Notes under the pieces: model-generated | Databases searched by the model: none | Told to the model about the DNA's origin: nothing | Seen by the model: the letters and a program-made list of their open reading frames with translations, nothing else | IMG/VR virus record: IMGVR_UViG_2936028420_000001 | Span: 1,094 to 65,093 of that record | Source of the DNA: a virus | DNA length: 64,000 nt | Reading direction: 5' to 3' (one strand) | Part shown: in pieces, positions 1 to 64,000 of the stretch | Position numbering within the stretch: position 1 is the stretch's first letter | How the letters are laid out: every line of letters begins with the position of its first letter | Position numbers and translations under genes: made by a program

Positions 1-107
1 TTGAGGCGGATGCGCTTGCCGTTCCGACGCACATAGACGCGCTCGTTGCCGTGGCGATCCTCGTCGCGGCTCAGGTACGGCAGATCCGTCTCCATGGCGC
101 CCCTCAT
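1..107 (-). CDS. int: Tyrosine integrase, N-terminal part (runs off left edge)
   Basis: Reads MRGAMETDLPYLSRDEDRHGNERVYVRRNGKRIRL..., typical of the N-terminal arm-binding region of rhizobial phage integrases; ATGA overlap with upstream ORF; catalytic domain not visible. Confidence 0.7.
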   Translation of the reverse strand, partial: MRGAMETDLPYLSRDEDRHGNERVYVRRNGKRIRL

Positions 108-304
108 GATGGCTGTCGATCCGCCCATTTGCTGGCCGGTTCGGGCGGGGACTCTGCCGGGACAAGGGCGGTGGTGTCGAGCGGCTTCTTGCCTATCAAC
201 AGGGTACCGTCGGGCTTCATGCCGACCACAAAGCTGCCCGCGCGCTCGACGCCCTTGATGGCGCGGGCGAGGGACATCTCGGTGAAGGGCAGGGCCTTGC
301 TCAC
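104..304 (-). CDS. Excisionase-like small protein
   Basis: 66 aa, translationally coupled directly upstream of int; function by position only. Confidence 0.5.
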   Translation of the reverse strand: MSKALPFTEMSLARAIKGVERAGSFVVGMKPDGTLLIGKKPLDTTALVPAESPPEPASKWADRQPS

Positions 305-546
305 CTATCCCGCTCCCAAATTTCGAGGGTTTGACGCACGCCATCAGCGAACACGTCGAAGGTCTGAGCCGGCGTCGAGTCCTTGAATTGCGTGTTGATG
401 AAGATCTTAGCGAGCAGATAGGTCAGCACCTGTCCGGCGACCGCGGGCGGCAGCGCCCGAAACTCCGAATACATGGCGGTGGCAAGGTCGGCGACCGCCG
501 TACCCTGAGCGATCGTGGCAAACTGGAGCTTGGGGACGTCGCTCAT
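301..546 (-). CDS. Hypothetical phage protein
   Basis: 81 aa, ATGA overlaps both sides. Confidence 0.7.
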   Translation of the reverse strand: MSDVPKLQFATIAQGTAVADLATAMYSEFRALPPAVAGQVLTYLLAKIFINTQFKDSTPAQTFDVFADGVRQTLEIWERDR

Positions 547-827
547 GGGATCAGCCCGGTCTTGCGCGCCAGCGCGATGCCGGCGAGGCCTTGCTCGACC
601 ACGGCTTTGCAGCCGCCCGGGAAAGGCTCGTCTGCTGGCACAGCCTGATAGTGCCGGGCCTTAACGATCTTCATGCCGGTTTCGAGCGCCTTCACCAGCG
701 ATTGCAGCGTCTTGATCTTCTGCGCGGCGGGTGCGTCCTCAGCGCTGAGCCCAAATTTTTCGGTCCGCTCCGCCGCCGCATCAAGCGTGGCGTCGAGCGA
801 TTCAGACATTTCCTTGTTGTAGCTCAT
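543..827 (-). CDS. Hypothetical phage protein
   Basis: 94 aa, coupled ORF, GGAG RBS. Confidence 0.7.
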   Translation of the reverse strand: MSYNKEMSESLDATLDAAAERTEKFGLSAEDAPAAQKIKTLQSLVKALETGMKIVKARHYQAVPADEPFPGGCKAVVEQGLAGIALARKTGLIP

Positions 828-1426
828 GATAGCTTCTCCGGTCGGTGATGGTCGGTTGGAGTCTTGGCGAAGATGCCCACGGGCGGCATGCCTTCAGGCA
901 CCTCGCCGCGCACCAGGGGGTAGCCGCTGAAGGGCGCCATGGTGATGCCGGCGGCCGTCCAGGCGGTCCGCACGCGGCGGATCAGTTCAAGCGAAAGGTT
1001 CTGGTCGAGGTCGAAGGTGTGCCAAGCGTCCATGCGCATGGCGATCTCGGCGGCTTCGACCGCGGTGTCCATGTTGGCGAAGACGCCGATCGCCAGCCCG
1101 GTGCGGGTGTGCTCGACGCAGGCGAGGCCATGGCTCGCCCTGTAGCCGGTCTCGGGCTCGATGCAGAGGAACGGCGACCACCACGCTCCGAAGGGCGCGC
1201 GGACGATGCCCTGCACCTCGCTGTGGTCATCCTTGGTGGGGCCGCGCACGCCGAAGCGGCAGAAGGTCCAGCCGGGATAGGACGGATGGCTGGCCATCAG
1301 CGCGGTGTAATCGTCCCATGCTGGATGCTGCGCCGGTTCGGAAGCGGTGGGTGATGGCTGGGGAAGCGATGGGGAACGCCGAACCTTGCCCCATGCCGTC
1401 GCCAGTAACCTCGTGATGCGCTTCAT
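824..1426 (-). CDS. Hypothetical phage protein
   Basis: Start reassigned to MKRITR (ATGA overlap with upstream stop at 1423). Confidence 0.7.
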   Translation of the reverse strand: MKRITRLLATAWGKVRRSPSLPQPSPTASEPAQHPAWDDYTALMASHPSYPGWTFCRFGVRGPTKDDHSEVQGIVRAPFGAWWSPFLCIEPETGYRASHGLACVEHTRTGLAIGVFANMDTAVEAAEIAMRMDAWHTFDLDQNLSLELIRRVRTAWTAAGITMAPFSGYPLVRGEVPEGMPPVGIFAKTPTDHHRPEKLS

Positions 1427-1719
1427 GCGGCTACCCGCTGATGCCGAGCCGCGCGCTGATCCTGAAACATCGTCAGCGCGGCAGCTATCCGGCCCTTCTC
1501 GGTGATCTCCCAACTCCTATATGAGTGGAAGGCCGCGCCGCCGGCCATCAGAGCCAGAAGCAGAAGCCGCACGCCCTCGTATTGCGAGTGAGTGATGCCC
1601 TGCCGGTCAGGGCTAGATCCGATGCCCATGCCGAAGGCTACATCGAAGGTCGTCCCCGGGCTGTGTTCGAGCAAAGCGATCAACGCGCGCTTCTCGCGCC
1701 GCGTCAGAATCCACGCCAT
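1423..1719 (-). CDS. Hypothetical protein, possible winged helix
   Basis: Ends WEITEKGRIAA, wing-like; first gene after the 1720-1988 intergenic region. Confidence 0.55.
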   Translation of the reverse strand: MAWILTRREKRALIALLEHSPGTTFDVAFGMGIGSSPDRQGITHSQYEGVRLLLLALMAGGAAFHSYRSWEITEKGRIAAALTMFQDQRAARHQRVAA

Positions 1720-1988
1720 GGAAATACCCCCCAAAGTCCGGCAGCCGGTATGTGATGGCCCGGCGGCCGGAGGAAAGAATGACCGGCTCCAGGGTGATGG
1801 GCCCGGAGCCGGCTTCGCGCGAATCAGTAAGTGATGCTGACCTAAACACTCTCACTGTCAACGTGAGTATTCTATAAAAAAGTGTGAAGACTCACATTAA
1901 TTCGGGGAACACCGTACGGATACCATCCATACAATCGTCCGGCCTGTGGACAGAGAACACGGCGTTCCGTTGCGGGCATCACGTAGAA

Positions 1989-2264
1989 CTACGAAGCTGG
2001 TGACGATGAGGCTCGCTTACATGCCAACGTCACTGTCCTCGGATCGTCAGGTCGTCCGGCTGTGGTGATAGCGGCACTGGCTCCGCATGTCTTACACCGG
2101 GCGATCAGGATGCCGCAGCACTCGGCCGGATATGGCAGATTTGCGAGGCAGGCTGACTTGGCGCCATGGGCAAGGTCGACGTCGATGCCATTGGGGTGGG
2201 CTGGGTTCGGTGCGCATTGAGCCTTTCGGCCGTTGGTGACGAAGGTGACGTCGATTTTGCTCAT
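1989..2264 (-). CDS. Cys-rich hypothetical protein
   Basis: 91 aa with CC and CKTC motifs; coupled ORF. Confidence 0.65.
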   Translation of the reverse strand: MSKIDVTFVTNGRKAQCAPNPAHPNGIDVDLAHGAKSACLANLPYPAECCGILIARCKTCGASAAITTAGRPDDPRTVTLACKRASSSPAS

Positions 2265-2485
2265 GATGCTTGCGCCTCCAGCATGTCGAAATCTTCCTGT
2301 TCCAAATCCATGAGGGTTCGGGGCGGGTGTTCCACCTCAACGTCTCCACGTCCGGAACAGATGGGACAGGTGCCGTGGTCGACCTCGCCCATGTGGGGGT
2401 GGCCGCAGCCGGGCTCGTAGGTGATGCCGTAGCGGATATCGCGGCCTTCGCCTTGGCAGGCTGGGCACGGTTCGATGACGATCAC
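2261..2485 (-). CDS. DnaJ-type Zn-finger small protein
   Basis: CPACQGEG and CPICSGRG repeats; GTGA overlap start. Confidence 0.65.
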   Translation of the reverse strand: MIVIEPCPACQGEGRDIRYGITYEPGCGHPHMGEVDHGTCPICSGRGDVEVEHPPRTLMDLEQEDFDMLEAQAS

Positions 2486-2685
2486 GGGCGCTGATCTCCC
2501 TGGCTGAACATCGGCTCCGCCTCGGCGAAGCACGCATTGTCGTTGACGGCGGGCTTGCCGAGCTCGCGGAATCGGCCGGCGGCGATGATGAGCTTGCCGC
2601 GAGAGCTCACGACGAAGATCAGGGATGGCGCGGCGGCGAAGGCGCGAGTCATTGCGGCGCGCCAGCGGTCGTGAGCCTCCGTCAT
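2482..2685 (-). CDS. Hypothetical phage protein
   Basis: 67 aa, coupled ORF. Confidence 0.55.
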   Translation of the reverse strand: MTEAHDRWRAAMTRAFAAAPSLIFVVSSRGKLIIAAGRFRELGKPAVNDNACFAEAEPMFSQGDQRP

Positions 2686-2843
2686 GGCTTACTCACTGGT
2701 TCGGAAGCGGTGGGTAACCGGTTCGATCCCATGCACGGACCGCATGTGAAGCGATCCGCCTGGGCGGTTGGGCAGCGGAAGGGCTCCCCGCAACTCTCGC
2801 AGGCCCTGGTAACAAACAACACCGGATTGCGGCTGTTGCTCAT
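2682..2843 (-). CDS. Zn-ribbon mini-protein (53 aa, not in ORF track)
   Basis: MSNSRNPVLFVTRACESCGEPFRCPTAQADRFTCGPCMG...; ATGA overlaps at both ends. Confidence 0.6.
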   Translation of the reverse strand: MSNSRNPVLFVTRACESCGEPFRCPTAQADRFTCGPCMGSNRLPTASEPVSKP

Positions 2844-3466
2844 TTCGGCCTCACGTCGAATTTCTGGAGGATGGCGCGGGCAACACCAACATCAAAACTA
2901 CAGCGCTCGCTATCCGTTTCTAGGCAAGCGCACGTGCCGCCCTCGGACTCGCAAATGACCTTGGTCAACTCGGCCTCGCTCACGCCCGAGCACGCTGCCG
3001 GAGTGAGAGCGTCTGATGACGCGATGCTCTCTGAATACAGCAGGCGAACATCTTGAATGTCGGGGGGCGGCGAATAGAACCCCCACACGCGGACAAGCAC
3101 GTTATCGTCACCTTGCGGCGCATATCCGGTCCAAGCGCATGGCGAAAGCTCGGCGGGAACGGTGCGAGCAGCGGCCCATTTGGCGCCAGCGAAGAACCCG
3201 GACCTAGCAGCCTCGTTAGGCAACATTAGCCCGACCGGCGTGCCCTGCTTATTCCATGACCAGTCATCGTAGGCTTGGTCGCAGCCGCTCGCCCCCTGGG
3301 CAGGTGGTTCGCCAATCGGCGCGCCTTCAGGCCATTTGCTGCCGGGTGTCAGGCCAGCTAAATGAACCTTTTTGCGCATGCAAAGGTTCGTCGCGCAGGC
3401 TTCCTTCGCGAAGCCGCATTCGCAGGTTGTCGCCCCTTGGGCAAGAACGTCTTTCTGTTCGCTCAT
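2840..3466 (-). CDS. Hypothetical phage protein
   Basis: Start MSEQKD via ATGA overlap. Confidence 0.6.
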   Translation of the reverse strand: MSEQKDVLAQGATTCECGFAKEACATNLCMRKKVHLAGLTPGSKWPEGAPIGEPPAQGASGCDQAYDDWSWNKQGTPVGLMLPNEAARSGFFAGAKWAAARTVPAELSPCAWTGYAPQGDDNVLVRVWGFYSPPPDIQDVRLLYSESIASSDALTPAACSGVSEAELTKVICESEGGTCACLETDSERCSFDVGVARAILQKFDVRPK

Positions 3467-3714
3467 AGCGGATAATCCCTTGCGCAGTAGCGGGGCTTGC
3501 GAACCTTCGGCACAACCTCGCAGATGAGGCAGAAGCGATCGGTGCGGCGCCCGCGCTTGACGATGCGCGTGTTCTCCGGTGTGCGGGGATGGCCGGCGGA
3601 GCAGCACTCGCTGACCGGCCGATGGTTGAGACGGCCAGAATTTGGCAACAGGGTCCGGCTAGTGCCGTGCCGAGTCTGCTCGGCAATTTCCTCGAGATCC
3701 TCAAGCTCGCTCAT
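3463..3714 (-). CDS. Small Zn-binding protein resembling an HNH-associated C-terminal motif
   Basis: CSAGHPRTPENT...RFCLIC pattern. Confidence 0.5.
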   Translation of the reverse strand: MSELEDLEEIAEQTRHGTSRTLLPNSGRLNHRPVSECCSAGHPRTPENTRIVKRGRRTDRFCLICEVVPKVRKPRYCARDYPL

Positions 3715-3904
3715 GGCGCACCTTGCCTTTCTGCGACAGGAGGTCGGTGGTCATGCCCCTCAATCGCTCGTAAATCAGCTTGGCGCGGTGACGATTCCGC
3801 TCGGTCTTGAAGGCGACAGACAGGTATCTCCGAGCGTCACCGATCGGCATGGAGACGATCCTGTGGTTGATGTCGGCGATGCCGGTGCTCTTGCGCTTCG
3901 CCAT
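3701..3904 (-). CDS. Hypothetical basic protein
   Basis: MAKRKSTG... start by TGATG overlap. Confidence 0.55.
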   Translation of the reverse strand: MAKRKSTGIADINHRIVSMPIGDARRYLSVAFKTERNRHRAKLIYERLRGMTTDLLSQKGKVRHERA

Positions 3905-4068
3905 CACATCACCGCCCTGACGCGATCGATGACGGTTTGATCGTTGAGCGGAGGGATTGCCACTTGCAGGCCCCACGACTTGCCGGCCTCGAAAGCCTTG
4001 TCCCAAGCGAGGGTGGCGCCGAGCAGCAGTCCAGCTACAAAGGCGATGGTGACACACAGGATCAGCAT
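3904..4068 (-). CDS. Small membrane protein
   Basis: N-terminal hydrophobic helix; GGAGG RBS. Confidence 0.6.
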   Translation of the reverse strand: MLILCVTIAFVAGLLLGATLAWDKAFEAGKSWGLQVAIPPLNDQTVIDRVRAVM

Positions 4069-4769
4069 GCTAGTTCCTCCGGTGATGCGGTGGATGGTTC
4101 GCTCTGTGATGGGTAGTCTCCGGGCCGTTCGAGCGATCGACGGCATGGTTGAATCCAAGTGAAGCGGGTGCCTTCGGCGCCGTCATTGAGCCACACCAGC
4201 CAGCAATAGGCGGTGGCGGTCGATCCCGTCGCGGTCAGCCGGCCTTTGACCATCGGCACGCGCTCGGTGAATTGAGCGACGATCGAGGGCGGCGCGACCT
4301 TGAACAGCTTCTCGTACCGCCCGACGCTTTCGAGGAAGCTGGTGCGAACAAGCATGGCGATGCCCTTCCAGCCCGGCACGGCGAATGCCTGCTGGATGAA
4401 GCGCTCCGCCGATTTGAAGGGCGGATTGGTCACGATAAAATCCGCCGGCCACGTTGGCTCGCCGAACAAGAAATCTGTCACTTTGGCGCCGATGCCATAG
4501 TCGAAGATGTCGCTGGCGAGCACTGAGCCGAAATACTCGGCGAGCGGTCGCGACATGTCGCCCATGCCACATGCAGGATCCCAAGCGGCCATCCTGCGCA
4601 GACGCATCCGGGCGATCTCCGGCGCGAGAGCGTATTCAGGCATCAGGACGTGCTCGATCAGGGCGCGCGTTGCCCATGGAGGTGTCGGGAAGAAATCGAG
4701 GCTGTCATTCGGCTCGCTTCGATCCTCCATGACCGACCGCCCCCCGGAGGGACGGAAGGTCTCAGGCAT
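4062..4769 (-). CDS. Orphan SAM-dependent DNA N6-adenine methyltransferase
   Basis: DFFPTPPW, motif I WDPACGMG, motif IV IVTNPPF; start at 4769 or 4730. Confidence 0.85.
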   Translation of the reverse strand: MPETFRPSGGRSVMEDRSEPNDSLDFFPTPPWATRALIEHVLMPEYALAPEIARMRLRRMAAWDPACGMGDMSRPLAEYFGSVLASDIFDYGIGAKVTDFLFGEPTWPADFIVTNPPFKSAERFIQQAFAVPGWKGIAMLVRTSFLESVGRYEKLFKVAPPSIVAQFTERVPMVKGRLTATGSTATAYCWLVWLNDGAEGTRFTWIQPCRRSLERPGDYPSQSEPSTASPEELAC

Positions 4770-5139
4770 TGCCGCCCTCGGTGGCTGCAATGAAAGCGCG
4801 ATCCGGATTTTTGTGGGCGAGGATCTGATAGGTGCCGCCCATGACCATGCGAAGGAAGGCGTTGATACCCTCAACCTTCTCGTCGATGGTGGTCTCGCTA
4901 TTATCCAGATCGCTGGCGAGCATGTTGCACACTGCCGTGGCGAGCCCTTGCATGGTCTGCTCCAAAGGAGTGTCCATGTTGAACTCGTGCGCACCCCAGC
5001 GTGCCGCGGCCGGCAGGATTGCCAGCATTGCGCGCGCCGTTACTCCGCGTTGACCGGGCTCAGAAACGCTCGGCTCGATCGCCGCTCGCATCTTGCCGAT
5101 GCCGATCTCGACATCGGACAGTTTTACCGTCTTGGGCAT
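4762..5139 (-). CDS. Hypothetical protein (first gene after cro)
   Basis: AAGGA RBS; 125 aa. Confidence 0.7.
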   Translation of the reverse strand: MPKTVKLSDVEIGIGKMRAAIEPSVSEPGQRGVTARAMLAILPAAARWGAHEFNMDTPLEQTMQGLATAVCNMLASDLDNSETTIDEKVEGINAFLRMVMGGTYQILAHKNPDRAFIAATEGGNA

Positions 5140-5219
5140 TGGTCGTCCTTTTTGGTGATGGTCAAAAAGTCGATGCTCGATCAGGTCCGGGTGATGGCCG
5201 GGCAAGATCGGAGGTTGCA

Positions 5220-5843
5220 TTACGCCTTTACAAAATTGGTTTCGTCTATGCCGCCTTGGGATGAAGGCGGCGCCATCGACACGTTATTCACAGGCTGGAA
5301 CTGCACAAAATCGTTGGCAGTCACTTCACCATTGGTGACAGCGAAGATCGCTTCCAGCGCGCGCTTGCGCGGCATGGCGCGACCGTAGCGCCAGCTTTCT
5401 ACTGTTCGATCAGAGACATTGATGCCAGCAGCAATCATCTGGTCGGCAAACTTCTGGTTGCTCAACGATTTCGCTTCCAGCCAATTGGAGAAGGTGGTTC
5501 GCATCGGTTTCTTCTCGCTTCCATTGACGCGCTGCGGGTAGTGCAAATCGAGATGACAGCTCCGGCACAGCCACACCACCAAACGGGGCTGGCTATAGTC
5601 AGGATGATGCATCTCAGTGCTGGTGTTTCCGCATTTACACGGTTGCGGAACGAGCGTTCCGCGCTTCCTAGATCGCTTTGAGGAAGCTCTGGTGCGCCGC
5701 CGCGCCTTCTGCTCTGGCGTTAGCGGGTGGGTTTTCCGCCATTCCCGCTGGTATGCGGCGTGGCAGGCCCGGCAAAGGCCGCCAAGCGGTAGCACGCGAT
5801 CTAGCGGCTGTTGGCATCCCGAACAAAGCTGGCTGCGCGCCAT
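5220..5843 (-). CDS. HNH/Zn-finger domain fused to Cro-like HTH regulator
   Basis: N-half CxxC...CxxCH and PCKCG...HHPDYSQP..VWLCRSCH; C-half (from Met at 5504) XRE/Cro HTH ...VSDRTVESWRYGRAMP...TNGEVTANDF. Confidence 0.75.
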   Translation of the reverse strand: MARSQLCSGCQQPLDRVLPLGGLCRACHAAYQREWRKTHPLTPEQKARRRTRASSKRSRKRGTLVPQPCKCGNTSTEMHHPDYSQPRLVVWLCRSCHLDLHYPQRVNGSEKKPMRTTFSNWLEAKSLSNQKFADQMIAAGINVSDRTVESWRYGRAMPRKRALEAIFAVTNGEVTANDFVQFQPVNNVSMAPPSSQGGIDETNFVKA

Positions 5844-5886
5844 ACGAGTTATTCTCGGTTTCACATGAATTACGCGAATCTCACGT

Positions 5887-5915
5887 GAACCTAAGCTATA
5901 TCGGTTAAGGCGTCA
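5887..5915 (-). promoter_or_regulatory. Leftward sigma70-type promoter (PR-like) with GATATAG operators
   Basis: Minus strand TTGACG-17 nt-TAGGTT; GATATAGCTT boxes just upstream of -35 and in spacer/-10. Confidence 0.7.
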
Positions 5916-5925
5916 ATAAGCTATA

Positions 5926-6105
5926 TCACTTATTTTCCGGGACCTCAGCGGTCTTCGCAGCCTCGCGTCGTTCCAACTCGTTTTCTGCGGCCTCGCGAAG
6001 GAATTGCGACCTTTTGTTCTTTCCCATGAGGGCGTCGATACGCTCGATCGTTCGCTCGGACAGCCGAACGATGATCGGTTTCACGCTCAAAGAAGGCCGC
6101 CCCAT
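5926..6105 (-). CDS. Ribbon-helix-helix (Arc/Mnt/CopG-like) repressor
   Basis: MGRPSLSVKPIIVRLSERTIERIDALMGKNKRSQFLREAAENELERRE: alternating beta strand plus RSxFLRxA helix; start 6105 (track gives 6144). Confidence 0.8.
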   Translation of the reverse strand: MGRPSLSVKPIIVRLSERTIERIDALMGKNKRSQFLREAAENELERREAAKTAEVPENK

Positions 6106-6156
6106 ACGGCGAGAACTACCCGATATAGGAAAGTTCATCAACAAGCACTCCGAATT

Positions 6157-6201
6157 AAACGATATAGCTTAGTTGACACTATAAGTGATATAGTTTATAC
6201 A
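6157..6201 (+). promoter_or_regulatory. Rightward sigma70-type promoter (PL-like) with GATATAG operators
   Basis: TTGACA-17 nt-TATACA; CGATATAGCTTAG upstream of -35 and GTGATATAGTT in spacer. Confidence 0.75.
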
Positions 6202-6325
6202 TTCAATATCAGGTCGCCATCACAGGGCTCATCACAGTCCGCATCACACGGTCTGATCGCCGCGGCGGGAGGGTGCATCACCACCCTCCACCGGGTGCCA
6301 CCATCACAACCAATGGAGCAGCCCC

Positions 6326-6670
6326 ATGACAATTGGCTCCAAATCCCCTGAGACCATCCTTCGTGAAGCCCTCGTCCACGCCCAGGACGAGCTTAAGCGC
6401 GTGAACGACCACTACGCCTGCGTTCGCCCGGACGTGCGCGGCGTCGTCGCTGAGGCTCTCGCGGCCGTCCATACGCCGAGCACGGGGAGCGATGAACTGA
6501 TCCCGGCCTTGGATCTGATCGCTGTTATGGCCGGTCAGGCGTGGCTCGACATGACCGGGCACGGCGACGTGACCGAGATGCAGCGTCGGCACACGGTCGG
6601 CCGCATGATCGGCATCAAGAACCTGCTGAACGACGTCATCCTGCCGCGGATCAAGGGGGCGCAGTCGTGA
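6326..6670 (+). CDS. Hypothetical phage protein
   Basis: GGAG RBS, high GC3. Confidence 0.75.
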   Translation: MTIGSKSPETILREALVHAQDELKRVNDHYACVRPDVRGVVAEALAAVHTPSTGSDELIPALDLIAVMAGQAWLDMTGHGDVTEMQRRHTVGRMIGIKNLLNDVILPRIKGAQS

Positions 6671-6885
6671 ACACCTCCCTGCAGGCCGCCGGCCGCCTCA
6701 ACTGGCCGCGCTTTGATAGCTACCCGTTCCGCGTGATCGTCCGCGGTCGCTCCGGCGAGCAGTGGACCGTGCTCGAGATATTCGAGTGGTCGAACGAGGA
6801 GGGCGCCCACCGCGTCGGTCTCGAAACCATGGCGGACTATCCGGCTCTCGATGAGGTTCACTACTACGTCGGCGAGGTGGCGTGA
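6667..6885 (+). CDS. Hypothetical phage protein
   Basis: GTGA overlap start. Confidence 0.65.
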   Translation: MNTSLQAAGRLNWPRFDSYPFRVIVRGRSGEQWTVLEIFEWSNEEGAHRVGLETMADYPALDEVHYYVGEVA

Positions 6886-7088
6886 TGCAGAAGCCCTGCT
6901 CATTTTGCGGCAAGCGCCACTTTTTCAACGGCGATTGCCCCGGTGGAACGCTTCCAGGGACCGGCGAGGATATCGCCGGTCTCCTCCGCCAGAAGGCGGC
7001 GGCGCCGATCAAGCCCAGCAAGCCACAGAAGCCGGCCGATATCGGCCTGTTCAGCGACGAGCGGGATCAGACGGAGTTCAAGCTGTGA
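6885..7088 (+). CDS. Small Cys-containing protein
   Basis: CSFCG..H....C; coupled ORF. Confidence 0.6.
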   Translation: MQKPCSFCGKRHFFNGDCPGGTLPGTGEDIAGLLRQKAAAPIKPSKPQKPADIGLFSDERDQTEFKL

Positions 7089-7258
7089 CCCACAACCTGA
7101 AGGGCGGCATCGGTCCGCTCAAGATCTTCCACATCGGCCAGATGACCTACACGGTCGAGCGCAACGGCAAGGTGCTCGATACGGTCGAAGGCATGAACAA
7201 TGCCTATCTGGCGGCGGAGCGCATCATCGCTCAAGACAAGGTGGAGCAGCAGTCATGA
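7085..7258 (+). CDS. Hypothetical phage protein
   Basis: GTGA overlap start. Confidence 0.6.
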   Translation: MTHNLKGGIGPLKIFHIGQMTYTVERNGKVLDTVEGMNNAYLAAERIIAQDKVEQQS

Positions 7259-7374
7259 GGAGTAGCCCTCACTGCCGCAACTGCGGCTCCGATCATGTCG
7301 GGCCCTACTACTGTGAGGATTGTGGATTCGACGGGATCAGTGTGCCTGAGACCGAAAGCGAGGAGGAACAATGA
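7255..7374 (+). CDS. 39-aa Zn-ribbon protein
   Basis: CRNCGS...YCEDCG; ATGA overlaps. Confidence 0.55.
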   Translation: MRSSPHCRNCGSDHVGPYYCEDCGFDGISVPETESEEEQ

Positions 7375-7607
7375 CCACCAAGGCCCAGCATCTCCAAGTG
7401 ATCCGCCGCTATGCGGACGTGCGCGGCTCCGCCGGCAGCACGAACGATGCACTCAGGATGCTCTTTGTCCGTCGCGGGATCGAGCGCACCTTGACGCCCG
7501 ACGCGATCCACGAACTGGCAATGATCCTGATCCGCAACAGGATGCTTCACAACCGCTTTGCGGCCGAGAGCCGCAAGCACCACAGGAGAGCGCAGCTCAT
7601 TGCTTAG
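7371..7607 (+). CDS. Hypothetical phage protein
   Basis: GGAGG RBS; coupled ORF. Confidence 0.65.
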   Translation: MTTKAQHLQVIRRYADVRGSAGSTNDALRMLFVRRGIERTLTPDAIHELAMILIRNRMLHNRFAAESRKHHRRAQLIA

Positions 7608-7693
7608 GTTCACCTTAGAGACTACCGCGCTGACGATCGCCATCACGATCATCATCGTCGGGACACTGGCTTAACCATCACAGGGACCATCAC

Positions 7694-8806
7694 ATGCCCA
7701 CCATCACACTACGCAACCAGCAGACGCTGGATAATTGGCGCAAGCGCCTCGCCGGCGAGGAGATCAAGACCTACGAAGCCGATCCAGACATTGGCTATTA
7801 CCGACTTCGCAAGAAGGACATCAAGACCAACGAGGTCTGGTGGACTCCGGTTGCCTACTTCATCGACGGCGGCAAGCTGGTCGGCGTGATCGGCGACCGC
7901 AACATGAACGAGCGTGAGATCGGCGATTTGTGGCACTCGGTTTCCGCGTATCCGATTCCGGAGGAAATCTTCTTCGCCTTCGAGGATCTAGTCGAGGTGC
8001 CGAATGCGGACTGGCCGGCCGGCCTGCGCGGCGAGCCGAAGCGCCCGCCGTTCGCGAGCAAGGCCGAACCGACCGCGACGCACACCCAGGTGGCCGGCAT
8101 CACTGGCACAGCGGTCCCCGCCGCCAACCGCGAGGTCGCCCGCTCCGACAACGCTCCGCCTGCCGAGGAGGCGATACCGCTCGACCAGCAGCACAAGACG
8201 GCAATCGACAATGCCATCGCCGCTGCGCCGAAGGCGGTACCGACCACGGCGGAGGAGGCGGCCCTGGCCGAAGGCTCCAAGAACCGGATTGCCGAGCTGC
8301 GCCTCGCTGCAGCAAGGGACGGCAAGGCGCTCTACGAGCCGATGTACCGTGCCTACACTGCGGAGCAGAAGAAGTGGTCTCCGTTGATTGCCGCTGCCGA
8401 GACTGCGGAGAAGGCGCTGGGCCGGTTGGTGCTGACCTTCCGCGAGAACGAGCGCAAGCGCGTCCTCAAGGAGCAGCAGGAGGCGGCCGCGAAGCAAGCC
8501 GCGATCGACGAAGCCAACGCGCGCGCTGCCGACCGTGCCATCGCCGCCGGCAAGCCTGAGCCCGCGCCGGTGGTTGTCGAGACGGTAGCGCCCGCAGCGC
8601 CGGAGCCGGTCAAGCCGACCTATGGCACCCGCAGCGTCAAGGCCGAGCTCAAGACCCACCTCGACGAGATCACCGACTACGATGCGGTCTACGCCTACTT
8701 CAAGGGCACGGATCCGGTGAAGGCGTTGCTGACCACGTTGGCAAAGGCGGCCATCACCGCCGGCCGCACCGTGCCCGGCACCAAGACGAGGGAGGGCCTG
8801 ATCTAA
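7694..8806 (+). CDS. Coiled-coil phage protein (possibly Gam/Gp157-like recombination accessory)
   Basis: 370 aa, long Ala/Glu/Lys helical C-half; heads recombination module; function by context only. Confidence 0.6.
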   Translation: MPTITLRNQQTLDNWRKRLAGEEIKTYEADPDIGYYRLRKKDIKTNEVWWTPVAYFIDGGKLVGVIGDRNMNEREIGDLWHSVSAYPIPEEIFFAFEDLVEVPNADWPAGLRGEPKRPPFASKAEPTATHTQVAGITGTAVPAANREVARSDNAPPAEEAIPLDQQHKTAIDNAIAAAPKAVPTTAEEAALAEGSKNRIAELRLAAARDGKALYEPMYRAYTAEQKKWSPLIAAAETAEKALGRLVLTFRENERKRVLKEQQEAAAKQAAIDEANARAADRAIAAGKPEPAPVVVETVAPAAPEPVKPTYGTRSVKAELKTHLDEITDYDAVYAYFKGTDPVKALLTTLAKAAITAGRTVPGTKTREGLI

Positions 8807-8859
8807 CTACCGACTACCCATCACCACAAAATCCATCACATCATGCAAGGGACCATCAC

Positions 8860-9507
8860 ATGCCCGGCTATATCGTTATCGACGTCGAGACCAGCGGCCT
8901 CTACATCTACAAGAACGCCGACGGCACACCACACCCGGCCGACGCCCCGGATCAACCTCGCCTCGCCGAACTGGCGATGATCTTTTGCGACGACGATTTC
9001 AACGTCGAAAGCGAATATCAGGCCTACATCAAGCCGGACGGCTGGGTCATGGACCCGGCGGCGAGCGAGGCGAATGGCATCCTGACCGACTTCCTGCACG
9101 AGCACGGAGTTCCGGTGAAGGAAGTTCTCGCTAGCTATAGCGCCGCGATCCTCGACGGTCGGATCGTTGTGGCTCAAAATGCCCAATTCGATTGCAAGTC
9201 GATGCGCGGCGAACTGCGGCGCGAGGGCTTCGACGATCTGTTCGAGCAGACGGCAAATATCTGCACCATGCGCAGCGCCATGAAGCTGGTGCCGAAGGTG
9301 AAGAAGCTCAACGGCAAGGGCGGATTCCCGGGTCTTGTCGACGTCGCCGCGCATTTCGGCATCGAGATCGGGAAGCAGCACTCGGCCCTCGATGACGCTC
9401 GCGCCGCGGTGGAGGTGGCGAAGCGCCTCAAAGAGGCCGGCGTGTTGCTGGCGCCGGACGTGCACCGCGCCAAGAACCACCCCAGCAACGAACCGGTGGA
9501 GGCGTAA
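8860..9507 (+). CDS. DEDDh 3'-5' exonuclease (DnaQ-like)
   Basis: ExoI IDVETSG, ExoII AQNAQFD, ExoIII HSALDDA. Confidence 0.85.
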   Translation: MPGYIVIDVETSGLYIYKNADGTPHPADAPDQPRLAELAMIFCDDDFNVESEYQAYIKPDGWVMDPAASEANGILTDFLHEHGVPVKEVLASYSAAILDGRIVVAQNAQFDCKSMRGELRREGFDDLFEQTANICTMRSAMKLVPKVKKLNGKGGFPGLVDVAAHFGIEIGKQHSALDDARAAVEVAKRLKEAGVLLAPDVHRAKNHPSNEPVEA

Positions 9508-9508
9508 C

Positions 9509-10633
9509 ATGAACGTCCGCACCAAAGTCCCCACCAGTACCGAACAGGTGGTGGAGCAAGTCGCCGCCGCTGCCCCAGCGCATCCGCTTGTGGTTCACCA
9601 GCCGACGGCGAAGGTCTATCCCGCGAAGATCGCCAAGGCGATTCTTACGATCACGCGCGCCCTGCAGCCGGTCGCGAAGGCGGGCACCAACACCTTCCAC
9701 AAATACCAGTACCCGAAGTGGGAGGACGTGCTCGACGAGCTCGGCCCGAAGATGTCGGAAGGCGGTCTCATCATCCAGATGGACGAGGTGAGCCATGCCG
9801 GCTTTCAGGACGGCCGCATGATGGAGGTGACCTACGAGTTCACCATCATCAACGAGGACGGCGATTGCTGGCCGGACAAGCCGCACCTGACGCAAATGTG
9901 CAAGCTGGTCGATAACAAGGGCCAGATTGACGACAAGGCCGCCTCGAAGGCCCACACCCAGGCGCACAAATATTTCCTGATGCAGTTGTTCAAGATCAGG
10001 ACGCGCGACATGGCGGAGGCGGATCAGGATGGCGATCAGCCCGAGCAGCAGGCACCGCGCAAGCGCCCGGTCCCGACCTCGACCGGCAAGGTGGCGCCGC
10101 ACTTCATCAAGACAGTGCAGGGCGATACCGCGCGAACCTGGGCGGAGCGATTCCTCGGCTTCTTCGCCAAGGCCGAGACCGAGCTCGAGTGCGAGCAGTG
10201 GGACAAGCTCAATGACGGCCTGCTCACGGAACTGAGCAACAAGGCGCCGGACACGTTCAATGCGGTGGTCGACGCCATGAACGCAAAATTGGAGACCTTT
10301 GCGAAGAAGGCCGAGATCCCCGAGACCAAGGTCGACCCGATCAGCAGCGGGCCGAGCACCTTCCCGGGCGACAAGCCGCTGCCGAAGACGGACATGGCGG
10401 GCGACATTCCGGGGTTCCTGCGCCGCGCGCCGGCGCTGTCCGCAGACGAACAGGCGTGGCTGCACGGCCTCGGCGGAGCGTTCTCCGGCTGTGAGGACGT
10501 CGAAGGCCTCGCCAAGCAGCAGGCGCGGCTGATGACGCCGCAGGAGGGCAACGTCTCGGCCGGAGCATGGGCCAAAGCCAACGAACTGCTCAACGAACAC
10601 CTTGAGCGTCTGAACGAGGAGGCGGTGGCCTGA
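9509..10633 (+). CDS. erf: ERF-family single-strand annealing protein
   Basis: GTNTFHKYQYPKWEDV...DKAASKAHTQAHKYFLMQLFKI; start after GGAGG. Confidence 0.8.
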   Translation: MNVRTKVPTSTEQVVEQVAAAAPAHPLVVHQPTAKVYPAKIAKAILTITRALQPVAKAGTNTFHKYQYPKWEDVLDELGPKMSEGGLIIQMDEVSHAGFQDGRMMEVTYEFTIINEDGDCWPDKPHLTQMCKLVDNKGQIDDKAASKAHTQAHKYFLMQLFKIRTRDMAEADQDGDQPEQQAPRKRPVPTSTGKVAPHFIKTVQGDTARTWAERFLGFFAKAETELECEQWDKLNDGLLTELSNKAPDTFNAVVDAMNAKLETFAKKAEIPETKVDPISSGPSTFPGDKPLPKTDMAGDIPGFLRRAPALSADEQAWLHGLGGAFSGCEDVEGLAKQQARLMTPQEGNVSAGAWAKANELLNEHLERLNEEAVA

Positions 10634-11052
10634 TGGGCTTCGCGCTGACCATCATCCGAACCCAAAAGGATCGCGAGGAAGCGATGCTGTGGGTGACGAA
10701 GGCGCCAATCGGGACACGGATAGAGCTCCGTGGCCCGAAGCGCAGCAAGGAGCAGTCCGACAAGATGTGGGCGATGCTCACCGACATCGTGAAGGCCGGC
10801 AAGACCATCAACGATCGCAAGCTGACGACGGAGGAATGGAAGGTCGTCTTTTTGCAAGCGCTCGGCCATGAGCCGGACGTTCTGCCGACGCTCGACGGCA
10901 AGGGATTTTTCTCGCTCGGCTATTCGTCATCGAAACTATCGAAGGAGGAAATGTCGGACCTGATCGAGTACATCTACGCCTGGGGCGCCGAGAACAGCAT
11001 GGTGTGGAGCGACCCTGAACTCGCCTCGTATCAGCAGATGGCGCGCCGGTGA
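10633..11052 (+). CDS. ninB: NinB/Orf-family recombination protein
   Basis: KRSKEQSDKMWAMLTDI...WK...SSSKLSKEEMSDLIEYIYAWGAE. Confidence 0.8.
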   Translation: MGFALTIIRTQKDREEAMLWVTKAPIGTRIELRGPKRSKEQSDKMWAMLTDIVKAGKTINDRKLTTEEWKVVFLQALGHEPDVLPTLDGKGFFSLGYSSSKLSKEEMSDLIEYIYAWGAENSMVWSDPELASYQQMARR

Positions 11053-11417
11053 CCCGCAAGCACATCAGCCTTCGGACAAAGCTCGCTGCCGCGATCTGTC
11101 AGCTATTCCTGACGCACGACGAGGCGGCAGCGCTCTCGGAGGATCAGGTGTTGTTGCTGGTGCATTGGGACCACTATCCGATTCCGCACGCGGAAGGCGG
11201 TTCCGATAGTCACTTCAATCTCGTTGCTGCGCTGGTGCCGGGACACAAGGAGAAAACGGCGAAGATCGACATTCCCGGTATTGCCAAGCGTAAGCGGATC
11301 ACCAAAGCTCACAAAGATTTCCAGCGGCGCCTTTTAGCGCCGAAGGATCAGAGACCGCCCAAACCATCACGTTGGGGCAAGCGCCCGTTTCCATCACGCA
11401 AAAAGGCGAAGACATGA
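11049..11417 (+). CDS. HNH-like nuclease
   Basis: WDHYPIPHAEGG....NL......H..KT. Confidence 0.7.
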   Translation: MTRKHISLRTKLAAAICQLFLTHDEAAALSEDQVLLLVHWDHYPIPHAEGGSDSHFNLVAALVPGHKEKTAKIDIPGIAKRKRITKAHKDFQRRLLAPKDQRPPKPSRWGKRPFPSRKKAKT

Positions 11418-11719
11418 CCATCACCACCACAAATCAGAACAGCGACGACGATATTATCGCCACCACCCTGTTGAACGTCACGATCATGGCGGCCGATCGC
11501 CGTGGCGGCCGGCGCATGCTCAGCGTCGACGACTACAAGGCGTTTCAAGCAATGCTGATGGCGTCGGATGGAATCCGCCCAGCCGTTCAGCATGAGCAGG
11601 AAGTGTCGGCTGTCACTCAGTCGAAGCCGGAGCAACAAGACGCGGCGGCCATCGGAATGGATGCCGTGGCCAAGGCGATCGGAAGCACTGCCGCCACGCT
11701 TGCGCCAAACGCGCTTTAG
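11414..11719 (+). CDS. Hypothetical phage protein
   Basis: ATGA overlap start. Confidence 0.55.
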   Translation: MTITTTNQNSDDDIIATTLLNVTIMAADRRGGRRMLSVDDYKAFQAMLMASDGIRPAVQHEQEVSAVTQSKPEQQDAAAIGMDAVAKAIGSTAATLAPNAL

Positions 11720-11742
11720 CTATTTATCGACAGGAAGATATC

Positions 11743-12006
11743 ATGACGCTCAACCCGATTCACTGTCTCGACCGCAAGGGCCGCCGAACCCCGCGCGCCA
11801 TCCGCAAGACCATCAGTCGCCTCGATTCCAAGATGCGGACCGCGCCGAACGAAACCCGCGGCATGCAGTACGGTCTCCTGATGAGCATGCTCAAGAATCG
11901 GGACGCGCGGATGTTCCTCGGCCGGCAGGGCGATGTGATGAAGGCCTACGGCAAGCCGAAGGCCAAGCCTCGCTACCGGGTTGCAGCCATCAGCCACTCG
12001 GTCTGA
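11743..12006 (+). CDS. Basic hypothetical protein
   Basis: AGGAAG RBS, high GC3. Confidence 0.65.
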   Translation: MTLNPIHCLDRKGRRTPRAIRKTISRLDSKMRTAPNETRGMQYGLLMSMLKNRDARMFLGRQGDVMKAYGKPKAKPRYRVAAISHSV

Positions 12007-12037
12007 CGAAACAACCGACAACCTGAAGGATAGACCA

Positions 12038-12280
12038 ATGATCGATTACGCGAAGGTCAAGCCGGGCGACAAGCTGATGATCGTGGGCATAGGAGCACCT
12101 GGATTCGCCTCGATTGGTGATGTGGTCGAGGTCGTTTCCTCCAACGGCAAGAACCGTTGCGACGTGAAGCGCAAGGACGGCGAGACGGCCTACTTTGCCC
12201 TGACGTGCGGCGCTTCCCGCCTGAACGCGCTGGATGCCGCCCCACCCGTCGAGCAGGCCAAGACGGAGGTGGAGGGATGA
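12038..12280 (+). CDS. Small beta-rich (SH3/KOW-like) protein
   Basis: VKPGDKLMIV...IGDVVEVV; AAGGA RBS. Confidence 0.6.
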   Translation: MIDYAKVKPGDKLMIVGIGAPGFASIGDVVEVVSSNGKNRCDVKRKDGETAYFALTCGASRLNALDAAPPVEQAKTEVEG

Positions 12281-12477
12281 GCGGAAAGGTCAAGAAACTG
12301 GAATTCATCTTCGGTGACGTCGCCATGACCCTGACGCCGGCCGATCTAGAGGCTGTCATGCAGGATCTGGCGAAGAAGTTTCCAAAGCGGGAGCCGACCT
12401 CTGCCGAGTTCGCCGACGCCTGCATGGAGCGGATGATTGCCCACGCGCGGCCGACACGAACCGTGCTGCACAATTAG
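12277..12477 (+). CDS. Hypothetical phage protein
   Basis: ATGA overlap. Confidence 0.6.
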   Translation: MSGKVKKLEFIFGDVAMTLTPADLEAVMQDLAKKFPKREPTSAEFADACMERMIAHARPTRTVLHN

Positions 12478-12508
12478 CCTGAACGCCGCCCCAACCGGAG
12501 GTACGACA

Positions 12509-12643
12509 ATGCACTGGGGAAAGACCAAAGAGAACGGCATGTGGATCTCGTCCGTCTCCGATTGGCGGTTCATGTTCCGCGGCCATGATGCGCTCTACAT
12601 CGCCGCCGGAAGACTGCGATTGCGGCTGATGAAGCCGGCCTGA
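12509..12643 (+). CDS. Hypothetical 44-aa protein
   Basis: GGAGG RBS. Confidence 0.55.
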   Translation: MHWGKTKENGMWISSVSDWRFMFRGHDALYIAAGRLRLRLMKPA

Positions 12644-12667
12644 CTCACATGGAATGGGAGCGAAGAT

Positions 12668-12850
12668 ATGGACAATTTTCTTTGGTGGTCTGGCGTCGCG
12701 TTCTGGCTGATCCTGAGTAGCCTGGGAATCCTTTTCACTGCCACCTACCTGATTGAGCAGGCCATCCGCTACTTCGGGTTCTACAGGACGATCATGCAAT
12801 TTGCCTGGGACAGGGCTCGCGCGGCTTCTAAGGAGCGCTTCCCTGGCTGA
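12668..12850 (+). CDS. Small membrane protein
   Basis: One TM helix, GGGAG RBS. Confidence 0.6.
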   Translation: MDNFLWWSGVAFWLILSSLGILFTATYLIEQAIRYFGFYRTIMQFAWDRARAASKERFPG

Positions 12851-12877
12851 CGGTCATGAAGAGAATTGGAGAGCCTG

Positions 12878-13165
12878 ATGCAGACGATAAAAATCTCTCA
12901 CGCCGGCCGGATCGACTTTTGGGATGGCTTTCGCTTCGCCTGGGGCGTGACTGCCTTTGTGTGCATCGGGCTGCTGATCTGTCAGATCGCCGATGACTAC
13001 GTTTGGCAATCGCCATTCGATGACAGCGACGCCGCGCCAAAGCGATCCGGGCTGCGGATTAAGACCGACAACCTCACTGGATGCCAGTATTTCATAACTG
13101 TGTTCGGTGGGATAACGCCGCGAGTTGATGGCTCCGGCAAACAGATTTGCAGGCCAACAGCCTGA
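12878..13165 (+). CDS. Membrane-anchored protein, DUF6440-like
   Basis: TM helix then TDNLTGCQYF...GGITPRVDGSGK. Confidence 0.6.
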   Translation: MQTIKISHAGRIDFWDGFRFAWGVTAFVCIGLLICQIADDYVWQSPFDDSDAAPKRSGLRIKTDNLTGCQYFITVFGGITPRVDGSGKQICRPTA

Positions 13166-13186
13166 CTCACATATAGGAGGAACATC

Positions 13187-13399
13187 ATGCCGATTCCAAA
13201 CAAGACGATCAGAGCAGAAGATGCGGGAGTGTTTCTTCCTGGGACGAAGGTTACCAGCGCTCACCGGAAAGAGGCAGGTATTTGCATAATACCATCTGCC
13301 GTAGCCATCGAAGGCATGCCGCGTTACGACGCGGTGTACGTCTGCTGGCCTAACGGCGATGCGGAGTGGGTTTATCCGCAGATGCTTAGCCGGCTTTAG
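13187..13399 (+). CDS. Hypothetical protein
   Basis: AGGAGG RBS. Confidence 0.6.
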   Translation: MPIPNKTIRAEDAGVFLPGTKVTSAHRKEAGICIIPSAVAIEGMPRYDAVYVCWPNGDAEWVYPQMLSRL

Positions 13400-13440
13400 C
13401 CCCTCGTACCCTGAAATGAACCGGCAAGGAGAGAGACGAG

Positions 13441-13641
13441 ATGACGGACGCAAGCGCCAAAGCCATCGCAACGGTAGCGATAATCCTAGTCCTTGTCGCG
13501 TGGAATGGCACGATTCTGGTTGGGACGGCCTACATCGTGTTCGTGCTTGGATATAGCGGCTGGTGGTGGCTTCTCGCCGTGGTGCTGATGTCAGGGAGCG
13601 CGAACGCTACCGAGAAGGCCACCGAGAAGAAAACAGCCTGA
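13441..13641 (+). CDS. Small two-TM membrane protein
   Basis: Two hydrophobic segments; AAGGAG RBS. Confidence 0.6.
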   Translation: MTDASAKAIATVAIILVLVAWNGTILVGTAYIVFVLGYSGWWWLLAVVLMSGSANATEKATEKKTA

Positions 13642-13671
13642 CGTACTGTCATGAGGAACGAGAGGGAGACA

Positions 13672-13821
13672 ATGGATAAGCTCGGACAACGCATCGTTGA
13701 CGATACGGCAGAGATCAAAGCGAAGCGGCGTGAAGCCGAAACCCTTGAGCACCGCGCGAAGCAACTCAGGCGCGAGGCTGACGAAATTGAGCGCCATCTC
13801 GAACTAGCTAGACGTTCATGA
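13672..13821 (+). CDS. 49-aa coiled-coil protein (not in ORF track)
   Basis: MDKLGQRIVDDTAEIKAKRREAETLEHRAKQLRREADEIERHLELARRS; GGGAG RBS. Confidence 0.55.
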   Translation: MDKLGQRIVDDTAEIKAKRREAETLEHRAKQLRREADEIERHLELARRS

Positions 13822-13834
13822 AAGATGACCGCCG

Positions 13835-14038
13835 ATGAAATACGTCCAGGCGCGTAACGGTGAGTGGATTCAACCCAAGAAAAGGGGATGGAAAATGCGG
13901 TGCTGTGATTGCCACCTCGTTCACGAGGTCGATTTCCGGGTCATGAACGGAAAGGTTCAGCTCAGGCCCCGCCGCGACAATCGGGCGACAGCCGCATCAA
14001 GGCGCGGGCGTTCTGATACGAATGGAGATCGAACGTGA
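13835..14038 (+). CDS. Small Cys/His phage protein
   Basis: MRCCDCHLVH motif. Confidence 0.6.
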   Translation: MKYVQARNGEWIQPKKRGWKMRCCDCHLVHEVDFRVMNGKVQLRPRRDNRATAASRRGRSDTNGDRT

Positions 14039-14053
14039 GAGATCGGCTTTCCA

Positions 14054-14443
14054 TTGACCCCGAGGTTTGCACTATTGGACCTGATCAAAGCACTTGCGAC
14101 CGAACTAGAGCCGATACCACAATTGATCGACCTAATTTCTGCGGCAATGCGTGCGTTCAACATGCTCCGTGAGAACCGCAACCTTCTGGTGCACGGACTT
14201 GAGATCGATGAGGCCGGACAGCTTTCAGCGAAAAACAAAGGAAGGGAGCATCATATTCTCCTCAATGATCTTTTCGATGTGGCAGCCCGGACGGAGCGCC
14301 TAGCAGCACACGTCGATCTGATTGCAGCAGCCAAAAGGTCGTATGATTTCAGCAAGGCTAAAGCCGAAAGCATGGGCGGCCACATCGGAGCGTTCGATTG
14401 GCCCGAACCGTTTGGCGAAGTGCCGAACCTGAAGCAGAACTAG
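14054..14443 (+). CDS. Hypothetical protein (lower GC, last gene of rightward operon)
   Basis: 129 aa; stop shares CTAG with convergent gene at 14440. Confidence 0.5.
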   Translation: MTPRFALLDLIKALATELEPIPQLIDLISAAMRAFNMLRENRNLLVHGLEIDEAGQLSAKNKGREHHILLNDLFDVAARTERLAAHVDLIAAAKRSYDFSKAKAESMGGHIGAFDWPEPFGEVPNLKQN

Positions 14444-15768
14444 AACCCCGCCAACGCCTGCTGCCTCAAAGACCCGAGCAGGTTATGACCGGCCCAAGAA
14501 AAGTGAACGTGATCCCCGGCATCGTAAGCCGCAAGCATGGTACCCAAGCTGTTCGGGTCCTCGAACGCGCTGTAGGGGTCTGTCACGAACGCGCCGAGCG
14601 GGATCAGCGTGGATTTCATCCACGCATTCCAATTCAGGGTGATGGTTCTGAGCGCCGCAACGCCGCCTGAGATGCCGGTAACAGCGGTGTCTGACCTCGG
14701 CGTTACTCCTTGGCAAAGCACAATGCTGCCGGTCGCCAAAGCGGCTTGCACCATACCGAGATAGAGCGCCTGGACCGAAGCGATATAGGTGTCACGCGCT
14801 GACCCAGCTGTGTAATTAGCTAGGGCACTGATCAGTGAATTTGTCGCCGATCCGATCACCGTAACGGCCGGATTGAGCACGGTCGCCCAATTGGCTTGCC
14901 CGGCGGCCATATCCTCAACGAGGAAGCCGCCGCGCGCATGAGTGAGGAACATGTCACTGTCCCCGTTCAATTCGCGCCCGAGCACGATTCCCGGATTACG
15001 GCTTTCGTTGTAGGTGTTGGCGGCGAAGGTGCGAGCCGTGTTCGGGTCAGGGCACCAGCCGACGTAGCCAGCATCAGTCGAACACCCCAAGATCACCCCA
15101 AGAAGCTCGAAGATGCGAGGCTTCGTGATAGTCGCGCTCCCCACAGCTCCGGTTGAGCCGTTCTTGACCGTGAAGGTCGTGGGAATGATGTTGGACGAAG
15201 CGATCGTCTGAGTGCCAATATAGTATTGCGCCTCGGTGCTGGTGGCCGTCGATTTGTAATGCAGGTAGTAATAGACCTTGTAGCTTGTGGTCCCGGTCGG
15301 AACGACGGCGCACGTTAAGCGGAACCACTGCGACATGTCCCAATTCGGCGGCGACACTACAAGATCGGCCGCCCCGGGCGCCTTCATCGTCACCTGATTA
15401 TCGCTCAGCCCAACCTGCATATATACCAAGTTGTTCGGCACGGCATCGCTGATCGTCGCGTAAAGGAAGGTGCCGAGCGCTACCTTCATCTCCATCGTAG
15501 CGAAGTATGTGACACCAGATCCAACAGCCGGAAACGGAGATGCCGCTACCGCTGCAATCTTGTTCTGATTGGCCGTGTTACCTGTCGTCAGCGCCATTGT
15601 GATGATTTCACCACCTGCATATGCGCCGTCGGCCGTATCTGCGGCGGACGTGATCGTGTTGCCACTGCCCGGAGTAGAGGTAAACTCCGAGAGCAAGTTC
15701 AACTTCAGAATGCGGCGGTTCTTGCGGTTCAGTTTCGTGAGGTTGGCGAAGCGCGAAATATCGACCAT
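14440..15768 (-). CDS. Putative virion receptor-binding protein with C-terminal SGNH/GDSL esterase
   Basis: Beta-rich N-half; C-terminal DAGDHVHF (DxxH); low GC3. Confidence 0.65.
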   Translation of the reverse strand: MVDISRFANLTKLNRKNRRILKLNLLSEFTSTPGSGNTITSAADTADGAYAGGEIITMALTTGNTANQNKIAAVAASPFPAVGSGVTYFATMEMKVALGTFLYATISDAVPNNLVYMQVGLSDNQVTMKAPGAADLVVSPPNWDMSQWFRLTCAVVPTGTTSYKVYYYLHYKSTATSTEAQYYIGTQTIASSNIIPTTFTVKNGSTGAVGSATITKPRIFELLGVILGCSTDAGYVGWCPDPNTARTFAANTYNESRNPGIVLGRELNGDSDMFLTHARGGFLVEDMAAGQANWATVLNPAVTVIGSATNSLISALANYTAGSARDTYIASVQALYLGMVQAALATGSIVLCQGVTPRSDTAVTGISGGVAALRTITLNWNAWMKSTLIPLGAFVTDPYSAFEDPNSLGTMLAAYDAGDHVHFSWAGHNLLGSLRQQALAGF

Positions 15769-15769
15769 C

Positions 15770-15955
15770 TTAGTTCACTCCGAGCGGCTGAAGAGAAACA
15801 ACGGGTTCGCCGGAGCGGCTGACGCGCTGGCCCCCGTCGGCAGCGCTGGTCACAAAGACCCAATGGTATCCGGCCGGCGCTGGAGACGGCGCGAATGAGG
15901 AGGCGTTCGCACCCCCTGAGTGAGCGCCGTAGTCCCTTGAAGGGAGTGGACGCAC
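15770..15955 (-). CDS. Small tail-associated protein
   Basis: PAPAGYHWVFVT motif; abuts start of SGNH gene. Confidence 0.45.
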   Translation of the reverse strand: MRPLPSRDYGAHSGGANASSFAPSPAPAGYHWVFVTSAADGGQRVSRSGEPVVSLQPLGVN

Positions 15956-15981
15956 AAACGAGGTTGTGGCTATTTCGACTT

Positions 15982-16164
15982 ATGAGCCAAGAAGACGCAA
16001 AACGGTTCCGCGCACAGGCGGAAGAGTGCCGCCATGAAGCGGAGAAAGCTATCAGCCAGGACGCCGCCGAAGCGTGGCTCCGGTTGGCCGGCGACTGGAT
16101 CAGGCTTGCGCATCAGGCCGAGAGCCGGCGAGGTCGATTTGACAAAGACCCGGAGCAGTCCTGA
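15982..16164 (+). CDS. Small helical protein of a family common in Bradyrhizobium
   Basis: RFRAQAEECRHEAEKA...AWLRLAGDWIRLA pattern; opposite strand. Confidence 0.65.
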   Translation: MSQEDAKRFRAQAEECRHEAEKAISQDAAEAWLRLAGDWIRLAHQAESRRGRFDKDPEQS

Positions 16165-16207
16165 AGGGAGCGAGCCGACATCCCTGAGAGAGCGTGGGAT
16201 GGGCGTG

Positions 16208-17671
16208 TTAGCCCGTCAGGTTGCCGCTCGCGGAAGCCTGCCATACACGCATCGATTTAACCGTCATCGGCTCGTTCACGCCGGTTCCCAGGATAGGGAC
16301 GAGGTGCTGACTATCGACGATGCTAAACGTGGTGTAGTCCTGCACTTCTACCTTAGCGACAAGGCAGGTCGTAGCCGTTGTATTCGCTAAATTCGGCGCC
16401 GTGGCGCCCCCGTTGTCCACCTGTGGATTGTTGAAACTCGCGTGGCGCGCCACGCCTGAGTAAATCGTCGCTCCAGTCAATCCGGTTTGCTGAGTAAAGT
16501 GGACATCCGAGCCTGTGACATGAACCGCGATGACGAGTTTTTTTGAAGAGTCGTAAGAGAATGGAACCCAATCGGATGTTACAGTATTATAGGCGTTGGG
16601 CGACACCAGAGCCCCTGGATTTAGGACTGTGCTGGCGTGGCCATTGTCGAACGTTAATTGAACCTGATTGCCGTCGTAGTTTGACTCGTTACCTGTCGGC
16701 GCACTCTCTCCGACCCATGCAGAGTCCAGCGTTCCAACACCGCCGGAATACGTTTGGAACGTGACCCGAATCTTCCCGCCCGTTGATGCTCCTAGCAATG
16801 CTGGAGCGAGCACCTGACGAATGTTGTTTCCTTGCCACCCGAAATCCTCGTTTACAGGTGAATAGGTGAACACGGCGGCCGGGGGGAACGCCTCACCCGT
16901 GTACAACGACCATGAAAAAACGCTCCCAACTTGCACGTCGTCAACAAAGAATTTGACGTAGCCGCGCGTTGATGCGGTCGCGGGCACCCACAGACAGCCG
17001 TACTTGTGATACTGCGTAAAATCAAAATTCGAAGGGAACACCTCCGTGTAGACTTGCGAATTTGGCAGCTGGAATTGGCTCGTTCCCGCAGAGCCATACC
17101 AATCGTGGTATCCGCAGAGGATGAAATTATTGCCGACAGATGGCACATACTGCGAAAGACCGTATTCGAGAAAATCCAACTCGGCGAAATGCTTGAAGCC
17201 AGCCGTCTGTCCCGGCCACTGGTTTACCCCACTGCCGGGCACAAGCTGCTCGATCGCCATCGACCAGAAGCTTGGGAATCCCACGAAACTCTGATTGATG
17301 ACGTCCGTTGGGTTGAATTTTAGAATACCCTCAATGTAGAAGCCACCGCCGAACGCGGTGCCGTGAAACGTGCCAGACCCCTTGTCTACGACCGTGGCAA
17401 TTTCGCCGTTTGGGCCGCTGGTGTCGCCATTCAACGTAACGCTTCCGTCCGCATTGAGCACGATAGCCGCGAGCCCGGTTGAGCCGCTAAAGAAGCTCCA
17501 TGGATACCACTTGAAGCCCGCAGCCTTCGTGTTCGCAGCGTCAACTTGGCTCGATGTGAACGAGCTATTATAGGTCAGCAAGCGATATCCGACCGCCTGT
17601 GCCTGTGGTGGCACTTGCGCTGACCCAAGGTATGAGGCAGGCTGTCCGATTCTGATTCCAACAAAAGACAT
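16208..17671 (-). CDS. GH16-like glycoside hydrolase / ConA-fold putative tailspike
   Basis: GH16 catalytic ELDFLE, FPSFWSM, FHxY-like YHKYGCLW; GGAGGAGG RBS before MSFVG. Confidence 0.7.
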   Translation of the reverse strand: MSFVGIRIGQPASYLGSAQVPPQAQAVGYRLLTYNSSFTSSQVDAANTKAAGFKWYPWSFFSGSTGLAAIVLNADGSVTLNGDTSGPNGEIATVVDKGSGTFHGTAFGGGFYIEGILKFNPTDVINQSFVGFPSFWSMAIEQLVPGSGVNQWPGQTAGFKHFAELDFLEYGLSQYVPSVGNNFILCGYHDWYGSAGTSQFQLPNSQVYTEVFPSNFDFTQYHKYGCLWVPATASTRGYVKFFVDDVQVGSVFSWSLYTGEAFPPAAVFTYSPVNEDFGWQGNNIRQVLAPALLGASTGGKIRVTFQTYSGGVGTLDSAWVGESAPTGNESNYDGNQVQLTFDNGHASTVLNPGALVSPNAYNTVTSDWVPFSYDSSKKLVIAVHVTGSDVHFTQQTGLTGATIYSGVARHASFNNPQVDNGGATAPNLANTTATTCLVAKVEVQDYTTFSIVDSQHLVPILGTGVNEPMTVKSMRVWQASASGNLTG

Positions 17672-17682
17672 TGTGCCTCCTC

Positions 17683-18066
17683 CTAGTGTCCCGGCGGCGG
17701 CAATGGAGCCGAGCCGAAGAAGTGAGCCAATCCCCAACCGGCCGCGCCGGCAGCAGCGGTGAGGGCGGCGTATATGATTTTTCCGAGTTTCAACGCGCCT
17801 TTTTGCTGATCGCGCTGACTCTCGAACTCCTCGACTGCCGGCTTGATATCGACCAGAGTTGTTTCAATCGACGAGACACGGTTGGTGAGCTCTTGCGCCG
17901 AATCCTTGAGAGCATCGACCTTTTCGTGCAGGATGCGGCGGCCTTCAGAAGCGTTCTTTTCCTGAGTGCTCCACATGGTCATCAGATCTCGAACGGTCGT
18001 GTTCAGATGGTCGACGGTGGCCTTGAGACCGCCAATCATCTGGTGAACTTCGGCTTCCACGGTCAC
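17683..18066 (-). CDS. Holin-like coiled-coil plus C-terminal TM protein
   Basis: Coiled coil followed by one TM helix; in lysis cassette. Confidence 0.5.
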   Translation of the reverse strand: MTVEAEVHQMIGGLKATVDHLNTTVRDLMTMWSTQEKNASEGRRILHEKVDALKDSAQELTNRVSSIETTLVDIKPAVEEFESQRDQQKGALKLGKIIYAALTAAAGAAGWGLAHFFGSAPLPPPGH

Positions 18067-18359
18067 TTTCCTGCGTCCTTGTATTGCTCGATGAACTGAT
18101 CTTCGCAGGCGTCGCGCCGCTCAGTGCCCTTGTTGGCTTCTCGGAGTGCCGCTAGTGCCGCTGGTGACAAGACTCGGTAGTCCGATTTTCCACCAATCGA
18201 TGCGCCCGGTCCCGGCACCTTTGGATCGAGCTTTCGGCACTCCTTGAGTCCGGTCAGGTCCACAGCCAGCGTACCCGGCGATGTGGCGCAGCTTGCAAGA
18301 GGCATCGCCAACGAGGAAAGGATTGACAGCCGCAGCAGCAGGGGTGGGCGGTAGCGCAT
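18063..18359 (-). CDS. o-spanin (Rz1-like lipoprotein)
   Basis: Signal peptide with lipobox LASC; overlaps 3' end of i-spanin in another frame. Confidence 0.75.
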   Translation of the reverse strand: MRYRPPLLLRLSILSSLAMPLASCATSPGTLAVDLTGLKECRKLDPKVPGPGASIGGKSDYRVLSPAALAALREANKGTERRDACEDQFIEQYKDAGK

Positions 18360-18738
18360 CGGTGAAATCCTTCACTTCATTGTCGATGACAGTGTTTTCG
18401 GCGGTGGCGTTTGCGATCTCGGTCCAGACTTTTTCGCGAGTCTCGGTCGCGATCCGCGTGTCACGGTCGCGCTGCGCCTGGACGAAGGTTGCCTTTTCGG
18501 CATCCCATCGCGCCGCGTCGGAGCGCGAGCGATGGATGTCCGCAACCATGAAAGTGATGCTGGCGGCGAGGATGCCAACGCCGATGCGGGTGCCCAGGAA
18601 GAACCGGAGCAAGTACGGCACGATCGAGGTTAGGACTGCCGGACCGAGATAGAGCAGCACGATGGTGCCGCCCAGGCCGATGGTGCCGACGAGATACCAG
18701 ATCCACGAGATGCCACAGACGAGGCCGCCGTTGAACAT
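18121..18738 (-). CDS. i-spanin (Rz-like)
   Basis: N-terminal TM segments then coiled coil; on MINUS strand although the track labels it +. Confidence 0.75.
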   Translation of the reverse strand: MFNGGLVCGISWIWYLVGTIGLGGTIVLLYLGPAVLTSIVPYLLRFFLGTRIGVGILAASITFMVADIHRSRSDAARWDAEKATFVQAQRDRDTRIATETREKVWTEIANATAENTVIDNEVKDFTDALPPTPAAAAVNPFLVGDASCKLRHIAGYAGCGPDRTQGVPKARSKGAGTGRIDWWKIGLPSLVTSGTSGTPRSQQGH

Positions 18739-18739
18739 C

Positions 18740-19777
18740 TCAAACCCCCTGGTCGCGGAGCTTCGTCCAGCGCTGCCAGCCGGTGTAGGCCAGCGCGGCA
18801 AGCGCAATGACGGACGCCGCGATTGCGATTGCGGCCCACAGGTTCGGCGGGACGCCCAGGAACGGCTTGACGGTGTGAACGATCGCGGTGGCGCTGTCGG
18901 CCGCGACCTGCACGGTGGTGATGGTGTCGGAGGCCTGCGCCACCTTGTCGGCGACGTCTGAGATGCTGACGGTGTGGGTCTCAGTGTTGCCGTTCTCCGC
19001 CATCTTCGATGCCGCGCCGATCACGGTGGGCACCGCGGTCGAGATGACGCCCTTCATGATCTTGGAGTTGCCGAGGGTCTTGTTGTTGGTGTCGGCGCCG
19101 CGCGGCGCCTCGACGGGCGCCTCGATATCCGGCATGGCGTCCGACCAGCGAGCCACCCACACGGAAACCTCGTGCATGCCGTTGGTGCCGCCGTTGACCA
19201 GCCGGCGCACGCGCTCCGTCATGCCCTTCTTGGCGGGACCGACGCAGCCCAGCGCCACAAATTCAGCGACCGCCACCTCGAAGCTGATCTTGGGATCAGC
19301 GAGCAGTGCCGGATTGTCGGCGAGCTCGGGATGGCCGGTCATCTCGCCGATGCGCTCGTAATTGTCGCGCCCGGTCAGCTGCAGATCGCCGCCGCCACGG
19401 TATTTGTACCCGTCGCCCGGCAGATGATTGCCGAGTTCCTTGGCAAGCTTCGGCGAGCTTGGCAGGTTGTAGACGCGCTCGAACAGCGCCACCTCGTTAT
19501 GGGCGAGCCCGGCCGCCTCCTGCGGTGTGACCTTGGCCGACGACTTGCCCGCGCCGAACACCTCGACGATGCGCTCGGCGCGATAGTTACCACTCTCGCG
19601 GACGATGGTGCCGGCGCCGTTCTCATGGCTGATGTTGGCCATAAGTTGCACGACCACCTTGGGATCGTCGATGTCGTGCTCAGCGAACACTTCCTCCGAG
19701 ATCGCGCAGATGGTGTCGATCTTCGCCTGCGGCGCTCGCGGCCACATATGGCGAAGGGTCTCCGCTTCGAGTTTCAT
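18740..19777 (-). CDS. GH19 (chitinase-like) endolysin with C-terminal TM segment
   Basis: NISHE..G...RE..NY, DGYKYRGGGDLQLTGRDNY, RRLVNGGTNG. Confidence 0.85.
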   Translation of the reverse strand: MKLEAETLRHMWPRAPQAKIDTICAISEEVFAEHDIDDPKVVVQLMANISHENGAGTIVRESGNYRAERIVEVFGAGKSSAKVTPQEAAGLAHNEVALFERVYNLPSSPKLAKELGNHLPGDGYKYRGGGDLQLTGRDNYERIGEMTGHPELADNPALLADPKISFEVAVAEFVALGCVGPAKKGMTERVRRLVNGGTNGMHEVSVWVARWSDAMPDIEAPVEAPRGADTNNKTLGNSKIMKGVISTAVPTVIGAASKMAENGNTETHTVSISDVADKVAQASDTITTVQVAADSATAIVHTVKPFLGVPPNLWAAIAIAASVIALAALAYTGWQRWTKLRDQGV

Positions 19778-19789
19778 GGTGATGGCTTT

Positions 19790-22700
19790 CTAGTGTGATG
19801 GTTGTAGGCGCTGCACTTCCGCGCGAGCGTGGTTCTGCACCTCGCGAATTTTGTCTCTTAGCTCCGTCTCACTCAGGCTCTTGTTCTGGCGCAGGCCCTT
19901 GATCCGCTCATCGGCGCTCTTGAAGATCGATGCCTTGGTGGTCGGTGCCTCGCTCAGGAACTGCCGAGCCTCATCGGTATTGGTGCCGCCCTTCAGGTCT
20001 TTGCGCGCGGAGTTGATGCCTGCCTTGTCGTCGAGCGCCTCTTGCCGCTGTTCGTAATAGAGCGCGCGGTCGGCCTCCGGACCCACCTTGCCGACGAAGC
20101 GGCGCAGGATCGGCGTCTTTTCTGGCTGCCACTCGCCGCCGGTCGCGGTGTTGTAGAGCGTGTCCGCGATGCCCTTGGCGAAGCGGCCGACGCCGCCGGT
20201 GACGGCCTGCAACACATGGTCGATGCTGGCCGGATGTACGTCGATCGCGCCCGGCTGGTAGCTGCTGCCGCCGCTCCATGCGTTGAGGTCTTTCGCGGCT
20301 TCCTTCGAGAACGCGGAATTGCTCTTGAAAGCCTGCGAGGAGTCGGGCCGCACGCCTCGGTTCTTGTCCTGCTCCGGATAGAGCGGCTTGCCGGTCCAGT
20401 CCCGGTTGAACTCGATGTGGAAGGCCGGCCGGAGCGCGGAGGGAATGATATCCATCCACGTCGAGCTCTCCTCGCCCAGCGGGTTGAAGGCGCTCAGGAT
20501 CGAATCCATGATCGCGCTGGCAGCCTTGCCGGGCTTCTCCTTGCCCATCGCGACCGAGACGGCATGCGAGCCGATCACGGCAAACGGCGAGAAGCCGTAG
20601 GGCAGGGGCACCTTCAGATAGCGGTGCCCGCCCATCATGAACACGAGGTTCTTGTCGCGGTCCCAACTCGGGATCTTCATATAGTCGGAGACGCCGGCCT
20701 CGTCCGTGTCGCTGGCGAGGATCGAGTACAGCGTCGAGAGGGCGGCAGCTGCCGCGAGCGCGCCGACGGCCTGCCACACCCGGCGGTGACCGAGCGCGGT
20801 GGTCATGCGGGCGATGCCCTGGACGCCAGCATTGGCGAACATATAGAGCGCGGAGATGGCACTGCCGAGCTCGCCCTTCTTGTTGAAGTCGACCGTCAGG
20901 TTGCGCGCGAGCATCGCGGCGTCGGCCGTCGGGATTCCAGCTTCCTCCGCGGCCATGAAGGCGGCGAGGCGGGTTGCGTTCTCGATTCCGCCGCCGGCCA
21001 CCTCCAGCGCCTTGCCGGCCTTGTCGCCGATATCCTTGAGGGTGTTGACCGGGCCGCCCTCGAGCCGCTTGAGCTTCCGGCCCACGTTGGTCTCGATGGC
21101 GTCCGGATCCTCGATGCCGAAGAAGCGCACCCGGCCGCCCGCCTTGTCGAACCGGTGGAAGGCGTCGACATAGGGATCACCCGGCGCGGCGCCGGCGATG
21201 GCCTTCATTGATCCCTTCATCGCGCCCGGGATGTGCTTGATGAAGTTGCGGACGAAGCCGCGCTGCTGCTGCGCCTGCAGGTTGATGAACGCCTCGCCCA
21301 TGTCGCGGGCGAAGTTCGGAATCATGAACTCCGGATTGAACGAGGTGGCGAGCTTTGCCATCGTGTGAGTGATCGCGGAATAGGCCCGGATCAGCGCGTG
21401 GACGTTGGCGGTGCCCATGTTCTTGAGGCCGCGCGCCAGATTGAGCCCGTCGGGCCCGTGCAGCGCGATCGTGATGGTGCGGCCGTCAACCTTGGTCGAG
21501 AACTCGTTGTCCTTCAGCGCCGGCATGTTGTCGGGGATGGTGGTCACGAGCCCGGTATTCGGGTCGATCCGCTTAATGGGCTGCCGGCGGTTGATGGTCC
21601 AGCGGGCCGGATCAGGGTTGGCGCGGACAAATTGCAGGAAGGTGTTGCCCACACGGTTCTTTTCGGCCCTGACGATCGCCATCTCGGCTTGCATGATCGA
21701 GTAGGCGAGGGGAGAGGCGGCATCTGACTTGCGGCCGAAGGCGTTCTTGGCCTCCTTGCCGCGCACGTTCATGCCGCTGCCCTGGCGCGACATGGAGGCC
21801 TCGTCCTCGCTGCCGTCGGCCCAGCCGCGGAGCGGGACGTAATACTTGTAGCCGTTGTTCCAGGCATCGAAGGTGTCACGATCGATCAGACCGGCATCGA
21901 ACAGGGTGCGGCGGGTCTTGGCGTTGAGCGCGTCGATCATGCGGGCGACGGCGAGATAGTCCGGCAGTTTGCCAGCGTTCCGCAGGTCGCGGATGACCTG
22001 TAGTGCCTCGTTGGTCGACCAGCCGGAGCCGCCGACCTTATCGTGGTCCCTGATGGCATCGTAGAAGTCGTGGCCGGGCGTGTACATGGTGCCGATCGCG
22101 TTGTTGCGCTCGGGCGCGTGGCGGGCCTTGAGGAAGTTGTCGAGCTTCTCCACGTCGATGTCGCGCGCCTTCATCTCTCGGATGAGGGGATCGATGTGGT
22201 TCTCGGTCAGGGATTCCAGCCGCTGGCCGGTGCGGCCGTAGTACAGGCTCTCGGCCTGATACGCTGACTGGCTCGATGGCGCTCCAACCGACTCCTCGGC
22301 CTTCTTGACCCGCAGGAACTTGTCCTGCAGCTGCACGCGGATCTCGGTAGCGTTGATGTGACCCAGGCGACCGAGCAGCCGCGTGCGCAGGATGTCGGCG
22401 ATGGTGTTGTCGAAGGAGTTGGGGCCGCCCGGCTGGAAGGCGTTCGGTGGAGCGTTTAGCCCCAATCCCCCTTCTTCTTCTCGCGGATGGTCCGCTCGGC
22501 CAGCTTGATCGCCGCGTCGCGTCCCGCCGTCGGTTGCAGGGAACGCATTTCGGTCAAAAACTGCTCCCACGTCTCCAGGGTGTCGAACGGCCCGGGCGGG
22601 TCGATCATGTACTCGGCTGGCTTCATGGTTGGTCAGGCCCTTCTTGATGAGATCGGCGGCCTCGCTGATCGCTGTATCTATGCCGGGAACGCGCGATCGG

Positions 22701-25700
22701 AAGTCCGCATCGTCGAAATTCGTCCGATAGTCAATGAACCCGGCATCGTTGAGCACCACGTTGATGAGGTGGTGGTAGGCCGCGTTACCCTCGTCGGCAT
22801 TGATGGAGCCGGCGAGGAATGCCTCTCTGAGGGGCATTTTGAGCCGCCCTCCGATCGCAGCCGTCAGTCGCGCCACCTGATTGACCCGTGCAGTCCATTG
22901 CTCGGGCAGCATGGCCTTCGCGGTCGGGGTAACCTCGACACGGTAGGTGATGCCGTTGTGCCCGTGGGCGTAGACCGCGCGCATGCCGGGCGTGCTGGCC
23001 ATGGCGATGTCGGAATCGCTGAAGCTCCTCGACTCCGGGTGATTGTGGTGCGCGACGATATCCTCGGTGGGGTCGAGCAGGCGCGCGTAGAAGGCCGGCG
23101 AGATCGCGATGAAGCCCTTTGTGCCCTTGATGTCGCCATTGTCGACGACGTTGCCATGAGCGTCGTAGGCCATCAGATGCTCGGTGCTGGTCTCGCGGCC
23201 ATGCTGCAGAACATGCTTCTGGCCGGTTTCACCAAGCCGCCGCGCTTCGGGCGCCGGCGCCACATAGGCCCGCACGAGCCGATCCATGACGGCATCAGTC
23301 TCGGCACTCGCCAGCCCGGGCCCTGGACCATCGCCGCCCGGACCCTTGCCGGCCATCTGATCGAGGAACTTCTGGCGGTCCTCGGCCGACTTGAACTGGA
23401 AGCCCGGGATGGCGCCGTTGCCCTTGAAGCTGGAATAGTAGCCGCCGTTGGCCTTCGCCACGGCATTCATCTGGCTATAGGCGGTGCTCTCGACGCGCTC
23501 GTTCGCGGTCGCGACATAGAGCTTCGCCTTGGTCTTGGCGTGGATGGTCTCTCCGGTTTTGAAGGTGATGCCCTTCGGCGCGCTCGGCGGCGCGCCCGGT
23601 GCCCGTTGTGTCTCGGCCGGCTCCGGCTTGGCGACGGCATCGAGGAATTTCTGGCGCTCCTCGGTGGTGCCGAAACGGAAGCTTTTGGCGGTCTTGACGT
23701 ACTCGCCCTTGGTGGTCTCGACCGCTCGCATTAGCGCGCGGAATCGCTCCGGCCCGATGAAATTCTTGAGGTCGGCCGCGTGCACGTCGCCGCGCTTGCT
23801 GCTCTGCAAGGTGAAGTCGACGCCGTTGATGGTGACCTTGCCCTCGGTCGGGATGTCGATGTCGGGGGTTGCCGGCTCGAGCCGCTGGCCCATGTCGGCG
23901 TTCTCGATGCGATCGAATAGGTCGCCGATGGTCTCGACGTCGCTATAGTCGCGGCTCTTTTGCTGCAACTGCTTGGCGATATGAGCGTCGGTCTGCTTCT
24001 CCAACACGACGATGCGGGCCGAGATCGACGTGCCCGCGCGCTCGAAGGTGATCGCCGGCAGGTTCACGTCGCCGACGATATAGATGCCCTTGGCGGCCGG
24101 GCCATCCATGAACTTGTCGAACTTCGCGTCGGTTGATCCGCGCGAAATCAGCGCAACAATACGGCCGCCGTTCTTCAGGTGGCTCGCCGCCTTCTCCAGA
24201 TGGTCGATCGCGGTCTTACCGCCGGAGCCGAACGGCGGGTTCATCACGATGGCGTCGAACTTGTTGGCGCCCTTGTCGAGATTCTCGAAGCGGTCGACGA
24301 CGACGCGCGCGCCGGGCGAGGTCAGCGCCGCGCGGCTGGCGAGCGAGCTCGACGGCTCCACCAGGGTGCGCGCGGTGTCCTCGGGGAAGTAGCGCGCGAT
24401 GGCGCCGTGCCCGGCCGACGGCTCAAGGATCTTCTCGCCTGATTTGATACCGGCGAACTCGACCATCTTGAGGCCGATCGGCTCCGGCGTGGCGTAATAG
24501 TCAGTACCCTCGCGCTGATCGCGCCGGCCGGTGGTCTTGCCGTTCGCGAAATAGTGCGTCTTGGCCTTGTCGAATTCTGAGACGCTGTGCGAAAGCGCGC
24601 GGTCGATCTCCTTGCCGCCCTTGCCTTCGCCCGGCTCCGGTGCGAAGTCCCCGGCGCCGGAGAAGGCGTCGATGAAGGATTGCCGGATGGTGCGGGCCTG
24701 ATCGCCCAGGGCGAGGTTTTCCGCGGTGCCGGCGCGCTCCGCGATCTTGCCGGCGAACGTCCAGCGCTCCCAATCGGTGCCGGTGTTCATGTAGCGGAAG
24801 ATCGCATCGGACGACTGGCCGACGCGATAGATGCGGCCTTCCTGCTGGATCGAGGTGGTCGGCCGGATCGGCATACCGAGATTGAGCAGCACGCGCTGCT
24901 TCTTGCCGGTGGTGTCGTGCAGGCTGATGCCCGCCTCGCCAGCGGCCGACTGCACGATGATGATGTCGCGGCCGGAGTTGTCGTCGTTGAACAGTGCCTT
25001 GTCCAGATTCCGAACCTTGTTCGAGACGGTGCCGTTGTAGACCATGGCGTCGGGGAATGCCTTGGTCAGCTCGGCGATCGGCGCGTCATAGTCCGAGAAC
25101 TTCAGATCCTTGATGTACGGATTCTGCGCGCGGAAATCGTCGTAGAGGTCTTTCAGTTTCACCTCAGACGGTTTGCCATCCACGTAGGTGGTGACCTTGA
25201 CCGACGGCGGTACCGCGAGATCGAATGGGTTGATGCCGCCGCCCTCGTTATAGTCGTGGAACACCACGATCTTTCGGCCGAGATCGAGGGACTGCCGGAT
25301 GAACGGGACCGCCGCGCGCGCCTTGATGGCTTCGAGCAGACGCATGCGCGTCAGATAGTCGAACTGTTTCGAGATGACTTCGTGCAGCGGCCGGTACCGG
25401 CCGCCCTCGGCCTCCTGAAGGAAGCTGAGGGCTTGGTCGATCTGTTGGCCGACGGCATCGTGTGCGAGCACGAACTTGCGGTCATAGTCCTTGTCCACGG
25501 TCAGCGCTCGGCCGGACAGCGAGCCCTGCTTCTTCAGGTACTCGTGAAGCTGGCGCTCCATCACCTCGGATTTGACATCGGCGTCCGGCTTGGTGAGCCG
25601 GTTGGTCCGCATCCGGTAGCCGAGATGCTGCATGTAGAACGCGGCGCGGCCGTCGCCGGAATTGTAGCGCGATCCGGAGCGGTCCTTGTCGAACTCGAAC

Positions 25701-28700
25701 AGGTACCCCTCGGCATAGTCGAGGGAGAAGTGATATGCGAACGGCGTCGCGCTCATGAACAGCGCCTTGGGGCGCTGCTCGTCCCGCCACTTTTCGATCA
25801 GCGGCGCGGCTTTCTTCTCGAACGCTGCATAGGCCGCGCCCTGTTCGTTCTTCGGCAGATGCTCGATGCGGTCATAGTCGGCGCGCAGCACCATGCGGGC
25901 GCGCTCCGTCAGACCATCAGGGTGCTTGGTGATGGCGCGAAGCGTGCGCAGTGCTTCAGTGACGGTACCGTTCTGATCGGACGAAAGCTTGTGCGCCTCA
26001 TCCGGAACGACCAGATCCCACTCGCGATCAGCGAGCGTACGGTTGGCACCGAGATTGGCATAGGTGGTGCCGACCAGACCTTTTCGACCATTGCTCGCGG
26101 TGTCGTCGAGCACCCGCATGTCGAGACCAAGGTCTTTGGCCGACTTCACCCAATCCATCAGGATGCCCTGCGAGGGCGCGACCACCAGGGTGTTCGTCTT
26201 GCCCTTCATCGCGAAGCGCTTGATGACGCCCAGGCCGGAATAGGTCTTGCCGGTACCGGTGCCGTTGGTGAACAGCATGCCGTGGCCGTCGGGCTTCGCG
26301 TAGCGCTGCTCGGCTTTCTGCACGTCGGTGTGCTGCTCGGGGAACAGCATCGGCAGCGTGTCGGCAATGTTGCCGAGGTCGCCGGGCTTGACCGCGATGC
26401 CTTCGGCCTTGCGCTGACGCTCGCGGCGCGCGTTTAGGTCGGCGTCTTTTTGAGCATTTCGGACAGCTTCATCAGTTGCCCCGTCGTCAAACGAAAATCC
26501 CTTCTCGCTATCGTGAGAGCTTCGGCTCGACTCTCGATCGGCGGGATCGCTACCCTCATCGACGGGTTCGCGAGCAGGAAGTTCGAGATGGCCTGATGCT
26601 CCCACAACAGGGGCATGATCTTGAGGTACGCGCTCGCCACTTGCGGGTCGTTCGTCTCCCGCGTCAGCCGGGCTTCCTCGTTCTCCAGCGCCTTGTCCAG
26701 TTGATCCTGCGGCAGCGGGAACATCTGCTTTGCCCAATCCGTCGCGAGCTTCTGGCTCTCCGCGATCTGATTCCAGTACGTCGCTGCGGCTTGGTGCATC
26801 GATAGTCTCCTTGCCGGAGGTCACGTCCTCGGTGAACCGGCGAATATACGGCTTCATCGCCCGGATGGCGTCAGCATCCATGCCGGCGACGCTCAGATGG
26901 CGCACCAGCGCCCGCACCATGGTGGCGAGATCGGCACCACCGCCACTGAAATGCGCTACGCCAGCCTTGAAGAAGGGCAGGGCCTGCCGGTATTTGTCGT
27001 CATCGAGCGTGAACGGCTGCTCGCCCTCGGCTAGACCTTTGTCCTTGCCGAACAGTTTGCCAAGCCCTTTTGCCACCTGATCGATGTCAAGTGACATTTT
27101 TGGCGCGAATTCTGCGTCAATCGCCTGATCGAAGATGTCGTCGAAGGCGTCCTTCGGCGGAGCCGGCGGCTTCTTGGCCACCATGTCGAGCAGGTCGGTC
27201 TGCTTGTGACCATCGCCGAACAGGCCGTCGTCGGCCGCCTTCTGGTTGGCCTTCGGCTTGAGCGGTGCATCGGCGCCGCGCTGCGCCATGGTCTTGTCGG
27301 CGGCCTTCTCGGCGCCTGGAATGACGGTCTGCTGCTTGTTGTCGGCGCCGGTCTCGGTGATGACGGCCGGTTTCTTCGGCTCGCCGCCCGGCGGAGTGAT
27401 GTTCTCGCCCGGAGTACCCCACTGCACATTAAGATGATTTCCAGCAACGGGCGCTGTAACGAACATGACGTGCTTGCGATCAGGAGACCACAGCGCTGAT
27501 CCCTTGCCGTATTTCGCCTGAGTCCAACCGCGTGATTCCGCCGTGCTGCCGAAAAGCTCTGCGCTTGTGGTCGGTGCGATATCCGTGTCCATACGTCCGG
27601 CGGCGATCTCGCTCTCGACGTGATCGAGGAAGGAGTCGACCGTCTCTTTGCTCTCGGGCTTCGGCGGAGTGGCGCGAACCGGCGACTGTGCTTCTTCGCC
27701 GCGGAGCCGGCGCCGCGCCTCGATCATCATGGCGCGCGCGGCTTCGCGTCCGAACACTTCCTCGTAGCTGGCGGCGGTATCGACGGCCTCGCGTCCATAG
27801 GTGGAGCGCTCGCCCTGCAATGCCTTGATGGCATCCTCGGGCTTCTGCTTCTTCTTGAGCTTGGCCTTGCCGCTGCGGATGTCGGCGATCTTCTCGTCGA
27901 TCGCACGCACCTGGGACAACGCGGACATGATGCCGTTCATGCCCTCGTCGACGACGCCGACAACATTCTCGACGTCGAAGTGCTCGCCATCCTCGATATC
28001 GAAAACCGAGCGGCCCTCGCGTGCGAGTGCATCGAGCACCTTCGGGTCAGGTGCTGGCCATGTGTCGTTGAAGTCCCACGGGCCCTTGCGCGAGAGCGTG
28101 ACGTGCACGGTCTCGTCGCTGTCTCCGGCTGGAATGTCGGCGCTGGTACCGTCTAGATCGCGGAGGGATCGCTCGGCTTCGGCGGAATCTTCGGCGCGGC
28201 CTTCGCGACCTGTACGGGCGGCGTTGCTGCCGGTGTCGGGCTGTTCGCCTTTGGCGTCGGGCTCGGTGCGTCCGGCGTCATTCCGCCGGTCCCCGCCTTC
28301 TGCGCCAGCAACCGCGTCGCCTGGGCGAGGCTCGCGAGGCGCAGCTTCTTCAGGCCCGTGGCCTTCTGCGCCTTCGCGTGCAAGGTTGTCGCCATAGCCT
28401 GATGCTGCTTGCGCGTAAATCTCATCGTCAACCTCGTGACCATAGATAGCATGGAATTCGGCCTGCGCATCCTTTTCTTCGGAGATCAGCTGCATGACCG
28501 CCGTTTCGACCGCCTCGGGCGCGTCGAGCTCGGTCGACGACATCAGTTGCAGCGCGCGCGCCTTGATCTCCGGCGCCAAGTGGCCGTGGCCGGTGCGCTC
28601 GAGCGCATCGACGAACTCTTGGATCTTCGCTTCTTCGTGAGCGCCGCGTTCAGCCTCGGCTGATTGCTCGGCCTTGGTCTTGGTGTCCTCGTGGCCTTCC

Positions 28701-31700
28701 GGATAGCGATGCTGTCCGCGGATTCCGTCATCGATCGCGTCGAGAAATTCCGCGACCGTGCTGGTGCCTTCGGCGGAGCCTCGGAAATAGCCTGCTTCCT
28801 CGGCCGCCTCGCGCGCGCGGTCGAGATCCATGCCGCCATCTTTGACCAGCTTGCGGCGGGGCGGGAACCCCTGCATCGCGACGGAATGCTTGTGGGCATC
28901 CATCACCGCGAGTTCCGGATGCGGCTTCAGGCCGCCCTTGCTGGCGATGAATTGGAGCAGGTTTTGGGGCTCTTTCGCGCCCGTTTTTGCCGTTTTGTCC
29001 CGGCCGCGCCCTTGTTGCGGTGCAGCAGGTTCCGAACCTATGTTATTGACTACGGCCGGAGTCGCCTGTTTGGTACCGGCTAGGGCAGCATCTTTAGGAA
29101 GCGAAGGGTTACCCCCCAGCGCATCTTGGCCGCCCTGTAAGGCCTTGTCCGGAGTGTGATGGCTCTCGGATTTGGTTAAGGCGGGCTCCGGAGTGTGATG
29201 GCTCTCGGGGCCCGCCGCACCAATCTCTTTGACCGGTTTCGTTGTGTCGGTTTGCAACCAAGCCTGAAACTTCTCAGGCGTCATTGCAACAACGTGACCA
29301 ATGCGACTTTCGCCGTGGTCACTGTACGAATCCGCATAGGCCCGCATCGCTGCATCGGGCCCTGGGAATCCGATCATAATCTTGTGTTCATCCCACGCGC
29401 CCGTTTTCGGGTCGTGCTGATCGATGACGAAGATATCGCCGCCGGGCCCAAGATGTACGTCGAGCGGCTGACCGTCGCCGCCGACTGTGCCCTTAATCCG
29501 ACCGTAAGGGTACTTGAGCGTGACCTCCCACGGATTACCGTCTGGATCGACGCCTTTACGAACTTGCCCGGCGCCGGTCTCGACCGAGATCGAGTGCTTG
29601 CCGACAAGCCCGAGAGCGGGGATTTCAAGGTGAGTGTGCCGGTAGTTTTCAGCTTCCGCCTGGGCCTGCGATTTAGGCTCGTCAGGCCGCGCCTTCATCG
29701 CGGCATCGATATGCTCGACGGACTCAACTCGGATTGGTTTGTCGCGAGTGCCGGCGCCTAACTCGGGAGAAACTTCCCGTCCGGCCCGTGTTGCATCGGC
29801 GGCGGCTGATTTCTCGTCGGAGAGAGAAGCTTGTTCGGAGACGTCATTCCTCGACGCAACCGCTGCCTGATCGCCCCCTTCGACAGCCCCATTCTGATTG
29901 CCGCTTGCGATGCGTTTTCCGTCACCCCATTCACTGTTACCATCACGACGTTCCTGCGGTTCTCCGCCTGCTGGGCTCTTGTCGCCCACTGCATGTTCCC
30001 CGGAACGTAACCCTTGTCGTTCTCGATCCGATCCAGCGACAGATCGGGGCTCGGACGTCGACCCACCGCCATCAAGAACGTCGGGAAGTCGTTTTCCCAC
30101 TCCAGAGCCATCTTGATCCCCCTCGCTCCGTAGTTCTTGTACGCGTGATCCGTCGGGTTGTTGCACCTCCCCTTGATGTTCTTCCAGATCTTGTATTCCG
30201 GCAGCCTGCTCATCCCGTGCTTGGTTGGGTACGTCATTCTTCTCTCCCGGCGATGGTCGCGACCTGCCAGTTTTCATGGCGGCCTGATACGCCTTGCTCC
30301 GCTGTTCCGGAGTCATAGCCTTGACCCAAGATGGGTCCCAGCCCTTCGCAATCAAGGCATCGCGCTCTGCTCGATCAGTCGCAACAGCCTCGCGAGCGGC
30401 TTTTTCGTCTGCGGTTTCCGGCTTCGCCGTATACCCCGTGGACGAAGTATCCCTCATCTGTTCATTCACAGCATTGAACAGATCGGCGTCCGACATCTTG
30501 CTGACGTCGACGCTCGGATCGAACATCCGGTGCAGCTTCTCCATCTTCGCGCGCATCCGCGCGTCCATGGTGTAGTCCGCACCCATGCCCTCGCCGGTGC
30601 CGGGGGGCGGCTTGCCGGGCTCGGGGCCCTGTCCGGATCGCTGGTTGGATTGTTGGTTGCCCGCACCGCCTGGCCCAGGCTGAGGGCCGCCGCCGGGATT
30701 GGGGCCAGCGCCAGCCGCTCCAGCCTGATCGTCCCAGCCACGGCGCTGCCAGTCGCGGGCTTCCTGCTCGGCGCGCGCGCGGGCCGCATCCGGTCCCGGG
30801 CCGCCCATGTCGGGTCCGCCGCCAGGGAGCGCGCCGCCCGGCGCCGGGGAGGCGCCGCTAGTGTCGCTGGAGGTGTCCTGCCGGGTCTCCGGGCCCCTGC
30901 GCTCGAACGCATGATGCAGGCCGCCCATGCCGGCGCCGAGGATCAATTCCGCGATGATGCGCTTCTGATCGAGTGTGTAGCCAGCCTTCGGATCGTAGTC
31001 CTTGGCGATCTCTTGGAGGATGGCTTCCTGCGCCTCGCCGAGCGTCGTGAATGCGGCAGCGGAGACCGCGACCTTCGCGATCAGGCCCTGCGCATATTTG
31101 CCGGCACCGAGCGGCAGGCTGCCGAGCACGCCGGCGACCAGGGCGGACTTCGCCGCCGTCGCATTGGCCTCGTCGTCGGTCTTGCCTGCGGCCTTCGATG
31201 CCTCGAAGACGCTGCCGTAGGTGTCGAGCGCCATGCCGCTGGCGGCGGCGGTAAGACCGACCAGCGGGCCTGCGGCGAGCGTCGCTGCACCATAAGCGGC
31301 GATCGAGCCCGCGCCGGTACCGATCCGGCCGCCGATTGAATCCTTCTCCTGCGGCGTCATCGGCGCGACGGTTTGCGCAAAATCCTGTGTTGCCTGTCCT
31401 GCCTTGTAGAGCGTGCGATCCTGCAGCGGCTTCGCCGGTACCGCGGCGGCCGGCGCATTGACCATGCCGGTGGCATTGCCCATGGCGTCGTACTGCGGCG
31501 TCTCAGGCTGCTCGGGGATGCCGTTGTCGTACAGCGCGGCCGCGCCCTTGAGCGTGCCGCCAGCAGTCGAGATCGCGCCGTGCGGGATGCCCTTGGCGGC
31601 CGCGACCGCCTGCCGGCTGATCGTGAGCGGCGGGACTTCCGGACCTTCCGGCGTGACGGGCGTGCCGAACTTGGAGAGGTCATCCGTCGACGGCTCGGGC

Positions 31701-31942
31701 GCGGCCTCGTCCTTGACCTTCGTGCCAAAGCTTGAGAGGTCCGGCCCCTTCGGCTCGTCCGGTGCGACGTTGAAATCGACGTTGGAATCGCGCGTCGGCT
31801 TGATCGAGAGCTTACGCGCCAGCCGATCGGTCAGAACCTTGGGGTTCGACGAATACGGCTGGCCGTCGTCCGGCTGATACTGCTCGAGCAGGCTATCGCG
31901 AAGCTGGGATTGTCCCGATCCGAAAACGTCGTCGAAGGCCAT
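19790..31942 (-). CDS. Giant polyvalent DarB-like ejection protein: InPase-like, SF2 helicase, N6-MTase, JAB, LPD38-like domains
   Basis: 4050 aa. InPase-like ~29270-29690 (YGRIKGTVGGDGQPLDV..DEHKIMIGF); helicase NGTGTGKT/DEAH/SATP and QQEGRIYR ~24750-26330; MTase EPSAGHG/NPPF ~23990-24520; JAB HNHP..S..D ~22960-23260; C-terminal ENATRLAAF..ARNLTVDFNKKG. Confidence 0.9.
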   Translation of the reverse strand: MAFDDVFGSGQSQLRDSLLEQYQPDDGQPYSSNPKVLTDRLARKLSIKPTRDSNVDFNVAPDEPKGPDLSSFGTKVKDEAAPEPSTDDLSKFGTPVTPEGPEVPPLTISRQAVAAAKGIPHGAISTAGGTLKGAAALYDNGIPEQPETPQYDAMGNATGMVNAPAAAVPAKPLQDRTLYKAGQATQDFAQTVAPMTPQEKDSIGGRIGTGAGSIAAYGAATLAAGPLVGLTAAASGMALDTYGSVFEASKAAGKTDDEANATAAKSALVAGVLGSLPLGAGKYAQGLIAKVAVSAAAFTTLGEAQEAILQEIAKDYDPKAGYTLDQKRIIAELILGAGMGGLHHAFERRGPETRQDTSSDTSGASPAPGGALPGGGPDMGGPGPDAARARAEQEARDWQRRGWDDQAGAAGAGPNPGGGPQPGPGGAGNQQSNQRSGQGPEPGKPPPGTGEGMGADYTMDARMRAKMEKLHRMFDPSVDVSKMSDADLFNAVNEQMRDTSSTGYTAKPETADEKAAREAVATDRAERDALIAKGWDPSWVKAMTPEQRSKAYQAAMKTGRSRPSPGEKNDVPNQARDEQAAGIQDLEEHQGEVQQPDGSRVQELRSEGDQDGSGVGKRLPDVLDGGGSTSEPRSVAGSDRERQGLRSGEHAVGDKSPAGGEPQERRDGNSEWGDGKRIASGNQNGAVEGGDQAAVASRNDVSEQASLSDEKSAAADATRAGREVSPELGAGTRDKPIRVESVEHIDAAMKARPDEPKSQAQAEAENYRHTHLEIPALGLVGKHSISVETGAGQVRKGVDPDGNPWEVTLKYPYGRIKGTVGGDGQPLDVHLGPGGDIFVIDQHDPKTGAWDEHKIMIGFPGPDAAMRAYADSYSDHGESRIGHVVAMTPEKFQAWLQTDTTKPVKEIGAAGPESHHTPEPALTKSESHHTPDKALQGGQDALGGNPSLPKDAALAGTKQATPAVVNNIGSEPAAPQQGRGRDKTAKTGAKEPQNLLQFIASKGGLKPHPELAVMDAHKHSVAMQGFPPRRKLVKDGGMDLDRAREAAEEAGYFRGSAEGTSTVAEFLDAIDDGIRGQHRYPEGHEDTKTKAEQSAEAERGAHEEAKIQEFVDALERTGHGHLAPEIKARALQLMSSTELDAPEAVETAVMQLISEEKDAQAEFHAIYGHEVDDEIYAQAASGYGDNLAREGAEGHGPEEAAPREPRPGDAVAGAEGGDRRNDAGRTEPDAKGEQPDTGSNAARTGREGRAEDSAEAERSLRDLDGTSADIPAGDSDETVHVTLSRKGPWDFNDTWPAPDPKVLDALAREGRSVFDIEDGEHFDVENVVGVVDEGMNGIMSALSQVRAIDEKIADIRSGKAKLKKKQKPEDAIKALQGERSTYGREAVDTAASYEEVFGREAARAMMIEARRRLRGEEAQSPVRATPPKPESKETVDSFLDHVESEIAAGRMDTDIAPTTSAELFGSTAESRGWTQAKYGKGSALWSPDRKHVMFVTAPVAGNHLNVQWGTPGENITPPGGEPKKPAVITETGADNKQQTVIPGAEKAADKTMAQRGADAPLKPKANQKAADDGLFGDGHKQTDLLDMVAKKPPAPPKDAFDDIFDQAIDAEFAPKMSLDIDQVAKGLGKLFGKDKGLAEGEQPFTLDDDKYRQALPFFKAGVAHFSGGGADLATMVRALVRHLSVAGMDADAIRAMKPYIRRFTEDVTSGKETIDAPSRSDVLESDRGEPEARDGLGKADVPAAAGSTGQGAGERGSPADAGDERPASGERVPQDHAPVVGASGHLELPAREPVDEGSDPADRESSRSSHDSEKGFSFDDGATDEAVRNAQKDADLNARRERQRKAEGIAVKPGDLGNIADTLPMLFPEQHTDVQKAEQRYAKPDGHGMLFTNGTGTGKTYSGLGVIKRFAMKGKTNTLVVAPSQGILMDWVKSAKDLGLDMRVLDDTASNGRKGLVGTTYANLGANRTLADREWDLVVPDEAHKLSSDQNGTVTEALRTLRAITKHPDGLTERARMVLRADYDRIEHLPKNEQGAAYAAFEKKAAPLIEKWRDEQRPKALFMSATPFAYHFSLDYAEGYLFEFDKDRSGSRYNSGDGRAAFYMQHLGYRMRTNRLTKPDADVKSEVMERQLHEYLKKQGSLSGRALTVDKDYDRKFVLAHDAVGQQIDQALSFLQEAEGGRYRPLHEVISKQFDYLTRMRLLEAIKARAAVPFIRQSLDLGRKIVVFHDYNEGGGINPFDLAVPPSVKVTTYVDGKPSEVKLKDLYDDFRAQNPYIKDLKFSDYDAPIAELTKAFPDAMVYNGTVSNKVRNLDKALFNDDNSGRDIIIVQSAAGEAGISLHDTTGKKQRVLLNLGMPIRPTTSIQQEGRIYRVGQSSDAIFRYMNTGTDWERWTFAGKIAERAGTAENLALGDQARTIRQSFIDAFSGAGDFAPEPGEGKGGKEIDRALSHSVSEFDKAKTHYFANGKTTGRRDQREGTDYYATPEPIGLKMVEFAGIKSGEKILEPSAGHGAIARYFPEDTARTLVEPSSSLASRAALTSPGARVVVDRFENLDKGANKFDAIVMNPPFGSGGKTAIDHLEKAASHLKNGGRIVALISRGSTDAKFDKFMDGPAAKGIYIVGDVNLPAITFERAGTSISARIVVLEKQTDAHIAKQLQQKSRDYSDVETIGDLFDRIENADMGQRLEPATPDIDIPTEGKVTINGVDFTLQSSKRGDVHAADLKNFIGPERFRALMRAVETTKGEYVKTAKSFRFGTTEERQKFLDAVAKPEPAETQRAPGAPPSAPKGITFKTGETIHAKTKAKLYVATANERVESTAYSQMNAVAKANGGYYSSFKGNGAIPGFQFKSAEDRQKFLDQMAGKGPGGDGPGPGLASAETDAVMDRLVRAYVAPAPEARRLGETGQKHVLQHGRETSTEHLMAYDAHGNVVDNGDIKGTKGFIAISPAFYARLLDPTEDIVAHHNHPESRSFSDSDIAMASTPGMRAVYAHGHNGITYRVEVTPTAKAMLPEQWTARVNQVARLTAAIGGRLKMPLREAFLAGSINADEGNAAYHHLINVVLNDAGFIDYRTNFDDADFRSRVPGIDTAISEAADLIKKGLTNHEASRVHDRPARAVRHPGDVGAVFDRNAFPATDGGTRRGDQAGRADHPREEEGGLGLNAPPNAFQPGGPNSFDNTIADILRTRLLGRLGHINATEIRVQLQDKFLRVKKAEESVGAPSSQSAYQAESLYYGRTGQRLESLTENHIDPLIREMKARDIDVEKLDNFLKARHAPERNNAIGTMYTPGHDFYDAIRDHDKVGGSGWSTNEALQVIRDLRNAGKLPDYLAVARMIDALNAKTRRTLFDAGLIDRDTFDAWNNGYKYYVPLRGWADGSEDEASMSRQGSGMNVRGKEAKNAFGRKSDAASPLAYSIMQAEMAIVRAEKNRVGNTFLQFVRANPDPARWTINRRQPIKRIDPNTGLVTTIPDNMPALKDNEFSTKVDGRTITIALHGPDGLNLARGLKNMGTANVHALIRAYSAITHTMAKLATSFNPEFMIPNFARDMGEAFINLQAQQQRGFVRNFIKHIPGAMKGSMKAIAGAAPGDPYVDAFHRFDKAGGRVRFFGIEDPDAIETNVGRKLKRLEGGPVNTLKDIGDKAGKALEVAGGGIENATRLAAFMAAEEAGIPTADAAMLARNLTVDFNKKGELGSAISALYMFANAGVQGIARMTTALGHRRVWQAVGALAAAAALSTLYSILASDTDEAGVSDYMKIPSWDRDKNLVFMMGGHRYLKVPLPYGFSPFAVIGSHAVSVAMGKEKPGKAASAIMDSILSAFNPLGEESSTWMDIIPSALRPAFHIEFNRDWTGKPLYPEQDKNRGVRPDSSQAFKSNSAFSKEAAKDLNAWSGGSSYQPGAIDVHPASIDHVLQAVTGGVGRFAKGIADTLYNTATGGEWQPEKTPILRRFVGKVGPEADRALYYEQRQEALDDKAGINSARKDLKGGTNTDEARQFLSEAPTTKASIFKSADERIKGLRQNKSLSETELRDKIREVQNHARAEVQRLQPSH
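22456..22626 (-). CDS. Nested 56-aa protein in +1 frame of giant gene (not in ORF track)
   Basis: MKPAEYMIDPPGPFDTLETWEQFLTEMRSLQPTAGRDAAIKLAERTIREKKKGDWG; GC3-rich in nested frame. Confidence 0.6.
   Translation of the reverse strand: MKPAEYMIDPPGPFDTLETWEQFLTEMRSLQPTAGRDAAIKLAERTIREKKKGDWG
26434..26799 (-). CDS. Nested 121-aa helical protein in +1 frame of giant gene
   Basis: AAGGAG-7 nt-ATG; natural globular composition; GC3-rich in nested frame. Confidence 0.75.
   Translation of the reverse strand: MHQAAATYWNQIAESQKLATDWAKQMFPLPQDQLDKALENEEARLTRETNDPQVASAYLKIMPLLWEHQAISNFLLANPSMRVAIPPIESRAEALTIARRDFRLTTGQLMKLSEMLKKTPT
28153..28425 (-). CDS. Nested 90-aa basic protein in +1 frame of giant gene
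   Basis: GAGG-6 nt-ATG; MRFTRKQHQAMATTLHAKAQK...; codon bias favours nested frame. Confidence 0.55.
   Translation of the reverse strand: MRFTRKQHQAMATTLHAKAQKATGLKKLRLASLAQATRLLAQKAGTGGMTPDAPSPTPKANSPTPAATPPVQVAKAAPKIPPKPSDPSAI
29758..30237 (-). CDS. Nested HNH homing-endonuclease-like gene in +1 frame of giant gene
   Basis: YKNYGARGI...SLDRIENDKGYVPGNMQWATRAQQAENRR plus C-terminal HTH-like part; GGGAG RBS. Confidence 0.85.
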   Translation of the reverse strand: MTYPTKHGMSRLPEYKIWKNIKGRCNNPTDHAYKNYGARGIKMALEWENDFPTFLMAVGRRPSPDLSLDRIENDKGYVPGNMQWATRAQQAENRRNVVMVTVNGVTENASQAAIRMGLSKGAIRQRLRRGMTSPNKLLSPTRNQPPPMQHGPDGKFLPS

Positions 31943-33270
31943 CAGGTCTCGCCCTCGTCGCCGCGATCGCTGCCGGTGTCGGACGACGCGCGCGTGCCGC
32001 GCTCCGGCTTGTTCGGATCGCGCGGTTCGGGATCAGTCGGCTTGTCCGGAGTGCTGCCCTTCGCCGGCCCGCCGTTGAACTGATAGATCTGGCCGTCCTT
32101 CGGGTTGCGGTAATACTGGCCGGGCTGGAGCTTCTCCGCGATGTTCTTGCTGGTGATGCCCATCTTGCCGGCGTCGATTGCGTTGCCGACGGTCATGCCG
32201 GGCTGCTGCGCGGCCTGCTGCGCCTGCTGCGGCGAGAGACCGAGACGGCCGAGATGTCCGTTCATGATGTCGCCCTTGGCCTTGTCGAGATCGGCCTGGG
32301 CCTTGGCGAGTCCTGCGGTGTCACCATTGGCGCGCGCCGCGCGGATGGCATCATTGTAGCCCTTGAGCGAGGGATCGCTGTTCGTCAGGCGACCGGCGGC
32401 CAGATAGAGGCTGTTCGGATCGTTCTTGCCGCTGCTGGCAACCTTGTCGGTGTCCTGCTTGAGCTTCGCGGCGAGATACTTCGTGTAGTTCATGTTGTAG
32501 GTCGCGGTGTCGCCAGCCTTCTGCGCGTTGATCGCGGCGCTGAGATACTTCAGCGTGGTGTCGTTGTTCTTGTCCGACGACTTGTCGCCACCTTCGAGAC
32601 CTTCACCGGCGCCGCTGGCGAGCGCCTGCATCGGGCTCTTGCCGGCGCTATTGCCGGCAGCCTTGAGACCAGCGCCGAGCGCGCCGCGCATGCGGTTGGC
32701 CGACTGATCGTCGACACCAAAGGCGCCGAGGATACCCTTCCGGCCCTGCATGTCCGGCGGGGCGAAGCCGCTTTGCGCCGGAGGCGGAGGCATCGCGCCT
32801 TGCGTCGGCGCAATGTTCATCGGCGGGCCGGGCGGCTGCTCCGGAGGCGGCGGTGGGATCGCGCCGGGCGCGGGAGGTGTTGCACCAGCCGGCCGGGCCT
32901 GCGGCATAGGAGGCGGCGGCATGCGCGCCTGCCCTTGGCCCGCAGTTGGATCGGGCTGTGTCGACGGATCAGGCAACGGGGGAGGCGGCGGCGCGCCGGG
33001 GCTTCCAATGTTCGGGGCGCCGGTCGGGTCGCCCATCTGGTTGACCTGCGGCATGCCCTGCCCTGGAGGAGGAGGCAACGGCGCGGCGTCGGCGCCAGTC
33101 TGTTGCATCGGCGGCATGGGAGGGCGCGAGCCCGGCTGCATCGCACTGACGCCTCCATTGAGGTCGTCCGGAGACGCGCCACTGCCGATATTCGGAGGCA
33201 TCGGCGGCGTGCTGGCGTCGCCCGAAAAGAGCGAGCCACCGCCGTCCGTGATCCAGTCGAGCAAACCCAT
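31942..33270 (-). CDS. Pro-rich ejection (internal virion) protein
   Basis: Start MGLLDW; position between ejection gene and giant gene. Confidence 0.7.
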   Translation of the reverse strand: MGLLDWITDGGGSLFSGDASTPPMPPNIGSGASPDDLNGGVSAMQPGSRPPMPPMQQTGADAAPLPPPPGQGMPQVNQMGDPTGAPNIGSPGAPPPPPLPDPSTQPDPTAGQGQARMPPPPMPQARPAGATPPAPGAIPPPPPEQPPGPPMNIAPTQGAMPPPPAQSGFAPPDMQGRKGILGAFGVDDQSANRMRGALGAGLKAAGNSAGKSPMQALASGAGEGLEGGDKSSDKNNDTTLKYLSAAINAQKAGDTATYNMNYTKYLAAKLKQDTDKVASSGKNDPNSLYLAAGRLTNSDPSLKGYNDAIRAARANGDTAGLAKAQADLDKAKGDIMNGHLGRLGLSPQQAQQAAQQPGMTVGNAIDAGKMGITSKNIAEKLQPGQYYRNPKDGQIYQFNGGPAKGSTPDKPTDPEPRDPNKPERGTRASSDTGSDRGDEGET

Positions 33271-33281
33271 CGTTCGATCTC

Positions 33282-34175
33282 CTACAGGAACGCGCCGAGC
33301 AGCGCGCCGCCGAGCGCGAGGCCGGAGTTGTCCGGCTTTTCCGTCGTCGCCGTGGTGCTCGCCGGCATCGCCGTTGCTCCGGCGTTCGTCGTCTGGTTCA
33401 TCAACTGCGCGGTCTGGAACGGATACTGCTGCGCCATGAGCCACTGATTGTACTGAGCAGTAAGCTGCGCCTGTTGCTGCGCGGTGTCCTGCTGGTTGAG
33501 CGTGTTCGCCGTGGTCTGCGCGCCGAGTTGCTGGGTTTGGAGACCCTGTAGTGCGTTTGCTCCACCAAGCTGCCGCGATAGTGCGCTCTCGTTGTAACCA
33601 GCATTGGCGTTTGCTGCGGCAAGCTGGTTCGAGGAGTCCTGCGCACCGGCGCCGATCGCGGTGTTGAATGCCTGATTGTAGGCGTTGCCGATCACGCCTT
33701 CGCGCTGAACGTTCTGGTTGAACGCATTGTTGGCTTGCTGGATGCCGGTACGCGCATCACCGAACGCGCCGGAGCCGGTTGCGCCCGCATCGGTCGCGGC
33801 ATTGGTCGCAGCATTCGAGATGTCCATCTGATGCAGCTGCGGCGCCAGCGCCTGCATCAGGTACTGGTTCATGTAGGGCGACATATTCGACGCGATGGAG
33901 TTCGAGCTCACGCTCTGTGCCGGCGCGCTCGAATAGCCGTTGATGAGGTTGGTGGCGGCCGCACCGGTGCCATTGTTCGCGATGCCGGTTGCGGCGTCGA
34001 TCGAGCCTTGCTGGCCGGGAGACAAGCCCGCGACCTGCTGGCCGGTGTAGCCTTGAAATCCCTTGTCTTGCAGGCCCTGCACGAAATCGAGATTGCTCGT
34101 CGCAGCACTCGACACGGCCGGATTGGCCGTCGAAGTGGTGTTCTTCGTTTCCGTGGTTTGATTCCCAAAACACAA
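33282..34175 (-). CDS. Ejection/DNA-transfer protein
   Basis: MCFG start, Gln/Ala/Asn-rich, C-terminal hydrophobic GLALGGALLGAFL. Confidence 0.7.
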   Translation of the reverse strand: MCFGNQTTETKNTTSTANPAVSSAATSNLDFVQGLQDKGFQGYTGQQVAGLSPGQQGSIDAATGIANNGTGAAATNLINGYSSAPAQSVSSNSIASNMSPYMNQYLMQALAPQLHQMDISNAATNAATDAGATGSGAFGDARTGIQQANNAFNQNVQREGVIGNAYNQAFNTAIGAGAQDSSNQLAAANANAGYNESALSRQLGGANALQGLQTQQLGAQTTANTLNQQDTAQQQAQLTAQYNQWLMAQQYPFQTAQLMNQTTNAGATAMPASTTATTEKPDNSGLALGGALLGAFL

Positions 34176-34177
34176 AG

Positions 34178-34708
34178 TCAGTTCCTCCCCTTCAAGAGGT
34201 ATTTGGCAGCCATCGATAGGCGGGATGGGTCGTCGCTAAAATTTCCGATGCCGACGTTACAGGGACTACAAAGCAGACCGCGCACTTTCCCGGTGGTGTG
34301 GTCGTGGTCGACGCATAGAAATTTGTAGTGCTCGGGGCCCGGCTTATCGGTGCGACAGATCGCACAACGGCCGCCCTGAGCGAGCAGCATCTCGTCGTAA
34401 TCCGCCTGCGTCATTTTGTAGAAGCGCCTGAGCATATACTTGCGATCGCGCTCAGGATTTTTTTGACGTTCTTCCCTGTGGTACGTCGACATGCACACCT
34501 TGCATCGGGGGCGAAAGCCATCCTTGCACCCCGGATGAGGTCCAAATTCAGAGAGGGGCTTCTCCTCTTTGCATTCCTTGCAAATCTTAATTCCGGGCGG
34601 AACGGGCCTCGCAGAACGCTCCGCAAGACGAACGCGCTGATAGTGCTTGTTGCACAAACCTCGGCCAAATCTCGGCCGTTCGCATTCAGGTTGTGTGCAG
34701 ATCAACAT
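34178..34708 (-). CDS. Endonuclease VII-family homing endonuclease
   Basis: CAIC...LCVDHDHTTGKVRGLLCSPCNVGIG plus N-terminal Zn fingers. Confidence 0.85.
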   Translation of the reverse strand: MLICTQPECERPRFGRGLCNKHYQRVRLAERSARPVPPGIKICKECKEEKPLSEFGPHPGCKDGFRPRCKVCMSTYHREERQKNPERDRKYMLRRFYKMTQADYDEMLLAQGGRCAICRTDKPGPEHYKFLCVDHDHTTGKVRGLLCSPCNVGIGNFSDDPSRLSMAAKYLLKGRN

Positions 34709-34735
34709 ACTGAAAACCCCTTCGTATGCAGGAGT

Positions 34736-35311
34736 CTAAGTGATTTGCACCGGGTAAGCCCGTGGCATCATCAGTTGTGCCCCGCCTTTTTCCCTGATCT
34801 TGCCCTGGTGGATGAATTCGAGACCGGCGTCGGCTGCGATTTTGCGCGCCTCGTCGATCAGCGCGCGATTGACCGGTCCGTGCTGGTGCTCCGGCAGAAC
34901 GAAATGCCACCTGTCAGCCATGAAGCGATGCTTCGGATTGTACCACCACGCCGGATCGATCAGGCCCATGGTGCCGACGAGAAGGCCGCCCTTAAGGACC
35001 ATCAGCGCCACGTTCTCCTTGGTGACGCGGATGATCTCCATCAGGCTTTGCTCGACATCGACCGGGCAGCGCATGGCAGGCTGCGCCACGACAAGCAGGA
35101 ACCGATGGATCGCGATCACATCGTCGTCCGTCTCGGCATAGCGCACCACGATATGGTCGTGGTGGACAGGTTCGGTACTGGTGGGTAACTGCTCCACCAC
35201 CAGTTCGGCAGCGACCGGATCAGGTGCTGCGTGTAGCTCCACCACGTTGGAGGTAGAGGATGAGGGTTGCGAGAACTGCCGCTGTGTTCGCGAGCGTCGG
35301 CGCCTTGACAT
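34736..35311 (-). CDS. GNAT-like tail/ejection assembly protein (P22 gp14-like position)
   Basis: Acetyltransferase-like pattern ...FVLPEHQHGPVNRALIDEARKIA; start uncertain. Confidence 0.55.
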   Translation of the reverse strand: MSRRRRSRTQRQFSQPSSSTSNVVELHAAPDPVAAELVVEQLPTSTEPVHHDHIVVRYAETDDDVIAIHRFLLVVAQPAMRCPVDVEQSLMEIIRVTKENVALMVLKGGLLVGTMGLIDPAWWYNPKHRFMADRWHFVLPEHQHGPVNRALIDEARKIAADAGLEFIHQGKIREKGGAQLMMPRAYPVQIT

Positions 35312-35465
35312 TGAGGACCGTTGTTTCTGTGAATGAACCGTTGATGGTGAAGGCCTGACCGATATCGACGACATCGCCGTCCTGGCTGGCGTTCTCGAGT
35401 TCGTTGAATAGCCCCTGCAACTCGGGCGGAATGCCGGGGAATTGGGATACAAACAGCTTTCTCAA
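35220..35465 (-). CDS. Small virion protein
   Basis: 81 aa, coupled to nozzle gene. Confidence 0.55.
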   Translation of the reverse strand: MRKLFVSQFPGIPPELQGLFNELENASQDGDVVDIGQAFTINGSFTETTVLNVKAPTLANTAAVLATLILYLQRGGATRST

Positions 35466-37255
35466 CTGCGATCTCCCGCCGTCTTGATGAAGGCGACCGG
35501 CATGCCGAGCCGCACATAACTGCCGAGCGAGGAAGCGCTGACAGTGAGACCGATGTAGCGGCCTGAGATTCTGGCATCGACGGTGCCGTTATCGGTAGCC
35601 ACGACGGTCTCGGTCTCAGTCTCCAGCGGCGCGGTGTCGTTGACGCGATCCCACGCCGTCATGGTGACGGTGAGGTCTCCGGTCTGCTGGAAGAAATCCG
35701 GCACCAGATATTCGACCATCATGTTGTACTTGCCGCCCTTAGTCATACCGTAGGGCGCAAGCGTCATCGAAAGCGGCAGGATAGAGCCATCCGCATCGAG
35801 CCCGTTCTCGTGCTGGTAGATCAGGAAGGTGGATGGATCGCCCATGTAGGGGCGGGTATCGCCCTGGGTGAAGTGCGTGCCTCCCGAGCGGCCCCAATAG
35901 AGCGGCGCCCAGCACTGCTCGGAGATCGAATAGACAACCCCAAGCGTCGGGTTAACCTGCCCATTGATGGTGTAGAAGAACCACACCTCGTTGAACGTCG
36001 GATTGTAGACCGCATTGCACTGGTAGCCGTAGTCCGTTTTCAGGTTATCGAAGACGTACTTGCGAATGTCCTCGACGTTCGGCATCGGCTGGACGGTGCC
36101 GTTGTAGTTCCAGAAATTGTTCTGACCCATCCAGTAGCCGATGCCGCCGACGGTAAGGCAGCCGTTTGGTGAGATCAGACCGCAATCCTTCGCCACCATG
36201 CTCGAACCATAGATGTAGGCCGAGCCGTTGTATTGGAAGCGGTAGAGCGCAGCGTCCGTCCAGATCAGCGACACGAAGTCAGCCAGCACGCGACCTGCGA
36301 CCAGTTTGGTGCCTTCGGTCAGCGTGCGGACATTTGCAGTGTTGCCGGTAGCTGGTGTCCAAACAGCAAGGGTGCCTTGGCTGGCCCACGCGACCTGCAT
36401 CCCGTCGAGCAGCGCCATGACGAAGCGCTCCGGCGTGACGAACATGGCGCGGACATTCGTCGGCGCCGAGGCATCGAGGATCGTCGCGCGGCCCCATGGC
36501 TGGATGACCGTTGGGTCGAACTGATAGATCGATCCACCATTGTAGGCAGCGAGCAGCAGCTTGCCAAAGTGGTCAAGCGACCAGACGCGAGGTTCGATTG
36601 CGATGGTCGATGAGGCTCGCGCGGTGCCCCAGGTACCGAGGCCCCACGGCCCGACGCCCCAGCCGAGGCCATAGGTACCGAGCTCGACGCCGACGGGCAC
36701 CTCGTATTTGAAGGCCACCGCCGCCCCGCCGCCGGTCGCTCCCGAAGTTGCCGGCGAAGAAAATGTGAATGTATAGTGATCGGAATCGACCACGGTTATG
36801 ACGGGAACTGACGAGACGTTCGGCGTGATGCCGCCAACAGCGGTTGAGCCAGACAGGTAGATCAGGTCCCCGACGCCGAGACCGTGCGCGGTGTGGGCGA
36901 CCGTTATGCTGGCGGAGCCGTTGGTGGTGGTGAACGGGTTATTGCCGAGCGTGCCAGTCGAGCGATACGGCGTGATGTCGTTCTGCGCAAGGTTGGGATC
37001 GTACGCGTAGAGCTTCTTGTAAGTGCCGACGGCCATATAGGCGTTGAACGAATTGTCACGCCATGCGTGCAGGGTCCGCGGGGTTCCGTCGGTCGGGGTA
37101 ACGAACCCCTTGACCCATCCGCCGATCTTCTGCGGCCGCTGTTTGACAAACCGCATGTTGATCGTGTCGGACCATCTGCCCTCGATGACGCGATTGGAAT
37201 CGGTTTTCACCACGCCCGGCGGGGGCGCGATCTGCAGTTCCTGAAGCTCGGACAT
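35462..37255 (-). CDS. Tail nozzle / DNA stabilization protein (gp10 / tubular protein B-like)
   Basis: 597 aa, beta-propeller-like repeats, podoviral position. Confidence 0.75.
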   Translation of the reverse strand: MSELQELQIAPPPGVVKTDSNRVIEGRWSDTINMRFVKQRPQKIGGWVKGFVTPTDGTPRTLHAWRDNSFNAYMAVGTYKKLYAYDPNLAQNDITPYRSTGTLGNNPFTTTNGSASITVAHTAHGLGVGDLIYLSGSTAVGGITPNVSSVPVITVVDSDHYTFTFSSPATSGATGGGAAVAFKYEVPVGVELGTYGLGWGVGPWGLGTWGTARASSTIAIEPRVWSLDHFGKLLLAAYNGGSIYQFDPTVIQPWGRATILDASAPTNVRAMFVTPERFVMALLDGMQVAWASQGTLAVWTPATGNTANVRTLTEGTKLVAGRVLADFVSLIWTDAALYRFQYNGSAYIYGSSMVAKDCGLISPNGCLTVGGIGYWMGQNNFWNYNGTVQPMPNVEDIRKYVFDNLKTDYGYQCNAVYNPTFNEVWFFYTINGQVNPTLGVVYSISEQCWAPLYWGRSGGTHFTQGDTRPYMGDPSTFLIYQHENGLDADGSILPLSMTLAPYGMTKGGKYNMMVEYLVPDFFQQTGDLTVTMTAWDRVNDTAPLETETETVVATDNGTVDARISGRYIGLTVSASSLGSYVRLGMPVAFIKTAGDRS

Positions 37256-38265
37256 CAGTATTTAATGCAGATCAGGACGACTGCGGATTCGGGCCGGGTT
37301 TCCGCGCCGACATTGTTGGCGGTACCGAGCGTGCCGAGACCGGGAGCGCCGGTAATGGTGTGGGTGTGGGCGCCAGCCGCAGCGTTGGTGATGGTGACGC
37401 CGGTTGACGCGGACGTTCCGTTCACGCCTTGATTAACATAACCGATAGTCGGATTACCACCAAGAGTTCCGGCCGTGACAGTATTTGATGACCCGCCGTT
37501 GGGGTGTACGTGGCCGTTATCGGTCAGTGTGTTGGCGTGCGTATGGTTGCCCGGATTGTCGGTGCCGAGTGAGCCAACCGATGGCGCGCCAGTCACGGTA
37601 TGGTTGTGCGCGCCGACCAGATTGGACTGATAGGTTCCGACCGCGAGCGATCCGGTCGAGGAGCGCAGGAATCGGCCGGTGTCGGTGAGCAGCGGCAGCG
37701 TGAAATGGGTGCCGTCCACCGCGCCCCATGTGGTGCCAATCTTGCTGAACAGGTCGGGAAAGTCTGTGCGTAGCTTCGAGGCGCCGTTGCAGGCGAGTTC
37801 ACCGGCGCCCGCAGCCGCCTTGCCGGATATGCGAAACGATCCAATCTCCTCGTCATCAGTCCGCTTCACGACGTTGTTGCCGTCGCAATAGACGTGCTTA
37901 GTCGCGCCTTGCGGGATTTGCGTGGCCGTCCCGGCCGTTGTCTTGACGAACAGGCTGAAGGCGCCCGACGTGTTGTTGGCAAACAGCCACGTCTTAGACA
38001 GGTTCGGGACAATGACCGTCAGATTGGAGGTTAGTGTGCCAGTGAAATTCTGAATGGCATCGATGTCCTGCCGCATGGAGGATGGCGGCGGAGATCCGGA
38101 CAGGTCGAGCGTGCCGCCGGTATCGGCATGGCTGATGATGCCAGCAATGGCCCTGTCTACCACATCCGTTACGGACGCATTGAACGAGGTGCCCCAACTA
38201 TTATTCTGGTTGCCGGTGCCCATCTCGAGCAAGCCGAGGCGGGCCGAATAGGTGTCTGCGGCCAT
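37255..38265 (-). CDS. Tail fibre with tail-collar domain
   Basis: LACNGA...FPDLFSKIGTTWG..DGTHFTLP and C-terminal ETRPE..V..CIKY. Confidence 0.8.
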   Translation of the reverse strand: MAADTYSARLGLLEMGTGNQNNSWGTSFNASVTDVVDRAIAGIISHADTGGTLDLSGSPPPSSMRQDIDAIQNFTGTLTSNLTVIVPNLSKTWLFANNTSGAFSLFVKTTAGTATQIPQGATKHVYCDGNNVVKRTDDEEIGSFRISGKAAAGAGELACNGASKLRTDFPDLFSKIGTTWGAVDGTHFTLPLLTDTGRFLRSSTGSLAVGTYQSNLVGAHNHTVTGAPSVGSLGTDNPGNHTHANTLTDNGHVHPNGGSSNTVTAGTLGGNPTIGYVNQGVNGTSASTGVTITNAAAGAHTHTITGAPGLGTLGTANNVGAETRPESAVVLICIKY

Positions 38266-38340
38266 TATGGTGTACCCGTGTCAAGTTTCATAGAGCTGCC
38301 CCGGTTGATCGCACTAAGGTTGTGGTGGTAAGAAAGGGGC

Positions 38341-38976
38341 ATGTCGCGCACCCTTCCGTGGATAATTGTGGCCGCCTGTCTCGCGGCTTTCGTCGCCTCG
38401 TTCTCTGAACTCCAGCGCGTGAGAACTCGTCTCGGCGAAGTTTCCCGCCACCAGTTTCACGACCACGCCGAGGTCAGGCAGTTCATGATCCGATCTGCGT
38501 TGGCAGATGCGGATCAGCCGATCGTTGTTCTTGGCGACAGCATCACCGAAATGGCCCCGCTACCGAGACAGCTTTGCGGGCATCCCGTCATCAATGCCGG
38601 CGTCGGCGGCATGACGATTGGAGAGGCGGCTAAGCTTGCCCAGCGCCTCTTTGCCAACCGAACCCCGTTCTTGATCGCGCTTGCTCTTGGAGCCAACGAC
38701 ATCGGATCGAAGTCCGCTGGCCGGGATTTTTCTGATCTTCTCAGGATCGCAGCGAAGCGGTCGCCACGACTGGTTTCAATTTCGGTCACGTCCGATGGTG
38801 AGACGAGCCAGCAAATAAGCCTCGCAGCCATCGCGGCCGAGGCGCCCTACATCGAGCCGCAGTTACCGCCGGGATCAAAGATGACCGATGGCATCCACTA
38901 CACAGCAGCCGCATACGCCCGATGGATTCCGGCTCTGGAGTCGCTGATCGCCGCCGAGATCAAGGACTGTAGATAG
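38341..38976 (+). CDS. Membrane-anchored/exported SGNH hydrolase (moron)
   Basis: GDS, GVGG, GAND, DGIHY blocks; N-terminal hydrophobic segment; opposite strand. Confidence 0.85.
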   Translation: MSRTLPWIIVAACLAAFVASFSELQRVRTRLGEVSRHQFHDHAEVRQFMIRSALADADQPIVVLGDSITEMAPLPRQLCGHPVINAGVGGMTIGEAAKLAQRLFANRTPFLIALALGANDIGSKSAGRDFSDLLRIAAKRSPRLVSISVTSDGETSQQISLAAIAAEAPYIEPQLPPGSKMTDGIHYTAAAYARWIPALESLIAAEIKDCR

Positions 38977-38981
38977 GTTGG

Positions 38982-39887
38982 TTACGGTGTGTCCGTGTCG
39001 AGTTCGGCGCCGCGGTACATCAGGTCACTTTCGGCGTTGGTTGCCTGGATCAGAGCGCCCAAATCGGAGGCGGATTTTTGCTTCTCGTTGTCGTCCTTCA
39101 TGAATGACGCTGCCCATAGCTGGGTCGCCACCCGGAGCAACTGCGGGTAGCGCGTCGTCAGGAAATTCGTCGGATTGAGCGTCGAGAGCGGCGCCGGCGC
39201 CTTGAAGCACATCAGCCGGAATTGTGTTGCGGTATCGAACGCCTGATCGAATTGCAGGTACTCGTCCCAAATCGCCCAGCAGGTCGGCGTGCCAGCGATG
39301 AGCTTGTTGGCGCTCCACGTCGCGGCCGCGCCGCCGCCATTCACTCCGCCAACCGTCGCGTTGTCATAGGTGAGGAAGGCGAGCGCGTTCGGGTCCGAGG
39401 CATCCGTCAGAAGGAAGGTGCCGTTGACGCCCACGCCGTCGATCGGTGACGTCGCGCCTGCGATGGTGATGTCGGAGCCCTGAGTAAGCCCGTGCGCGGC
39501 GAGCACGGCCGCCACCTGTCCGGAATTCAGCGTGCCCGTGGTGAACGGGTTGTTGCCGAACGAGCCGCCGGAGACCGGCTGGTAGTACCGGCGGTCGGTG
39601 ACATCGCTCTCAGTCAGATGGCGATATCGGCCGCCGAAAGTGGTGTCGCGCAGCTTGCCGATCGGATCGAGGAAGCGGGCTGGCAGCGCGACGCGACAAT
39701 TGCCGACCGGAACGCCAAAGACATATTGCGAGCGCATCTCGCGCACGCGAAGCGCCTGATAGATCAGCGCCTGGACTTCAGTGAGGATGGTGTCGGCCTG
39801 CACGGAAATCTTGCCATAGCCGACCCAATCGGTGATGGAGCCGGCCACGCCCTTGGGCGCGACCAGAGTGTTGTATGACATGACCAT
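38982..39887 (-). CDS. Head-tail adaptor (gp4 / tubular protein A-like) with inserted beta domain
   Basis: Helical ends (NFLTTRYPQLL) typical of adaptors; position. Confidence 0.7.
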   Translation of the reverse strand: MVMSYNTLVAPKGVAGSITDWVGYGKISVQADTILTEVQALIYQALRVREMRSQYVFGVPVGNCRVALPARFLDPIGKLRDTTFGGRYRHLTESDVTDRRYYQPVSGGSFGNNPFTTGTLNSGQVAAVLAAHGLTQGSDITIAGATSPIDGVGVNGTFLLTDASDPNALAFLTYDNATVGGVNGGGAAATWSANKLIAGTPTCWAIWDEYLQFDQAFDTATQFRLMCFKAPAPLSTLNPTNFLTTRYPQLLRVATQLWAASFMKDDNEKQKSASDLGALIQATNAESDLMYRGAELDTDTP

Positions 39888-39894
39888 CGCTGGC

Positions 39895-40395
39895 TCAGTC
39901 CTTCAGGTATTTGCGCAGGTCGGCGGCAACCTGATCTTCCGGAATGATCTTCAGATCGCGCACCAGAAATTCGACCATCTCGGGCTGCCGACTGATGTTG
40001 TTCGAGTGCCGCTCGCGAACCGCCTTGGTGATGGCGAACCACGGATAGCTCGCCTCTCCCCGCAGCCACGATTCGAGATTGACTTCCTCCGGCGAGCTCG
40101 AAGCCGGCGGGGTGTCATCCCCGCCGGTGTCGTTGTCGGAATCATCGTCGCCAGCCCCGTCATCGTCGCCTTCGGCCGCAGGCTTGGCCGCAGGCAACTT
40201 CTTCAGCTTCCGATCGGCGAGCGCTTTGATCTTCGGATCTTCGATGGCTTCGTAGATCAGAAGGCCATGCGCGTCGAACGGCATGCCGTCCTGAAAAAAG
40301 TGTGTGTTCTGGTGAAGGTCTCCAGGCTGACGCTCACCATGGACCGTGCCAAACGGCTTGGAACGATCCATGCGCAATTTCGAGGCTGACGCCAT
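39895..40395 (-). CDS. Hypothetical head-region protein
   Basis: High GC3, GGAG RBS. Confidence 0.65.
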   Translation of the reverse strand: MASASKLRMDRSKPFGTVHGERQPGDLHQNTHFFQDGMPFDAHGLLIYEAIEDPKIKALADRKLKKLPAAKPAAEGDDDGAGDDDSDNDTGGDDTPPASSSPEEVNLESWLRGEASYPWFAITKAVRERHSNNISRQPEMVEFLVRDLKIIPEDQVAADLRKYLKD

Positions 40396-40399
40396 GATA

Positions 40400-40675
40400 C
40401 TAGTCTCCGTTGTTGTACTTGACCTTGCCGGCCGAGCCCGGCCCGGTCTGAACGGCACTGGTGCCCTTCAGGGAGTGGGCGAGGTTATCGGGACCGCCGC
40501 GGAACGAGCCGCCGCGGGTATCGGGAAGGTCAACGCCGTGCACGTTGTCCTGCGGGAAGGCGGACATGATCTTCTGGCCGCCGTGACCGATACCCTTGGT
40601 CACGATGCCTTCGGACTTGCCCTTGCCCATCGGATTGCCGGTGAACACACCGCCGCTCTTGTTGCCGGACGCCAT
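40400..40675 (-). CDS. Small Gly-rich virion protein
   Basis: GAGGAG RBS. Confidence 0.65.
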   Translation of the reverse strand: MASGNKSGGVFTGNPMGKGKSEGIVTKGIGHGGQKIMSAFPQDNVHGVDLPDTRGGSFRGGPDNLAHSLKGTSAVQTGPGSAGKVKYNNGD

Positions 40676-40677
40676 CG

Positions 40678-40905
40678 TTACTGCTCCTCAGTTTGGCGAG
40701 GGCCCCAATAGTCGGGGTGCTGCTCGCAGATTGCGGGACGCTGACCGGTCGACCGGCTAGCGCGAGAGAGAACCGAGTAACCATCGAGCCCGGCGTTTCC
40801 GACATCCTGCTGCATTTTGTTCTGCGGCAGGGGATTGCAGGGCTTGAGGTCAACCGGCTGGTTGCGTTTGGCCTCCCCGAAGGGGAAGCCCATGAAGGCG
40901 CCCAT
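40678..40905 (-). CDS. Hypothetical protein
   Basis: GAGGAG RBS after terminator. Confidence 0.55.
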   Translation of the reverse strand: MGAFMGFPFGEAKRNQPVDLKPCNPLPQNKMQQDVGNAGLDGYSVLSRASRSTGQRPAICEQHPDYWGPRQTEEQ

Positions 40906-40931
40906 CTCTGGACTCCTCGTGTTCGTCGCTT

Positions 40932-40966
40932 GAAACGAAACGGCCCCGCTGTTGAGGCGAGGCCGT
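40932..40966 (-). terminator. Intrinsic terminator after capsid/decoration genes
   Basis: ACGGCCTCGC/GCGGGGCCGT stem then TTCGTTTC. Confidence 0.55.
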
Positions 40967-40990
40967 CTGGCGATCTTGTCGTGGATCAGA

Positions 40991-41467
40991 CTACATCCAC
41001 TCGATATCGACTTCGGTGATACCGGTGCCGGCCGGGGTGCCGCCGGCGCCGGCGACACGGGTGATGAACACCGTGGTGTCCTTCGGGATCGGCGCGGTTT
41101 CGAGGGCGACGTGGCCCGCGAAATCGCTCAAGGCGGGCGGGACGCCGCCCGTGGTGCCCGGCGCCGAAGCCGCAAGATCACGCGCCGAGTAGGGCGTGCC
41201 CGCAGCGGTGTTGCCCAGGATCGCCGTGGTGCCGAGGCGATGACGGGCATACTCGGTCTTGAGCGTGCCAACCACCGAAGCGGCGGAGCCGACGTTGATC
41301 TCCGGCACCGTGGTGGTGCCCACCATATCCGCGGTGATGTAGGTGCGGATATCGCGGACGATGCCAACCTTACCTGCCGGGCCCTTGATCGCTCGCGATT
41401 CGGTGGTGGCACCGAACGCGGAGGACGGGAACACGTAGGTTCGCTTGATCGGATTGTCGTAAGACAT
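40991..41467 (-). CDS. Capsid decoration/cement protein
   Basis: Beta-rich, directly after capsid gene; start MSYDNP. Confidence 0.6.
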   Translation of the reverse strand: MSYDNPIKRTYVFPSSAFGATTESRAIKGPAGKVGIVRDIRTYITADMVGTTTVPEINVGSAASVVGTLKTEYARHRLGTTAILGNTAAGTPYSARDLAASAPGTTGGVPPALSDFAGHVALETAPIPKDTTVFITRVAGAGGTPAGTGITEVDIEWM

Positions 41468-41493
41468 TGCTCTGCTCTCCTTTCTGCGACCGA

Positions 41494-42486
41494 TTAGGTC
41501 GCGCTGTCCCACTTGAACACGCGGGTGTTGGTCGCGTCCGTGTGGACGAGGCCAAAGCCGCCGAGGTAGTACCACGCGATGCCGCGCGACCGACCGAAGT
41601 CGCCCGGCAGCTTGGCGCGGATTTCCTCCGGCACGCAGATGGCTTCGGTCACGGTGTCGCCGGCCAGCATGAACGCCCAGGAGGAGAGGGCATTCGCCCA
41701 CGCCTGCGCGGTACCGCCCCACGGATCGTAGGTCGTTGCGTTCGCCGCGCCGCCCTTCGGGATGAAGGTCTGCTCGATGAAGCGGAACGACTCGTAGCGC
41801 CCGATCTCGCCGTTGAAGATGTGCGCCAGTCCGGTCTCGGTGTACTGGTGCAGCGTCTCCAGGGTGTTCTTGAACGCCCGGAACGTGGAGGGATGACTGA
41901 TCGAAACGTAGTCATCCATGATGTAGGGCGGGCAATTCCGCTCCTTCATCGTGTCACCGATCGCCTTGATGTGTCCCGTGTTGAGGGCAAGGTTGTTGGT
42001 GGTCGAGCAGACACCGCCGGTGTCGAGCGTGATGGCGGTAGCCGAGTTGCCGCCGGTCGGAGCGAACCGGCAAGCGGTGTTGTTGAACTGGAGGAACGCC
42101 TCGATGTCGAAATACTTGCGAGCGTCGTCCTTCAGGGTCTTGTCGATGATCGACACGACGTCGTGCTTGGCGAGGTCCGTGAGCTTGCCGGTGTAGGGGA
42201 CGGAGTTACCCGCCTCGTAAACGGTAAGCTGGCGCTGCGCGACGGTGAAGCCGGATTCCGGCATCGGCGTGCGCTCGTCGAGACGGCGGCCCTGGGTACC
42301 CACGTTGGAGTAGACGTTCCAGTTGTACTTGTCGCCGCGATTGAGACCCTTCGCGCTGCCGTCCTGGGCATCGCAAAGCTGACGGAACTTGGTCAGGGGC
42401 TGAACCTGCTGGCGGAGCGTATCGGACAACTCGTCCGAATACATGAACCCGCCCTCGGTAGCCACCGACCAGATTTGACCGACCAT
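41494..42486 (-). CDS. Major capsid protein (N4-gp56-like)
   Basis: 330 aa, very high GC3, C-terminal GIAWYYLGGFG; after scaffold. Confidence 0.85.
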   Translation of the reverse strand: MVGQIWSVATEGGFMYSDELSDTLRQQVQPLTKFRQLCDAQDGSAKGLNRGDKYNWNVYSNVGTQGRRLDERTPMPESGFTVAQRQLTVYEAGNSVPYTGKLTDLAKHDVVSIIDKTLKDDARKYFDIEAFLQFNNTACRFAPTGGNSATAITLDTGGVCSTTNNLALNTGHIKAIGDTMKERNCPPYIMDDYVSISHPSTFRAFKNTLETLHQYTETGLAHIFNGEIGRYESFRFIEQTFIPKGGAANATTYDPWGGTAQAWANALSSWAFMLAGDTVTEAICVPEEIRAKLPGDFGRSRGIAWYYLGGFGLVHTDATNTRVFKWDSAT

Positions 42487-42534
42487 GATGATCGTCCTTC
42501 TGTGTGATGGGGTGATGGTGAAAGGTGGTGGGGA

Positions 42535-43827
42535 CTACCCGACCAGCTGGCCGCGGGCCTTCCGCATGTTCTCGATCACGCCCGACCGATTAGAGCCTTG
42601 CGGCTTCGGCTGGACGGCATCAGGGACAGGCGCGGAGGGGCGCGATGGCTGGTTGGGGATGGCCGCACGGCGCGTGTCGCGATTGACGTTCACCTCGACG
42701 CGAGGTGCTTCGCGACGCTGTTCGCGCTGCTGTGCAGCCGGCTTCGGTCCAACGCCGCGCCAAGTCTCGAACCGGGTCTTTGCCGTCTTGAGCATCGATT
42801 CCGGATCGGAAACCTTGGCCCCGTGGACACGATAGAACTGATGCCATTCGGCGATCGTCTTCATGTCCGTGGGAACTTTGTCGGCGTCGACCACTCCGAG
42901 TGCCGCGATCTCCTCGCGCTGAATCTGGTAGAGCTCATCGCGCATCCAGCGTTCGGTACGAGGATCCTTGAACTCGGGGTTCTGATCCACGAAAGCTTTG
43001 GTCGACGCCTGGGCATTGAGCGCGTCCTTCTGGACGAGCCGCTTGATTTGGCGCTGATCTGCGTTTTCGTCGGATGCCGTTGCAATCACCTGACGGAGCT
43101 TGCCGGCGGCTTCCTTGGGATCACCGAACTGGATTTCCTCGATAGCTTGCACAAGGGGATCGGGGCGTTGATCTCCCTCGGTTGCTAAATCGCGATCCAG
43201 TCCGTCGTCTTGCGTGTTGGTTCGGCCCTCGGGGCGGTGAGGGTCCACGCCGTCACGCTCGGCGTTGTTTCGTTTGACGGAGCGGGCCTGCTCGAGCAGG
43301 TCGCGGCTTTCCGCCAGATAGCTGTCGGCGGCTTCCACCTTGGAGGCGCGCTCGAGCAGCTCGGCATCGGTCAGGTGAAGCACCTTGCCGCGCACCGTGA
43401 TGGTGTGCTTGCGCTCCTCGGCCTGCGGCTGCGGCTCGGTGCGCGCCTGCGGCTCAGGTTGGGGTTCGGGCTCAGGCTCCGGCTCGGCTTCGCGACCAAA
43501 CTTCCCGTACTGCATCTCCGGGTCGTTCGGGTTGCCGTTGTAGGGCACGTTGCCCTCATCGTCGCGCTTGAAGCGCTTGGCGAACTCGGCGCGCTTCTGA
43601 TCGGCCGGCGACATATGGACCGGCTTGATGCGTCCGCGCGGCTCGTCGCTGTCCTCTTGCTCGATCTGGCGCGGGGCCGGATCGCCGCCGAGTTCTTCGG
43701 TGCCGTCATTGATCGGCGTCTGGCGCGGATCGGAGCCGAGATCGTTGCCCGCTTCGTCGCGGACGTTGCGGCCGCGCGCTTCGGCTTCCTGCTCGGCCTT
43801 TGACGGCGTTCGGTTGTTGAAGGTCAT
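42535..43827 (-). CDS. Scaffold protein
   Basis: Charged, helical/disordered, directly upstream of capsid. Confidence 0.7.
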   Translation of the reverse strand: MTFNNRTPSKAEQEAEARGRNVRDEAGNDLGSDPRQTPINDGTEELGGDPAPRQIEQEDSDEPRGRIKPVHMSPADQKRAEFAKRFKRDDEGNVPYNGNPNDPEMQYGKFGREAEPEPEPEPQPEPQARTEPQPQAEERKHTITVRGKVLHLTDAELLERASKVEAADSYLAESRDLLEQARSVKRNNAERDGVDPHRPEGRTNTQDDGLDRDLATEGDQRPDPLVQAIEEIQFGDPKEAAGKLRQVIATASDENADQRQIKRLVQKDALNAQASTKAFVDQNPEFKDPRTERWMRDELYQIQREEIAALGVVDADKVPTDMKTIAEWHQFYRVHGAKVSDPESMLKTAKTRFETWRGVGPKPAAQQREQRREAPRVEVNVNRDTRRAAIPNQPSRPSAPVPDAVQPKPQGSNRSGVIENMRKARGQLVG

Positions 43828-44204
43828 GCGTCGTGTCCCTGTTCATTCACGCCAAGCGCGCGGGCTTCTTCCGCGACTTCCGGCGATAGGAGGAGGTTGG
43901 AAAATTCGATGCGCTCGGCTTCATCGATGCGCCGATCGGCCTCGATGCCTTCGTTGATGATCTCCTGGCACCACGCCACGAGATCGTCGTAACGACGGAC
44001 TTCGTTCTGGTATCCACGGATCAGCGTCACGTCGGCCGGGTCCGCGTAGACCAGTGAGTTCATGGCGAGCGCGGCTTGCTCGCGCGCCTTGCTCAGGATC
44101 GTGACCATCGGTCGGAGCCCAGCGCTCTTGTCGAGTTGAACTTGCAGTTCAGCGGAGCGCTCAATAGCTCGCAGAACCGCAAGCCTTTCGGCTGCAGTTG
44201 CCAT
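43824..44204 (-). CDS. Hypothetical head-region helical protein
   Basis: 126 aa, coupled to scaffold. Confidence 0.65.
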   Translation of the reverse strand: MATAAERLAVLRAIERSAELQVQLDKSAGLRPMVTILSKAREQAALAMNSLVYADPADVTLIRGYQNEVRRYDDLVAWCQEIINEGIEADRRIDEAERIEFSNLLLSPEVAEEARALGVNEQGHDA

Positions 44205-44264
44205 TCCTCAGATGTCCTTGTGTTAGTTAATCCGAGCGATTCGCTGCGTCGCTTGCTGGCGTCA

Positions 44265-45215
44265 TCATTGCGAGCAGTATTCCGTAATTATGACTGTGCC
44301 GCTTGCGCCAGCTCCGCCCGCGGCATTGGATGCCGCCGCCGCGACATAGGCTCCTGAACCGCCACTTCCTTTTCCTGTCGCAGCCACTCCGGAATTTGCG
44401 CCAGCGCCCCAGACGCCCGGCGCGCCGCCGCCAAACGTCGATGAACCACCACACCCGCTTGGCGCCTGGATATTGCTGGCTGTACCGTTGTAAAAACCAT
44501 TGCCGCCGGGCGCTCCTGGGATCGCGAGATCACCTGTACCTGCAATGCCGCCGGCGCCTCCTTGGCCTACCAAAGCATTACTGCCGGCCGTGCCGCCGCT
44601 GCCCCCTTTGGCAATGCACAGAGATCCAACGCTGGTATCTCCACCCGCTGAACCGTTATTTGCGCCAGACGCTCCACCAGAACCAGCGGGCCCGATCGTC
44701 ACAGCTTGAGACGCGCCGATAGTCGCGGCCGACGCAGTTTTTTTGGAGTAACCGCCGGAGGCGCCACCGCCCGCACCAAAATAACCCGTCGCGGCACCTG
44801 CTACCCCGCCGCCGCCGCCACCACCGCCCACACATTCGATGACGCAGTAGAGCATCCCGGCGCTGGGCGTGTAGGTTCCGTTCGCTGCGAATACTTGTGT
44901 TCTGACAGCGGCAACAAATGGCGCCGCGGTGTCGAACACCACGATCTGCGGCGGATTAGTGAAGCTGATCTTGGCGGTATCGCCGTTCGAGTTGGCCGCG
45001 ACCGCGGTACGTGCGAAGGTGCCGCTGGCGGAAGTGTAAGCGCCGCTGCCAATTTCCCATTGCACCATGTCGAGCGACTGCGCGTAATAGACGTAGACTG
45101 CGCCATTGACCGCGCCAGCCGCCGCCGGGCTCTGCATGTCGATGGTCGGGCCTGGGTAGACAAAATCGCCGGTGCCGCCGGAGGCGTTCGTGAAGCGGAT
45201 AGGGCCGCGAAGCAT
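44265..45215 (-). CDS. Glycine-rich domain virion protein
   Basis: VGGGGGGG...GGGASGG...GASGTVIITEY. Confidence 0.7.
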   Translation of the reverse strand: MLRGPIRFTNASGGTGDFVYPGPTIDMQSPAAAGAVNGAVYVYYAQSLDMVQWEIGSGAYTSASGTFARTAVAANSNGDTAKISFTNPPQIVVFDTAAPFVAAVRTQVFAANGTYTPSAGMLYCVIECVGGGGGGGGVAGAATGYFGAGGGASGGYSKKTASAATIGASQAVTIGPAGSGGASGANNGSAGGDTSVGSLCIAKGGSGGTAGSNALVGQGGAGGIAGTGDLAIPGAPGGNGFYNGTASNIQAPSGCGGSSTFGGGAPGVWGAGANSGVAATGKGSGGSGAYVAAAASNAAGGAGASGTVIITEYCSQ

Positions 45216-45218
45216 GGG

Positions 45219-47573
45219 CTAGATGCCGCCCGGCGCCGGTGGCGCACCCATTGCGGAAGCTATCCCGCTCAGGTCCGGCACCGGTGGCGCACCGCTTCCA
45301 CCCTGATCCGGAAGCGGTTGACCATCGGGGCCGGCCGGCGGCTGGATCGGCGTGCCATCGGGGTTGAGGCCCTGGGCGGCCTTCTTGCGATCGGCGATGG
45401 CGTGGCCGTGCTGGTGGCCCATGTCGTGGGCCCGTCCGACCTGATCGACGTGATCGATATGCATCTGGAATTCCTGCTCGATCTTGAGCAGTTCGAGCTC
45501 CTTGATGTCGATGCCGACCTTGGCGGCGCCGGACAGCGCGTCGATGATGGCCTTTTTCGCCAGCGCCTTGTTCTTCTCGGTCTCGGACTTCATCTTTTCA
45601 ATTTCGGGCTGCTGCTTCGGATCCTGCTGCTTGCCCTGACCTTCCTTGACGAAGCGCGAGCCGCCGTCGCGATAGCCGGCGGCGCCGAACACTTCCTCCA
45701 TAACGGCATCGCCGTTGATCTGCTTCTTGCCGGAGAGGAAATCCGGGTCCATCTGCAAGAGCGGCAGCGCGACCTGTATGGCGCTGTTGAACTTGGCCAG
45801 CCGCTGCTGCGGATCACCGGCGCCGAGGCCGATGTTCACGCGGAGAGTCACCTGATTTTCGAGAAGCTCGTTGCTGATCTCGTTGATGCCGTACTTCTGC
45901 ATCAGCTTGGCCTTCTCGCCGGCAATGCCGAGGATCAGCGGATCGCTCTCGTAGAACTGCTCCAGGCGGACGATCTGCGCCAGCACGGGCTCGCACCACG
46001 TCTCGATCCAGATGCGGATGTCGAATTCCTGCACGGCGTTGGCGGCGCCGGCGGCGAGCTTCAGGCCGCCCAGCGTCTTGCCGAGCGCGTTGTTGTTCTC
46101 GACCGTGCCGTAATTCTGCTGGCCGGCGAGGTCGTCGAAGTCGATGTCGAGGGCCTGCTTCATGGCCTGCACGGAGGCGGGGACGTCCGGCGGACGCTCC
46201 CATGTCACGTCGTCCTTGGCCGTGACCATGATCGAGGAGCCCTGGCCGCGGCGCTTCAGCTGGTCGAGGTCGACCTGCCGGCCACGCACCACCTTGGTAA
46301 CGGGCATCACGTTCTGCTTCACCGCGTCCAGCGACAGGTTGCGCAGGTCGTTCATTTCGAGTTGCAGCGGCTGCCAGCTGGCGGCGTTCGACATCGGGAA
46401 GATGCGATGCGACTCGAAGGAGCCATAGCCGAGCACCAGGGGGCGCTCGCCGAACTGCTCCGGATAGACTTCAGCGACCGGTCGCGGGTCGGTCAGCATC
46501 CACTTGTCGCCGACCGAGAGGAACGTCCAATCCTCCCCGGCGGTCCGGATGAAGGTCTCGTAGACCCAAATCAGATCGAAGTTGCGGTCGCTCTGCTGCT
46601 CGTCGCCGAGCCGGTCGAGGCCCTGCTCACGCGCGCGGCGGATCGCCTGCATGTCGAACTTGCCCTTCTCGCCGGCGCCGCGCAGTTGCGATTCCGTGAG
46701 CGCGTTCCAAGGCTGGCGCGGGTCTTTCTGCTTGCGGCGGATTTCGTCGATCCGCATCGGCCACTTGATGATGATGTAGGCCGCGTCCTGGGCCGGGTTG
46801 GTCCAGTTGGCGGCGGCATCGATCACGAAGTTCTCGGGCGGGATCAACTCGGAATCCGGCCGGTCAATGAAGGGCGTCCAGACGTCGCGCTGGCGCTCCT
46901 CGCCGGTCTCGTCGTCCGTCACCGTCTCGCTCGAGGAGCGCTTGAGCTCAAGCTTCCATGACTGCTTGGACAGGCAGATGCCGGTCAGCACCGAGTCCTG
47001 CCGCGCGCCGAGCGCGACGTGGAACCACGGAATCGAGGCTTTGCCGCTGGAGCGGTCGGTCCGGTAGTTCACGAGCTCCTGAATGACCGCGGCCGATCCG
47101 CGCTGCATCGCGTCGCCTTCGTTGCCGGGTAGGACGCTCACGGCATCGATCGAGCCGAACAGCGAGGCCGCAACCGCGGCAAGATCCTTCCGGACCGCCT
47201 TGCGGGTCTGCGGCACGAACAGCTTGGAGCGGTTCAGATAGTCGTCACTCGCATACTTCGAGCCGACGAAATGCTGGTTGTGGAAGGCGCGATAGACCTG
47301 AGACCACGCCTTTTTGTTGACTTGGCTCATATAGAGCGAGGCCTGCGACTCCGCCTCCCGCACCATCTGCAGGAAGGTGGTATTGCTCGGCTTGTCCTCG
47401 AACTGATCGTCCTCGTCGTCATCCTCGCGCGCGGCGCCGTCGGTCAGCTGGTCTGTTGCCTGCTGGTAGAGGTCCGGACCATCGACAGCGGCCGACGAAG
47501 CGCGCGTCTGCGCGGAGGTGACGGTATCCTCGCCACCGCGCGGGACGGAGTTTGGATCAGCGTAATACGCCAT
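45219..47573 (-). CDS. Portal protein
   Basis: 784 aa, podoviral portal size and position after terL. Confidence 0.8.
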   Translation of the reverse strand: MAYYADPNSVPRGGEDTVTSAQTRASSAAVDGPDLYQQATDQLTDGAAREDDDEDDQFEDKPSNTTFLQMVREAESQASLYMSQVNKKAWSQVYRAFHNQHFVGSKYASDDYLNRSKLFVPQTRKAVRKDLAAVAASLFGSIDAVSVLPGNEGDAMQRGSAAVIQELVNYRTDRSSGKASIPWFHVALGARQDSVLTGICLSKQSWKLELKRSSSETVTDDETGEERQRDVWTPFIDRPDSELIPPENFVIDAAANWTNPAQDAAYIIIKWPMRIDEIRRKQKDPRQPWNALTESQLRGAGEKGKFDMQAIRRAREQGLDRLGDEQQSDRNFDLIWVYETFIRTAGEDWTFLSVGDKWMLTDPRPVAEVYPEQFGERPLVLGYGSFESHRIFPMSNAASWQPLQLEMNDLRNLSLDAVKQNVMPVTKVVRGRQVDLDQLKRRGQGSSIMVTAKDDVTWERPPDVPASVQAMKQALDIDFDDLAGQQNYGTVENNNALGKTLGGLKLAAGAANAVQEFDIRIWIETWCEPVLAQIVRLEQFYESDPLILGIAGEKAKLMQKYGINEISNELLENQVTLRVNIGLGAGDPQQRLAKFNSAIQVALPLLQMDPDFLSGKKQINGDAVMEEVFGAAGYRDGGSRFVKEGQGKQQDPKQQPEIEKMKSETEKNKALAKKAIIDALSGAAKVGIDIKELELLKIEQEFQMHIDHVDQVGRAHDMGHQHGHAIADRKKAAQGLNPDGTPIQPPAGPDGQPLPDQGGSGAPPVPDLSGIASAMGAPPAPGGI

Positions 47574-48016
47574 CAGCGACGAGCCTTGCCGGCGTCGGCG
47601 AAGTCAGAAAGGTGTTTCTGATCGCGCGCCTTGATGAAAGACATCACATCGAACCCCTTGCGCGGCAGGTTCATGCGTTCGAGCAATTCGCCGCCGCCGT
47701 CGATCACCAGCTTGGGGCTCAGATCGCTCCAATCGCCGAGCTTGATGAGGTATCGCAACGTCTCGCCCATCAGTACGGGGATCGAGAAATAGACGATGCC
47801 CTGCTGCGCGTTCGAGACGGCGTGCCACGGATAGCCCGGGAAATGGTGGTTCAGGATCTCCATGATCCGGCCGGCCACGAAGGCGTCGAAATTGCGGTGC
47901 GGGTCGAGCGATCCGTCGAGCGGCGGCACGTACATCAGCCGCGTCTGCATCTGGCGGTCGGCGTCGCGCTGCTGCACCTCGGCGCGCACCAGCTGCGGCA
48001 CGTCGAGCGTCCTCAT
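47573..48016 (-). CDS. Conserved phage protein upstream of portal
   Basis: HFPGYPWH...GGGELLERMNLPR; ATGA overlap. Confidence 0.65.
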   Translation of the reverse strand: MRTLDVPQLVRAEVQQRDADRQMQTRLMYVPPLDGSLDPHRNFDAFVAGRIMEILNHHFPGYPWHAVSNAQQGIVYFSIPVLMGETLRYLIKLGDWSDLSPKLVIDGGGELLERMNLPRKGFDVMSFIKARDQKHLSDFADAGKARR

Positions 48017-48192
48017 GATGCGTACGGCCCCTGCGTGGCGTTGTTCTCGCGGAACACGCGGCCGTTGGAAAACTCGTAGAACACCTCGCGGCGCTTGGCC
48101 TGCTCGAAGTCTGGATCGGCGCGCACGATCAGGGTTTTGAACGGCACCTCGAGGGATTTCACCCTGGTCGGCGGATTGTATGGCGTGGTCAT
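48013..48192 (-). CDS. Hypothetical protein
   Basis: ATGA overlaps. Confidence 0.55.
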   Translation of the reverse strand: MTTPYNPPTRVKSLEVPFKTLIVRADPDFEQAKRREVFYEFSNGRVFRENNATQGPYAS

Positions 48193-48422
48193 TTGGCCTG
48201 TCCGTTGTGGGAGACAAGTTCGGTCACCGGCATTTCCACCACCGCCTGACAGGCGGGGCATTTCACCGGGACGGTGCTGGCGGGGTCGTCGAGATCGCCG
48301 TCCGATCGCACGCCGTCCGAGATCGGAAACAGCATCTGGCAACCGCACTCGCACTCGATAGGCGTGCATTCGTTGTGCCCGCGCCCACGAAGCTGGGCCG
48401 GGATCGTCTGAAGAACTCTCAC
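48189..48422 (-). CDS. Zn-ribbon protein
   Basis: CECGC...CPACQ. Confidence 0.55.
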   Translation of the reverse strand: MRVLQTIPAQLRGRGHNECTPIECECGCQMLFPISDGVRSDGDLDDPASTVPVKCPACQAVVEMPVTELVSHNGQAK

Positions 48423-48434
48423 AGGATGGAACCC

Positions 48435-50219
48435 TCAACTATCCGGGTGGATGGTGGGCTCGGCCGCCACGGTCTCGTACATAACCGGGGCTTTCGGCTC
48501 CATGTCGTAGACGCGGCTTACCGCGTCGATCAGATCGTCATGCGGTGCGAACGGATGCAGCCGCATTTCTTCGATGAAGGCGCGCGTCAGGTCGTACAGA
48601 TCGCCGCGCTCGTCGCGATGTTTCAGTGCTGTCACGATGCGATGGGTCTGGAACGTCGCCTCGCAATAGCGTTGCTGGCGCGTCGGTCCCTGCATGCCGC
48701 GATAGATGATCGTGTCCACGGCTGGGTTGTTCACCATGCCGGACTCGGCCGCGAACTGGTGGTCCTTCTCCGACCACACATCCCACAATGATGAATTCTG
48801 GTGACCGCCACCGAAGTCCGGGTGGTAGACAACGGCCGGAATATAGAACATTCCCCGGTTAAGGTCGGGCTCCAGGCGCTCGATGCGATCGTTCTTCGAG
48901 TGCTTGCCGCTGCCGTCGCGGGAGGAATTCAACTCCTCGATCTCGAAGAAGATGCCCTCGCGCTGCATGTATTCTTCGATCACTTCGAGGTCGGTCTGCA
49001 TGCCGTATTGCTCGTACCCGACGCGCACCATCTGCACGCCCGGGTGCTCGCACCACTTGCGGTACAGCTTCTTGATGATGCCCCACCGCTCGGACAGCTT
49101 CATCCGGTGCCGGACGCCATCGAGTAGATACTTGTTCCCGGCAGCATCGAGGCCGACCACCGCGATTGCAGTGCGGTCCGACCGGGCCCCGCGCCCCTTT
49201 GACGGGTCGCAGAGGATGTAGACGTTGAGCACCGCCGGGATGATGTCGTAATGCCGCAGCATTCGCGTCCGGAAGGTGCTCTCGGTGCCCGCGAGCGGGT
49301 TGAGCAGCATCTGAGCGTTGACGGTCGACTGCTGGGCGGTCTTGACGTCATCCCATTTGTCTTGCGTCAGGAACACCGGCAGGCCCTTCAGGGTGCCGTC
49401 GATGGTCGCCGCGTAGCGCCGCTCCTTGAGCGATCCCCGATCGATCAGGACGCCATAGGTGTCCGCGAAGGAATAGCGCGTGCCCCAATGCCACTTCCTC
49501 GTCCGCTTGGACGTGCCGAGGTTGTCCGAAAGCTCCCAGGCGATGGTCACCTTCTGGATCATCTCGGGATTGCCGACGAGCTTCTCGGTCACGAGGTCGT
49601 CGTAGTCGAGCAGATCGAAGTGGCGCCCGGTCGGCATGCCGTCGACCAGCCCGTAGGCTTCGAGCGTACACTCCTTCGGGTTGCCCCGGCGCTTGACCGT
49701 GATCCCCTCTTTCTCGGACCACTTCGGCGATTCCGTCCGCGGGTTCTGGTAGAACACATCGGAATGAGTGCGCTTCAGATCGTCGTTGGCCTCAAGCTCC
49801 ATCTTGATCTGCTTGAGGAACGGCTTGGCGACGTCATCCTTGCAGGACAGCACCGCGATCTTGATCTCCGGATCGACGATGATCTCTTGGATGATCCCGG
49901 CGAAGGTGCCGATGGTCGACTTGTAGTGATAGCGGGCCCACAGATCGAGGTGACCATCAGGATCGGCCTCGACTTCCCGGCATCGCTCGAACAGCCATGG
50001 GTGGAGCGCATCCTTGCGATGCAGCGTCGACACCAGAAGATAGTAGCGGTCGTTGGCGTTGAGGAGCGCCCGGCCGGTCTCGTCGATCAGTCCCTCGACT
50101 TCCTCGTAAAAATCAAGCGTACCATCGAAATCCAAGAATGGGAGCTTCGTGGTAATGAAGTGCCCCAGCCAATCGTTTCCGCTATTCATGTAGCGTGTGC
50201 CGCGAAGCTCCTTCGGCAT
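48435..50219 (-). CDS. terL: Terminase large subunit
   Basis: ARYHYKST Walker A-like, DYDDL Walker B, nuclease CDPS and HDDLIDA. Confidence 0.9.
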   Translation of the reverse strand: MPKELRGTRYMNSGNDWLGHFITTKLPFLDFDGTLDFYEEVEGLIDETGRALLNANDRYYLLVSTLHRKDALHPWLFERCREVEADPDGHLDLWARYHYKSTIGTFAGIIQEIIVDPEIKIAVLSCKDDVAKPFLKQIKMELEANDDLKRTHSDVFYQNPRTESPKWSEKEGITVKRRGNPKECTLEAYGLVDGMPTGRHFDLLDYDDLVTEKLVGNPEMIQKVTIAWELSDNLGTSKRTRKWHWGTRYSFADTYGVLIDRGSLKERRYAATIDGTLKGLPVFLTQDKWDDVKTAQQSTVNAQMLLNPLAGTESTFRTRMLRHYDIIPAVLNVYILCDPSKGRGARSDRTAIAVVGLDAAGNKYLLDGVRHRMKLSERWGIIKKLYRKWCEHPGVQMVRVGYEQYGMQTDLEVIEEYMQREGIFFEIEELNSSRDGSGKHSKNDRIERLEPDLNRGMFYIPAVVYHPDFGGGHQNSSLWDVWSEKDHQFAAESGMVNNPAVDTIIYRGMQGPTRQQRYCEATFQTHRIVTALKHRDERGDLYDLTRAFIEEMRLHPFAPHDDLIDAVSRVYDMEPKAPVMYETVAAEPTIHPDS

Positions 50220-50710
50220 CAGGCCGCACGCGCAAACTCGCCAAAGTTGGCAAGAGCCGCCAACTGATATGAGGCAGCGGCTTCCTCTGCGGAATCGAAC
50301 CGACCTAGCCGCTTGGTTCGTCCATCAATATGGATGAATGCCTGCCATCGGCAGCTCTCCGCGTCCCATGAAACGCCCTTAAAGCCGGATGAGTTATTGC
50401 AGGCCAGTTTCGAGTTGGCGCCGTTCTGGGAACTATTGGCGTCGCGAAGATTGACCCAGCGATTGTTGGACTTGTCGGTGTCCTCGTGATCAATCAATCC
50501 TATCGGCCATTCGCCCGTCATATAGAAGAACGCCAATCGATGAGCGAGAAACAGCCGCCCCCCAACGCTGATCATCACGTACCCGCGATGATTTTTATGG
50601 CCCGCGACATTGCCGGCAACGGCGCGACGATACGATCGCCGCCATCTAAATATGCCAGTTACATGGTCGTAGTGCAGAACTTCGAGAAGATGCTCGTGGG
50701 TCAGCTTCAT
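50219..50710 (-). CDS. HNH-AP2 homing endonuclease
   Basis: AHRLAF...IDHEDTDKSNNRWVNLR; SGFKGV...LGRF. Confidence 0.9.
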   Translation of the reverse strand: MKLTHEHLLEVLHYDHVTGIFRWRRSYRRAVAGNVAGHKNHRGYVMISVGGRLFLAHRLAFFYMTGEWPIGLIDHEDTDKSNNRWVNLRDANSSQNGANSKLACNNSSGFKGVSWDAESCRWQAFIHIDGRTKRLGRFDSAEEAAASYQLAALANFGEFARAA

Positions 50711-50907
50711 TTTTGGCGCCTAAAGAGTGCTGAAATGGAGAGTCGCCATTGCCCGCACCAGCCGGCGGCGGCCATCGGCGGCCTGATCCACTGCACGGCA
50801 TTGTCGACCACCTCTCCGCGCGGCGGCAGCAGACCACACCAGTAAAATTCCTTGCCGTCGCCATCCTTGGCCGGCACCGCGTAGCGGCAGCGCTTGCACG
50901 CTCTCAT
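50707..50907 (-). CDS. Small Cys-rich protein
   Basis: CKRCRY..WC...WCGQW. Confidence 0.6.
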   Translation of the reverse strand: MRACKRCRYAVPAKDGDGKEFYWCGLLPPRGEVVDNAVQWIRPPMAAAGWCGQWRLSISALFRRQK

Positions 50908-51551
50908 TTGACCACCTTCATACCCTGTTGCGCGCGAAACTCGCGGATCGATGTCTGCAACGGCGTGGGTGCGCGCTCGCTCCCATCGTGCTCGATGACA
51001 TTCCCGCCGATCATGCGAGGCTCCGCAGGGGTCTCCACGCCGTTGGGCATCACCAGGGTGATGTTGCTGCTTGCGCCCTTCAGCGCCTCGATCAGCTTCG
51101 CTGCCTCCTTCGGTGAGCTCTTTACCAGCCGGTCGGCATGACGCTGAATCCGGCGCGAGAGCAGGATCTGCGCCGTGAGAGATTCCCGCGTCGCTAACTC
51201 CGCCAGCGCCGCGAGAGCGATCTCAGCGAGCTTAATGGCATCAGCCTCATCCGTGGTCGCGGCCGCGAGATCGGCATCGGCGACATCTTGGATTGCGTCC
51301 TTGGCCACCTGGGCGGCCGCCACGGGGTCGTGCACCAGCTTGGAGACGTCCTTCGCCACACGCACGGCCTTGGCCGAGGCATATTTTTTCTCCGGCCAGC
51401 CCCTTGCCTGCCAACGCTGCAGGGTCGACTTTGCCATGCCGGTGAATCCAGCTTCATGCAGAACGGCGAGCACGTTGTTCAACGACGGCTTCGGGTGCGA
51501 GAGCCATGCGGCCTTCGCCTGCGCCACGGTCGGTTGCAGCTTGCTGGTCAT
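50904..51551 (-). CDS. Putative terminase small subunit
   Basis: N-terminal HTH-like (MAKSTLQRW), helical, upstream of terL. Confidence 0.5.
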   Translation of the reverse strand: MTSKLQPTVAQAKAAWLSHPKPSLNNVLAVLHEAGFTGMAKSTLQRWQARGWPEKKYASAKAVRVAKDVSKLVHDPVAAAQVAKDAIQDVADADLAAATTDEADAIKLAEIALAALAELATRESLTAQILLSRRIQRHADRLVKSSPKEAAKLIEALKGASSNITLVMPNGVETPAEPRMIGGNVIEHDGSERAPTPLQTSIREFRAQQGMKVVK

Positions 51552-52255
51552 GCGACGGGCGTTCCGAAGCTGCTCAGGTCCGGCGCCTCTTGAGGCTGCG
51601 CGGACGCGAGGGATGGCTGTTCGACCGGAGTGCCGAACGACGAAAGATCGGCCACCTCGTTTTGGCTAACCGATTGATCCGGCTGACCGGTACCGAGACG
51701 CAAAGGTTGCGCTGTCTCGGCAGGTTGACCGAACGATGAAAGGTCGGCGGGTTCGGAGGAGGGGGGCAAATCGCCGCCGAACCGCGCCATGCGCTTCCCA
51801 ATGTCAGCCATCACGCTTCCATTGAGATTACCGACTGTGCCGGCACGCGCGAAATGAGGGTTGGCCCTCATCTCCTGCGGGGTGAATTGCGCCTCAACCG
51901 GGGTTGAGGGGTCCATCTTCAACATCCGCGCAGCACGACGGGCACCGAAGTGGTGCCCGAGATAAACTTCCTGATCGTTCGCATCGCGGCCCAGGACGGA
52001 CTTCATGTCCTTGCGCAGGTCCGGCAGCGATCGCATCCAGCCATGGGTCTGCTCGGCAGGATCCTCGGAATCGCCGACACCGTACTTGGCGCGCAGATCG
52101 CCGCGCATCTGGTACATGCCGTGGATCGTCTTGCTCGAGTGCGCCCTCGGATTGAAGGAGCTCTCGCGCTCGGCGACCGCAAGCGCATAGGCCGGGTTCT
52201 CGCCGCGCTCACGGGCCGCCTGGATGATGGCGGCTCGCTGTAGCTCTGTCGTCAT
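51548..52255 (-). CDS. Lytic transglycosylase (SLT-like) protein
   Basis: AVAERESSFNP..GMYQM..YLGHHFG; C-terminal DLSSFG repeats. Confidence 0.8.
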   Translation of the reverse strand: MTTELQRAAIIQAARERGENPAYALAVAERESSFNPRAHSSKTIHGMYQMRGDLRAKYGVGDSEDPAEQTHGWMRSLPDLRKDMKSVLGRDANDQEVYLGHHFGARRAARMLKMDPSTPVEAQFTPQEMRANPHFARAGTVGNLNGSVMADIGKRMARFGGDLPPSSEPADLSSFGQPAETAQPLRLGTGQPDQSVSQNEVADLSSFGTPVEQPSLASAQPQEAPDLSSFGTPVA

Positions 52256-52257
52256 GG

Positions 52258-52533
52258 TCAGAAGCCGACCACGATCCCGGTGGCTGTGGTGCCGATCTTC
52301 AAGACCTTCTGGACCTGCATCGGGTGCCACACGCCGGCAGCGAGACCAGCTAGGATGACGCTGGCAGCGTCGGCATCGCCAACGAACTGCACCGCGACGT
52401 CACCACTGACGCCGACATAGATGCCGCGCGTGATGCCGGTGAACGTGGAGTCGGCAGCAGCGACACTGATCGCTAGCGCCGACTTGATCGACGCTGTGTC
52501 GTCGTTGAGAGCTTCGCCTGGACGAGCGGGCAT
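52258..52533 (-). CDS. Head spike base protein (RcGTA Rcc01079-like)
   Basis: TRGIYVGVSGDVAV...PMQVQKVLKIGTTATGIV. Confidence 0.7.
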   Translation of the reverse strand: MPARPGEALNDDTASIKSALAISVAAADSTFTGITRGIYVGVSGDVAVQFVGDADAASVILAGLAAGVWHPMQVQKVLKIGTTATGIVVGF

Positions 52534-52534
52534 A

Positions 52535-52786
52535 TCATTCCTCCAAATCGTCCTTGCAGACCCAAGCCTGCAAGAGACAAACAGCGCCCAGGAGCGCCCT
52601 CGTACAGAAACCGGCGCGACCAAAGCTGGTCGTGCGCTTCGGGTGCTGGAGCGCGTAGGCGATTCCGATCACTTCACCGGCGCGAGCTTTCTCGAGTAGC
52701 TCCTCAATCGCCTTCACCGCGACAGAGTTGACCTCGCCATTCGGCGGATCGGGCTCGAGGCCGGGACGGATGGGGACGATCGACAT
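52535..52786 (-). CDS. Hypothetical protein
   Basis: LEELLEKARAGEVIGIA pattern; coupled. Confidence 0.6.
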   Translation of the reverse strand: MSIVPIRPGLEPDPPNGEVNSVAVKAIEELLEKARAGEVIGIAYALQHPKRTTSFGRAGFCTRALLGAVCLLQAWVCKDDLEE

Positions 52787-53097
52787 CAGTCGGACGCCTT
52801 CGCCTCAGCCTTCGCGGCTTGGCCCTTCTGGTAGGGCATCCACTGCGCGTAGCCGCCGCCATCCGGCGCCAGATCATCGTCCTGCAGAAGCGCGCGCGAG
52901 GTGACGGCGAAGGTCTTTCCGGTCGCATCGGTCACCAGCAGGTTGACCATGCGCGGGCCCCACACAGCGCAAATCTGCGCCGTCAGCGGGATCGGCTTGC
53001 CGTCGGCGCCGCGCTGCGTGACCATGCCGTAGGGGCTGAGAAGCTCGTTCTTGTACGGCGTGTACCAGACGATGCGGCCGTTGCTCGGTTCGATCAT
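52786..53097 (-). CDS. Conserved phage protein
   Basis: PSNGRIVWY...VNLLV; GGAG RBS. Confidence 0.65.
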   Translation of the reverse strand: MIEPSNGRIVWYTPYKNELLSPYGMVTQRGADGKPIPLTAQICAVWGPRMVNLLVTDATGKTFAVTSRALLQDDDLAPDGGGYAQWMPYQKGQAAKAEAKASD

Positions 53098-53107
53098 TGT
53101 GATCTCC

Positions 53108-53134
53108 AAAGAAAAACCCGCCACAAGGGCGGGT
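53108..53134 (-). terminator. Intrinsic terminator upstream of late genes
   Basis: ACCCGCC/GGCGGGT stem plus TTTTTCTTT. Confidence 0.6.
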
Positions 53135-53201
53135 GAGGAAACTTTTCGGGGCAGGGCGACCGTACATCCGGGTCAAGCCCTGCCCCTCTCTCAGCGTCGG
53201 G

Positions 53202-53672
53202 TTACCCCCTCGCAAATTCTCCGTGAGCCTTTTGGGCCGCACGCAGATAAGCCGCATTGGCTTTTTCTTCCGTCTTGAACACTCCCAAATGCGTTCCGGC
53301 AAACCGAGCGCGGAAGGGATTTAGTCGAGTCCCGCGACCGACGCCCTTGAGTGCGAAGGTGCTGCTCTGCTTCTTCTTGGCATTCGCCAAATTCTGGCGG
53401 TGCGTCGCCTTACGCAGATTGCCCCATCGGTTGTTGGAACGATCCGTGTCCTCGTGATCGATCCGCCTTGGCCACTCGCCGGTCACATAGAACCACGCGA
53501 GCCGATGAGCCATGTAGGCCACCCCATCGATCGTGATTTGGGTGTAACCTCCGGTGGAGGGGTTGCCGGCAACCGAACCGACCTTCACCTTCCCCCGCTG
53601 TTTCAGCCAAATAAAAACCCCTGAAACAGGGTCGTAGGAAAGAAGTTCGTGCACACGCTCTTGAGTAAGCAC
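53202..53672 (-). CDS. HNH homing endonuclease
   Basis: AHRLAWFY...IDHEDTDRSNNRWGNLR. Confidence 0.85.
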   Translation of the reverse strand: MLTQERVHELLSYDPVSGVFIWLKQRGKVKVGSVAGNPSTGGYTQITIDGVAYMAHRLAWFYVTGEWPRRIDHEDTDRSNNRWGNLRKATHRQNLANAKKKQSSTFALKGVGRGTRLNPFRARFAGTHLGVFKTEEKANAAYLRAAQKAHGEFARG

Positions 53673-53781
53673 TTAATTCCCCACGATTAATTTTTTGACC
53701 ATCATCGATTCGAGAATATAGGTCAATAGTGCTGTCCTATATTATCAACAGCGCTGTTTCACTGGTGCGTGGGTTTTCGGG

Positions 53782-53997
53782 TCACTCCGAATCGGGCGTG
53801 CGCCAGATCCACACGTTGCCGCTCCAGTGATAGGAGCCAAACCTGATGTGCGGGTCTTTGCTCGACACCAGGGCGGGGAACGGCTTTCCACTCAATGTAT
53901 CGACTGCGATATGGCGCACCTCGCGGTGATCCGCGAGGCGCTTCTTGTGATACGGGCCGCCTTCGCAGGGCCCGTAGTTGAGGTGGCCGCCGGTCAA
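53782..53997 (-). CDS. Hypothetical protein
   Basis: ATGA-coupled, 71 aa. Confidence 0.5.
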   Translation of the reverse strand: MTGGHLNYGPCEGGPYHKKRLADHREVRHIAVDTLSGKPFPALVSSKDPHIRFGSYHWSGNVWIWRTPDSE

Positions 53998-54512
53998 CTG
54001 TCGAAGCTGGTCGCGGAGGTTACCGTGGTCACAGGAGGTTCGCCGGCCTTGTTGCCGGGCGGAAGGTCACCACCCTGCGTCTTCGATTCCGGCGGCTCGG
54101 CCGGCGGCGGCAGGATCGGGTGCTCGGCAACGCCGGTTTGGTTCTGCTCCGCTTCCCCACCGGTACCGGACTGATCCGTAACCGCTTCCGCTTCTTGTTC
54201 CTTTGCGACGGCGGCTGCGATCTCAGCGTGCGTGCTGACTGCCTCGTAGCCGGATGGCGGATAGTTCACGGCCTTGTAGCCAGCGTCCATCCACTCCTCG
54301 ATCGTTGGGCCCTTCCGCTGCGGAATCTCCGCCGACGGGTCGATGCCGTGCTCGATCTGGTGGATGACGTTCTTGCCTTCCTCGCTGGCGACGGCCCATA
54401 GGCGGCGGCCGTCGGAGATGAGCTCGACGACGAAGTGGTGGGCATAGCGAACGCCGCGCTCGAGCGGCGGGCCCATGATCTCGGGATGCGTCAGAATTGC
54501 CGGGATGTGCAT
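53994..54512 (-). CDS. Hypothetical protein
   Basis: GAAGGA-CCATCAC-ATG start; RKGPTIEEW motif. Confidence 0.7.
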   Translation of the reverse strand: MHIPAILTHPEIMGPPLERGVRYAHHFVVELISDGRRLWAVASEEGKNVIHQIEHGIDPSAEIPQRKGPTIEEWMDAGYKAVNYPPSGYEAVSTHAEIAAAVAKEQEAEAVTDQSGTGGEAEQNQTGVAEHPILPPPAEPPESKTQGGDLPPGNKAGEPPVTTVTSATSFDS

Positions 54513-54584
54513 GTGATGGTCCTTCGTGATGGTGGCCGGCTTGCTTCATCGCTTCGAGGATGGCCTGGGGCCTCGTCGCTGTCG

Positions 54585-55049
54585 TCAGAGGGTGTTGGCG
54601 GGCAAGGTCGTGGAGATTTCGCCTTCCATGCCGGCGAGCACTTCCTTGCCTTCAACGCTGTCCGGCCAGACGAGTTTCGTTCCGGTCGATATCAGCGTCG
54701 CCTCCGCGGGCGGGCCCTCCGGCTGCGGCACCGGGCCGTGCCAGCGGGCGCCGCGCGGGAGCTTGACGTCGGGCCACGGCATTTGCTCCACGCTCCGCCG
54801 AGCTCTCTCCACGGCCCTCGGCGCCCAGGTCGACTCGAAGGTGTAGCGCGCCGGGCGCACCGGCAGCTTGGTGTCGGGATCGAGAATCTCTGACGCCGGC
54901 TGGACGCCGACCGGCGCGACCACAAGGCAGATGATCTCGTTCGGCTCCAGGCCGAGCTCGCCGGCGGCCTTGGCGCGGGCGAGACCGTGCTGGATCTCGC
55001 CGTCGTGTTCTTCGGTGGTGATGGTGACGGTGACGGGTTCAACCGACAT
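54585..55049 (-). CDS. Hypothetical protein
   Basis: High GC3. Confidence 0.65.
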   Translation of the reverse strand: MSVEPVTVTITTEEHDGEIQHGLARAKAAGELGLEPNEIICLVVAPVGVQPASEILDPDTKLPVRPARYTFESTWAPRAVERARRSVEQMPWPDVKLPRGARWHGPVPQPEGPPAEATLISTGTKLVWPDSVEGKEVLAGMEGEISTTLPANTL

Positions 55050-55203
55050 TGGGCTGATCCTTGTGTTCGAGGATGTTGATCGCGGCTCTGAGCTCCGCGA
55101 TGTGCTTGTCGTTGTCGGCCCGTCCCGGCTTGCAGCGGTTTGCGAGATAGTCGAGCTTGGCCTTGAGGGTGTAGAGGGCGAAGTTCTGCTTGCCGACGGC
55201 CAT
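55039..55203 (-). CDS. 54-aa protein (not in ORF track)
   Basis: MAVGKQNFALYTLKAKLDYLANRCK...; TGATG overlap. Confidence 0.6.
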   Translation of the reverse strand: MAVGKQNFALYTLKAKLDYLANRCKPGRADNDKHIAELRAAINILEHKDQPNVG

Positions 55204-55613
55204 CAGGTGATCTTTCCCATGGATCGAGGATCGACCAGATCGACCGGCTTCGCGAACACCAGCGCGCGCATGTCTTGGAGATGGTTGTTCATCGCCGCGA
55301 CTTGCTCGGTCGTCTCGATACGCCAGTTTTTCGGGCGCAAGCCGGCCGCCCAGGCGGCATCGAGCGCCGATTGCAGAAACTCCGTGCCGGCTGGACCGGA
55401 GATCGTCGGCGGGAGGAATGTGGTGTTCACCTCCTCCGGCGTCTTAGCCTCCATGGTGATTGACGGCGCGACCGCGACGATATCGCCTCGGAAGTCGACC
55501 ATAGCCAGCAGCACCTCGCGGCCGCGACCGTACACGCTGGAATTTACGAACACGGCGAAGCGGTCGCGGATGCGATCGCCGTTTCCTGCCGTGCTGAAGG
55601 TGGCGTCGATCAT
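55203..55613 (-). CDS. Hypothetical protein
   Basis: Coupled ORF. Confidence 0.65.
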   Translation of the reverse strand: MIDATFSTAGNGDRIRDRFAVFVNSSVYGRGREVLLAMVDFRGDIVAVAPSITMEAKTPEEVNTTFLPPTISGPAGTEFLQSALDAAWAAGLRPKNWRIETTEQVAAMNNHLQDMRALVFAKPVDLVDPRSMGKIT

Positions 55614-55813
55614 AGCTTCAACTCCTTCTGCGCTTTGCGCTCCATCTGCCGGCGGCGCCGCTCAACCTCGCGGCCGCCGTTCGGCTGGTAATGCTTGCCC
55701 GGCAACACGCCATAGGCGTGCTTCTCGGCATCTCGGTGGTCGAGCTTACGGTGCGGAGGCTTCATCACCGGCGGCTCTGGCGGGACGTGCCAGACCACCT
55801 TCGACCGGCTCAC
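55610..55813 (-). CDS. Small basic protein
   Basis: GTGA overlap start. Confidence 0.55.
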   Translation of the reverse strand: MSRSKVVWHVPPEPPVMKPPHRKLDHRDAEKHAYGVLPGKHYQPNGGREVERRRRQMERKAQKELKL

Positions 55814-56421
55814 GGACGCACCTTGCGGGTCCGGCGCACGTTCACGGTGACGTCGAACGCCTTGGCGACGGCAGAGAGCACCAGGGCGATGTTCTGTCGG
55901 TACTGCGCTGGCGGTTCGACGTCGGAGCAGCACAGATCGTCGAGGACGTTCTTGGCCTGCGAGCCGTAAGGGCTGATCGCCTTCATCAGCTTCTCGTAGT
56001 CCTTTCGGGCTTTACGGGCTTTGGTCTCGTACTCCTTGATTCCGTCCGTCTCGTTGGCGAGGCGTTCGAGTGTCTGATCCGATCCGAAGGCGCGCTCGAA
56101 CGACGGCGAGCGTGCGGTGCGGCGCCCCTCGACATGGAATTTCTCGAAGCGGGCCATGACGTAGGCGACACGGCGAGCGGCTTCCGCCTGCAACGGCGTC
56201 AGGTGATTGTGCACCATCAGCCGGCCGATCGAGCTTACGAGCTCACGACTGATCTTGTAGGCGTTGCGCGCCTCCTCATCGAGCGACTTGTAGCGGTGCC
56301 AGATCACGGTTTCACCCCCGCGCTTCTTCTGAGCGCGAGGGTATCGCTTCACGGCTGAGACAGACTTGATCGCTTCGTTCACTGTGATGGCCCCATGGTG
56401 ATGGTGGGAGATGTTGAGCAT
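55810..56421 (-). CDS. Putative late-gene regulator (Q/DUF6456-like)
   Basis: IGRL...LTPLQAEAARR pattern; between replication and packaging genes. Confidence 0.45.
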   Translation of the reverse strand: MLNISHHHHGAITVNEAIKSVSAVKRYPRAQKKRGGETVIWHRYKSLDEEARNAYKISRELVSSIGRLMVHNHLTPLQAEAARRVAYVMARFEKFHVEGRRTARSPSFERAFGSDQTLERLANETDGIKEYETKARKARKDYEKLMKAISPYGSQAKNVLDDLCCSDVEPPAQYRQNIALVLSAVAKAFDVTVNVRRTRKVRP

Positions 56422-56454
56422 TGTGATGGTCTGCCCTTCGTGGTGATGGTTGGT

Positions 56455-56661
56455 CTACGCCTTGGTGACTTTGAAGCCCCGCGCTTCGAGGAACTTGATG
56501 CTCTCGGCGATCTCGAACCAGATATCGGCGTCAGAATGGTGTGTCCCCGTCGCCGAAGGGGATTGTCCCTGCTTCGCCGCCAGATTGGCCCGGCGGGTCT
56601 CCCATGCCTTCTTCATGACAGACTTCGAGCGTTTGCGCTTCTTGGGCGTGGCTTTCTTCAC
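56455..56661 (-). CDS. Small basic protein
   Basis: GAGGAG RBS, Lys/Arg-rich. Confidence 0.6.
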   Translation of the reverse strand: MKKATPKKRKRSKSVMKKAWETRRANLAAKQGQSPSATGTHHSDADIWFEIAESIKFLEARGFKVTKA

Positions 56662-56872
56662 TGGTGGTGGTCTCCTCTGGTACGGTCACCTTGAATGATG
56701 GTGACCAGTTGAACGCGGTCTTGCGCGCGGTGGTGGCATGATAGGTCTCAAGCCATTGCTTGGACAGTGCAACGCGCCCGGTTTCCCGTTTGGCATCGCG
56801 CATCCGCTCCTCGGCATCCCGTTGCTTGAGGTAGAAGCGCGCGGCTCCGGTGTTTTCGGGCTTGAAGGTCAC
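56531..56872 (-). CDS. Hypothetical protein
   Basis: GTGA-coupled; C-terminus overlaps next gene. Confidence 0.5.
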   Translation of the reverse strand: MTFKPENTGAARFYLKQRDAEERMRDAKRETGRVALSKQWLETYHATTARKTAFNWSPSFKVTVPEETTTSEESHAQEAQTLEVCHEEGMGDPPGQSGGEAGTIPFGDGDTPF

Positions 56873-57180
56873 GGCTTCGCCCTCATGCCTGCCGTGATGG
56901 CTTCTCGGATGATCTCGTGCTCGCGCCAGCGGCGCGCGTCGGCCTCGGTACCGAACACGGGAGGCGGGATGCGCCGCGCCGGCTCCGCGCCGAACTGCTC
57001 CGGTGTGACGTTCACGACGAAGGAATCGCCTGAGCGCATCAGGACGTGGCGCACTCGGGACCGCTCGAAAGCCGCCATGGCTTCCAGCATCTGGTTGTCG
57101 GTCGGCTCCGGCAGCAACGCCTGCTTCGACGGCTTCGGCCGCGCGGATCGGGCGCGCATCGGCTTGCGCTTAGCGGTCAT
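56869..57180 (-). CDS. Hypothetical protein
   Basis: ATGA overlap with replication gene stop. Confidence 0.6.
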   Translation of the reverse strand: MTAKRKPMRARSARPKPSKQALLPEPTDNQMLEAMAAFERSRVRHVLMRSGDSFVVNVTPEQFGAEPARRIPPPVFGTEADARRWREHEIIREAITAGMRAKP

Positions 57181-58250
57181 GCCGACACCTGGGCGGGCAG
57201 CGCGCGGCCGGTGGCGGGATCTATCCCGTGCGCGATCAGCAGCGGCGCCGGGCAGCGGCAGCCGCTCATGCCGGGCTCGGGGCCGTAGTGGCGCGACCAA
57301 TGCGAGTTGTTGGCCTTCCAGCGCTCGACGGCTTTCTCCCACTCGTCGATCGACGGCTTATAGGCCGCGGACACCTCGACGCGCGCCGGCGCCTTGGCCG
57401 ATTCCTTCGTGGCGCGCCGCTTGAACTCGGCGCACCACAGCGTCCACGTCTTGCTCCAGTTCTGCGAGAACGTCCCGCGCTGGGCATTGAGCGCGTGGAA
57501 GCGCAACACCTCGCCGTCGATATCGGAATCGGTCATGCCGTGGTCGTGAGCGACCGCGATGCAGGTCTCGTCGGGAACCCACGTCTCCGGCAGGACAGTG
57601 CCTAAAGCTGATCCGATCTGCTTCGGCTGGGTTTCCTGAACAGCCAAATCATTTTCAACCTTGGTCGTCGTCGTCGTACCAGAAGCCGTTTCCGGATCGC
57701 TCGCCGCAACGACAACAACAGGTTTATCTATGGATTTGGATTCTTCCTTCCCCTTCCTCCTTCCTCCTTCCTCCTTCTCTTGGGCTGGCTTTTCCGTACT
57801 GGTGGGTGACTGGTGGGTGATGTCTCCACCAACATTCTCTCCGTTGTTACCCACTGGCTGGGTGATTCCGGTGATGTGGTAGTGTGATGGCACGGTACCA
57901 TCGTCCTTGAGAGCGATGAAATTGCGGTGCTCTGGCGGTATCTCGACCTTGTAGGTCGGCTTCTTCGGGCGCTGGAAGCGGCAGAAATTGCGCACGAGGC
58001 CATAACTGCGGCCGCCGATCTCGACCTTGCGGATGATGTTTGCCTGCTCCAACTCGGCGAGAAGGTCTTCGCCCTTAACCTTGTCGACCGGAGCCAACTT
58101 GAAACGCAGTCGGGTTGGCTGCCACTCGAAAGCGCCATGATCGTCGCTCTCGGTCCAAAGGCCGATCATGAACAGGCGGGCGGATGGCGACAGGCCCATG
58201 AACGCTTCGTCGGTAAACAGGTCGGGGTGTATTGAGCGGATGCGCGCCAT
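57177..58250 (-). CDS. Phage replication initiator (N-terminal wHTH, DnaT-like C-terminal domain)
   Basis: MARIRSIHPDLFTDE...DDHG.F; LPETWVPD...F......NWSKTWTLW. Confidence 0.85.
   Translation of the reverse strand: MARIRSIHPDLFTDEAFMGLSPSARLFMIGLWTESDDHGAFEWQPTRLRFKLAPVDKVKGEDLLAELEQANIIRKVEIGGRSYGLVRNFCRFQRPKKPTYKVEIPPEHRNFIALKDDGTVPSHYHITGITQPVGNNGENVGGDITHQSPTSTEKPAQEKEEGGRRKGKEESKSIDKPVVVVAASDPETASGTTTTTKVENDLAVQETQPKQIGSALGTVLPETWVPDETCIAVAHDHGMTDSDIDGEVLRFHALNAQRGTFSQNWSKTWTLWCAEFKRRATKESAKAPARVEVSAAYKPSIDEWEKAVERWKANNSHWSRHYGPEPGMSGCRCPAPLLIAHGIDPATGRALPAQVSA
57798..57865. repeat. Iteron-like repeats, putative replication origin
   Basis: ACTGGTGGGTG x2 in tandem plus ACTGGCTGGGTG in the initiator linker, as for lambda ori in O. 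Confidence 0.55.
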
Positions 58251-58535
58251 CTATTTGGTCTCCGGCTTTTGCCATTTACTGCATGCTTCCCAGCGCACGC
58301 GGATGTCTGAGCGGGGCCCGTGGGTCCAGCACGCTCGGGTCAGTTCGCATTTCGGATAGGCCTTGCCGCGGCCAGTCCGAACGATGTGTTTGCAGGATCC
58401 GCAAGTCTCGCCGGTGGGGCCCGTGCCTGGGCGATCGGCACCGCCGCGGGCGGCGACGTAATGTTTACCGCGGGGCTTCACGGTGACGGTCTCGCCGCCC
58501 ATGGTTGTGAATGTCAGTTGGCCGGTGCCCTTCAT
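58251..58535 (-). CDS. Cys-rich phage protein
   Basis: GETCGSCKH...KC...C. Confidence 0.65.
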   Translation of the reverse strand: MKGTGQLTFTTMGGETVTVKPRGKHYVAARGGADRPGTGPTGETCGSCKHIVRTGRGKAYPKCELTRACWTHGPRSDIRVRWEACSKWQKPETK

Positions 58536-58765
58536 CAGGGCACCAACCGGTAGCCGTAGACGGGGCGACCGCCGTTGCCGGGCATCTGCTGGCGCTGGGC
58601 TTTGCCGTTGGCGAGCAGTTTGGTCAGAGCGTAGCGGACGGACTCCTCGCTATCGCCAAGGGCTGTAGCGACCTCGGAGGCGCGCTGCCATTGATGTGTC
58701 AGTGCGGCAGCCACGCGCGGATAGCGCGCAGCCGTCTGCATTCGTTGGGGCGAATTGGTGTTCAT
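58535..58765 (-). CDS. Winged-helix DNA-binding protein
   Basis: RASEVATALG..EESVRYALTKLLANG...YGYRL. Confidence 0.65.
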   Translation of the reverse strand: MNTNSPQRMQTAARYPRVAAALTHQWQRASEVATALGDSEESVRYALTKLLANGKAQRQQMPGNGGRPVYGYRLVP

Positions 58766-58794
58766 GATGGCCTCGGTGATGGACGAGATGTGGT

Positions 58795-59283
58795 TTAGCT
58801 TCGCGCAAACTCTCCGAAGGCCTCCTTGGCTGCCGCCTGATACGCGGCGCTGGCACCCTCAATGGTTTCGAAATGACCTAGTGACTTCCGCTTACCGTCA
58901 GTCCGGATGCGAGCCTCAAATGGCCGACTGAGAGATTTATTGCTGCGTCGGACGCCCTTCACGCCTGTCAGGCTATCGATCCGGGCCTTTTTGTTTCCCT
59001 CGTTTTGGGTTTTGGTTGCGGCGCGGAGGTTGACCCATTTATTGTTTGTTCTATCGAGATCACGATGGTCAACTTCGCCATCGGGCCACTCGCCTGTCAT
59101 GTAAAAGACGGCGAGCCGATTCAGTCGATAGTGGATGCCGGCGATCTTGACCCGTAGGTAGCCATCGCTATCCGGGCCGCCAGCCGCACGATCGACGACG
59201 CGGCCACGGAGAAAAATCCATCGCCATTCGCCAGTTTCAGCGTCGTAAGAGAGAACCGTCTTTAGCCGCTCTAAGGTCAGCAT
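58795..59283 (-). CDS. HNH-AP2 homing endonuclease
   Basis: VDHRDLDRTNNKWVNLR; TGVKGV...SLGHF. Confidence 0.9.
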   Translation of the reverse strand: MLTLERLKTVLSYDAETGEWRWIFLRGRVVDRAAGGPDSDGYLRVKIAGIHYRLNRLAVFYMTGEWPDGEVDHRDLDRTNNKWVNLRAATKTQNEGNKKARIDSLTGVKGVRRSNKSLSRPFEARIRTDGKRKSLGHFETIEGASAAYQAAAKEAFGEFARS

Positions 59284-59347
59284 TTTGCTACATCCCGTGA
59301 TGGAAGGATGGGACCGGCGGCTGATGAGGCCGCCGGGTAGAGTAGGA

Positions 59348-60160
59348 TCAGACGTTGCCGGGCGAACCCAGCATGACGGGCACCTTGGTGTGCTCGGCGA
59401 TCTCGTCGGCGATGCGCGTCAGTTCGGCCTCGATCACGCTCTCGATCTTGGAGAGCTTGAAACCGACCATCAGCTTGCCGTCGTCGATCTCGTCGCGGGC
59501 ATAGGCGGTGACCACCACGGGATTCTCGCCGAGATAGACCGGGATCGCGAGGGTCCAGACCGGCGGGAGCTCGGTGCCGTCGATGTCCAGGCTGCTACCG
59601 CTGATGCCGCGGTCGGAGCCGGCGGACAGCATCTTGCGGCCGACCCGCATGTTGACGCCCTTCTCCATGTCGAGAACCATTTCGAGCAGGGTGGCGCCGG
59701 GCGGCGAGGTGATGTCGAGTTTGTGCTCCTCGAGGAAGCGGGCGAACTTCTTCTGCTCCATCATCACGCCGTCCACGCCGGTCCACGTCCGCCACTCCTT
59801 GGAGTGCGCCAGCTGCAGGACCGCGTGATGCTTGCGCAGGCCGGCGGCAGCGCTGCCGGCGGTGTGATAGTCGACGCAGGCCACGATCTTGGCGGTGTCG
59901 AGGTTGGCGAAGATCACGGTCGAGTCGTTCTTGAAGCGGTTCACGTAGTCGATCAGGCTCTGCGTGGTGGCGACCAGGGGGCCGCCGGAGACGAAGCCCG
60001 GCTTCGGCGTGATCTCGGAATCAGGCGTCAGCTGCTTGGCGGTGTAGGAGCCGCCGGTACCGGGGATCATGAGCCATTCGATGCCGCGCTCGTCCTTGAC
60101 GAGGGTGGGCACGTGGTTGATGGCGGCGGCGATTGAAACGACGTCGGTAGCTTCGGACAT
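59348..60160 (-). CDS. DUF2303 (YfdQ-like) protein
   Basis: SLIDYVNRFK...DYH...W..W...QKKFARFLEEH pattern. Confidence 0.75.
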   Translation of the reverse strand: MSEATDVVSIAAAINHVPTLVKDERGIEWLMIPGTGGSYTAKQLTPDSEITPKPGFVSGGPLVATTQSLIDYVNRFKNDSTVIFANLDTAKIVACVDYHTAGSAAAGLRKHHAVLQLAHSKEWRTWTGVDGVMMEQKKFARFLEEHKLDITSPPGATLLEMVLDMEKGVNMRVGRKMLSAGSDRGISGSSLDIDGTELPPVWTLAIPVYLGENPVVVTAYARDEIDDGKLMVGFKLSKIESVIEAELTRIADEIAEHTKVPVMLGSPGNV

Positions 60161-60228
60161 TGGTTTTCCCTGTGATGGTTGCAGATGTGATGGGTAGGGC
60201 GAGCGGGGCGATGGTCCCGCTCGGATCG

Positions 60229-60429
60229 TCAGGTTATCGCGATGTGGACAGGCTTACCGAGCAATGATCCAGACACGCGACAGAAGTCATCACCGACGTT
60301 GAGATTGAGGGTAGCCGGCATGCCACCGGCGACCCCGGAGACGGTCAGCGTTTCGTCGCTTGACTCGGTGATGTCGACAGAGAAATCCACGCCAAGGAAC
60401 GTCCCGCTCACTGTTTTGGCTTTACGCAC
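60229..60429 (-). CDS. Small beta-rich protein
   Basis: 66 aa, inserted between YfdP/Q-like genes. Confidence 0.45.
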   Translation of the reverse strand: MRKAKTVSGTFLGVDFSVDITESSDETLTVSGVAGGMPATLNLNVGDDFCRVSGSLLGKPVHIAIT

Positions 60430-60817
60430 GGCGGGAGTCCCCGTCGATCACGGTCACGTTGCCACGGCCGACGCGGTTGAGATCGCCTTCCTGCTGGCGC
60501 GCCACGGCGGTACCGCGATCGTTGCCCTCGTGGATCAAGCTCATCTGACGCGGATCGGTCCGGATCAGCTTGTTGTCCTCGGTGGCGTAGTAGATCGCCG
60601 TCTTGATGTCCTCGGCCGGCAGCGAGATGCCGATCTTGGCGGAGATTTCGAGCTCGCCATCGCCATCCTTGAGCGGCTTGATGCCGATCTTGAGAGTGAC
60701 GGCGCCGCCCTTGCCGGTGGCACGGACAGCTTCAACGACTTTGGCGAGAGCGGTAGATGCAGCGCGATCGGCAGCGCCGCCCCTCATACTGGCAACGGCT
60801 TCAGCAAATTCGGCCAT
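60422..60817 (-). CDS. YfdP-like partner of DUF2303
   Basis: AVRATGKGGAVTLKIGIKP...DPRQ. Confidence 0.7.
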   Translation of the reverse strand: MAEFAEAVASMRGGAADRAASTALAKVVEAVRATGKGGAVTLKIGIKPLKDGDGELEISAKIGISLPAEDIKTAIYYATEDNKLIRTDPRQMSLIHEGNDRGTAVARQQEGDLNRVGRGNVTVIDGDSRRA

Positions 60818-60880
60818 TTGGTGATGGTCCTTCCGGTGTGGTGGTGTGATGGTGTGATGGTGGGGAAGTGGTTCAGTATC

Positions 60881-61045
60881 TCACACGGCTGGTGAGTCGT
60901 AGAGAGTCAAGTCGCGGTTATCCGCCGTTTCTTCTTGGTTTTCGTAGGGTGAAATGGTGATCGATGGTTCGTCACCATGCAGCAGGGCGATGGCGACGAT
61001 GATGCCGCCGGTTATCATCATGAGGCTGCCGATGAACTCGATCAT
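60881..61045 (-). CDS. 54-aa membrane protein (not in ORF track)
   Basis: MIEFIGSLMMITGGIIVAIALLHG...; ATGA overlap. Confidence 0.5.
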   Translation of the reverse strand: MIEFIGSLMMITGGIIVAIALLHGDEPSITISPYENQEETADNRDLTLYDSPAV

Positions 61046-61377
61046 GGCTTTGCAACCATTCCGACTTGGACGGGGATGCCGCCCTTACCGCAGTAGCCAC
61101 CCAACTCCTCGTGTACAGTGAAACTGGCGGCGTTGTTGGTCTCCGGATCGCAGGGCTTGTAGACGTTGATGACCTTGCCCCACCGCCACGCCATGCAGGC
61201 GGAGCCGATGCACATCTGCGGCGCGGTATAGACCGCGTGGCCAGCGCCGCCAGAGGCATATGGAGGGAGGGAGTGCCATGAAGTCGCGTAGGCGTGGCCA
61301 TCTGCGCTCAGTCCGGTAGCCGCCGCGAAACTCTCCTGACAGCGCTTGGTCTTCGCTTCTTCCTCGGTGACGATCAT
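61042..61377 (-). CDS. Cys-containing phage protein
   Basis: EEAKTKRC...CIGSACMAWRW...GYCG. Confidence 0.7.
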   Translation of the reverse strand: MIVTEEEAKTKRCQESFAAATGLSADGHAYATSWHSLPPYASGGAGHAVYTAPQMCIGSACMAWRWGKVINVYKPCDPETNNAASFTVHEELGGYCGKGGIPVQVGMVAKP

Positions 61378-61613
61378 CGGCCCGCGCTCCCAGGTGTGAC
61401 CACCCCGGTGAACATCGGCTGACCGAAGGCCACGAGCGGCGCGTTTCTTGATGCGTCAATGGTGTTACGCAGCTCCAGCGCGTCAGCGATGCGCTTGAGG
61501 CTGATCGCGATCGAGGCGATTCCGGCGTCGCTATCGATCATGGCGATGTCGGGCTCAAGCCGTTTGATCGTATCGAGATAGGCGTCGACACGTTCTTTCT
61601 CGGGACTGCTCAT
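61374..61613 (-). CDS. Hypothetical protein
   Basis: AISLKRIADAL motif; AAGG-T-CCATCACA-ATG start. Confidence 0.65.
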   Translation of the reverse strand: MSSPEKERVDAYLDTIKRLEPDIAMIDSDAGIASIAISLKRIADALELRNTIDASRNAPLVAFGQPMFTGVVTPGSAGR

Positions 61614-61795
61614 TGTGATGGACCTTGTTGGGTTGCGAACGCGATGGCTGCCTCGATGTCCCATGGCTCGCTGATGGGCGGCAGCTCGACCGTCTCGATG
61701 GGCGTCAGGCCGGTGCAGCCGACGAATTGCGGGCCGTACCAGATCTGAGGCTGGGGACCGGATTGGGCGGGGAGGATCACGAGGAAGGCGGTCAC
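61610..61795 (-). CDS. Hypothetical protein
   Basis: GTGA/ATGA coupling. Confidence 0.55.
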   Translation of the reverse strand: MTAFLVILPAQSGPQPQIWYGPQFVGCTGLTPIETVELPPISEPWDIEAAIAFATQQGPSQ

Positions 61796-62094
61796 GGCTT
61801 GCGCTCCATGATGACGTGGAGCGGCCTCAGCGACATGGCGCGGATTTGCTGCGAGGCGTAATGGTCGACTCCGCGGGAGAAGGTCTCCGCCTGGGACTGC
61901 ATCGCATCGCGAAGCAGCATCATCAGGTCCATCCGGAAGCGCTCAGGATCTTCGTGCCAATGGGCCTCTTTCGGGGTCGGCGCCCACAGCGTCACGAAAC
62001 GGCGCAGGCTATCCTCGAACACATGGCGAGCCGGATACTCGCGGTGAGATCGCTCCATTGCCTGGGCGAGGGTTTCGGTCTCGGGCCCGCTCAT
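61792..62094 (-). CDS. Hypothetical protein
   Basis: Coupled, high GC3. Confidence 0.65.
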   Translation of the reverse strand: MSGPETETLAQAMERSHREYPARHVFEDSLRRFVTLWAPTPKEAHWHEDPERFRMDLMMLLRDAMQSQAETFSRGVDHYASQQIRAMSLRPLHVIMERKP

Positions 62095-62384
62095 CGCAGC
62101 ACCAGGGCGAGGCCGGCCTTGTCGAGCATGGCCTTGAAGGTGTCGACGGTACCGGGCATGCCGAGCGCGCTGTTGCCGGCTTCGATCAGTGCGGCGCCCA
62201 GGCGCTGGTCAATGATCTCGCGGCGTTCGTGCCCCAGGTAATCGTCCGGTCCCGGGCGTCGGAAAGTGCGACACTGCCCTTGGTTTGCAGGGGATTCCGC
62301 GGGTCCGTTATCGGCTCCGGCGGTGTCGCACCCATTGAAATCATTGGGCTGTGGTTGCCCTGCCACTCCTGCCAGATATTTCAA
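62091..62384 (-). CDS. Hypothetical protein spanning the att core
   Basis: Coding-like C-half coupled to downstream gene; start uncertain. Confidence 0.4.
   Translation of the reverse strand: MKYLAGVAGQPQPNDFNGCDTAGADNGPAESPANQGQCRTFRRPGPDDYLGHERREIIDQRLGAALIEAGNSALGMPGTVDTFKAMLDKAGLALVLR
62357..62374 (+). other. Putative attR core = duplicated tRNA 3' end (tRNA-Trp-like)
   Basis: GCCCTGCCACTCCTGCCA ends in G73-CCA and implies 5' AGGAGTG; flanked by CCATTGAAAT/ATTTCAATGG inverted repeat. Confidence 0.6.
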
Positions 62385-62447
62385 TGGCTTAAGCGGTTGT
62401 TTGCCTCGAACAGACGCTGAACTGGACCCAAGCTGGACCCAAGCGGC

Positions 62448-63176
62448 TTAGGACTCAAGAATTCCGGCAGAGATGGCGTTGATGACTGTCGCGACCGAGG
62501 TGTCGGCCGTCTGCTTGCGCTTGCGCTTCGCATAGTTCCTGAGGAGGACCGCCGGATCGTCGCCGATGCGCTCGGCCACGGTGTGCACCGGCATGCCCTT
62601 GTCCAGGAGCAGGGTAGCGTGTGTGCCGCGCAGGTGGTGAAACTCGAACCCGACGAAGCCGAGCGCGTCTGCACCGCGGCGAAACGACTTCGAGAACGCA
62701 CTTGGATCCCGTGGCTTGGCGAAGTCGAAGCTCTCGCCGGGGCCCGGCGCACCCGGGAAGATCAGAGCGTCATCCGGCAGCCGGACGAGGCTCAGGTCGA
62801 CGACGGCGCCGTCAGGGATGCCCGCCAACACGCGCTGGTGCTTCTCCCGCTCCGCCGTAAGCAGCGCGGCCGTTCCATCGTCCAGGGCGATCGTGCGCTT
62901 GCCCCGCCATGTCTTGGGCACCTTATACCGAACCCCGAACTTCTTGGTCACCTCCAGCGCACGCTCGACCCTGAGCGTCTTCGCCTGGGCGTCAAAGTCC
63001 GTCCAACGAAAGGCGAGCAATTCGTTGCGCCGGACACCCGTAGAGGCGTCGACCGCGATCGGGACATACATCGTCGCCGACGGCTTGAAGCCGCTCACCA
63101 GCGATTTGAGGATCTCCTCCAGACCGTTCGCTTGTCGCTTCGTGAGATTGCGAAGTACGGAAAGCGGGGGGCACAA
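62448..63176 (-). pseudogene. Truncated tyrosine integrase (catalytic domain only) of an older element
   Basis: TGVRRNE, PKT, HHLRGTH, NY motifs; N-terminal domains missing; box II His position reads GDD. Confidence 0.8.
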
Positions 63177-63557
63177 TGAAGCGCCGGCGCAGGATCCACC
63201 GAAAGCGAGACCGGCAGCGGCTGATGACGCACCGTCGGCGGTTGAAGCGGTAACCTGACGTCAATGGGTACCGCTTTACGATGTACCATCGCGGATTGGT
63301 GACGAGTACCGCGGTACGCATGGGCATTGAGAACCCGTCGGCTACCGGAGCCGGCGGGTTTTTCTGTTCGGAATGAGTTAGCGCCGCACTCACTTGCTAC
63401 CTGTGCCGGGGCAACGCCCTTGTCTCTCGTTGGAGGCGGCCGGTTCGTTCGGATGCCTACAGGAAAGACTCGCCGATCCATTTGCTCTGGAATACGTTGC
63501 TCGAGCTACGCGCATTTCGCGTGGCGAATTTTGAACAACGTATATTGGGAGCAGCAA

Positions 63558-63764
63558 ATGTCGATTATGAGAGCTTTTGCCCTGTTCGTAATTCTTGCAT
63601 TCGGAGGCGCCGTGATCGCCGCCGGGTTCATGACATCGCCGGCATCGGCTAACAAAATGGATGGTAAGCCTGGGGGCTATGGCTCTCGTACCACAGCGAA
63701 TTATGGTACCCCGAAGAGCGGCACAGCGAAACCGCCAACCGCGACGAAGAAGCCTCCGCAGTAA
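63558..63764 (+). CDS. Small exported Pro/Lys-rich protein (host or island remnant)
   Basis: Signal peptide ending ASA; GGGAG RBS. Confidence 0.6.
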   Translation: MSIMRAFALFVILAFGGAVIAAGFMTSPASANKMDGKPGGYGSRTTANYGTPKSGTAKPPTATKKPPQ

Positions 63765-63771
63765 GCCGTAC

Positions 63772-63795
63772 GGCCCGCCGGTTCGCTGGCGGGCC
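63772..63795 (+). terminator. Hairpin terminator
   Basis: GGCCCGCCGG-TTCG-CTGGCGGGCC. Confidence 0.55.
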
Positions 63796-64000
63796 TCTCT
63801 CCCAGGGCGAACTAGTGCTATAATGTGAGGATCGATTCTTCGGCAATCGGTTGGATGAGTCAATGCGCATCCATGTCCTTATGTGGGCAGGTTCGTTGAC
63901 CCTCTGCGGTCTCCTCATCTCAGCTTGCGCGCATTCAACTGATTCCAACTCGCCGTCAGCTATTCGCGCTGGGGCACCATGGGCGCGAGACCTCAACGAG

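Follow-up and report, generated by a model that had tools for sequence, protein, structure and literature searches.

Can an open reading frame of only 56 codons, lying out of frame inside the gene of a giant phage protein, be a real gene, and if so, what might its product do directly after the JAB-like domain that ends just upstream of it? The question is raised by a viral sequence of 64,000 nt (the window, positions 1,094 to 65,093 of IMG/VR record IMGVR_UViG_2936028420_000001). The host gene in the window is a polyvalent virion gene (P0002; 19790-31942, minus strand) encoding a protein of 4050 aa with InPase, SF2 helicase (ResIII/DEAD), methyltransferase, JAB-like and LPD38 domains. It belongs to the virion module, where it lies between a DNA-ejection protein gene and an endolysin gene, and the portal, major head and tail fibre genes are located upstream. 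The nested gene (P0001; 22456-22626, minus strand) runs from an ATG at 22626-22624 to a TAA at 22458-22456 and falls entirely within the 4050-aa ORF, in the +1 frame of the latter (31942-22626 = 9316, which is 1 modulo 3). An initial annotation of the window had pointed to a 56-aa ORF in the +1 frame at this place; both the ORF and its translation were reproduced here, and its strand is the minus strand.

A TGA stop codon is found in the own frame of P0001 at 22635-22633, three codons 5' of the ATG. An alternative ATG (Met7, 22608) is present at the conserved core of the protein, and either this ATG or that at 22626 may be the true start. A weak Shine-Dalgarno-like AAGGG, a candidate by its resemblance to the consensus, is located at 22638-22642 (minus strand), 11 nt 5' of the ATG, in agreement with the weaker ribosome-binding site at about this spacing that the initial annotation had described. 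Most of the loci homologous to the P0001 locus likewise have purine-rich stretches ahead of the start codon, and in every locus the start codon (ATG; GTG in L010) stands 0-10 codons ahead of the core motif. Around the P0001 start, neither a promoter-like site nor a terminator nor any notable RNA structure was found, so that the small gene, as far as can be seen, is carried on the mRNA of the giant gene. Coupling of the two readings by frameshifting and subsequent reinitiation was also considered and was rejected, for the upstream stop codon in the +1 frame stands at a variable distance from the start, ranging from 2 to >13 codons.

The JAB/MPN-fold (RadC-like) module occupies approximately 22634-23224 (minus strand), which corresponds to residues ~2907-3103 of the giant protein, and shows a conserved E, HHNHP, S..D and AHGH.G. 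The ORF had been placed just downstream of a JAB module in the initial annotation, and this position was confirmed: the HHNHPESRSFSDSD motif lies at ~23050-23010 and P0001 starts within ~10 nt of the end of the module. The residues of the JAMM catalytic motif (E, HxH, S..D) are all present, E15, H60, H62, S69 and D72 being invariant in six sequences and kept in a wider set, with a spacing from HxH to S that falls short of the canonical x7 by one residue. Since these residues of catalytic type are invariant, an active enzyme is plausible. A structural model of the module was obtained with a pLDDT of 87.9 and a pTM of 0.85, and its top 50 structural matches (Foldseek and VIA) are all JAMM/MPN proteins, including AMSH, PfJAMM1, Rpn11, CSN5, BubCD and RadC, with Z values that are moderate (5-6.6 over ~110-120 residues) in a match list that is uniform. 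Meanwhile, a hmmscan of the module region (P0002:2860-3110, E up to 1) gave no match to the Pfam families JAB, Prok-JAB, RadC and DUF4329 (Tox-JAB-2) and returned a single sub-threshold row, DUF7465; searching the whole 4050-aa protein did not yield a JAB-type domain match either, and the only profile matched by the module is the unannotated phrog_10691. Because the structural matches are all JAMM/MPN proteins and yet no Pfam JAB or RadC profile is matched, the module is predicted to be a divergent, RadC-like member of the JAB/MPN+ (JAMM) superfamily.

Among the 1.84 billion proteins searched, homologues of P0001 make up 86 representative clusters at E<1e-3, four of them at E<1e-10. The initial annotation had made its reading depend on conservation of a peptide of the DPPGPF..LETW type, and the 86 clusters show that such a peptide is indeed conserved. 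Members of the family are mostly 50-90 aa in length and share the motif h-I-D-P-P-x-P-F-x-T-L-E-x-W-E-x-x-L, followed by a second helix that ends in A-E-x-x-I-A-x-K; many of them are stand-alone genes, for example in L005 and L007. When P0001 was compared with Pfam (E<=0.01), PHROGs (E<=0.1) and NCBIfam (E<=1), no family was matched, nuclease families included, and for its relatives the rows obtained at E up to 1 were all far below threshold and at chance level. P0001 matches no described immunity family, and a single-protein scan of viral contigs with P0001 found nothing. By these comparisons, the P0001 family appears to be a previously unannotated family of small proteins. An AlphaFold2 model of P0001 built with the family alignment has a pLDDT of 85, rising above 90 over residues 10-50, and consists of an extended N-terminal segment and two helices (residues 17-29 and 34-51). 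The fold search with this model returned only generic helical hairpins (E>2), and the Atlas search gave no usable match. In addition, orphan and tandem copies of the family occur in integrative elements that are devoid of the JAB-like module, where the neighbours are resolvase and integrase genes and an ArdC-N/MPTase gene, and some members are fused to other domains, while P0015 heads an operon beside an HTH repressor. Judged by eye from the sequence only, a gene possibly of restriction type also lies beside orphan copies.

The linkage between the small gene and the JAB-like module was analyzed in 23 IMG/VR loci that had been fetched solely by the module pattern [VI][IAV]HHNHPx[NSD], and their six-frame ORFs were then searched with the profile of the small-protein family. 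A family member was found 11-344 nt after the JAB match in 21 of the 23 loci. Of the remaining two, L030 carries a divergent 68-aa ORF that overlaps the stop codon and has the same helix pattern, and L020 ends with its contig. The co-occurrence with JAB domains that the initial annotation had suggested testing is thus seen in loci selected by the JAB motif, with the family member directly after the module in 21 of them.

These loci, together with the window, the phages PBC5 and 45A6 and a Bradyrhizobium prophage, fall into two states. In the nested state, represented by 18 distinct elements, the JAB frame continues into a giant ORF, inside which the small gene lies at +1 without exception; the giant frame extends at least 197 codons beyond the JAB match and, in most loci, as far as the fetched sequence reaches. 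In the unfused state (seven loci), the JAB-like domain forms the end of a MuF (PF04233) head protein of ~475-580 aa, and the small gene begins at or just after the MuF stop codon, its frame varying among the three; a recognisable family member is present in six of these loci and a look-alike in the seventh. In phage 45A6, the module and the small gene are located before the helicase rather than after the methyltransferase, so the two appear to move as one cassette within the polyvalent gene. No natural in-frame fusion of the JAB domain with the peptide was found, and searches for longer relatives gave only tandem duplicates. The tree of the JAB-like modules, which bears on whether the nested state has arisen once, has long branches.

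The length of P0001 is by itself not beyond chance, since the giant gene contains 28 stop-to-stop stretches of at least 50 codons in the +1 frame. The codon composition is more informative: over 22456-22632, the GC3 of the small frame is 0.86 versus 0.48 for the giant frame, which reaches 0.8-0.95 elsewhere, with the reservation that GC3 alone is an unsafe criterion, as the +1 ORF at 28153-28470 shifts GC3 too. Among the nested copies, the small frame has the highest amino-acid identity (40%), followed by the third frame (32%) and the giant frame (27.5%). The least variable position is the third codon position of the giant frame, the opposite of a coding signature, and in the five closest pairs of nested copies pN/pS is 0.67 for the small frame versus 1.03 for the giant frame; as the sequences are few, related and near-saturated, these substitution tests are supportive, not decisive. 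The substitutions fit selection on the small frame, with the giant frame apparently merely kept free of stops. Judged by its GC3, its homology and its conserved position after the JAB-like module, the 56-aa ORF is predicted to be a genuine gene.

The dual-coding stretch (22440-22633, minus strand) is read in the giant frame as an R/G/D/A/P-rich spacer (residues ~3104-3168) that connects the JAB-like module with the C-terminal part of the protein, which contains LPD38. Seen from the small gene, the giant frame is -1, and a stop codon there requires a T at the third codon position of the small gene. The GC3 of the small gene in the nested loci is 0.74-0.90, so that T is rare at this position and stops are rare in the giant frame across the small gene. 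To what extent this composition accounts for the open giant frame was assessed by resampling the synonymous codons of every small protein. In these resampled sequences, the giant frame remained open with a probability of 0.03-0.49 (mean 0.22; 0.42 for the window), while it is actually stop-free in all 18 nested loci, in which the other frame contains 1-5 stops per locus. Stops in the -1 frame are present in most of the unfused and orphan copies of the small gene. Since the nested loci are related, the product of the openness probabilities is no P-value; nevertheless, the excess of open giant frames is clear, suggesting that the small frame is kept for its sequence and the giant frame only for its openness. 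Taken as a candidate embedded gene, P0001 is a complete out-of-frame ORF (+1) whose frame is conserved at the protein level, inside a giant frame without stops in 18 of 18 loci. P0001 has company in the same host gene, where an out-of-frame HNH gene is found at 29758-30237 (phrog_3377, E 2e-45); this HNH gene and a nested ORF of 121 aa are credible, but the +1 ORF at 28153-28470 is doubtful as a gene because its product seems to be of low complexity and lacks support from homologues.

Several known systems resemble this arrangement in part. In temperate phages, genes for MuF polymorphic toxins are followed by a small immunity ORF (Jamet et al. 2017, PMC5576092), and JAB-type toxin domains (Tox-JAB-1 and Tox-JAB-2) have been described with predicted immunity proteins (Zhang et al. 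2012, PMC3482391). The seven related loci in which a MuF (PF04233) head protein carries a JAB-like C-terminal cargo, with the small gene at its stop codon, have the layout of the MuF toxins, and in the window, as in the 21 of 23 loci and with the divergent ORF of L030, the small ORF comes immediately after the cargo domain. Unlike the MuF toxins, however, the 4050-aa protein of the window has no Phage_Mu_F match, its JAB-like module is internal, and the small gene is embedded out of frame rather than located downstream. The giant protein can instead be assigned to the polyvalent proteins of phages and conjugative elements, which include those like P1 DarB (Iyer et al. 2017, PMC5512222): it is a virion protein combining InPase, SF2 helicase, methyltransferase and LPD38 domains, and its homologue in PBC5 is annotated as 'DarB-like antirestriction'. 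RadC-type JAB domains are among the domains of polyvalent proteins, where an action on nucleic acids has been suspected and it is an open question whether they are peptidases or nucleic-acid enzymes (PMC5512222). Judged by a term search, that study does not seem to describe small genes lying out of frame within the spacers (Iyer et al. 2017, PMC5512222).

Embedded genes as such are not without precedent in phages. An HNH endonuclease gene hidden out of frame in phage DNA methylase genes has been reported (Arsenault, Gosselin and Gogarten 2025, PMC11855218). There, as here, a complete gene lies in another frame and the host gene is open across it, and the giant gene of the window contains an HNH gene of this kind as well. 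In contrast to that insertion, the 56-aa gene does not encode a nuclease and follows the JAB-like module in practically all relatives, so it seems to behave as a fixed partner and not as a homing element. The classical example of an embedded gene pair is that of the spanin genes Rz/Rz1 of lambdoid phages. The present pair resembles Rz/Rz1 in that a larger gene on the same strand contains the whole of the small one, at +1, and in that their products would be expected to cooperate; it differs in that neither the proteins nor the process are related to those of Rz/Rz1, the larger gene is read here as a spacer of a giant virion protein, and the pair is also found unembedded. Embedded phage genes and pairs resembling toxin and immunity protein are thus known kinds of arrangement, and the present case involves an unannotated family of small proteins together with an uncharacterised JAB clade.

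Taken together, these data lead us to propose that the small gene is a real +1 gene whose product is a dedicated partner of the RadC-like JAB module, most likely an inhibitor, an explanation to which, as a whole, we give about an even chance of being right. The small gene would be translated by internal initiation on the mRNA of the giant gene, and its product would serve the JAB metal-enzyme module encoded immediately upstream. Simple phages would carry this module as cargo at the C-terminus of a MuF head protein, with the small gene starting at the stop codon. In the polyvalent genes, that stop would have been lost from the upstream frame, which would read through the small gene in the sole frame naturally poor in stops and join the next domain. 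The small protein is presumed to bind the JAB-like domain and might hold the enzyme inactive in the producing cell, much as an immunity protein does; the enzyme, once packaged and ejected, would act only in the newly infected cell, the inhibitor having stayed behind at packaging. We therefore regard the small protein as a cognate partner and probably an immunity-type inhibitor of the RadC-like JAB effector domain, by analogy of the unfused layout with the MuF toxins and with the described JAB toxin/immunity pairs. The orphan and tandem copies in elements without the module would fit orphan immunity. That an arrangement of effector domain and immunity protein is possible was the suggestion of the initial annotation; it is supported in that the peptide is conserved and is linked to the JAB domain, and immunity is the leading interpretation by analogy.

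Other explanations of the locus have to be weighed against this one, some of which concern the genes themselves. The nested copy might be a fossil, i.e., a once-separate gene that was swallowed by read-through and is now untranslated, its frame and similarity being leftovers. The weak ribosome-binding site of the window, 11 nt off, and the abundance of +1-frame open stretches of such length in the giant gene would be in line with this, but in all of 18 distinct nested copies, at ~40% identity, the frame is intact and both the start codon and the core motif are retained, the small frame has a lower pN/pS than the giant frame, and the GC3 is coding-like (0.74-0.90), which makes a fossil quite improbable. 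Conversely, the 4050-aa ORF might not be one protein: the true genes could be separate, and the open frame across the small gene would then be due to chance or to an assembly artefact. For one locus taken alone, an open frame is indeed not improbable by chance (0.42 in the window); however, the frame is open at 18 of 18 loci and the homologous domains continue in the same frame for hundreds of codons, the deposited genomes of the phages PBC5 and 45A6 are alike in this respect, and no stop codon ends the upstream part. We consider this the least probable of the alternatives.

If the small gene is real, its function might still be unrelated to the JAB enzyme, for example that of an early regulator or an anti-defence factor, and the two would travel together because they are physically interlocked. 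The members fused to other domains, the one beside the HTH repressor (P0015) and those in elements without the module speak for such a function, but the unfused MuF-JAB loci are free to separate, and yet six of seven have a family member and one a look-alike at the stop codon, and the cassette shifts as a unit between positions of the polyvalent gene; we rate this explanation as rather improbable. A more serious competitor accepts that the small gene is real and linked to the JAB module and takes its product for something other than an inhibitor, i.e., a cofactor or activator, a chaperone for folding or packaging, or an adaptor. MPN enzymes often need a partner subunit, Rpn11 and CSN5, which are among the top structural matches, work in obligate complexes, and the same linkage evidence fits equally, adjacency alone being equally compatible with an activator, a chaperone or a packaging adaptor. 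Moreover, with no promoter-like site near the small gene, the expression in a lysogen that classical immunity would need is unsupported, and in a lytic producer cell protection may not be needed. What disfavours such a role is confined to two points: the orphan and tandem copies without a JAB module, which would better suit a neutraliser of incoming enzymes, and the analogy with MuF cargo followed by a small downstream ORF, which is the layout of toxin and immunity protein (PMC5576092). A partner of this other kind is therefore unlikely in our judgement, though it deserves to be kept in mind.

The inhibitor, if it is one, could be part of a wider scheme. Giant polyvalent genes may have been built by read-through of complete small genes, which would have turned into linkers that encode two proteins; at the present locus, the linker would hold the cognate inhibitor of the JAB domain, made from the same mRNA and left behind at packaging, and would thus act as a timer that switches the enzyme on after ejection, while the orphan copies in hosts and mobile elements, often in tandem, would confer immunity. 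We put this forward tentatively, as a possibility that is on the whole less probable than its being wrong.

In the deposited records of PBC5 (RefSeq) and 45A6, the giant CDS is the only one annotated on the strand of the small gene at the match. Gene callers miss the small gene, and this family linked to JAB/RadC-like domains is therefore largely invisible. The pair offers an experimental handle on the function of RadC-type JAB domains in ejected phage proteins. Meanwhile, the locus indicates that polyvalent proteins can grow by fusing across a neighbouring gene, in the stop-poor frame of a G+C-rich gene, with the neighbour being kept, and the other embedded genes in the same giant gene suggest that this may be a general rule of their construction.

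The 4050-aa polyvalent virion gene (19790-31942, minus strand) carries a complete HNH endonuclease gene of 159 aa (29758-30237, minus strand; phrog_3377 match, E 2e-45), which lies in the +1 frame relative to the giant ORF, the frame that also hosts the nested 56-aa gene. Across the HNH gene, the G+C content at third codon positions (GC3) of the giant frame drops to 0.47. A 121-aa +1-frame ORF inside the giant gene (26434-26799, minus strand) likewise shows a coding signature, with GC3 of 0.79 versus 0.44. Protein P0065, from a bacterial genome remnant (L006:5686-6711), combines in one single frame part of the giant-frame sequence, a 121-aa protein homologue and a 56-aa family member. The fourth +1-frame ORF, of 105 aa (28153-28470, minus strand), also coincides with a GC3 shift; its product looks to be of low complexity, no homologue was found to support it, and the shift may be due to an E/G/A/D-rich spacer, whose codons begin with G.

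Where the 56-aa gene ends, a strong purine-rich stretch adjoins a TTG (22455-22475, minus strand; GAAGAAGGGGGA TTG in the giant-frame reading). Separate initiation of the C-terminal, LPD38-containing part of the giant protein could occur here; the spacing looks too short for this.

In the related locus L022, one giant gene holds a second member of the 56-aa family (L022:4161-4610; a weaker match, i-E 4e-10), located 1.4 kb downstream of the first copy and, like it, in the +1 frame. The small-protein motif has significant in-frame matches in two large defence-type proteins: P0011 (1656 aa, Toprim; E 5e-9) and P0024 (1443 aa, TIR/STAND; E 2e-6). Tandem two-copy forms of the small domain (125-177 aa) and its fusions to other unknown domains are found at L036, L037, L040:7001-7522, L041:7001-7432 and L039:5001-5963. 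The JAB-like module is absent from these loci, which are set in integrative elements, with genes for integrases, a resolvase, ArdC-N/MPTase and DUF3987 nearby.

Follow-up and report, generated by a model that had tools for sequence, protein, structure and literature searches.

The window, by which we mean the whole stretch of 64,000 nucleotides analyzed here, carries on its minus strand a giant open reading frame (ORF), whose product matched the Pfam families LPD38/PLxRFG, InPase, ResIII, Helicase_C_4, and MTS and whose homologues carry the annotation "DarB-like antirestriction" or "PLxRFG protein." Nested within this giant gene lies a second gene, hereafter gene B, which reads from an ATG at 26799-26797 to a TAA at 26436-26434; the distance between the two starts (31942 - 26799 = 5143, remainder 1) places it in the +1 frame of the giant ORF (table 1). 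A preliminary description of this DNA had reported a 121-aa nested ORF here, and its coordinates, strand, and quoted peptide were all reproduced, as was the 7-nt spacer between the AAGGAG at 26812-26807 and the ATG. Its remark that the ORF stops just before the helicase also held, with homology to the helicase-methyltransferase (hereafter helicase-methylase) module beginning a few codons past the B stop and the Pfam ResIII match starting at giant residue 1866.

Table 1. Features of the giant gene and of the nested gene B in the window.
Feature	Positions	Strand	Description
Host gene	19790..31942	-	Large polyvalent DarB-like phage protein, 4,050 aa; open ORF
Small helical domain A within the giant protein	26807..27001	-	Giant residues ~1648-1712; ends 3 residues before the B start
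Shine-Dalgarno-like AAGGAG	26807..26812	-	7-nt spacer, then the B ATG
Gene B	26434..26799	-	121 codons + TAA; +1 frame of the giant ORF; predicted all-alpha protein, undescribed family
Giant-frame spacer over B	26432..26799	-	Giant residues ~1715-1837
Helicase-methyltransferase module	24023..26425	-	Giant residues 1840-2640; begins directly past the B stop

The giant-frame spacer read across B is rich in Gly, Asp, Glu, Arg, Ser, and Pro, joins the upstream helical domain to the helicase, and showed nearly no conserved columns in the alignment. Domain A precedes B in some loci and comes after B in others. Elsewhere in the giant gene, an HNH-like ORF at 29758-30237 was likewise found to lie in the +1 frame. 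ORF 28153-28470, which accompanies a rise of the +1-frame GC3 at about 28160-28520, was rejected as a gene; the giant-frame GC3 falls there to 0.57 only, and the translation looks like wrong-frame low-complexity sequence.

We analyzed the coding signals of B in both frames. Over 26450-26810, the GC3 of the giant frame dropped from about 0.85 to 0.37-0.42 and that of the B frame reached 0.8-0.9, and this swap between the two frames coincided exactly with the borders of B. When 70 distinct B starts were compared with 8,122 control ATGs from the same loci, an upstream Shine-Dalgarno-like motif was found at 96% of the B starts compared with 23% of the controls, and a strict motif at 73% compared with 5%. 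In several loci, a stop in the B frame was located just 1-2 codons 5' of the B ATG. The open frame by itself was not beyond chance expectation in DNA of 63% GC: with the giant-frame residues fixed, the B frame remained open in 65% of the synonymous resamplings of this window. In a Vibrio phage of 46% GC, the same resampling gave a probability of 0.003 for an open B frame. The GC3 switch, the conservation of the protein, and the substitution pattern (see below) each exceeded chance by far.

Six named phages were found to carry a relative of B, as were more than 100 IMG/VR loci and, in bacterial genome assemblies, five loci with giant ORFs, at identities of 30-80%, and in all relatives examined B lay in the +1 frame relative to the giant frame, began with ATG, and had a stop. 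The preliminary description had made the nested gene depend on conservation of its frame among homologs, and such conservation was observed down to an identity of 30%. In tblastn searches, the copy of Ruegeria phage 45A6 showed 50% identity, and those of Klebsiella phage ZX1, Vibrio phages 1.232.O and D274, Pseudomonas phage Skulduggery, and Serratia phage Parlo showed 30-36%. For 45A6, ZX1, 1.232.O, Skulduggery, and Parlo, the match was located inside the annotated giant CDS with an offset of 1 mod 3, and B was not annotated in any of these five checked records; nor did a literature search find the nested gene described. Among 58 IMG/VR loci retrieved by B patterns, with GC contents of 0.41-0.69, all 58 had the ATG start, 57 had a stop after 120-153 codons (the remaining one ran off the contig end), and in 56 the giant frame ran uninterrupted across B, with contig ends cutting the remaining 2. 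A double frameshift or sequencing error was rejected because the arrangement recurs in every relative. DNA nearly identical to the window was also present in several soil metagenome runs, and the contigs aligned over 26100-27100 showed no variants.

To compare the two frames, we analyzed the changes that had accumulated in each. The identity of the B frame was higher than that of the giant frame in 45/45 pairs. Over 14 independent close pairs, 270 changes were synonymous in B and altered the giant protein, 83 altered B only, and 133 altered both; expressed per possible site, these amounted to 0.082 for giant-only, 0.021 for B-only, and 0.018 for both, so that giant-only changes were accepted at about four times the rate of B-only changes. 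Judged from these substitutions, B is under purifying selection. When the B protein was held fixed instead, the giant frame remained open in only 0-6% of the synonymous resamplings at each of 10 loci; as far as these sequences indicate, the giant frame over B is maintained free of stops despite low chance odds. Taken together, the GC3 switch, the conservation, and the substitutions strongly support the earlier claim that this nested ORF is a genuine gene equipped with a ribosome-binding site of its own.

The product of B was modeled by AF2 from 52 sequences as an eight-helix all-alpha domain (pLDDT 94.1, pTM 0.87). The HMM search that the preliminary description had proposed was run and matched no known family: no family was found in Pfam, NCBIfam, or PADLOC at E <= 0.01, and the single row obtained from PHROGs (E 0.27) was not counted. 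The best E value against PDB sequences was 0.18. Foldseek searches with the model gave best E values of 2.6 in PDB and 2.2 in BFVD, shapes of the ESM Atlas reached a TM of at most 0.44, and VIA-align against 48,161 chains gave a best Z of 4.3, which is under the noise level of the tool for helical proteins; the feature search of the ESM Atlas with B gave no usable match. None of these searches found a nuclease motif, family, or fold in B. A profile search for B itself yielded 568 clusters at 50% identity, and the best 150 of these were mostly 113-150 aa in length and almost all matched from residue 1, with no protein of >600 aa among them. Based on the model, B is predicted with confidence to be a small and well-folded protein, and, judged from these searches, its family appears to be undescribed.

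B relatives were also found outside giant genes. A free-standing copy with 61% identity occurs in one locus (L011) without a surrounding giant ORF, and the free-standing homologues begin at the same Met as B. In Bradyrhizobium and metagenome proteins, domains A and B are fused in frame, with Met1 of B retained; family searches with domain A and with the C-terminal regions of the bacterial fusions gave no match. In an AF2 model of one natural A-B fusion (P0051, residues 1-225; pTM 0.62), B reached a pLDDT of 94-98 and A of 57-77, and this model, for which there was no contact map, gave no support for packing of A onto B. In addition, B-family domains without a helicase were observed in bacterial genomes and islands, some beside defence cargo, and some had an unrelated C-terminal part attached, again with no helicase in the vicinity. 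That such domains are found without a helicase implies that B is able to work without one.

The preliminary description had further suggested B as a possible regulator or chaperone of the helicase/methyltransferase module, and the distribution of the two supported a link between them. The helicase-methylase query and B matched the identical 8 phage records, and B adjoined the module in 8/8 of them. We also collected 80 IMG/VR loci by the helicase-methylase module alone; in 80/80 of these, B preceded the module on the same strand, was read in the +1 frame from an ATG, and was spanned by an open giant frame, and in 70/80 the distance from the end of B to the helicase match was 3-126 nt. No helicase-methylase relative without B was found among the 80 loci and the 8 phage records. 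The divergence of the two was comparable (30-50% for B, 37-52% for the helicase-methylase module). These results supported that B is tied to the helicase-methylase module by strict co-occurrence and adjacency.

Thus, we proposed that B is probably a real gene, separately initiated and dual-coded with a neutral giant-frame linker, a reading drawn from comparison of the sequences, to which we assign a probability of roughly 0.85. Ribosomes would initiate at the Shine-Dalgarno sequence and ATG of B within the giant mRNA and would yield a compact protein of eight helices and about 14 kDa, and those in the giant frame would translate these 366 nt into a spacer that is free of sequence constraint, is probably disordered, and connects the variable N-terminal part with the helicase-methylase module. 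Selection on the giant frame over B would amount to stop-codon avoidance alone, and the overlap would have had a single ancient origin and been inherited with the module. With respect to function, we infer that B might help the folding, capsid loading, or activity of the helicase-methylase module, in parallel with the helpers of P1 DarB; on the strength of the linkage and of this analogy, we put forward such an accessory role tentatively.

An alternative with a different view of the linkage is that B is expressed but is unrelated to the helicase-methylase module, being an independent phage protein such as a host-takeover or counter-defence factor, whose gene was trapped as flanking genes fused by read-through and whose linkage is a frozen accident. 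The helicase-free B-family domains, whether free-standing or fused to unrelated parts and in some cases near defence cargo, are consistent with this idea, as is the neutrality of the giant-frame sequence across B; moreover, the overlap is not easily undone, so co-inheritance would be expected whatever B does. However, B keeps its short distance to the helicase homology in 70/80 loci despite an N-terminal architecture that varies widely, and the module was not found without B in any of the loci or phage records searched. We therefore regard this alternative as possible and somewhat doubtful.

It could also be asked whether B is separately initiated, because a programmed +1 frameshift would append it to the N-terminal 1,714 residues and give a truncated product ending in B. 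In the Bradyrhizobium and metagenome proteins, A and B do form one in-frame polypeptide, and Shine-Dalgarno-like sequences are also able to stimulate frameshifting, as in prfB. Against this explanation, the ATG occurs in every locus examined, and Met1 is kept even in the in-frame fusions and shared with the free-standing homologues. The spacing of the Shine-Dalgarno sequence is typical of initiation, no conserved slippery motif was found upstream of B, and the B-frame stops 1-2 codons before the ATG in several loci leave almost no room for a shift site. Thus, a frameshift origin of the product appears very improbable.

Phage methylase genes have been described as hiding out-of-frame HNH endonucleases of the ShiLan type (Arsenault et al. 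2025, PMC11855218), and B resembles these endonucleases in being an out-of-frame ORF that the host gene reads through stop-free as a loop or linker, with a host gene of the phage methylase/helicase type. B could accordingly be seen as a selfish mobile insertion of this kind, able to persist because the host frame runs through it without a stop; HNH elements within the methylase genes of phages are documented as doing likewise (PMC11855218), the same giant gene contains the HNH-like ORF in the same arrangement, and the variable order of A and B implies some local rearrangement. In contrast to the sporadic ShiLan-type elements, B was universal in the helicase-methylase lineage, occurring in 80/80 helicase-picked loci in a constant frame with no presence/absence polymorphism, and it diverged in step with the module. 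B does not appear to be a nuclease, having an all-helical model with no significant fold match and no nuclease motif or family; it appears to be under purifying selection as a folded protein of cellular type and does not resemble a mobile insertion. We consider this explanation hardly credible. That B merely reflects a frame left open by chance in GC-rich DNA, from which no protein is made, fits the 65% openness in this window and is contradicted by every comparative result and by the low chance of an open frame in the Vibrio phage, which leaves it a negligible prospect.

Within the preferred reading of B as a dual-coded gene, a more far-reaching scenario can be formulated, which we consider speculative and rather unlikely. 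The giant gene might have been fused from two virion-protein genes across B, with its linker overprinted on B and B itself escaping deletion. B might act as an obligate subunit, encoded in cis, that joins the giant protein while the latter is being made from their shared mRNA. The fold of B might represent a new protein-binding module captured by bacterial integrative islands, alone or fused in frame to A and to variable C-terminal parts, as a means of sensing such phages or interfering with them.

The arrangement can be compared with known systems. Like Rz1 of the Rz/Rz1 spanins, B is a complete and widely conserved gene with its own start inside a same-strand gene in the +1 frame, an arrangement seen in the window, all five of the named phages that were checked, and 80/80 IMG/VR loci, with an ATG in every locus and the excess of Shine-Dalgarno-like motifs (96% vs 23%) given above; an embedded Rz1 has been described for Bcep22-like phages (PMC9144972). 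However, both frames of the spanin genes encode constrained, interacting proteins, whereas B holds nearly all of the constraint here; in addition, B is predicted to be soluble and helical with no lipoprotein signal, and its host is a 4,050-codon gene for a polyvalent virion protein. Such large polyvalent proteins of phages and conjugative elements were catalogued by Iyer et al. (2017, PMC5512222), and the host gene is typical of them in carrying LPD38, InPase, SNF2-type helicase, and methylase domains on linkers. The catalogued domains are all in frame, whereas an out-of-frame gene under a linker was not found described for such proteins in the literature searched; B as an in-frame LPD-type module was rejected because its frame is shifted by +1 from that of the giant gene in every case and has stops on both sides.

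A functional parallel would be P1, in which DarB requires small accessory proteins for localisation and function (PMC9024508, PMC12810830); one of them, the 17 kDa Ulx encoded beside darB, "aids DarB localization" (PMC9024508). B shares with Ulx and DdrB that it is a small protein encoded directly beside a DarB-type methylase-helicase gene, whereas ulx is a separate gene downstream of darB and B lies upstream of the module inside the giant ORF. B was rejected as a Ulx homologue, with hhalign of the B profile giving a probability of 0.13% over 6 aligned columns. In Bcep22-like phages, which have a different DarB-like giant gene, no such helper proteins were found (PMC9144972).

Gene callers miss B because it lies under a longer ORF; B is thus unannotated in all GenBank records examined, even though its family comprises at least 568 clusters and it is the most invariant companion of the widespread DarB-like helicase-methylase module of phage virions. 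It appears to provide a clean natural case of dual coding, in which the protein is encoded by one frame and the second has only to remain open, suggesting that the disordered linkers of giant polyvalent proteins are able to conceal whole genes. If the "linker" of such a giant gene were removed or recoded, B would be lost as well. Finally, B is a candidate accessory factor of DarB-like anti-restriction proteins, of the kind that has gone unfound in Bcep22-like phages (PMC9144972).

The window comes from a virus record. The giant gene, in which the nested ORF lies, encodes a protein with Pfam matches to LPD38/PLxRFG, InPase, a ResIII/SNF2-type helicase with Helicase_C_4, and a small methyltransferase domain, which together indicate a large polyvalent, DarB-like phage protein. 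The preliminary description had reported a nested 121-aa ORF with the arrangement AAGGAG-7 nt-ATG, and every observed element of it, including the coordinates, strand, frame, and translation, was confirmed. The nested frame remained open in 65% of resamplings that preserved the giant-frame residues in this 63% GC DNA, and the open frame of the product, here called B, is by itself not beyond chance. The GC3 of the giant frame is 0.8-0.95 over most of the gene and 0.37-0.42 exactly at 26810 to 26450, where the GC3 of the nested frame climbs to 0.8-0.9. High +1-frame GC3 alone could reflect a linker rich in Gly, Asp, Glu, and Arg; however, the collapse of giant-frame GC3 cannot be explained by such a linker, and is expected if these bases are the second codon positions of another protein. 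Other stretches with a GC3 departure are included in the table; among them, the 105-aa ORF was rejected as a gene, its translation being of low complexity, wrong-frame-looking, and similar to a plain acidic linker. At least six soil-metagenome runs, belonging to different studies, also contained contigs with DNA identical or nearly identical to 25800-27400 of the window; three of these runs are possibly where the window itself originated.

Table. Features of the giant gene in the window, and relatives of B at other loci (L-numbers are labels of the DNA loci compared)
Feature	Coordinates	Strand	Remarks
Giant ORF	19790-31942	-	Single open frame, 4,050 codons
Second +1-frame ORF	29758-30237	-	159 aa, HNH homing endonuclease-like sequence; giant-frame GC3 down to 0.43-0.55
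105-aa ORF	28153-28470	-	+1 GC3 above giant-frame GC3, which falls to 0.57 only
AAGGAG	26812-26807	-	7 bases 5' of the B ATG
B ORF	ATG 26799 to TAA 26434	-	121 codons, one base off the giant-frame register
Helicase-methylase module	24023-26425	-	Giant residues 1840-2640
+1-frame GC3 above giant-frame GC3	22403-22672	-	GC3 comparison
Free-standing B copy	L011:8001-8366		17-kb metagenome contig
B copy	L013:8001-8396		Metagenome contig; interrupted by contig end
Bradyrhizobium sp. LjRoot220 protein	L076:8001-9122		373 aa
Caulobacterales MAG protein	L080:722-2341		539 aa
A-B fusion gene	L084:10001-11566		Integrase/Toprim island

We addressed the conservation of the nested frame, whose lack would have spoken against a gene, by tblastn of the 121-aa sequence against a phage collection. 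Homologues were found in Ruegeria phage 45A6 (50% identity), Klebsiella phage ZX1 (36%), Vibrio phages 1.232.O and D274 (34%), Pseudomonas phage Skulduggery (34%), and Serratia phage Parlo (30%). In all five records checked (45A6, ZX1, 1.232.O, Skulduggery, and Parlo), the matching stretch falls within the annotated giant CDS, shifted by 1 mod 3 from its frame, and B is annotated in none of the records examined; gene callers find it chiefly on short contigs with a truncated giant ORF. In the first 10 distinct loci, the match runs from an ATG after a purine-rich tract to a stop, while the giant frame continues for thousands of codons. Among 58 IMG/VR loci retrieved by B patterns (49 distinct, GC 0.41-0.69), all start with ATG and 57 reach a stop after 120-153 codons, the other being open to the end of its contig; the giant frame crosses B in 56, and is interrupted by contig ends in the remaining two. 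A further 80 IMG/VR loci were selected by the helicase-methylase module alone, to avoid ascertainment through B. Every one of them has B 5' of the module and co-directional with it, in the +1 frame, starting with ATG and spanned by an uninterrupted giant frame. Its end lies 3-126 nt from the helicase match in 70 of these loci and 360-939 nt in the other 10. In the phage collection, the helicase-methylase query matched precisely the eight records matched by B. Over these samples, B and the module are strictly co-inherited. The nested arrangement was also observed within giant ORFs of five bacterial genome assemblies, presumably in prophages.

The two frames are under very different constraint. 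Over the same columns, nested-frame identity exceeded giant-frame identity in 45 of 45 pairwise comparisons (e.g., 0.74 vs. 0.50, and 0.49 vs. 0.22), and the giant-frame alignment across B is rich in Gly, Asp, Glu, Arg, Ser, and Pro, with essentially zero conserved columns. In 14 independent close pairs, 270 changes were silent in B and altered the giant protein (0.082 per possible site), 83 altered B only (0.021), 133 altered both (0.018), and 5 were silent in both; thus, a change of a giant residue costs almost nothing extra, whereas a change of B is resisted about four-fold. With the B protein fixed and normal codon usage, a stop-free giant frame arose in only 0-6% of resamplings at each of 10 loci. 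Thus, the region is dual coding, and both frames are maintained, B for its sequence and the giant frame only for its continuity.

The start of B is likewise marked. Its ATG was found in all loci examined, and an SD-like motif occurs 4-18 nt 5' of 96% of 70 distinct starts (strict motif, 73%), compared with 23% (strict, 5%) of 8,122 control ATGs from the same loci. A programmed +1 frameshift would be the alternative; however, no slippery sequence upstream of B was conserved among the loci compared, a nested-frame stop lies 1-2 codons 5' of the ATG in several loci, and free-standing homologues share the same start Met. Judged from these sequence features, internal initiation is much better supported.

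The HMM search proposed in the preliminary description placed B in no known family, with no match in Pfam, NCBIfam, or PADLOC and a single PHROGs row at E 0.27. The best E-value against PDB sequences was 0.18, and fold searches (Foldseek against PDB and BFVD, an Atlas shape search, and an exhaustive VIA-align scan) gave noise-level rows only. AlphaFold2 predicted a compact eight-helix domain from a 52-sequence alignment (pLDDT 94.1, pTM 0.87); M1, E67, A70, A94, and L112 are invariant in the sequence comparison, and W9, N10, Y58, and a P63-L64 motif nearly so. By count from the sequence B is about neutral in charge, so that an acidic DNA mimic appears doubtful. Searching 1.84 billion representatives with a B profile recovered 568 clusters at E <= 0.001, of which the best 150 are mostly 113-150 aa, match nearly all from residue 1, and never exceed 600 aa; by these sequence matches, B belongs to a large, unnamed family.

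Relatives also occur outside the overlap. The free-standing copy on L011 (61% identity) is neighbored by Xre-type regulator, GGACT, AAA_22, resolvase, and methylase genes, and the L013 copy is preceded by a 216-aa ORF in which long stretches are hydrophobic; both homologues (61-68%) adjoin a divergent Xre-type regulator and large ATPase/helicase genes, with no giant ORF. B forms the N-terminal domain of the Bradyrhizobium and Caulobacterales proteins, the latter with long hydrophobic stretches C-terminally, and neither matches Pfam or PADLOC. Proteins of 288-521 aa (P0043-P0058; two named Bradyrhizobium, the others metagenomic) share 60-72% identity with B. All 10 inspected, including all 7 sequences read, carry A, a small helical domain, in one frame with B, and after B an unmatched C-terminal part; this in-frame joining of A and B is one base different from the phage arrangement. 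Within the giant frame of the window, A stops three residues short of B, and the N-terminal match to the window in this frame has 49% identity. The fusion gene on L084 has type I R-M, antitoxin, DUF6361-ResIII, and defence-like cargo neighbors. Among 138 phage loci, A of type 1 was found in 41, every time adjacent to B (2-25 aa before it in 23, 37-233 aa after it in 18, with L023, L025-L027, L030, L031, L056, L067, L070, and others showing the two orders), and 76 loci have a second A-like type, located 25-560 aa upstream. The pair was thus rearranged yet kept adjacent, and the fusions and adjacency hint at a relationship between A and B; in an AF2 model of a natural fusion, the placement of A was not confident (pTM 0.62). 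Right before the B ATG, the giant-frame sequence often closes with a short acidic motif resembling ALDDIFG or DDLxALFDxEL.

We propose that the giant late mRNA would also serve for translation of B, and that B would act together with the helicase-methylase module always 3' of it, and we give a role as accessory partner of this module a probability of about 40%. P1 DarB requires small helper proteins: Ulx (17 kDa), from a gene adjoining darB, "aids DarB localization" (PMC9024508), and DdrB helps DarB addition to the capsid (PMC12810830). According to the JC1 paper (PMC9144972), mass spectrometry places the DarB-like giant protein of Bcep22-like phages in the virion, and no such helpers were found in these phages; they matched neither the B nor the helicase-methylase query, and thus carry a different version. 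No homology of B to Ulx was found; thus, the Ulx/DdrB precedent is an analogy only. Only slightly less probable, and likewise tentative, is a trapped gene with a function unrelated to the module. Two overlapping genes do not easily come apart again, and linkage alone therefore cannot decide the role of B. Other roles take the remaining probability.

Genes embedded in the +1 frame of another gene are a classic phage feature, as with Rz1 in Rz. B shares this embedding, but here it is the constrained partner and the host frame is neutral. Out-of-frame HNH endonucleases hidden in phage methylase genes are also documented (ShiLan type; PMC11855218), and the giant gene has an HNH-like ORF of this kind (table); unlike such ORFs, B is not a nuclease, is not sporadic, and co-diverges with its host module. 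We found no description of B in the literature searched. Taken together, what is new is that B is a conserved hidden gene beneath a linker of a polyvalent protein, and defines a new protein family.

Follow-up and report, generated by a model that had tools for sequence, protein, structure and literature searches.

A free-standing endonuclease gene, mobE, has reportedly invaded the nrdA coding sequence of Aeromonas phage Aeh1 with neither an intron nor an intein. In cases of this type the host gene is said to be broken into two polypeptides that reassemble, whereas in the locus described here the host frame is continuous. Endonuclease ORFs hidden out of frame within a host gene were first described in 2025, in mycobacteriophage methylases (Arsenault, Gosselin & Gogarten, Genes 16:178, PMC11855218). 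The premise of the initial annotation of this DNA, that homing endonucleases avoid harming their hosts only as introns, as inteins or in intergenic positions, is out of date, since such read-through has now been published (PMC11855218).

One of these hidden ORFs is located in gene 60 of Mycobacterium phage Pacc40, which encodes a DNA methylase. The ORF analysed here, found in a viral DNA stretch of 64,000 nucleotides (the window), is homologous to it, as residues 6-91 are 41.9% identical in a tblastn comparison (E 4e-13). Both ORFs belong to the same protein family, have a similar size (~160 aa), lie on the coding strand in a frame different from that of the host, and leave the host frame open. 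In both cases the in-frame product appears disordered and has no assigned function, and neither introns nor inteins have been detected. The hosts differ, as Pacc40 gp60 is a 1341-codon actinophage protein combining a helicase and a DNA methylase, whereas the host is here a 4050-codon polyvalent putative virion protein from a proteobacterial-type prophage. The relative frame is +2 in Pacc40 and +1 here. No ribosome-binding site was found by the authors in Pacc40, and leaderless initiation was proposed; in contrast, a clear Shine-Dalgarno sequence precedes the ATG here. Statistics on stop avoidance, which are not part of the 2025 study (PMC11855218), have been made here.

The ShiLan domain, a 195-aa hidden HNH endonuclease found in the mycobacteriophage DNA methylase gp65, follows the same strategy, as it leaves the host frame free of new stops, is scattered among related phages and lacks splicing signatures (PMC11855218). 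The ShiLan nuclease differs from the product described here, being a canonical HNH enzyme that starts at GTG and has two zinc fingers, and a hairpin-like structure located within an enzyme domain is predicted for its in-frame product, whereas here an inter-domain linker is extended (PMC11855218). Homologues of the hidden ORF have been identified also out of frame inside phage DNA polymerase inteins, with the intein frame open (L064, featuring two inteins, and L084). In these, the read-through peptide is excised by protein splicing; here there is no intein, and the mature protein is expected to retain the peptide.

In light of the data reported below, the locus is best explained as a hidden, out-of-frame insertion of a homing endonuclease gene into a giant gene, tolerated as a translated linker, and we regard this explanation as likely. 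The initial annotation had proposed a translated linker in another frame as a strategy of a different kind. The linker reading is supported; the novelty is not, given the homologous ORF in Pacc40 gp60 (PMC11855218).

The hidden ORF and its host gene

The host gene spans positions 19790..31942 on the minus strand of the window, and encodes 4050 codons according to the ORF list and the translation. Pfam domains recognized in the protein are InPase (aa 759-897, E 3.4e-34), a ResIII/SNF2-like helicase (~aa 1866-2415, ResIII E 1.7e-09, and also Helicase_C_4), a methyltransferase (MTase, ~aa 2505-2601) and LPD38 (aa 3753-3946, E 1.9e-45). Relatives of the giant protein bear ART-PolyVal, LPD1, RadC and MuF_C domains, and the homologue encoded by phage GP4 is annotated as DarB-like. 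The gene is set in a late structural module, with portal, terminase and tail-fibre genes on one side and an endolysin gene on the other. By its domains and neighbouring genes, it fits the polyvalent ('DarB-like') class, in which a single polypeptide, encoded in a virion module, strings together enzymatic and LPD domains, and its product would be part of the virion.

The hidden ORF (29758..30237, minus strand) has 159 codons, an ATG start and a TAG stop, and is entirely contained within the giant ORF. The two starts are 1705 nt apart (1705 mod 3 = 1), which places the hidden ORF in the +1 frame; each giant-frame codon begins 1 nt ahead of a hidden-ORF codon. A purine-rich, Shine-Dalgarno-like GGGAGAG (30242..30248, minus strand), read from the sequence, is found 4 nt upstream of the ATG, and is part of the tract '...PGEKN...' when read in the host frame. 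The initial annotation, describing an HNH-like gene with its own ribosome-binding site wholly inside the giant ORF, was accurate on this point. No sigma-70-like site was found in a promoter scan around the hidden ORF, and there is accordingly no evidence for a separate transcript. The sequencing runs in which this sequence was found are all DNA runs, and no RNA run turned up in the search.

The insert is flanked by conserved host sequences. Upstream is a region running from 'AMTPEQR' to 'TGRSRPSP' (30248..30319, minus strand; aa 542-565), defined by alignment with 14 relatives, and the left junction of the insert falls just past it. Downstream, the hidden TAG stop is located two codons ahead of the motif 'GTRDKPIRV' (29726..29752, minus strand; aa 731-739), recognized by alignment and sequence, which runs into the InPase domain (29252..29668, minus strand; PF18823, E 3.4e-34). 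One imperfect pair of 24-nt direct repeats was noticed (29829-29852 and 30219-30242); the second copy lies within the conserved C-terminal region of the endonuclease, and the pair was judged to be probably fortuitous.

The host-frame codons overlapping the hidden ORF (569-728; 29759..30238, minus strand) encode a stop-free passenger segment, which is hydrophilic and predicted to be disordered. The peptide NDVPNQARDEQAAGIQDLEEH, quoted in the initial annotation, corresponds to giant-frame residues 569-589. Only 13% of the passenger residues are hydrophobic, and 84% are G, S, P, E, Q, K, R, D, N or A. In an AF2 model of host residues 470-900, the tract 568-726 has pLDDT <50 and no secondary structure, and both flanks fold with pLDDT of ~86-95.

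The hidden ORF matches two PHROG families named 'HNH endonuclease', phrog_3377 (E 2.3e-45) and phrog_374 (E 2.5e-36); no HNH match was obtained in Pfam, NCBIfam and PDB profile searches. The HNH label derives from the PHROG names and from a modest fold match (Z 5.6). Inspected for the beta-beta-alpha-metal fold of His-Me finger enzymes, the AF2 model of the product (mean pLDDT 90.8) features strands at residues 67-70 and 82-85, followed by a helix (87-92). The top Foldseek match is I-HmuI, with an E of 0.064 that is below the safe level of the tool. In an exhaustive fold comparison with 48,161 PDB representatives the best match is PacI (Z 5.6, rmsd 3.8 A, 82 residues, 21% identity), a score also below the safe level of the tool; PacI is the sole chain in the set with Z of at least 5. 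The C-terminal part of the model resembles the I-TevI DNA-binding domain (Z 2.9), and nothing useful came from a fold search of the AlphaFold DB Swiss-Prot set.

Nine residues are invariant in the family (C25, Y36, R39, G40, F54, R70, Y77, N81 and N93), and all are present in the hidden ORF. The canonical catalytic histidine at the end of strand 1 is absent, and the family core has no invariant histidine. R70 is on the predicted strand 67-70, presumably, judging by the motif, at the place where HNH_3 has a histidine. The invariant Tyr77 is located in the loop joining the two predicted strands. The catalytic histidine is similarly absent in PacI (PDB 3ldy/3m7k), a member of His-Me finger group 20, in which an omega-loop tyrosine is found in its place (Jablonska et al. 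2017, PMC5714182). By analogy, Tyr77 may substitute for the histidine. A point of difference is that PacI works as a dimeric restriction enzyme and has two zinc sites, and the match between it and the hidden-ORF product is modest. As modelled, the product is a putative nuclease of the PacI-like His-Me finger ('HNH') type, with a predicted C-terminal helix-turn-helix.

Insert-free relatives and embedded copies at other sites

Most relatives of the giant protein lack ~150-165 residues exactly at the position of the insert. In these, the conserved 'AMTPEQR' region is followed by a short variable linker and by the conserved motif 'GTR(D/E)xPI'. Between query residues ~560 and ~730, relatives P0010, P0008, P0007, P0020, P0014 and P0016 have 13-40 residues, compared to ~165 here. 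The insert is absent from this site in more than 10 relatives and present in one, and other relatives bear it elsewhere. Relatives lacking the insert, which the initial annotation had suggested as a check, can be aligned around it. The nearest of them share only ~45-80% aa identity, so that the junctions can be placed only approximately. In four soil metagenome runs no empty allele of this phage was found; all carry the insert, identical and free of joints. Contigs from other soil metagenomes (X4, X6) span both junctions with no differences, which indicates that the arrangement was not created by faulty assembly. No clean empty site was found in Gerry, YL3 and p2110, which are close relatives of GP4, the place being taken by a different segment with a ParB-like motif.

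Homologous ORFs are embedded in other polyvalent genes. One (P0003/L005) is at the same site as in the window, and another (P0006/L008) is at a different site, ahead of 'LLQFIAS'. Three (P0062/L250, P0063/L251 and P0066/L252) lie just past the InPase domain, and a related insert is found at yet another site in the cultured Ralstonia phages GP4 (gp68) and Gamede (gp42). All these copies have an intact ORF, always in the +1 frame, and leave the host frame open. Purine-rich motifs are also found upstream of the ATG in L005, L008, GP4 and L250-L252. InPase is the conserved module which embedded copies adjoin, here and in many other polyvalent genes, and passenger-like segments immediately follow it in P0062, P0063, P0065-P0067, P0070 and P0072-P0074. 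A passenger-peptide search of 1.84 billion representative proteins identified 13 clusters, mostly giant InPase/LPD38 proteins; since many of the additional instances came to light as long unbroken proteins, there is a bias against the detection of broken host genes. A stop-free host frame was seen in at least 8 instances checked at the DNA level (P0068 and P0069 being left out of this check), at several sites. Such recurrence would make no sense unless ribosomes translated the host frame across the insert.

Selection on the host frame and alternative explanations

The stop-free run of about 160 giant-frame codons pointed out in the initial annotation is real, as no stops occur across codons 569-728, and the third sense frame has 8 in the same interval. 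When the codons of the hidden ORF are permuted, the probability of finding no stop is 0.0036, with a mean of 4.6 stops expected, and codon permutation as a whole gave 0.002-0.006; when synonymous codons are shuffled, the probability is 0.0086 and 3.7 stops are expected on average. Three collections provided 233 unique homologues, of which just 5 have the same frame open; one more is cut off by a contig edge. In four of the five the surrounding ORF is 678-1244 codons long; L221, the remaining one (72% G+C), lies in an ORF of 392 codons only, and may be open by chance. In the comparison with free-standing homologues that the initial annotation had suggested, the frame is open in none of the 51 having a G+C content of 0.55-0.65; the two shuffles expect about four stops. 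Taken together, the shuffles and the homologue survey rule out that the frame is open by chance.

The signature extends to the embedded genes as a group. T is never found at codon position 3 before AA, AG or GA codons in eight embedded genes (0/301), although it accounts for 16% in other contexts; before the same codons its frequency is 13.5% in free-standing homologues (G+C 0.55-0.66). Some embedded copies are poor in T-ending codons, and the individual shuffle probabilities are weak for these (L250, P = 0.30). In the endonuclease frame, nucleotide identity decreases from codon position 2 to 1 to 3 in 5 of 6 pairs of embedded copies, including all those with L005 or L008; the exception is the window-GP4 pair, in which position 3 (0.58) is slightly above position 1 (0.57). 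From this sequence comparison, the endonuclease frame appears to be the one under amino-acid selection.

These data bear directly on whether the continuous frame could be an accident of G+C-rich DNA, joining two genes of 560 (N-terminal) and 3300 codons with a free-standing endonuclease between them. Long spurious ORFs are common in the window, which is 60-65% G+C. Yet the chance of an open frame is ~0.004-0.009, none of the 51 free-standing homologues has it, and the two parts make up one insert-free protein in over 15 relatives. The N-terminal module was never found alone; its sole stand-alone match is a frameshifted giant gene without endonuclease, which suggests that a stop at the insert is probably costly. 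When 243 homologue loci were searched with the giant protein by tblastn, the free-standing copies had no polyvalent fragments next to them. Ribosomes starting at 31942 meet no stop in frame and must read through, and the two-gene explanation is hardly credible. We consider it very improbable also that an unrecognised self-splicing RNA, or unconventional protein splicing or proteolysis, eventually eliminates the segment, leaving a mature giant protein without it. Polyvalent proteins might, in our inference, be cleaved in their linkers. A group I or II intron is discounted, as positions 29000-31000 have no Rfam match at E <= 1, introns included, and the insert exceeds the hidden ORF by less than ~30 nt, too little to accommodate a ribozyme core. 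An intein is similarly discounted, as no Hint domain was found by Pfam in the host protein, the flanks 'SRPSPGEKN' and 'SPELGAGTRDK' show no terminal His-Asn ahead of a Cys, Ser or Thr, and no fold is predicted for the passenger. The initial annotation, which saw neither group I intron structure nor intein ends, agrees with these scans. Moreover, a spliced RNA would need no stop-free host frame, at odds with the missing T in the 301 at-risk dicodons.

A third explanation, that the ORF is a relic or a domesticated endonuclease, is unlikely, though less so than the former two. The insertion would be old and no longer homing, and the segment would be kept as a neutral linker or used by the phage, for instance in packaging, recombination or anti-defence. 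The same-site copies of the window and L005 are only 49% identical in amino acids, a figure indicating that the insertion is old; in addition, no empty allele occurs in the four metagenomes, and the canonical catalytic histidine is missing. Against this, the ORF is intact, with Shine-Dalgarno, ATG, all the family-invariant residues and a confident predicted fold, the substitution pattern fits purifying selection on the endonuclease frame, and PacI shows that a tyrosine can replace the histidine. The scatter over at least four polyvalent sites, inteins and hundreds of free-standing loci is also typical of mobile endonuclease genes.

According to the preferred explanation, a mobile endonuclease gene of the free-standing type would have entered the giant gene at a variable, disordered linker that separates the InPase domain of the host protein from its N-terminal module. 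With its own Shine-Dalgarno and ATG on the coding strand, the endonuclease could be translated from the late mRNA by internal initiation. Neither splitting nor splicing of the host gene would occur, and ribosomes would read through the insert, so lengthening an existing linker by ~160 residues that are hydrophilic and unstructured. Selection would keep the host frame open by removing from the endonuclease frame every T-ending codon located before codons starting with AA, AG or GA, and the conserved amino acid sequence would be that of the endonuclease.

Hidden putative endonuclease genes in polyvalent proteins

It is conceivable, but somewhat doubtful, that the stop-free alternate frame is a heritable adaptation of the element rather than the result of repair following insertion, and that a PacI-like lineage has specialised for life inside translated sequences. 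Three observations count towards this possibility. Embedded copies cluster on the family tree, with 3 label changes compared to 6.9 in shuffles; one clade (SH-aLRT 99) spans two host sites, that of GP4 and that of L250-L252; the relative frame is identical in all polyvalent-embedded copies. The homes of such a lineage would be disordered polyvalent linkers and mini-intein loops, and the element would move carrying a 'pre-proofed', hydrophilic and stop-free -1 frame. If true, such elements would represent a distinct way of life among homing elements, with no need for splicing.

The data presented extend the read-through strategy described in 2025 from two actinophage methylases to giant polyvalent putative virion proteins, in phages and prophages of Gram-negative-type hosts. 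They add a quantitative signature of selection, namely the complete loss of T-ending codons before codons starting with AA, AG or GA, and the notion that the same endonuclease family also sits out of frame in inteins. The passenger-peptide search provides a practical detection method, by which further cases can be found, and the cultured Ralstonia phages GP4 and Gamede are systems open to direct tests. Hidden ORFs of this type are missed by gene callers, and an unusual low-complexity 'linker' in a giant phage protein can reflect a gene hidden in another frame.

The hidden ORF and its predicted product

The window derives from a 67-kb provirus record in IMG/VR. Its giant ORF (31942 to 19790, minus strand, 4050 codons) encodes a protein with InPase, SNF2-like helicase, methyltransferase and LPD38 domains, and sits between structural genes and an endolysin gene, as does the 'DarB-like' gene of Ralstonia phage GP4. 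The hidden ORF (30237 to 29758, minus strand, 159 codons) lies wholly inside it and, with 1705 nt between the two starts, occupies the +1 frame relative to the giant gene. In PHROG it hits families labelled 'HNH endonuclease' (phrog_3377, E 2e-45), and its ATG is preceded at 4 nt by a clear Shine-Dalgarno sequence, GGGAGAG. The initial annotation had described an HNH-like gene endowed with its own RBS and a giant frame free of stops across it, and both points are borne out: the giant frame contains no stops over the hidden ORF, the third sense frame eight. Contigs of other soil metagenomes bridge both insert junctions with zero differences, and the arrangement is therefore not an assembly artefact. 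A 24-nt imperfect direct repeat (29829-29852 and 30219-30242; 79% identity, spacing 390 nt) overlies the hidden-ORF ATG with one copy and the conserved C-terminal 'RGMTSPNK' region with the other, and is probably due to chance. Upstream of the giant gene, the block of structural genes includes a free-standing ORF of 176 codons (34178-34708, minus strand) that is endonuclease VII-like (phrog_2633, E 8e-42).

Curated HNH models did not match the hidden ORF product. Its AF2 model, built on 71 homologues and confident (pLDDT 90.8), features a pair of strands (67-70, 82-85), then a helix (87-92) and, at the C-terminus, a small helical domain. Foldseek ranked the homing endonuclease I-HmuI first, with a weak match (E 0.064). 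In an exhaustive structural alignment to 48,161 PDB representatives PacI ranked first (Z 5.6 over 82 residues), and no other chain reached Z 5; for the C-terminal part, a similarity to the I-TevI DNA-binding domain was seen (Z 2.9). PacI has no catalytic histidine, and uses instead a tyrosine in the omega-loop (PMC5714182). The family of the hidden ORF similarly lacks an invariant histidine and has an invariant loop tyrosine, Tyr77. Because of the structural match and of these two features, the product is regarded as a putative PacI-like His-Me finger endonuclease.

A linker of the giant protein as insertion site

More than 15 relatives (2300-4800 residues) have the N-terminal module in the same polypeptide as the InPase domain. 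Alignments showed that in most of these a short variable linker separates a conserved 'AMTPEQR' region from a conserved 'GTR(D/E)xPI' motif. The linker of the giant protein in the window has about 165 additional residues, and the hidden ORF stops two codons ahead of 'GTRDKPI'. In the AF2 model of residues 470-900 both flanks are folded (pLDDT ~86-95), and residues 568-726, exactly the overlap with the hidden ORF, have no structure (pLDDT <50); hydrophobic residues make up 13% of this passenger segment. No separate protein consisting of the N-terminal module was found, the sole 'stand-alone' match being a frameshifted giant gene. This insert-less relative, called as a 674-residue protein, carries a frameshift within the InPase-coding region (L257:7737-7900), which is a sequencing error or marks a pseudogene; its linker, from 'AMAGS' to 'GTREEPI', spans only ~20 residues. 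A closely related empty allele of the window phage was not found in soil metagenomes hosting this sequence. P0071, judging from the protein only, seemingly has two passenger-like segments in tandem (residues ~560-750). In P0017 the linker site used by the window insert holds a segment (residues ~510-730) that is unrelated and of ordinary, mixed composition. This suggests that the linker generally acts as a hot spot of sequence gain.

Origin of the open host frame

As initially noted, group I intron structures and intein ends are not evident: an Rfam scan of the insert region yielded no family at E <= 1, the giant protein has no Hint domain, and residues typical of intein junctions are absent from the insert ends. 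An intein is thereby very unlikely. An intron is made very unlikely by the Rfam result, by the size of the extra segment, hardly longer than the hidden ORF, and above all by the host frame being kept open, since an element removed at the RNA level would face no pressure for an open host frame. Chance is rejected as well. Codon permutation of the hidden ORF gave a mean of 4.6 giant-frame stops, with 0.36% of trials stop-free, and shuffling of synonymous codons only a mean of 3.7, with 0.86% stop-free. In a collection of 233 unique homologues, drawn from viral, metagenomic and genomic contigs, just five have the equivalent frame open, besides one truncated by a contig end. ORFs of 678-1244 codons surround four of these; L221, the fifth, has a G+C of 72% and an ORF of just 392 codons, and may be open by chance. 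Comparison with free-standing homologues, envisaged in the initial annotation, gave the same answer: at G+C 0.55-0.65 none of 51 is open (mean ~5 stops). For a stop to arise in the host frame, a codon ending in T must be followed by one that begins with AA, AG or GA. Before such codons, T-ending codons number 0 of 301 in eight embedded genes, vs 16% elsewhere in the same genes and 13.5% in the equivalent context of free-standing homologues. Purging of stops in the host frame thus has statistical support.

Pairwise comparison of embedded copies gave, for five of the six pairs, the highest nucleotide identity at position 2 of the endonuclease codons and the lowest at position 3; in the exception, window-GP4, position 3 (0.58) is slightly above position 1 (0.57). 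This pattern indicates that the endonuclease is the conserved protein and that the host frame is under a no-stop constraint alone. The 31-45% similarity of passenger peptides from different phages is a shadow of endonuclease conservation.

Recurrence and relation to known hidden ORFs

Intact homologous ORFs in the +1 frame are found in two relatives, at the same site as in the window (L005) and at a different site, directly before a conserved 'LLQFIAS' motif (L008). The passenger peptide matched 13 clusters among 1.84 billion representative proteins, mostly giant InPase/LPD38 proteins carrying the segment directly after InPase. All three loci with DNA examined (L250, L251, L252) host an intact homologous +1 ORF, and the same arrangement occurs inside the annotated DarB-like genes of the cultured Ralstonia phages GP4 and Gamede. 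A purine-rich Shine-Dalgarno-like motif precedes the ATG of each embedded copy. Many additional cases were retrieved through unbroken long proteins, a route biased against broken host genes.

The endonuclease-bearing segment of GP4 and Gamede (L089:8935-9620) is replaced in their close relatives Gerry, YL3 and p2110 (L253, L254, L255; flanks ~90-95% identical) by a segment encoding a ParB-like 'DGHHQ' motif. Empty sites were not found among these relatives, and the difference is a module replacement, not simple presence or absence. Out-of-frame homologues are found also in inteins of phage DNA polymerases. The family-A polymerase gene L064:60-3737 has apparently two inteins (ends 'CLHGDT...IVHNC' and 'CLAKGT...IVHNC'), each including an intact HNH-like ORF (1340-2074 and 3010-3432), one in the +2 and one in the +1 frame, with the intein frame open; L084:603-3749 is similarly organized, with a single ORF (2791-3435). 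In homologues L176 and L232 (matches 3001-3417 and 3001-3396) the stop-free sense frame is the other one, +1 with respect to the endonuclease, and forms part of ORFs with 886 and 1074 codons; either alternate sense frame is therefore usable for embedding. A stop-free antisense frame covers the endonuclease ORF in 24 of the 233 homologues (L012, L015, L060 and L185 among them), some of which may be antisense-embedded copies.

Hiding as a linker in another frame, the reading initially proposed, is supported, but the strategy is not novel. Arsenault, Gosselin and Gogarten (2025; PMC11855218) have reported two hidden out-of-frame HNH-type ORFs within mycobacteriophage methylase genes, one being the 'ShiLan domain' and the other residing in Pacc40 gp60; in both the host frame is open, and features of introns or inteins are lacking. 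The Pacc40 ORF, +2 vs +1 for that of the window, is a homologue of the latter (41.9% identity, E 4e-13); strategy and endonuclease family were thus already known, and the hidden ORF is a further instance of the same arrangement. It differs in its host, the gene of a giant polyvalent, putative virion protein, in the inter-domain linker as insertion site, in the clear Shine-Dalgarno, in the occupation of several sites within one host-gene family and in the statistical evidence of stop purging. The L008 insert is flanked by a 25-nt imperfect direct repeat (L008:5805-5829 and 6396-6420, 72% identity), spaced 591 nt or 197 codons, whose host-frame reading is 'DHLNLVLF' for the upstream copy and 'EPLNLLQF' for the one located at the conserved junction downstream. 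This is reminiscent of ShiLan, for which the insert start was observed to mimic the sequence that follows the insertion site.

In an endonuclease tree of 198 rows the window ORF is sister to the L005 copy, those of GP4, L250, L251 and L252 form one clade (SH-aLRT support 99), and the L008 copy stands apart. The label 'embedded in a polyvalent gene' changes 3 times on the tree, vs 6.9 in shuffles. This distribution is consistent with, though no proof of, the endonuclease having spread as an already embedded, frame-proofed element.
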